DNA of 11,136 bases from Armatimonadota bacterium (GTDB lineage Bacteria > Vulcanimicrobiota > JACPDS01 > JBDRKI01): positions 1 to 11,136 of the forward strand of contig JBDRKI010000106.1 of the NCBI GenBank assembly GCA_043814095.1. The letters run 5' to 3'. The position numbers and the translations under genes were made by a program. The notes beneath the pieces are model-generated. The model worked only from the letters and a program-made list of their open reading frames with translations, was not told where the DNA came from and searched no databases. Numbering within the stretch: position 1 is the stretch's first letter; each line of letters begins with the position of its first letter. This document shows positions 1-11,136 of the stretch, piece by piece.

Positions 1-1
1 G

Positions 2-3000
2 GGATTCAAAACCAGAGACATTAATATATTATTAACCGCGCTGGGCCAAGTTAGAGATGATATATCTAAAAAATCAGGGACAGCGACAGTAAAACAAGAC
101 ACAGAACCCCAAAAAATAACGGAACCAACGCAAGCAGTACCTGAAAAAATTGAAATAAAGCCTTTATCAGATGATAAATTTATATCTTTACTGCAAAATG
201 AATATTCAGAAGCAGTTAAACCCTCCCTATGGGCAAGCAGGTTAATTAATCACCTGCTGGTTTCCACAGAGAACTTCTGTCCTAAAGATTTTACCGGCAC
301 AACCGGCTTTACAAGAAAAAATACTCTATCACGCTGGGATAAATTAACCAGCATGATAGAGACAGAGTTTGAATCCGTTATAATGGCAAGCGGGAAACCT
401 GCAATTGAAATGGTTAATAAATACATTACCCTCTTAGACCTGTTTCTAAAGCATGATATAAAAGATGCCGGGGGAAAGAAGATTACAAACCTTATAGACG
501 CATACGCGTACCTTCTTAAAAACCAGGTTGTTTCAGAGACGGATGAACCTTTAGATTTAAGCTGGGGCAAAGATCTCTTTGAATATCATAATACCGACCA
601 CAAAGGATTCTTCAAGTTTCTTGAATATGAAGAACTTGTAAGATTCAGAGACCATCTTAAAGCGGAAAATGATGCTAAAAAATTAAAGAAAGATAAAAAA
701 GCATTTGACAGGGTAAAAAAAGCTTCTTCTTTATTCACTGTGACACATAGAGGCCCTGACACAAGCTCGCCTTCTATATGGAAAAAAACCGCAAAATCAA
801 ACACAAACGGGACAATAACACCGCCCGGGCAGTCAAAAAATTATCCTCCAATAACAGTCCGCCCCGGCGTACTGCCCCATGAGCGCAAGGGATATCCTGC
901 TGCCGGGGGAAGGGCAAAAATACCCTCTACGGGAAGAAAACAGGATCACATAATAGTATTACGGGCGCTTAATGCAAACAAAACCCGCAAAGAAGCCGCC
1001 GGGAAACTTGAAAAATCCGATGTTTATGTATCCGACATATGCAGGGAAATAAGGGAACTGCAGTACGGTGCATCTGAAATATTAACAGAATATGAAAACA
1101 GCACAGGATTAAAGGTTGCGAAAATACTGGAGCTTTGCAAAGATTTAACCTCAAAAAAAGGCATAACAGAAAAAGATCTGCTTGAAGCCATAATAACGAC
1201 AAATTCCTTCAAAGAAGCCGCGGTCCATTTAAACATTAATGATAAGGTGTTTTTAAGAAGGATTAAAAACCTCCGTGAAAAACTGGAACAAGACCCGGTA
1301 AATGCCGGATATATGGCCGGACAGCTTGCCGGAACCCCTGCAGAAGCAAAATTTTATGAAAAATTCAAAAGAAAGCTTCGGCCCTCTGATATTGTAAAAC
1401 TATGCGCCACCAGAACTGATAATAAAACCGTAAAACAAGCAAAACTTATATATGACCTTATGCTGACCAAAAACAGAAATAAAGCGTGCAAATTATCGAG
1501 CCTGCAGGAAGCGGATTTCAATAAAAATATCCGCAAGATCAAAGCTTTAAATGATACAGACCTGCAGCTTCTGGCAGACTCATTAAATAAAAATCATCCC
1601 GAAATAAAAGAAAACCTGAAAAGACCCGCTGAAGCGAAAGACATTAAAGATATTCTTGATTACATAGATTTAAAAGACTCCGCGGATTTAGCGGAAGCTA
1701 TACTTCTTAAAAAATTTACGGGTGATAGCTCCAAACTTAAAAGAATAAACAGAAACACGCTCATAAGAAGAAAAGAAAAGTTTTCTGGGCTGTCCGCAGA
1801 AGATCTTCAGAAAATAGCCGGCATTATAAACAAATTTTACCCGCACATAAAAGAAGCGGCCGGCAGAGATATAACCGTTTCGGATATAAAAACGCTTGAT
1901 GCTCCCCGGGAAAAAGCGCCCGCAATAAAAGAAGAAAAAACCGCGGACACAGAGAAAAATATCCCGGCCACTGATACCGGAACAGCTCCCGGCATCCTAA
2001 CGGTTTTTTCAAAAAGTGAATTATGTCTGTTGGAATATTTAATAAACAACGCGGATACCATCCCTGTCGAAGGTTTCCGGGAATATTTAAAACACAGTTC
2101 AGAATACTTTAATGTTGCTGATACGGATAATCTTTTAAAGAACTTTAATGAAGCGGTTAAAACTCCGGAAAGCGTTAAATTCTTTGCCGGCAAACTTAAG
2201 GTTCCTGAATCCGGTATTCTCGAACTAAAAAAGAAATTACTGGCTGTTGAGAACACCTCAAAGCCTTCTGGGAAAACAAAGCCGGAAATAATTTTCAATG
2301 AAAAAGAACAGACATTTATAAAAGATTTAACTTCAAAAGATAACCTTAAAATCATATTAAACAGGCATAACCTATCGCTTAAAGACGTTGAAAAAATATT
2401 CGGTAAATCCCAGCAGGCCGCTTTAGAAGATATAGCGTTAGCAACGCAAGTTCTTGAAATAGAGAACCTGCTGAAACTCTTCCAGAAAAGACGGGCGGAA
2501 TTAAAACTCATACAAAGACAGAGTAAAAACGGATTTAAAGCTTCTCAGGGCGGCCTGCCGCCCTCCCCTCCTCAGGATTATAGAAACGGCGGCAACGGAT
2601 ATAGAGAAAGAAACTCCCGGATACTTCCTTTAAACGGCAAAGAATCCGGCAACTTAACCAACGGATCAATGATTGACTCCTTCAATAATGTCAGAAGCAA
2701 AGCCCCCGGACAGGATAAAGACATATCAACAGAAACCCGTGATCCGCTTAACCCCGGAGGGCCTAAACCGGCAGGGCTTAAATGGTGGGATGGATTCAAA
2801 AAGCAACATATGCCGGGCTTATATAAATCAGGCATATTATTCCAGGCATTAAGCGATGTGGATTTAAGCATTGTTCTGAGGGAACATGAAATTTCTTCAG
2901 TAGTTAATCAGATATACCGTGAATCGGGATATGAAAAAGCTTTGGAATTTTACAGAAAGCTTATTGAAATAAATAATGAAAAGGAATCCTTTACTAAAGA

Positions 3001-6000
3001 AGAATTAGATTCTGCAAAACCTTATCTTGCTACAATGGCTGTTAACGGTATAATCAAAAAATACGGATTCTACGGACAATTTGCCATAGACAATCCGGTA
3101 AAGTCCATTGCAGCCACTTACAAGGATTTTAATTATCCAATTTTTGATGTGTTAAATACCTTGGAAAAATATGATCAATTCTTTATTGATTTATTTAAAG
3201 CATTAAAAGAGATTGACCCTGCTTTTGTTGATGCGTTCAAAAAAACTTTTAATCCTGAAGATATAAATCAGGCAAAACGGGCTAAAACCATATTGATTGT
3301 AAATGAAGCATTGAGAACTTACGGTTGTAAAAAACATGACAAGCTGGCACACTGCCTGCCCAAAGAAGGCGCCGCATTATATCTAAGAAACCGAATACTT
3401 GATAGCCCTAAAACTTTTAATTTAAATAAAGATAATTATATTTCTTTCTTTACGGAAATAATTGAGAATTTAGGAAAAATTGATCCCGCGCTTGCGCTGG
3501 AATTTTCCGAAGGGCTCTGCTCGGGGCCTGAAGATCCTAAATATATAGTAATATCCTGCAGTAAAAATGAGATAAGATCTCCCTTTGCTGAATATATAGC
3601 TAATAAGATAATTTCCCGGAATGATAATTATAAAGATTATACAGTCGTATCCGCGGGGATAGATGCGCGGGAGGGAGCACCAAACTACTTTATCGTGGCA
3701 GATAAAACAACAGACGAACCCATAGACAGCAAGAAAAAAACAAGAGCCCTTAGCCCTGAGTTAGTAGAAAAAGCTGATATAGCATTCATTGTTCCCGAAC
3801 ATTACCAAGAAGCAGTGGAGAGATATCCCGGACACGCTGATAAGATACTGCCCATGGAACTGCCTCTGACAGTATTTACGGTGCATGAAGGCACAGTAGA
3901 GCTTTACCGTGAAATCATATTCGGGCATATAGAAATGCTCGCGAACTTGAAAAAAGCATTAAGAGGCTATTCTGCCGGACCTCAGGGTGGAACTAAAAAA
4001 ATAATACCCGGCTCATTAGTTGACGCGCATAAAGCAGAAAGAAAAGGCTTTGAAAATACTCAAAGACATGAAAGACAACCTGAAAACGGCAGCACAAGCA
4101 GTCATGACTCCAAAGGCCTGCAGACACCTTCACCCGGAGGCAGCCCTGTATATTTCGAATTTGGAGAAACTTTTATATTTAATCAATTAAGAGAGTCCGT
4201 AACACCGGATACGCTGGAGCTATATATAAGACAACAGGTAAAAGACCCTGATGCGTTTGCCCAAAAAATCAACACATTAACTCAAACAGACGAAGCTTTA
4301 AATAAATTTGCTAAAGAGCATGGGCTTGAAGTAGAAAAAATTGAGTTATTAAAAAGCACACTATCTTCAACGCAAAGCGCAACAGCTTTAACGCGCGATG
4401 AATCAATGCTTCTCAAATCATTAGGCAATCGACGGGTTATGCGATGGGACAAAATCATAAAAAATGCATCTATAGACCCCATGGCTCTGCGGGATAAAGT
4501 TGATAAACTTACCGAAACGACCGATGATAAACGCAGTTTTGCCAAAAAGTATTCTATTTCATTCGGGGAAGTAGACAGTTTAAATCGTGTATTATCCGAA
4601 ATCGTGCAGAAAACAGTTCTAAATAAAAATGAGGAAGCCGTAGTAAACAGACTAAAAAATACTTCCATGGAAGAATGGAAAGACATTATAATAAATTCTG
4701 AAGTTCACCTCGGAAATTTTGCAAAAAAAATAGATACCGTAAGCGCTTTCGATACTGCTAAACAATCTTTCCTTGAAGAATTCAGCTTTACAGAAAGAGG
4801 ACTGACACGCCTGAAAAATATAACATATGAGCTTCAAAAATCAAAACACCTCTCAGAAAGCCAGAAAAACTTACTTTCCCTTTTGAAAATTTCAGATATA
4901 AAAAAGTGGGAAGAGATATTAAATAATGAGATGAAACATGGAACTAAGGACTTAGCAGGTCTTAAATATAAAATCGATGTTTTAACCCGGAATGAAGCCG
5001 GCAGAGCAAAATTCACTAAAGATCATGGTATTGAAAAAATTGATGAATTAAAGAATTCGCTGAATAAAGTTTTAAACGAACAAAACTCACCTAAAACAGA
5101 AATAGAAGAAGGCGGTATTGGTGCAAAAGAATCAGAATCTAACCGCCACAGTAAAATGCCTAATATAAGACCCAACATGCCCCCGCACGCGAAACTGCAT
5201 CAGCGGAGGCCGGAATTAAAAGATACCTCAGCGGCAGTCAAATCAGGAAAAACCATAATGCTGGCTAAGGGTAAAAGCATAACCCTAACGGCGGCGGAAG
5301 AATCAATAATCGCCCTGCGGGGAGATAAAAACCGCAAAACAGCCGTAAAAAAATCCGTACTGGCTTTGAATATAGATGCCGTATCTTTCTTTGAAAAAAT
5401 AGATAAAGCAATCTGGCATGAAGCTTTTACGGCATTTAAAAAAGCCTACGGGCTTAGCGATATAAACCTTGCTGATCTGCATCATATACTAAGAGAATTA
5501 GACGAAGAAATAAAAGTACTGCAAAAACTGAATCAATTAAGAGACAGAAAAGACCGTATAATATCTATCTCAAACAAATTAAAATGGACGATAAAGAAAA
5601 CGGATCAAGCCTATAATAGAGCGCACAGGTATTTCAGAATCAAAGTTTTATCGGAACAAGAACTGGAATCTCTTGCCAAACAAGCAGGATATGAAAATGC
5701 CAAAGACCTGACGGAAGCCGTTAAAGCAAATAGTCCCCCTCCGAATTTAAATGAAAAAGCATTTGAAGCAGGTCTAACAATTACTGTGGGAGATTCAAAA
5801 AAATTCTACGGCTCTATAAGCAATATTATGACAAATATATTAAAACAGGACTTAAACGGGGATATTGCCGGTGTTTTTGCCGCTAAACTAAGAGAATACA
5901 AAAATCCATCTTTTATGATCAACTCCTGCATCAATATATTAAGAGAGTTTAAAAATAAAGGGGTAAAAGACTGCAAAGGTCATGATATTGCCGATATCAT

Positions 6001-9000
6001 ATCCATATATAATTACATGGCTGAAAATAACCTTTTTAAAAAGCCTGCAGAAAATTTAAAAGGCAGTGAAGATGCTTTTAAATGCCTTAACCTTGAATTT
6101 TTTGAAACAATTAAAAAAGAATTTAAAAATGGAAATGGAAACGGAAACGGGGAAAGCGTTCCCGAACTGCTGAGCCCCGGGTTTTTTGAAAGAGTTAGAG
6201 AGGAAATAAAAGATCCGGATATCGGAAGAACTGAAGATTTATACGGGAAAGACTGGTTTGAGATAGCTGATACGCTGCACGAGCGCACAGAGAAAGCTAA
6301 AGCTAAAACCAAAGCTAAGGAAAGCACGCGGGTAAAACCAAGCGAAAAAACAGCTTACATTGACGGCATACCGATGTCGGGTAAAGCCCCTAAAATAGAA
6401 GCAGGGAGTGTCGGCGCGCCCGAGATAAATAACAATCACTCCAAAATGCCTGTAGTAAGGCCTGAGTTTCCGCCGCACGCAAAACTGCACCGTATAACAG
6501 GCGCTATTGATTCCTTAACCCGCAAACTTTTCCCTGATTATTATACAGAGATGAAAATTAATAAAGCGGCTGAAAAGGCGGGAGTAAAAATATCCGGCGA
6601 AAATGATAATCCGGCATCGGAGCTGGAAACCGTATGCAATAATTACGGATGGGATAAAACTCTCAAACTTTACAAGCATATCCTTGAACTTCATAATAAA
6701 GAAAATATATTTAATCAGGATGAGATGCTTGCCGCAAAAAACATTATGCTGAATAAATTAGCGGTAATAGGCGGGATTGAAAAACAGAATATTGACGCAA
6801 AAATAAAGAAAGCTCTGGTTCAATCAATCCGGAACGCTAAATGCGCTACCCCGGAAGATACGGCCGTTTATACAAGGGAAGCTGTTTTAAGAACAAGCTT
6901 AAAAATAGATTGTATTAAGCTTCTTAATGATACCGTTAAGAATTTAGAAAAAATTGATATTAATTATGCCAATAAATTTAGTGCCGGAGCCGCCGGAAAA
7001 CCTGTTGTCAGTATATTACATGTATGCGAACTCCATCAGGTCCGCAGCACCGCGGCGGAATATTTTACAAACCTGCTTCTTTTTGAAAAATACGGAGACA
7101 GATTTACGGTTGAATCCGCCGGCACAAACGCGATAGACGGCCAGCCAACCGCGTTTCTGGTTGATATCGAAGGGATTTCCAGCGGATTAACCGGTATTTC
7201 TAGAAAACTAACCCCTGAGATGATTGAAAAAGCGGATGTCGTCTTCGCGGCAGTCGGCACTGAAGGAACCATAAAGAAAATTATTGAGGAAGCGGAACTG
7301 CCTGAACATCATTATATGAAGATTACAACAGGTTTCTTCCCGCGTTCGATTCAGAAAAAAGAAAATTTCATGCCCATGGTAGAGTATATAGAGGCAAGAG
7401 AGAAAATAAGGAAGGCTTTCGGCGGAAACCTGCCGGTGCCCCCCTCCCCCTGTCCCGGAGAACCGTCCGTTACAAAAGGTTCGGCAATAGACCAGTTTGG
7501 GATGCGGAAAGAGAAGGCAAATCCCGCTACCAAAGAACACAACCGGCTTGGCAGCGCGGTCAAGCCGGAAAAACATGACCGGGCAGAAATACACTGGGGA
7601 GAACTGCATAAAAAAGTTATGCCGGGACATTATTACAGTAAAAAAACCAATGTTAATCTGGCTGCTAAAGAACTTGGTATAACACTGCATAACTCTGATA
7701 TACATAAATTCCCCTCCCTTAAAGTCTATTTTGACAAAATATTTGAAACCATCAATGAAAGACACGGCTGGGATAAAGCCGTAGCCTTTTACAATAAACT
7801 CCTTCAGATAAATACGGAAAAAGGCGGTAAGGTTCTCTCTTCTGAAGATATTAATGAAGCTCAGCTGTTTTTAACAAGAATAGCTGTTAAAAATTCGGCA
7901 AAAGCTAACTCTCTGGAATTATTCTTAATGGATAAATTCACAGTAGAGGCAACTGCAGTTAATTTCAGAGAAGCAGTTCTTTTAAACGTTCTACCTGTTC
8001 AACTTGTTAAAAACTATAACTACATCCAGATATTCAGCAATACCGTACGTGAACTTGAAAAGCTGAATACTGCATTAGCATTTAAATTTAAAACAGCCCT
8101 TGGAGGCGGATACCTTGAAAACATCCTTTTTGTATGTGAACAAAACAAACTAAGGAGCCAGGGAGCGGAATTTTTAGTAAATATGATGTTGGATAAAAAA
8201 TACGGACGCAGGTTCTCGGTTAAATCTGCAGGGACTCGCGCATATGAGGGAGCTGAGACTGCTTGTATGGTGCAGATACAGGGAGAAACTAAATGTAGAA
8301 AAAGTACTACAAAAAAACTTACTCCTGCTCTTATTAAGAACGCTCATATGGTCTTTGTAACTCCGGAAAATTATAAAGTTGTATTTGATATGGTAACAGA
8401 ACTTATAAAAGAAGGAAAACTTGAAGAAAAAGATCTGCAGAAAATCAATAAAAAACTGTTCCCGCCGGGTGCAGGCATGTTATATAATGAAGGCGATTTT
8501 TCATTAATAGTACTATATATAGAGGCAAGAGATACCGTACATAAAGTATTCGGAGCAGATCCTATAAAAGAAGGCGGTATCGGGATAGAAGAACCCTGCT
8601 CTGACCGGCACAGCAAAATGCCTCAAATAAGACCTGAATGGCCTCCTTCCGCAAAAATGCATCACAGCCTTATACAGAAGCTGGGTCATGACAGATATCT
8701 GATAGGAAAACTTGCATTCCGGGATAATGAAATAAATTTCATTAAAGCCCTTAAAGATAATCCATCCTCTAAAATACCATCAATTGCCGGAAGACATAAA
8801 ATAGCGCAACCTTTAACTGTGCTGGTCAGGTTTAATACCCTGTACTATGAAGCAAAAGTTGAGGCAGCCGAGTTCCTGGGATTTGAAAGCTTGAACCAGT
8901 TTCAAAATACCATAACTAATGGTATGCGTGAATTAGGAGCAACCGGCCGGGGTAAATCCAAACCCGGGATAAAAGACGCATTCAAAGCCGGCACTTCCTT

Positions 9001-11134
9001 CCCTGAGAAAGAATTAATCTTAGCATCGGGAGAAAAAATAACTTTTACGGGAGCAGAAGGAAAACTTTTTAATTCCAAGTTTAATCCCAATAACAAAATA
9101 ATGCTAAAAAGAGATATCCTTGATCTGGGTATAAATGGAGTGGAGCTTTTTGAAAAAATAAAAGCCGTGGGAGCTTCGGCAAATGATATTCTCATGCTCA
9201 AAAATATGTATCCCAACCTTAAAGGAAAAAGGTACAGCGACTTATACACAATATTAAAAGAACTCAGCGAAGAAATAATAACATTACGGGAGCTGAGATT
9301 TTTAAAACCCGACCGCGAACGGTTAACAATCCTGGCAAAAAGATTAGGTATGCCTAAAAAATATTCTGATAATATTTACTATAATGCTAAAAAGCTTGTT
9401 GATTCCATGGATGAAAGCCAGAGGGCAAGCTTCGCAAAAATAATAGAAGTCGATAGCGCGGAAAAGCTCACAGAATTAACAAGTCCCGCCAATCAGACTC
9501 AAAAGATAAACAGGAAAGCAAAAGAGCTGGGATTAAACATCAATTCAACTGATTCAAAATACATATATATGGGTCTTGAATCGATAATATCCGATATCCT
9601 GAACGGCATCAAGCCTTCCATGGACAGCAAGCAAATATCCGAGTTTGCCATAACCAGGTTTGAAAAAAGCATTAAAAAATATGACAACCCGTTTACCCCT
9701 CTTAAAACATGCATCAAAGTCTTAAAAGAATTTAAAACTAACCCGAAAAAGCTTTCCTGCGGAAAACCCGTTACAACCATAGTAGATGTATATAATTATA
9801 TGCTGGAAAATGATCTGTTTGACGCTCAAGTTAAAATGAAAATTGAATTAAACGAATACGAAGAACATTTTAACTTCCTTACCCTTGAATTCTTTGAAAA
9901 GTTTATTAAAGATCTAGAAAATAACATGTCTAACGGAAACCTAAACATAGACATAAAAGAAGAATATGACAAAATAGAGCAGGAACTTCTCGAGATATGC
10001 AACGAACTCTATGAACCTCTTGTCATAACTCTATTTAACGCGCAAACTAAAAGAGGTATAACCATAACCGGGCCCGCCAAAGAAAAAATAAAGCAAAACG
10101 CAAAAGATATGATTTTAAAGCCCGATATGCCGAAATTATCGCTTGATTCTGCAAGAACATTAAACTTAAATGCTCATTATGTGGAAACATTACTCAACCA
10201 TATCGATCTTATAAAAGATAATTTTCCGGATAAAGCGCAAAAATTAATCGGAAAATTAAACACTCTGCAAAATTCAATATACGGCTTTAACCTGCACAGG
10301 CAGGGAGAACTTGACATACAGAAACAGCTGAAAATCAATTCCGATAATATCGAAGGACTGCCGGTTGAGAGGGCAGGTAAAAAATATCATGGAAAGTTCC
10401 CCGCCCCTATCCGGCCTGAAGTATTAGGCAATGAGAGGGCTAATTTAAGTTCGAAAAAGACAGCCGGATCAAAAAAACAAGCCGCTGAGCCTAAAACTAC
10501 TCAAAGAATATATTTTACAGAAAAAGAAAAAGAAATACTCCGCTCCCCTATTAACACTGCCCAGAAAACAAGAATAAAACAGGATATCCTTGATGCGAGG
10601 CTGGATCCTATAGAATTCGCATGGAAAGTAAAGAATAAAGTTGATAATCCGGCAAAAAGAGCAAACTTTAAAAGAGATTACGGGCTTAATAATAGAAACT
10701 GTGACGATTTAGTTAATATACTGGAAGAATTTGAAGCCGAAATAACCATTTTAAGAACCATAAGGGAGATACAGCTTGATAAAACAATAAAAGATAAAAG
10801 AAATTATTTAAGGTGGGTCGCGCTTAGATTATTATGGGACCACGATTACATCAAGAAAACCCTTGATCACAGCATAAAATACTACTTTAAGAAGTTGACT
10901 CCCAAACAACAGGAAAGACTGGCGGAAATAACAGGATTTGGAAACGCTGTAGCGCTCAAGAATACTCTTTATCCTCAGGAAAGTAAAATAGAAAAAAGGG
11001 TTGAGGAAAAACTAAGCAAAACAAAGGAAACTTCTGTACCCTTAACCCGGGGCGGGACAAGCGCTATAGTTGACAGATCAGCCGTTGAGAGAGCGGGCAA
11101 AAAACATCGCGGGCAGTTTCCTGTTCCAACAACA
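2..11134 (+). CDS. Giant multi-module protein, internal fragment (>3711 aa, open at both ends), containing 3 LMW-PTP-like domains, HTH-like repeats and repeated helical modules
   Basis: Manual translation of frame +2 (GFKTRDINILLTALG...VERAGKKHRGQFPVPTT) shows no TAA/TAG/TGA across the window. The strand is A-rich with natural K/E/I/N-rich composition. Recognisable domains and internal protein repeats all fall in this frame. Confidence 0.96.
410..661 (+). repeat. Diverged copy of module Q C-terminal subdomain
   Basis: MVNKYITLLDLFLKHDIKDAGGKKITNLIDAYAYLLKNQVV...FKFLEYEE vs MINSCINILREFKNKGVKDCKGHDIADIISIYNYMAENNLF...FKCLNLEF. Confidence 0.6.
956..1897 (+). repeat. Four tandem ~75-90 aa HTH-like units
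   Basis: VLRALNANKTRKEAAGKLEKSDVYVSDICREIREL (956); LLEAIITTNSFKEAAVHLNINDKVFLRRIKNLREKL (1178, LysR/ModE-HTH-like); LIYDLMLTKNRNKACKLSSLQEADFNKNIRKIKAL (1445); LAEAILLKK...KRINRNTLIRRKEKF (1688, Fis-like INRNTL). Units 3 and 4 share tails (LNDTDLQLLADSLNKNHPEIKE / LSAEDLQKIAGIINKFYPHIKE). Confidence 0.6.
3539..3961 (+). other. LMW-PTP/ArsC-fold phosphatase-like domain 1
   Basis: KYIVISCSKNEIRSPFAEY (CX5RS at 3557-3580), YTVVSAGI, TRALSPELVEKADIAFIV. These match, in order and spacing, the LMWPc hallmarks ILFVCxGNxCRSPxAE, VxSAG and RxLxxxxxxxADLI. Confidence 0.85.
4148..5080 (+). repeat. Four tandem ~77-aa helical protein repeats
   Basis: Anchor hydrophobic residues at 4154, 4388, 4619 and 4850 (spacing 234/231/231 bp). 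Shared pattern LxxxExxhhxxL...WxxIh...K(I/V)Dxh...FxxxxG/S...LK. Similarity is at protein level, not exact DNA. Confidence 0.75.
5102..5200 (+). repeat. Inter-module linker motif, strong copy 1
   Basis: IEEGGIGAKESESNRHSKMPNIRPNMPPHAKLH. Confidence 0.9.
5249..6127 (+). repeat. Unknown ~300-aa helical module Q, copy 1
   Basis: Aligns end to end with 9008-9925: IMLAKGKSITLTAAE/LILASGEKITFTGAE; FFEKI/LFEKI; DLHHILRELDEEI/DLYTILKELSEEI; CINILREFK/CIKVLKEFK; IYNYMAENNLF/VYNYMLENDLF; LNLEFFE/LTLEFFE. Confidence 0.85.
6127..6150 (+). repeat. Hexamer microrepeat (aaaYgg)x4 encoding NGNGNGNG
   Basis: aaatgg aaatgg aaacgg aaacgg read directly. Confidence 0.8.
6395..6490 (+). repeat. Inter-module linker motif, strong copy 2
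   Basis: IEAGSVGAPEINNNHSKMPVVRPEFPPHAKLH. Confidence 0.9.
7010..7423 (+). other. LMW-PTP/ArsC-fold phosphatase-like domain 2
   Basis: SILHVCELHQVRSTAAEY (CX5RS at 7025-7048), FTVESAGT, SRKLTPEMIEKADVVFA. Confidence 0.85.
8120..8554 (+). other. LMW-PTP/ArsC-fold phosphatase-like domain 3
   Basis: NILFVCEQNKLRSQGAEF (CX5RS at 8135-8158), FSVKSAGT, TKKLTPALIKNAHMVFV. Clear paralogue of domain 2 (KYGDRFTVESAGT vs KYGRRFSVKSAGT; YIEAR in both; identical 17-mer tatatagaggcaagaga at 7385 and 8516). Confidence 0.87.
8564..8662 (+). repeat. Inter-module linker motif, strong copy 3
   Basis: IKEGGIGIEEPCSDRHSKMPQIRPEWPPSAKMH. Confidence 0.9.
9008..9925 (+). repeat. Unknown ~300-aa helical module Q, copy 2
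   Basis: Same alignment as for copy 1 (5249-6127). Confidence 0.85.
10349..10447 (+). repeat. Linker motif variant (VERAGKK type), copy 1
   Basis: IEGLPVERAGKKYHGKFPAPIRPEVLGNERANL; HGKFPAPIRPE parallels HSKMPxIRPE. Confidence 0.8.
10508..10975 (+). repeat. Module Q, N-terminal half only (copy 3)
   Basis: IYFTEKE...IKQDILD (vs LKRDILD)...FKRDYGL (vs FKKAYGL)...DLVNILEEFEAEITILR (vs DLYTILKELSEEIITLR)...LAEITGFGNA (vs LAKQAGYENA). Confidence 0.75.
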
Positions 11135-11136
11135 CC
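11060..11136 (+). repeat. Linker motif variant (VERAGKK type), copy 2, truncated by window end
   Basis: SAIVDRSAVERAGKKHRGQFPVPTT(P); matches VERAGKKYHGKFPAP at 10364. Confidence 0.8.

Follow-up and report, generated by a model that had tools for sequence, protein, structure and literature searches.

The window, i.e. the whole stretch of 11,136 nucleotides of Armatimonadota DNA analysed here, encodes members of two small and probably related families (A and B) of bipartite linker peptides of 35-40 amino acids, with three copies each, one of them on an adjoining upstream contig (C86). As judged from their substitution patterns, these peptides are under stronger amino acid constraint than the adjacent folded domains. 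Both families vary less than the folded domains on either side of them and are therefore probably functional. We cautiously favour the interpretation that the motif is a selected short linear recognition peptide, probably disordered, which is tied to one type of cassette, here termed Q.

Joining the window to C86 via a 141-nt overlap gave an ORF that spans 8,564 aa or more and is open at both ends (Table 1). Three stretches of the window matched PF01451 (LMWPc) in the Pfam scan (72.1 bits compared with a cut-off of 23.2), and C, R and S of the loop CX5R(S) are invariant in a 9-sequence alignment of the PTP cassettes, as expected of LMW-PTP. Q1, Q2 and Q3N each open with a 77-aa unit of the type seen in the four-unit array, and the N-terminal part of Q0 is located together with motif B0 (C86 aa 4772) at C86 aa 4751-4900. 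Over 25,751 aa of giant-ORF sequence, neither a signal peptide nor a TM-like segment was observed, and no recognised secretion domain emerged when the window and the other giant ORF fragments were scanned with Pfam. The thresholds applied in these scans were E <= 0.1 for the window, E <= 0.001 for C86, C90, C32, C61 and C30, and E <= 0.01 for C63, C78 and the 5' ORF of C90.

Table 1. Features of the window (nucleotide positions counted from the first letter of the stretch)
Feature	Position	Strand	Remarks
Window ORF, internal fragment	2..11134	+	single open frame, 3,711 aa, open at both ends
Q0 cassette, C-terminal part	362..592	+	aa 121-197 match Q profile
B-like copy, marginal	857..895	+	VRPGVLPHERKGY; after Q0 cassette; z 2.4, 6/300 shuffles (best of five comparisons)
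PTP1 cassette	2651..3961	+	helical N-domain and LMW-PTP with CX5RS
Member of the DPLNPRPPG...MFP linker family, other than this motif	2747..2782	+	LNPGGPKPAGLK
Marginal copy, linker after PTP1	4025..4051	+	AHKAERKGF; z 2.9, 4/300 shuffles (best of five)
77-aa helical units, array of four	4151..5086	+	
Motif A1	5090..5206	+	aa 1697-1735; PKTEIEEGGIGAKESESNRHSKMPNIRPNMPPHAKLHQR; between fourth 77-aa unit and Q1
Q1 cassette	5207..6346	+	aa 1736-2115; helical; matches no known family
Motif A2	6380..6496	+	aa 2127-2165; between Q1 and PTP2 cassette
PTP2 cassette	6509..7441	+	
B-like copy, marginal	7538..7594	+	HNRLGSAVKPEKHDRAEIH; between PTP2 and PTP3; z 3.5, 3/300 shuffles (best of five)
PTP3 cassette	7559..8560	+	
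Motif A3	8552..8668	+	aa 2851-2889; directly after PTP3 C-terminal helix, then ~100-aa insert, then Q2
Q2 cassette	8960..10321	+	aa 2987-3440
Motif B	10346..10450	+	aa 3449-3483; NIEGLPVERAGKKYHGKFPAPIRPEVLGNERANLS; between Q2 and Q3N
Q3N cassette	10502..10981	+	aa 3501-3660; match limited to N-terminal part of Q profile
Motif B'	11042..11134	+	aa 3681-3711; LTRGGTSAIVDRSAVERAGKKHRGQFPVPTT; after Q3N, cut off by contig end

The peptide consists of a first element of small residues, [IL]-x-x-G-G-[IT]-[GS]-[AI], followed after 8-16 variable residues by a proline-rich and basic element, H-[SG]-K-[MF]-P-x(1,2)-[IVT]-R-P-E ... [AE]-[KR]. An earlier, sequence-only reading of the window had placed three strong copies of the form HSKMPx(I/V)RPxxPP(H/S)AK(L/M)H at nucleotides 5147, 6437 and 8609 and variants at 10388 (HGKFPAPIRPEVLGNERANL), 857, 7538 and 2747 as well as a truncated one at the window end (HRGQFPVPTT, 11105-11134), and all these coordinates proved exact. 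The three strong copies form the robust family A, in which the PP dipeptide is invariant and the pairwise identity over 33 aa is 53, 64 and 67%. The Smith-Waterman comparison of the pairs gave z values of 15.5-18.6 with scores reached by none of 1000 shuffles, and leave-one-out HMMs recovered every copy (i-E 2.4e-9, 3.9e-5 and 1.2e-6), while their best scores elsewhere among the ORFs of the genome amounted to only 9.2-11.4 bits.

B, B' and B0 represent a second robust family (z 7.6-10.6, 0/1000 shuffles) with an invariant P-x-P. Both families have the core [MF]-P-x(1,2)-[IVT]-R-P-E in common; only one of nine A-B pairs was significant (A3-B, z 4.1, 4/1000 shuffles), so that the link between them is weak. 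An HMM built without the 10388 copy gave that copy 9.6 bits, which is below the genome background. The variants at 10388 and at the window end are robust as members of family B, their proposed tie to the strong copies being weak. The variants at 857 and 7538 and the one formerly placed near 4065 are of marginal significance: the 857 copy aligns positionally with A2 in the cassette alignment and is not significant alone, and the 7538 copy reached z 3.3 against B0 (11/1000 shuffles). The 2747 variant turned out to be unrelated to the motif (z 0.3, 107/300 shuffles) and belongs to a linker family that occurs in the giant ORFs of C90 and C63 as well.

According to self-BLAST the linker copies share 59-67% identity compared with 23-35% for the folded domains, whose maximum was 43% in a single 51-aa patch, which bears out the claim of the sequence-only reading that the linkers are more alike than the domains. 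Among 1,096 windows of 33 aa in five paralogous domain alignments none reached 64% identity and six reached 53%. Such likeness might also result from recent copying or from homogenisation at the DNA level, the linkers then being neutral relics. A somewhat lower pS in the motif (0.46-0.62, at ~20 synonymous sites per pair) than in the flanks (0.63-0.80) points to some possible older homogenisation, and B0 and B' agree at 14 of 15 nt over GGTSA. However, identical residues use the same codon about as randomly in the motif (30 of 57 sites) as in the flanks (197 of 401), the copies of the motif differ by 9-13 synonymous changes per 33 codons, B and B' use different codons at 7 of 11 positions with identical residues, and the longest DNA stretches common to the copies are short. 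Non-synonymous change, on the other hand, is about half that of the flanks (pN 0.23-0.35 versus 0.43-0.49). Since synonymous positions in the motif have diverged to about the same degree of disorder as in the flanks, the conservation acts at the protein level and does not stem from recent gene conversion, and due to this synonymous divergence the neutral explanation is largely refuted and seems very unlikely. The earlier view that these are no neutral linkers is thereby supported, the copies being old and having fewer amino acid changes than their flanks. None of the collections searched yielded relatives of the motif, and as there are no orthologues, the constraint is derived from paralogous copies within a single genome, three of each family.

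The robust copies lie at domain borders, as placed by self-BLAST and by aligning the cassettes. All six of them border a Q cassette, in the order B0-Q0, A1-Q1-A2, A3-(insert)-Q2-B-Q3N-B'. Q cassettes are confined to the window, apart from the N-terminal part of Q0 in C86, and neither the Q profile nor the motif HMM found any further match among the 23,196 ORFs of the genome. Where the next cassette downstream is known (five copies), the motif precedes Q in four cases, at a distance of ~8 to ~130 aa from the Q core, the exception being A2, which leads into a PTP cassette. The type of the motif follows the relatedness of the cassettes, as the closest pair, Q1 and Q2, is preceded by A and both Q0 and Q3N are preceded by B. 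The proposal that the motif lies between every cassette was wrong: a P/G-rich heuristic, which itself missed two robust copies (A1 and B'), flagged 31 linkers in the ORF formed by C86 and the window, and only four of these contain a robust copy. Since four of five copies precede Q, the earlier observation that the motif flanks different cassette types largely reflects the co-duplication of a motif and Q unit.

SLiMs are short linear motifs in disordered interdomain linkers. The peptides described here are located between folded domains in segments for which no structure was predicted in an AF2 model of low quality, and, as far as paralogues indicate, they are conserved above their surroundings through selection on the peptide. 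In the model of A1-Q1-A2, residues 1-52 and 408-472, which make up the motif segments, had pLDDT values below 50 and neither helix nor strand. This is a weak indication of disorder, as the overall quality of the model is poor and the low pLDDT may arise from the 5-row alignment instead. The Pro+Gly content of the motif segments is ~20-26%. Presumably, the A and B peptides spread together with Q by internal duplication as a motif and Q unit, and were kept because they act as extended, probably disordered, short linear motifs bound by a protein partner. This partner might dock to or regulate the Q cassette without cleaving it, which we consider a tentative possibility, or, with slightly less probability, perform a limited proteolysis that would free Q-containing blocks. 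Candidates for the latter are two kinds of module in the sister giant ORFs, an M16 clamshell peptidase and modules of the HExxH type.

The restriction to Q would also be explained if the motif were an N-terminal extension packing onto Q, so that its conservation would serve folding instead of partner recognition. The exactly identical distributions of motif and Q and the position of the motif ahead of Q in most determinable cases are consistent with such a structural element. However, it would have to accommodate the proline- and glycine-rich composition, the lack of predicted secondary structure and of confidence in the (weak) AF2 model, the variable distance to the Q core with the 100-aa insert after A3, and A2, which has no Q downstream. 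Moreover, Q itself is less conserved than the motif, whereas a structural strand at the periphery would not usually surpass its own domain in this respect, and we therefore regard this explanation as unlikely. It seems a little less likely still that the motif is a general polyprotein junction signal at every cassette border, through which the cassettes would be treated as separate effectors by a protease, a chaperone or a secretion machine, as the sequence-only reading had proposed. The location of the robust copies at domain borders would fit, and robust and marginal copies together delimit protein-sized blocks (Q0, a ~1,400-aa block, Q1, PTP2-PTP3, Q2 and Q3N). Sister giant ORFs contain protease modules: the C90 ORF has a full M16 module with HFLEH in which all 16 columns that are invariant across a 27-sequence alignment are retained, and modules of the HExxH type were located in C32 (two), in C78 (three) and, as a single site on the contig overlap, in C90/C30, which makes processing conceivable as far as the sequences indicate. 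Processing by embedded peptidases has furthermore been proposed for other giant bacterial proteins in a preprint (10.1101/2023.11.21.568195). Against a general signal stand the few flagged linkers with a robust copy, the histidine-kinase borders in C86 that lack one, the absence of the motif from the giant ORFs of C90, C30, C32, C61, C63 and C78, the unrelated 2747 and the marginal 857, 4065 and 7538 variants, and the lack of any TM-like segment or recognised secretion domain noted above. Motif copies at unit junctions, as a cleavage site would require, were found at Q-cassette borders only and not in the ORF overall. Pfam revealed no protease module in the window or C86, and the contig overlaps did not connect C90/C30 with C86; the M16 module may or may not lie on the same polypeptide as the window. 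A narrower version, in which the ORF encodes a genuine polyprotein and the M16 clamshell peptidase module or an HExxH module of the same giant-gene family cuts at the bipartite G-G-[IT]-[GS]...R-P-E linker, releasing as separate proteins the Q cassettes that open with leader-like 77-aa units, appears just as improbable as the general signal; if it were true, the motif would be the first case in which processing sites of a giant protein from bacteria are defined by sequence.

The alternative of formerly separate genes fused with a common leader found no support in this genome, which encodes no stand-alone ORF of at least 40 aa with the motif. Another possibility is a RiPP-leader-like processing, in which the 77-aa units would be Nif11-like leader domains and G-G or G-S the leader-type cleavage site. 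Five of the six robust copies contain such a pair (GG in A1, A3, B0 and B', GS in A2; B has GL), A1 directly follows a 77-aa unit, and one of seven units had sub-threshold Nif11 matches (PF07862, 17.0 bits, E 0.0072; TIGR03798, 17.9 bits, E 0.0028). However, these scores are below the curated cut-offs of 23.8 and 32.3 bits, respectively, and the other six units had no match. According to PMC6363468, double-Gly leaders have Gly-Gly, Gly-Ala or Gly-Ser at -2/-1 and, on a helix, Glu at -8 together with hydrophobic residues at positions -4, -7 and -12. The latter recognition pattern is absent from the copies: at -4, -7, -12 and -8, respectively, A1 has E, T, Q and K, and A3 has K, D, K and A, while in every copy position -5 is hydrophobic and a Pro occurs within -6 to -9. 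Furthermore, no C39 peptidase was detected in the 98.97% complete genome (PF03412, no match at E <= 0.01; the same search matched in 7 of 14 control genomes). Taken together, the arrangement of a ~75-aa helical unit followed ~25-30 residues on by G-G or G-S is like that of Nif11/double-Gly leaders, whereas the upstream recognition pattern, the C39 peptidase and family scores above the cut-offs are missing, which renders this reading highly improbable. Least credible of all is a role in translation, i.e. that prolines or rare codons of the motif slow the ribosome at domain borders and thereby aid co-translational folding. The invariant PP of family A and P-x-P of family B and the position of the copies at domain borders would suit it, but rare codons do not cluster in the motif (relative to all 40-codon windows, the motif windows fall at codon-adaptation percentiles of 11-75), and ~20 non-proline residues are conserved as well, beyond what pausing requires.

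Compared with SLiMs, to which our favoured interpretation assigns them, the peptides are likewise short, proline-rich and without predicted structure and outconserve the surrounding linker and domains, but they are longer than most, bipartite and orphan in sequence, being known from one genome. The junctions of viral polyproteins and the linkers of profilaggrin are repeated border sequences that are conserved because they are read by a protease, typically over 4-10 residues and at every junction. The motif resembles them as a repeated sequence at unit borders that outconserves a spacer, its cleavage being putative, and differs from them in that 35-40 residues are conserved, at Q borders only. 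MARTX toxins consist of unrelated cassettes on unstructured linkers; a cysteine protease domain cleaves within the linkers, and the cassettes are then handled separately. These linkers are not known to contain a long conserved motif. The array of unrelated cassettes on unstructured linkers is similar here, whereas the motif is limited to one cassette type, and Pfam scans of the window, C86, C90, C32, C61, C30, C63 and C78 gave no match to CPD (Peptidase_C80) or RTX. The giant multidomain proteins of Omnitrophota are very long bacterial ORFs with many enzyme domains, HATPase_c and HEAT_2 being common, with numerous transmembrane domains and with C39 and S8 peptidase domains; based on the embedded peptidases the authors propose a post-translational cleavage, at points stated to be unknown (West-Roberts et al. 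2023, 10.1101/2023.11.21.568195). Compared with these, the ORF analysed here differs in having neither TM-like segments nor C39, its family containing M16 and HExxH peptidase modules instead, no sequence relatives having been found, and is similar in being a very long ORF that strings together many enzyme domains.

The linker peptide of the HSKMP type (family A, copies A1 to A3) is held more constant than the neighbouring enzymes, and this core observation is real and non-trivial. Every motif coordinate of the sequence-only reading was exact on re-check. The Smith-Waterman comparison of the family A pairs resulted in z scores of 15.5-18.6, with a score reached by none of 1000 shuffles, and each copy was recovered by an HMM profile built without it (i-E 2.4e-9, 3.9e-5 and 1.2e-6); the best score of these leave-one-out profiles elsewhere in the 23,196 ORFs of at least 40 aa in the source genome was 9-11 bits. 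The proposal that the strong copies are more alike than the folded domains was borne out: according to self-BLAST the linker copies share 59-67% identity compared to 23-35% in the folded cassettes (43% in one 51-aa patch). Over 33 aa the identity of the motif pairs amounts to 53, 64 and 67%, and among 1,096 windows of this length taken from five paralogous domain alignments six reach 53% and none reaches 64%. Thus, conservation of the motif exceeds even that of the phosphatase active-site region.

The window, a whole contig of 11,136 bases, is open in a single frame from the first to the last base (3,711 aa). Contig C86 of the same genome (2.5 Mb in 129 contigs, 39% GC, 99% complete) represents a single frame, 4,900 aa long and open at either end, and its last 141 bases recur unchanged as the first 141 bases of the window. 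Since both contigs form one open frame, their joint ORF has a length of at least 8,564 aa and is itself open at both ends. Further giant-ORF pieces were detected on contigs C90, C30, C32, C61, C63 and C78, with C90 (minus strand) joined to C30 (plus strand) through a 141-nt overlap, and the fragments total about 26,000 aa. No transmembrane-like segment was found in 25,751 aa of these ORFs. Three paralogous stretches (C86 aa 1-366, C63 5' ORF aa 1-285 and C32 ORF aa 408-746) share 63-87% identity, are far closer to each other than the cassettes of the window are, and therefore indicate the existence of several giant genes or else large internal duplications of recent date. The assembly break at this point is probably explained by this.

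Family B (B, B' and B0) is internally robust (z 7.6-10.6, 0 of 1000 shuffles), and for 11 residues that B and B' have in common, the codon is a different one in 7. Both families have the core [MF]-P-x(1,2)-[IVT]-R-P-E and an upstream G-G-[IT]-[GS] element in common. Of the nine A-B pairs, however, only A3-B reaches significance (4 of 1000 shuffles), and a profile built without B scores this copy at 9.6 bits, which is under the background. Of the nine linkers that had been thought to carry related motifs, the three HSKMP copies and the two family B copies of the window proved robust, whereas the variants at 857, 7538 and 4065 are marginal and the variant at 2747 is unrelated to the motif, belonging to a linker family (DPLNPRPPG...MFP) with members in C90 and C63. 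What is observed is narrower than claimed, namely two families of three copies each, both associated with a single cassette type and located in a single orphan gene.

Coordinates of linker peptides, cassettes and predicted domains
Feature	Location	Remark
A1, A2, A3	window frame, aa 1697-1735, 2127-2165, 2851-2889	family A, HSKMP copies
B0	C86 aa 4772	family B
B	10388	family B
B'	window end	family B, incomplete copy
Matches of Q1+Q2 profile	window aa 121-197, 1736-2115, 2987-3440, 3501-3660	
Insert between A3 and Q2	window nt 8669-8959 (aa 2890-2986)	~100 aa
77-aa helical units	window nt 4151-5086; first unit of Q1, Q2, Q3N	seven units
N-domain+LMW-PTP cassettes	window nt 2651-3961, 6509-7441, 7559-8560; C30, C63 (two), C32	
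LMW phosphotyrosine phosphatase domains	three in window; others in C30, C63, C32	Pfam
Histidine-kinase modules	C86, C32	Pfam
HEAT repeats	C32	Pfam
Two-half M16 peptidase module	C90 ORF (minus strand), aa ~2190-2975	Pfam
HExxH sites, six	C90/C30 overlap (one); C32 ORF aa 4409, 5444; C78 ORF aa 892, 1297, 1860	

The elements follow the order B0-Q0-(857 variant) ... 77-aa array-A1-Q1-A2-PTP2-(7538 variant)-PTP3-A3-insert-Q2-B-Q3N-B', in which Q0, Q1, Q2 and Q3N denote Q-type cassettes and PTP2 and PTP3 LMW-PTP cassettes. A Q-type cassette adjoins all six robust copies, and four of the five copies with a known downstream neighbour stand before one, the exception being A2, which precedes PTP2. The motif type tracks the relatedness of the Q cassettes, the closest pair (Q1 and Q2) being preceded by type A, and Q0 and Q3N by type B. 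Since the profile of Q1 and Q2 matches the window only and matches of the motif HMM are confined to the ORF of C86 and the window, motif and Q cassette share one narrow distribution. Duplication of motif and Q as a whole unit is the simplest history. The enrichment counts show only the absence of the motif elsewhere and provide no independent support, due to the use of patterns written after the copies were seen.

The insert between A3 and Q2 is without counterpart before Q1 and Q3N and looks by eye like a small helical, HTH-like domain. The 77-aa helical unit has the consensus ..T..E......L.N...K......I.....D...F..KID...........F.K.YGL.......L..IL.E, and a PDB sequence search with its profile revealed nothing below E 0.1. 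The unit-plus-tail likeness of the A1 and B0 contexts, striking by eye, was not significant (z 0.1 and 0.0).

The collections searched yielded no relatives, either for the motif or for the Q cassette. A phmmer search with window aa 1690-2889 against 1.84 billion representatives resulted in five matches, three from the genome itself and two foreign ones sharing the PTP cassette only; the linkers of the two metagenome proteins with this cassette, P0005 and P0006, show no significant likeness to the motif. Matches in 40 relatives and 400 phylum genomes (a tally taking in one unpublished genome, G245, on which no other result rests) were ordinary LMW-PTP cores only. Furthermore, the motif alignment detected no relatives among proteins of 77-2,000 aa in a 5.8-billion collection, and neither P0006 against longer proteins nor a 1,200-aa piece against the genome contig collection revealed relatives of motif or Q. 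When the genome and metagenome contig collections were scanned with the motif pattern, each returned a single match (L032 and L031, respectively); both arose by chance from xWPPSAK[L]H in unrelated sequence of high GC and are no relatives. A3 had no usable match in the protein atlas. At low depth, short contigs (150-244 nt) that match the window exactly are present in two public DNA runs, a biofilm and a groundwater metagenome of separate studies, which contain no variants of it; the source sample is possibly one of the two. No RNA run with the window sequence was listed. The evidence base is one uncultivated genome without orthologues, and the case is limited by this orphan status.

At least five other families of conserved linker peptides recur in the giant ORFs of C86, C32, C63, C90, C61, C30 and C78: KKDKSGKPPSAPTATGTDKPAPHKVPERKMPA; DPLNPRPPG...MFP (window nt 2747-2782); GPKRRAWK.PD.EI..DPLFDGARG; DDITEP.DIN...GPFSLNKVMD followed by GLG..P.PVTPQGI.MPV; and SRPSDPT..ADKP.RPTPGGRDIAGKDYP. 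The C90/C63 linker motif forms an island amid flanks that cannot be aligned. These giant proteins may have conserved linkers as a general trait. Each LMW-PTP domain is accompanied by a fused helical N-domain of ~180 aa (GWEK...FY, LRE.IL, FF..I..LEK.D..LA.EF), and the full cassette was detected only in the source genome, P0005 and P0006, the 400 phylum genomes matching the PTP core only.

The best-supported reading, to which we lean with somewhat better than even confidence, is that of a linear recognition motif kept by selection and carried along with the Q cassette. A general polyprotein junction signal, as proposed by the sequence-only reading, seems unlikely: robust copies were detected in only four of 31 Pro/Gly-rich linker segments flagged heuristically in the 8,564-aa ORF and none in the other giant ORFs, and therefore the motif does not stand between every cassette. 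Slightly less unlikely is that it forms a structural part of Q. In an AF2 model of A1-Q1-A2, which was built from a 5-row paralogue alignment and is poor (mean pLDDT 52.8), both motif segments show a pLDDT below 50 and no secondary structure. Helical matches from the fold search with this model were weak, the best one reaching Z 5.5, a value that unrelated helical models commonly attain. Recent gene conversion, which the sequence-only reading had set against its own proposal, is contradicted by many synonymous differences among A1 to A3 and by the share of identical residues with the same codon (30 of 57 sites in the motif, 197 of 401 in the flanks). The pS of the motif (0.46-0.62, estimated from about 20 synonymous sites per pair) is a little below that of the flanking domains (0.63-0.80), and pN amounts to 0.23-0.35 and 0.43-0.49, respectively (Nei-Gojobori). 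Synonymous divergence and codon counts thus indicate copies about as old as the domains and conservation at the protein level. The small deficit in pS would allow for some ancient homogenisation and is what favours a neutral relic, which the codon counts render improbable.

The presence of G-G or G-S in five of the six robust copies and sub-threshold matches of one of the seven 77-aa units to Nif11 or Nif11-like RiPP leaders would fit a double-Gly-type site. However, the leader recognition pattern as outlined in PMC6363468 (hydrophobic residues at -4, -7 and -12, Glu at -8) is absent from the copies, the scores stay below the Nif11 family cut-offs and no C39 peptidase was found in the 99% complete genome; therefore the motif is not filed under this type, which appears very improbable. 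A translational pause is hardly credible, since a rare-codon pause at the motif was ruled out. An internal translation start at the conserved Met was likewise rejected, with no Shine-Dalgarno-like sequence 5' of the ATG in A1-A3 and Phe at this position in family B.

If a selected recognition motif is assumed, its putative reader might merely dock, which we propose tentatively, or cut the chain, which seems a little more doubtful still. Judged by sequence, the M16 and HExxH modules in sister ORFs make processing conceivable. The M16 module comprises a full clamshell of two M16+M16_C halves with HFLEH and retains all 16 invariant columns of a 27-sequence alignment, including H45, E48, H49 and E125. 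This clamshell is insulinase/pitrilysin-like, its catalytic half being 28-33% identical to mitochondrial processing peptidase subunits. The six HExxH sites occur in similar sequence contexts, one with a sub-threshold Pfam ATLF match (23.6 bits, cut-off 27.4), and these modules are possibly zinc-metalloprotease-like. At contig level, no connection between C90/C30 and C86 was detected. The complex prediction of the M16 module with A1, run without controls, scored 0.00 compared to a mark of 0.32 and counts neither for nor against an interaction.

Giant bacterial proteins may work as an intact chain or be divided into fragments. The six selected linker peptides at defined borders are valuable mainly because they provide concrete places to look for cleavage, and the M16 module with its catalytic residues is a candidate to pair with them. 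If the motif is a docking site, the Q cassette, which belongs to no known family, would be the unit that the cell handles specially. For the giant proteins of Omnitrophota, a preprint (10.1101/2023.11.21.568195) calls missing cleavage points an obstacle. A conserved linear motif duplicated along with its cassette is a familiar kind of fact.

Follow-up and report, generated by a model that had tools for sequence, protein, structure and literature searches.

The window, that is, the whole 11,136-nucleotide (nt) stretch of DNA analyzed here, is one entire contig and is occupied by a single open frame: frame 2 is stop-free from position 2 to 11134 of the forward strand, on which all of the features given below lie, and encodes a 3711-amino-acid (aa) segment of a giant protein, with both ends open. 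Upstream, contig C86 joins the window contig (C106) through an exact 141-nt overlap that is in frame (46 aa), and the two together encode one giant protein of no fewer than 8,565 aa, the gene for which is broken across contigs. A Kyte-Doolittle scan predicted no membrane segment in the assembled 8,565 aa (the ends of the gene lie outside the assembled part). The protein is built of folded modules and helical units that are strung together via low-complexity linkers. Its noncatalytic bulk between the modules consists of five-helix units of ~77 aa, of which four occur in tandem (positions 4148 to 5080; AF2 model of one unit, pLDDT 91.7) and five more are found at positions 2006 to 2239, 2291 to 2524, 5279 to 5512, 9038 to 9271, and 10508 to 10741. 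The linkers contain a conserved element, HSKMPxxRPxxPPxAKxH, with a first copy at positions 5147 to 5200 and two others (6437 to 6490 and 8609 to 8662) that flank modules 2 and 3 (see below).

Three sites in this frame, CSKNEIRS (positions 3557 to 3580; aa 1186), CELHQVRS (7025 to 7048; aa 2342), and CEQNKLRS (8135 to 8158; aa 2712), are the active-site P-loops, noncanonical in sequence, of three domains with the LMWPc fold. Translation of the open frame placed them exactly where the original prediction had. The three octapeptides are not chance motifs: the Pfam LMWPc profile (PF01451; curated cutoff, 23.2 bits) matches both the whole window protein, in three stretches (72.1 bits; E = 7.1e-20), and each single domain above the cutoff (copy 1, 30.5 bits, E = 5e-07; copy 2, 24.6 bits, E = 3.1e-05; copy 3, 33.5 bits, E = 5.9e-08). 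In phmmer searches of the PDB, the first domain recovered 4egs as its best match (E = 2.4e-05), with YwlE next, and hhalign matched the seven embedded domains of this genome to 35 canonical relatives (probability, 99.7%; E = 2.3e-26). Copy 3, the only one modeled, gave an AF2 model (pLDDT 87; pTM 0.82) in which the Cys ends strand 1 and the Arg-Ser pair begins helix 1, the P-loop lying between the strand of model residues 181 to 186 and the helix of residues 192 to 208. This model superposes on structures of the family of protein tyrosine phosphatases of low molecular weight (LMW-PTP) with VIA Z scores of 11.3 to 14.1 (4egs_B: Z = 14.1, rmsd 2.5, 125 residues aligned), and its top Foldseek matches are YwlE. 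The assignment to the LMWPc fold, as originally proposed, is thus upheld, and the signature C-X5-R-(S/T) is present in 3/3 copies of the window and in 7/7 of those in the genome's giant open reading frames (ORFs). COG4551 is listed in a 2010 table as "predicted protein tyrosine phosphatase."

Alignment of the seven domains with their flanks revealed a module of two domains: each LMWPc domain (~150 residues) follows a helical domain (~175 residues) whose Arg, part of an A-x-x-R-[E/D/N] motif, is invariant. In module 1, the helical domain spans approximately positions 2981 to 3499 and the LMWPc-fold domain positions 3500 to 4000; in module 2, they span approximately positions 6491 to 6967 and positions 6968 to 7480, respectively. 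Both helical domains were delimited by the seven-module alignment and by their match to a module 3 query. In module 3, the alignment and the AF2 model place the helical domain at positions 7580 to 8113, with the invariant Arg motif at positions 7955 to 7972, and the AF2 model, VIA, and Foldseek place the LMWPc-fold core (model residues 179 to 324) at positions 8114 to 8551. The three modules share 27 to 36% identity (36% between the LMWPc-fold domain of module 2 and module 3), and modules 1 and 2 match module 3 at E values of 8.4e-16 and 1.1e-35, respectively. Seven such modules occur in the giant genes of this genome; outside it, a search of 1.84 billion representative proteins recovered the module only in two metagenome fragments (P0006 and P0007), the P-loops of which are likewise of the form C-x-x-N-x-x-R-S. 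LMW-PTP-fold enzymes are classically small, stand-alone proteins that act on phosphotyrosine, phosphoarginine, or arsenate. That they are normally small, as had been stated, is borne out by the 147 best profile matches other than the genome's own, which have a median length of 160 aa (124/147 are ≤260 aa and 3/147 are ≥1000 aa). Their embedding in a giant protein is rare, as originally claimed.

All three P-loops of the window keep the Cys, Arg, and Ser and have lost the Gly and the second Cys, in agreement with the original prediction, so that the full C-x-G-N-x-C-R-S loop of classical LMW-PTP, Wzb, and YwlE is absent from every copy. Among 155 comparison P-loops from the 147 best non-own matches, Gly and the second Cys are both present in 130, the second Cys is absent from 22, and Gly is absent from 14. 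The Asn, a structural residue of the loop, is present in 155/155 of these and is indeed replaced by His in copy 2. Across the seven paralogous domains, which are only 21 to 38% identical, the P-loop Cys, Arg, and Ser and the Ser of the SAG strand are invariant. At P-loop position 5, copies 1, 2, and 3 have E, Q, and K, respectively; most LMW-PTPs are reported to have Ile there, and arginine phosphatases Thr (PMC7772506). The P-loop Cys is the sole conserved Cys of the family, and three of the seven domains have no other, which implies that the Cys relay of ArsC is absent. It is therefore extremely unlikely that the domains are thioredoxin-coupled arsenate reductases of the pI258 ArsC type. The best NCBIfam match of copy 1 is to the arsenate reductase profile PRK13530 (28.7 bits), and ArsC structures match the copy 3 model at Z scores of 8 to 11; the profile scores are far below the cutoffs (28.7 versus 215 bits for PRK13530 and 20.9 versus 174.3 bits for TIGR02691), and three copies of such an enzyme would be unexpected inside a kinase-bearing giant protein.

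The CxxNxxRS spelling had also been taken to recall Ssu72, the eukaryotic CTD phosphoserine phosphatase with an LMW-PTP-like fold, and this kinship was not supported. One paralogous domain of the genome, on contig C32 (CNANQTRS), does show a weak match to the Ssu72 profile (17 bits, E = 0.0046; cutoff, 25.3), and the Ssu72 chain 3o2q_B aligns to the copy 3 model with a Z score of 7.7. However, the three window domains have no match to PF04722 at E ≤ 1, no conserved acid loop was found with hhalign, and the structural score is lower than those of the LMW-PTPs (Z of 11 to 14) and of four of the five ArsC chains listed; beyond the LMW-PTP-like fold, only the spelling is shared. In total, 18 representative chains outscore Ssu72 on this model: 17 of them, from LMW-PTPs, ArsC, and one PTS IIB, superpose on its phosphatase domain, and the remaining one, a spidroin N-terminal domain, on its helical domain. 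We accordingly regard a role of the modules as Ssu72-like phosphoserine phosphatases as very improbable.

The P-loop side chains do differ between the copies, as seen at position 5, and the originally proposed divergence toward different phospho-substrates is conjectural. The absence of the Asp-Pro and Trp loops, which is common to all copies, is a larger change than these differences. Neither this change, nor the two-domain module, nor the presence of kinase cores in the polypeptide (see below) had been noted originally. The canonical Asp and Pro are ≥90% conserved in the 35 relatives, and hhalign aligns both with a gap in the embedded family; no Asp-Pro general-acid loop was found in any of the seven domains, in which the D-loop is shorter and reads L/F-P. 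In module 3, hhalign and the alignment of the seven modules place a short loop without Asp-Pro, KINKKLFPPGAGMLYNEGD (positions 8441 to 8497), where the D-loop would be. None of the seven embedded domains contains a Trp, and at the classical Trp-loop position module 3 has a beta-hairpin insertion (positions 8255 to 8308; strands 226 to 233 and 236 to 243 in a DSSP analysis of the model). In LMW-PTPs, loss of the D-loop Asp cuts turnover by orders of magnitude; therefore, the window domains could be very slow or dead. Moreover, having neither an Asp-Pro loop nor a Trp loop nor the second Cys, and carrying Glu, Gln, or Lys at position 5, they are not classical phosphotyrosine or phosphoarginine phosphatases, and the same features set them apart from Ssu72 and ArsC.

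This raises the prospect, which we consider rather unlikely, that the modules are natural substrate traps or pseudophosphatases, which would hold phosphorylated partners tightly without turnover and so provide a giant scaffold with phospho-dependent docking sites. The intact cradle next to an Asp-Pro loop missing from 7/7 copies, the further loss of the Asn in copy 2, and the scaffold-like build of the protein, with its modules and helical units on low-complexity linkers, are all consistent with it. On the other hand, a pure phospho-binder has no need of a thiolate, and known pseudophosphatases often lose the Cys; here, the nucleophilic Cys and the Ser beside the Arg are invariant in 7/7 domains despite their divergence. 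Published precedent points both ways, in that small changes in the P-loop or pocket are described as inactivating PTP domains and two LMW-PTPs called pseudophosphatases from their sequences are described as having proved active (PMC7772506). If the domains are dead, they would offer a clean natural case of a phosphatase fold turned binding module.

The upstream part of the same ORF encodes five HATPase_c domains, representing five histidine-kinase cores with intact N, G1, and G2 boxes, four of which have an H-box of the IRHxxxxP type. Between these upstream cores and the modules lie ~2,600 to 6,300 residues. Pfam searches found no other kinase family in the giant ORFs, and none of the genome's 26 receiver-domain matches falls on a contig with a giant ORF. 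A kinase core and an LMWPc module co-occur in two gene fragments (C86+C106 and C32, the latter of which also encodes HEAT repeats); in the assembled parts of two other fragments with LMWPc modules (C90+C30 and C63), no kinase core was detected. The combination of three LMWPc modules and five signaling kinases in one giant protein has no described counterpart.

That the giant ORFs encode five H-box-bearing kinase cores but no receiver domain could point to a relay in which the phospho-histidine of a kinase core donates its phosphoryl group to the P-loop Cys of a module, the modules replacing receiver domains. Loss of the general acid/base would be expected to prolong the life of a Cys-phosphate, and the phospho-cysteine carriers of the PTS, the EIIB domains (lactose/cellobiose and mannitol types), share the fold (2few_B, Z = 8.2; 3nbm_A, Z = 7.6; 1e2b, Z = 6.9), have their reactive Cys after strand 1, and likewise lack a general acid. 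An unrelated protein from a metagenome-assembled genome (MAG) (P0008/P0152; see below) also joins a phospho-histidine domain to five LMWPc domains with altered P-loops. Nevertheless, the window domains retain the phosphatase Arg-Ser and Asn, which to our knowledge EIIB domains lack, and their similarity to LMW-PTPs is far stronger than that to EIIB (Z of 14 versus 8). They have no match to PTS_IIB (PF02302), TIGR00829 being recovered only at E = 0.12, and transfer from a histidine kinase to a Cys has no known precedent. We hence judge the relay to be improbable. If it were real, it would constitute a new two-component wiring on one soluble polypeptide of >8,500 residues and would chemically parallel the transfer from EIIA to EIIB in the PTS.

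The explanation that we prefer, if tentatively and short of conviction, is that the modules are cysteine phosphatases for non-tyrosine, probably labile, phospho-groups. Since the reactive cysteine cradle is kept, attack on a phosphoryl group through a phospho-cysteine is the activity most likely to have been retained: the Cys-X5-Arg-Ser cradle, with its Asn in two of the three copies, would form a phospho-cysteine intermediate. That the second cysteine and both the Asp-Pro and Trp loops have been lost, in turn, leads us to read the domains as non-tyrosine, cysteine-dependent phosphatases. Their likeliest targets would be groups that leave with little help from an acid, with N-P or acyl-P linkages (phosphohistidine, phosphoarginine, or phosphoaspartate); alternatively, the attached helical domain might supply the missing acid. 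Going by their co-occurrence with the kinase cores, the modules could erase marks written by the kinases of the giant-protein family. Selection has apparently maintained a cysteine cradle in all seven copies, even as acid loop and substrate pocket were discarded, and has done so in an LMWPc domain fused to a new helical partner, within giant proteins whose only recognizable kinases are histidine kinases without receivers. Should phospho-histidine be their substrate, or should they carry a phospho-cysteine, the modules would represent a new class of partner for two-component kinases and offer a first clue to the function of one of the numerous giant proteins of bacteria that await explanation.

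Among known systems, LMW-PTP and YwlE (4egs, 4etn, 4kk3, and 5z3m) have the same fold as the window domains, with the P-loop likewise placed from strand 1 to helix 1. Both groups also have the SAG strand and Cys-X5-Arg-Ser, and two of the three window copies retain the Asn. The window domains differ in lacking the Gly of position 3 as well as the second Cys, in having E/Q/K instead of Ile/Thr at position 5, in their shortened D-loop without Asp-Pro, and in the beta-hairpin that replaces the Trp loop. Furthermore, the ~175-aa helical domain always precedes them, and the protein in which they lie measures 8,565 aa or more.

As giant proteins, they may be set beside the "Archaeovorins" of Omnitrophota. 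These reportedly have numerous transmembrane regions together with a DEAD helicase domain resembling SecA, whereas the 8,565 aa assembled here have no membrane segment and no SecA/DEAD Pfam match. Archaeovorins are described as multienzyme proteins of many thousands of residues that are fragmented in assemblies, with HATPase_c and HEAT repeats among their commonest domains, and a DEAD helicase domain is named for the giant proteins of Omnitrophota (bioRxiv 10.1101/2023.11.21.568195). The terms "LMWPc," "low molecular weight," and "tyrosine phosphatase" are absent from the main text of that preprint, the supplements of which may list such domains. The remaining parallel is the Elusimicrobiota MAG protein P0008 (1679 aa; longer form P0152, 3117 aa), in which PEP-utilizers and PPDK_N domains are followed by five LMWPc domains that score far above those of the window against Pfam LMWPc (337 bits for the five). 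It differs in that the helical partner is absent, the best match being confined to the LMWPc part (profile positions 179 to 266), and in that its copies include a canonical one and another without the Cys; one of its regions passes the PTS_IIB cutoff (26.2 versus 23.6 bits). Like the protein encoded in the window, it carries an LMWPc array in a long polypeptide, with P-loops (CSFNTSRS, CTHNTSRS, and CAANHSRS) from which the Gly, the second Cys, or both have disappeared, and that array is joined to an enzymatic portion operating via phospho-histidine.

The three P-loops lie where the original prediction had placed them (CSKNEIRS at nucleotide [nt] 3557, CELHQVRS at 7025, and CEQNKLRS at 8135, in copies 1, 2, and 3, respectively), and, as described there, all copies are without the Gly and second Cys and copy 2 carries His instead of the Asn. 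The proposed LMWPc assignment was borne out by a search with PF01451: the Pfam LMWPc model matches three stretches of the whole protein (72.1 bits, E = 7.1e-20), and the domains, when cut out singly, score 30.5, 24.6, and 33.5 bits (copies 1, 2, and 3), all above the curated cutoff of 23.2 bits. The nearest solved structures by sequence are LMW-PTP-fold enzymes, chiefly YwlE and 4egs from T. tengcongensis; copy 1 gave the lowest best PDB E-value (2.4e-05), followed by copy 3 (0.0073) and copy 2 (0.052). When the seven LMWPc domains embedded in giant frames of this genome were compared profile to profile with 35 canonical relatives, the probability was 99.7% (E = 2.3e-26), a decisive result for their homology. 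The P-loops of the window are truly unusual, because, among the 155 P-loops in the best 147 profile-search matches from outside this genome, the Gly and the second Cys are both present in 130 and the Asn in every one; the His of copy 2 is unique within this sample.

About 175 helical residues, alignable among the copies and carrying the motifs YGW[D/E]K and A-x-x-R-[E/D/N], come before each LMWPc domain and form a two-domain module with it. Nine LMWPc matches were found in the genome, seven of them confined to very long open frames (the window has three, contig C63 has two, and C30 and C32 have one each), and the helical partner is present in all seven. Across this set, at a pairwise identity of 21 to 38%, no copy departs from the P-loop Cys, Arg, and Ser or from the Ser of the SAG strand. 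Two stand-alone LMWPc genes of 153 aa with the canonical loop CTGNTCRS (G000:C93:2344-2748, + strand; G000:C26:5421-5825, − strand) both show the signature of arginine phosphatases, Thr at P-loop position 5; thus, the genome has the ordinary enzyme as well, in two copies. The module was not found in any of the 40 relatives searched, two of which gave 22- to 24-bit matches to the LMWPc part only. A profile of the seven modules recovered 4,214 proteins at E ≤ 0.001 from 1.84 billion representative proteins, with both halves matched in this genome's own four proteins and otherwise only in P0006 and P0007 (loops CYCNARRS and CYMNKDRS), encoded on 1.6- to 1.8-kb metagenome contigs. Apart from the C63 protein of this genome, a word-indexed search for longer fused forms with the LMWPc-domain profile A1 brought up nothing, which is weak evidence. 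By these searches, the module is very rare outside this genome.

In an AlphaFold2 model of the copy 3 module from a 50-row alignment (pLDDT, 87; pTM, 0.82), the topology of the C-terminal half is that of LMW-PTPs, with strand 1 ending at Cys186 and helix 1 starting at Arg192-Ser193 in blocks with a pLDDT of 94 to 97. Its top Foldseek matches are YwlE (4etn and 4pic), followed by other LMW-PTPs. A structural search independent of Foldseek scored LMW-PTPs at Z = 11.3 to 14.1 (for 4egs_B, Z = 14.1 and root mean square deviation of 2.5 Å over 125 residues) and Ssu72 at Z = 7.7. In the model, a beta-hairpin (model residues 226 to 243) occupies the position of the Trp loop of classical enzymes, and all seven embedded domains are devoid of Trp. 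The helical domain found its best structural matches in spidroin N-terminal domains, at Z scores (6.4 to 8.2) below the level that is meaningful for helical bundles.

We rejected membership in the Ssu72 family, as none of the three window domains matches an Ssu72 hidden Markov model (HMM) at E ≤ 1, and we regard Ssu72-like phosphoserine phosphatases as a highly improbable reading of the modules. Loops resembling the Ssu72 pattern (CSANYNRS and CAGNKNRS) were observed in the two LMWPc domains of P0132, an outside protein of 3,313 aa in which no other Pfam family was detected at an E-value of 0.01. ArsC membership was rejected in turn: ArsC HMM scores are far under the cutoffs, and the ArsC cysteine relay is absent because the P-loop Cys is the only conserved Cys of the embedded domains. 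The model reaches ArsC structures at Z scores of 7.2 to 11.3. An ArsC function of the modules is extremely improbable. In the profile-profile alignment, the D-loop Asp-Pro, at least 90% conserved in the 35 relatives, is aligned to a gap in the embedded family, in which the loop from the invariant Lys to the last helix is about 10 residues shorter and reads L/F-Pro. By register, the Asp of "EGDF" in copy 3 would be a noncatalytic acidic residue starting the last helix. P-loop position 5, which is Ile in phosphotyrosine enzymes and Thr in phosphoarginine enzymes according to PMC7772506, is Glu, Gln, and Lys in copies 1, 2, and 3. The domains have no phosphotyrosine pocket.

The window, a complete contig of a 2.50-Mb genome in 129 contigs, is occupied over its full length by a single open reading frame (frame 2; 3,711 codons; 0 stops), with a GC content of 38.6% versus 39.3% for the genome. 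Contig C86 (14,703 nt) likewise consists of an uninterrupted frame of 4,900 codons, and its last 141 nt match the first 141 nt of the window without a difference; the junction is in frame (46 residues in common) and yields a protein of at least 8,565 residues with both ends open, in which a Kyte-Doolittle scan of the 8,565 assembled residues detected no membrane-type segments. Further giant frames include a paralogous one on C32 (5,533 codons, including the C terminus, with HATPase_c domains, one LMWPc module, and HEAT repeats), a piece formed by C90 and C30 across another 141-nt overlap (an N terminus, two M16 peptidase units, one LMWPc module, and a subthreshold ATLF-like match), and a frame of 2,075 codons on C78, part of this giant-gene family broken across contigs. 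A stretch common to C86, C63, and C32 at 90 to 95.5% identity (C86 and C32 match over 696 nt at 95.5%; the matches with C63 cover 536 to 539 nt at 90 to 91%) accounts for the breaks in the assembly and implies at least three paralogous giant genes. On C63 (locus L005, 3451-3460), two long frames of 1,153 and 1,804 codons, differing in reading frame, have 10 nt in common; a gene boundary, a frameshift, or an error of assembly might explain this. Logan contigs of three DNA runs from two studies provided only short pieces on the window, with many bins without cover; among the 24 of 74 pieces listed, 16 (151 to 244 nt) agree with the window at every position and 8 (34 to 37 nt) match it with 4 or 5 differences. 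The window DNA is present at low depth in these runs, one of which may be the source sample. No RNA data set was listed as containing nt 6491 to 8620.

Between the modules lie at least nine units of about 77 aa (window 2006-2239, 2291-2524, 4148-5080, 5279-5512, 9038-9271, and 10508-10741; four in tandem in the third span) and low-complexity linkers. One unit was modeled as a five-helix bundle (pLDDT, 91.7), and the unit profile found nothing among PDB sequences (best E = 0.57); on these grounds we rejected weak HTH_1, HTH_3, and Nif11 matches as pointing to HTH domains. The structural matches of the model are headed by six type III secretion gatekeepers (MxiC, SepL, TyeA/YopN, InvE, CopN, and BopN), at Z scores of 6.1 to 6.3, below proof of kinship for helical bundles. 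No usable match to the module lying between copies 1 and 2 (nt 5207 to 6148) came from the ESM Atlas. Three linkers carry the element HSKMPxxRPxxPPxAK(L/M)H (5147-5200, 6437-6490, and 8609-8662), each time between folded modules and preceded by I-(E/K)-x-G-(G/S)-(I/V)-G; this conserved element might serve in docking or processing. M16 peptidase units occur on a paralogous gene fragment. A second linker motif, VERAGKK(Y/H)(H/R)G(K/Q)FP(A/V)P, is found at 10364-10435 and 11084-11134, the window ending within the latter copy.

The C86 part of the same chain contains five HATPase_c domains (aa 1208-1318, 1574-1682, 2131-2234, 2473-2578, and 3110-3234) with intact N, G1 (DNGPG), and G2 boxes, four of them with an IRH-type H-box; the chain thus bears histidine-kinase cores. 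No other kinase families or receiver domains were found in any giant frame, all 26 receiver-domain matches of the genome lying outside them. A predicted complex of two copies of a kinase core with the copy 1 LMWPc domain, run without controls, scored 0.18 against a mark of 0.32, a result that speaks neither way on binding. Our preferred reading, tentatively held, is that the modules are cysteine phosphatases for nontyrosine, probably labile, phospho-groups linked to the kinases of the family. Chemistry at the P-loop Cys would still be under selection, because the thiolate-bearing Cys and the helper Ser are kept in every copy. Phospho-binding traps are a rather unlikely alternative, as a pure binder would not need these two conserved residues. 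Without the D-loop acid, O-phosphoesters would be poor substrates; phosphoramidates and acyl phosphates, needing less help in leaving, would stay possible ones. Another possibility is that the helical domain completes the active site through its invariant Arg-[Glu/Asp/Asn]. An unrelated protein, P0008/P0152 from an Elusimicrobiota MAG, combines a PEP-utilizers phospho-histidine mobile domain and PPDK_N with five tandem LMWPc domains, whose loops are canonical in one (CAGNACRS), altered in three (e.g., CSFNTSRS), and with Gly for the nucleophilic Cys in one (GAGYTDRS). It supports a recurrent linkage of altered LMWPc arrays to phospho-histidine enzymes, as one case and not a statistic. P0008 has one region above the PTS_IIB cutoff, and the copy 3 model matches PTS EIIB at Z scores of 6.9 to 8.2; we consider it improbable that the modules are His-to-Cys relay acceptors like EIIB. 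The remaining probability is kept for functions that we have not thought of.

The RpoB of the organism (G000:C48:14831-18490) is 83% identical to the closest one outside the genome, from a metagenome contig. The lineage is isolated, because the closest named RpoBs, at about 70% identity, come from MAGs labeled with four phyla ("Firmicutes" at 70%, Candidatus Xenobia, Armatimonadetes, and Chloroflexi); from the order of this organism, an uncultured and deep-branching bacterium, a set of 199,900 species contains a single genome. In the literature searched, which included a preprint on giant bacterial genes whose supplements could count LMWPc domains, we found no description of such LMWPc modules. 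The embedded domains belong to the LMWPc superfamily and lack the defining features of classical LMW-PTP/YwlE/Wzb, of ArsC, and of Ssu72; we class the superfamily as known and the subfamily, its partner domain, and the architecture as new.
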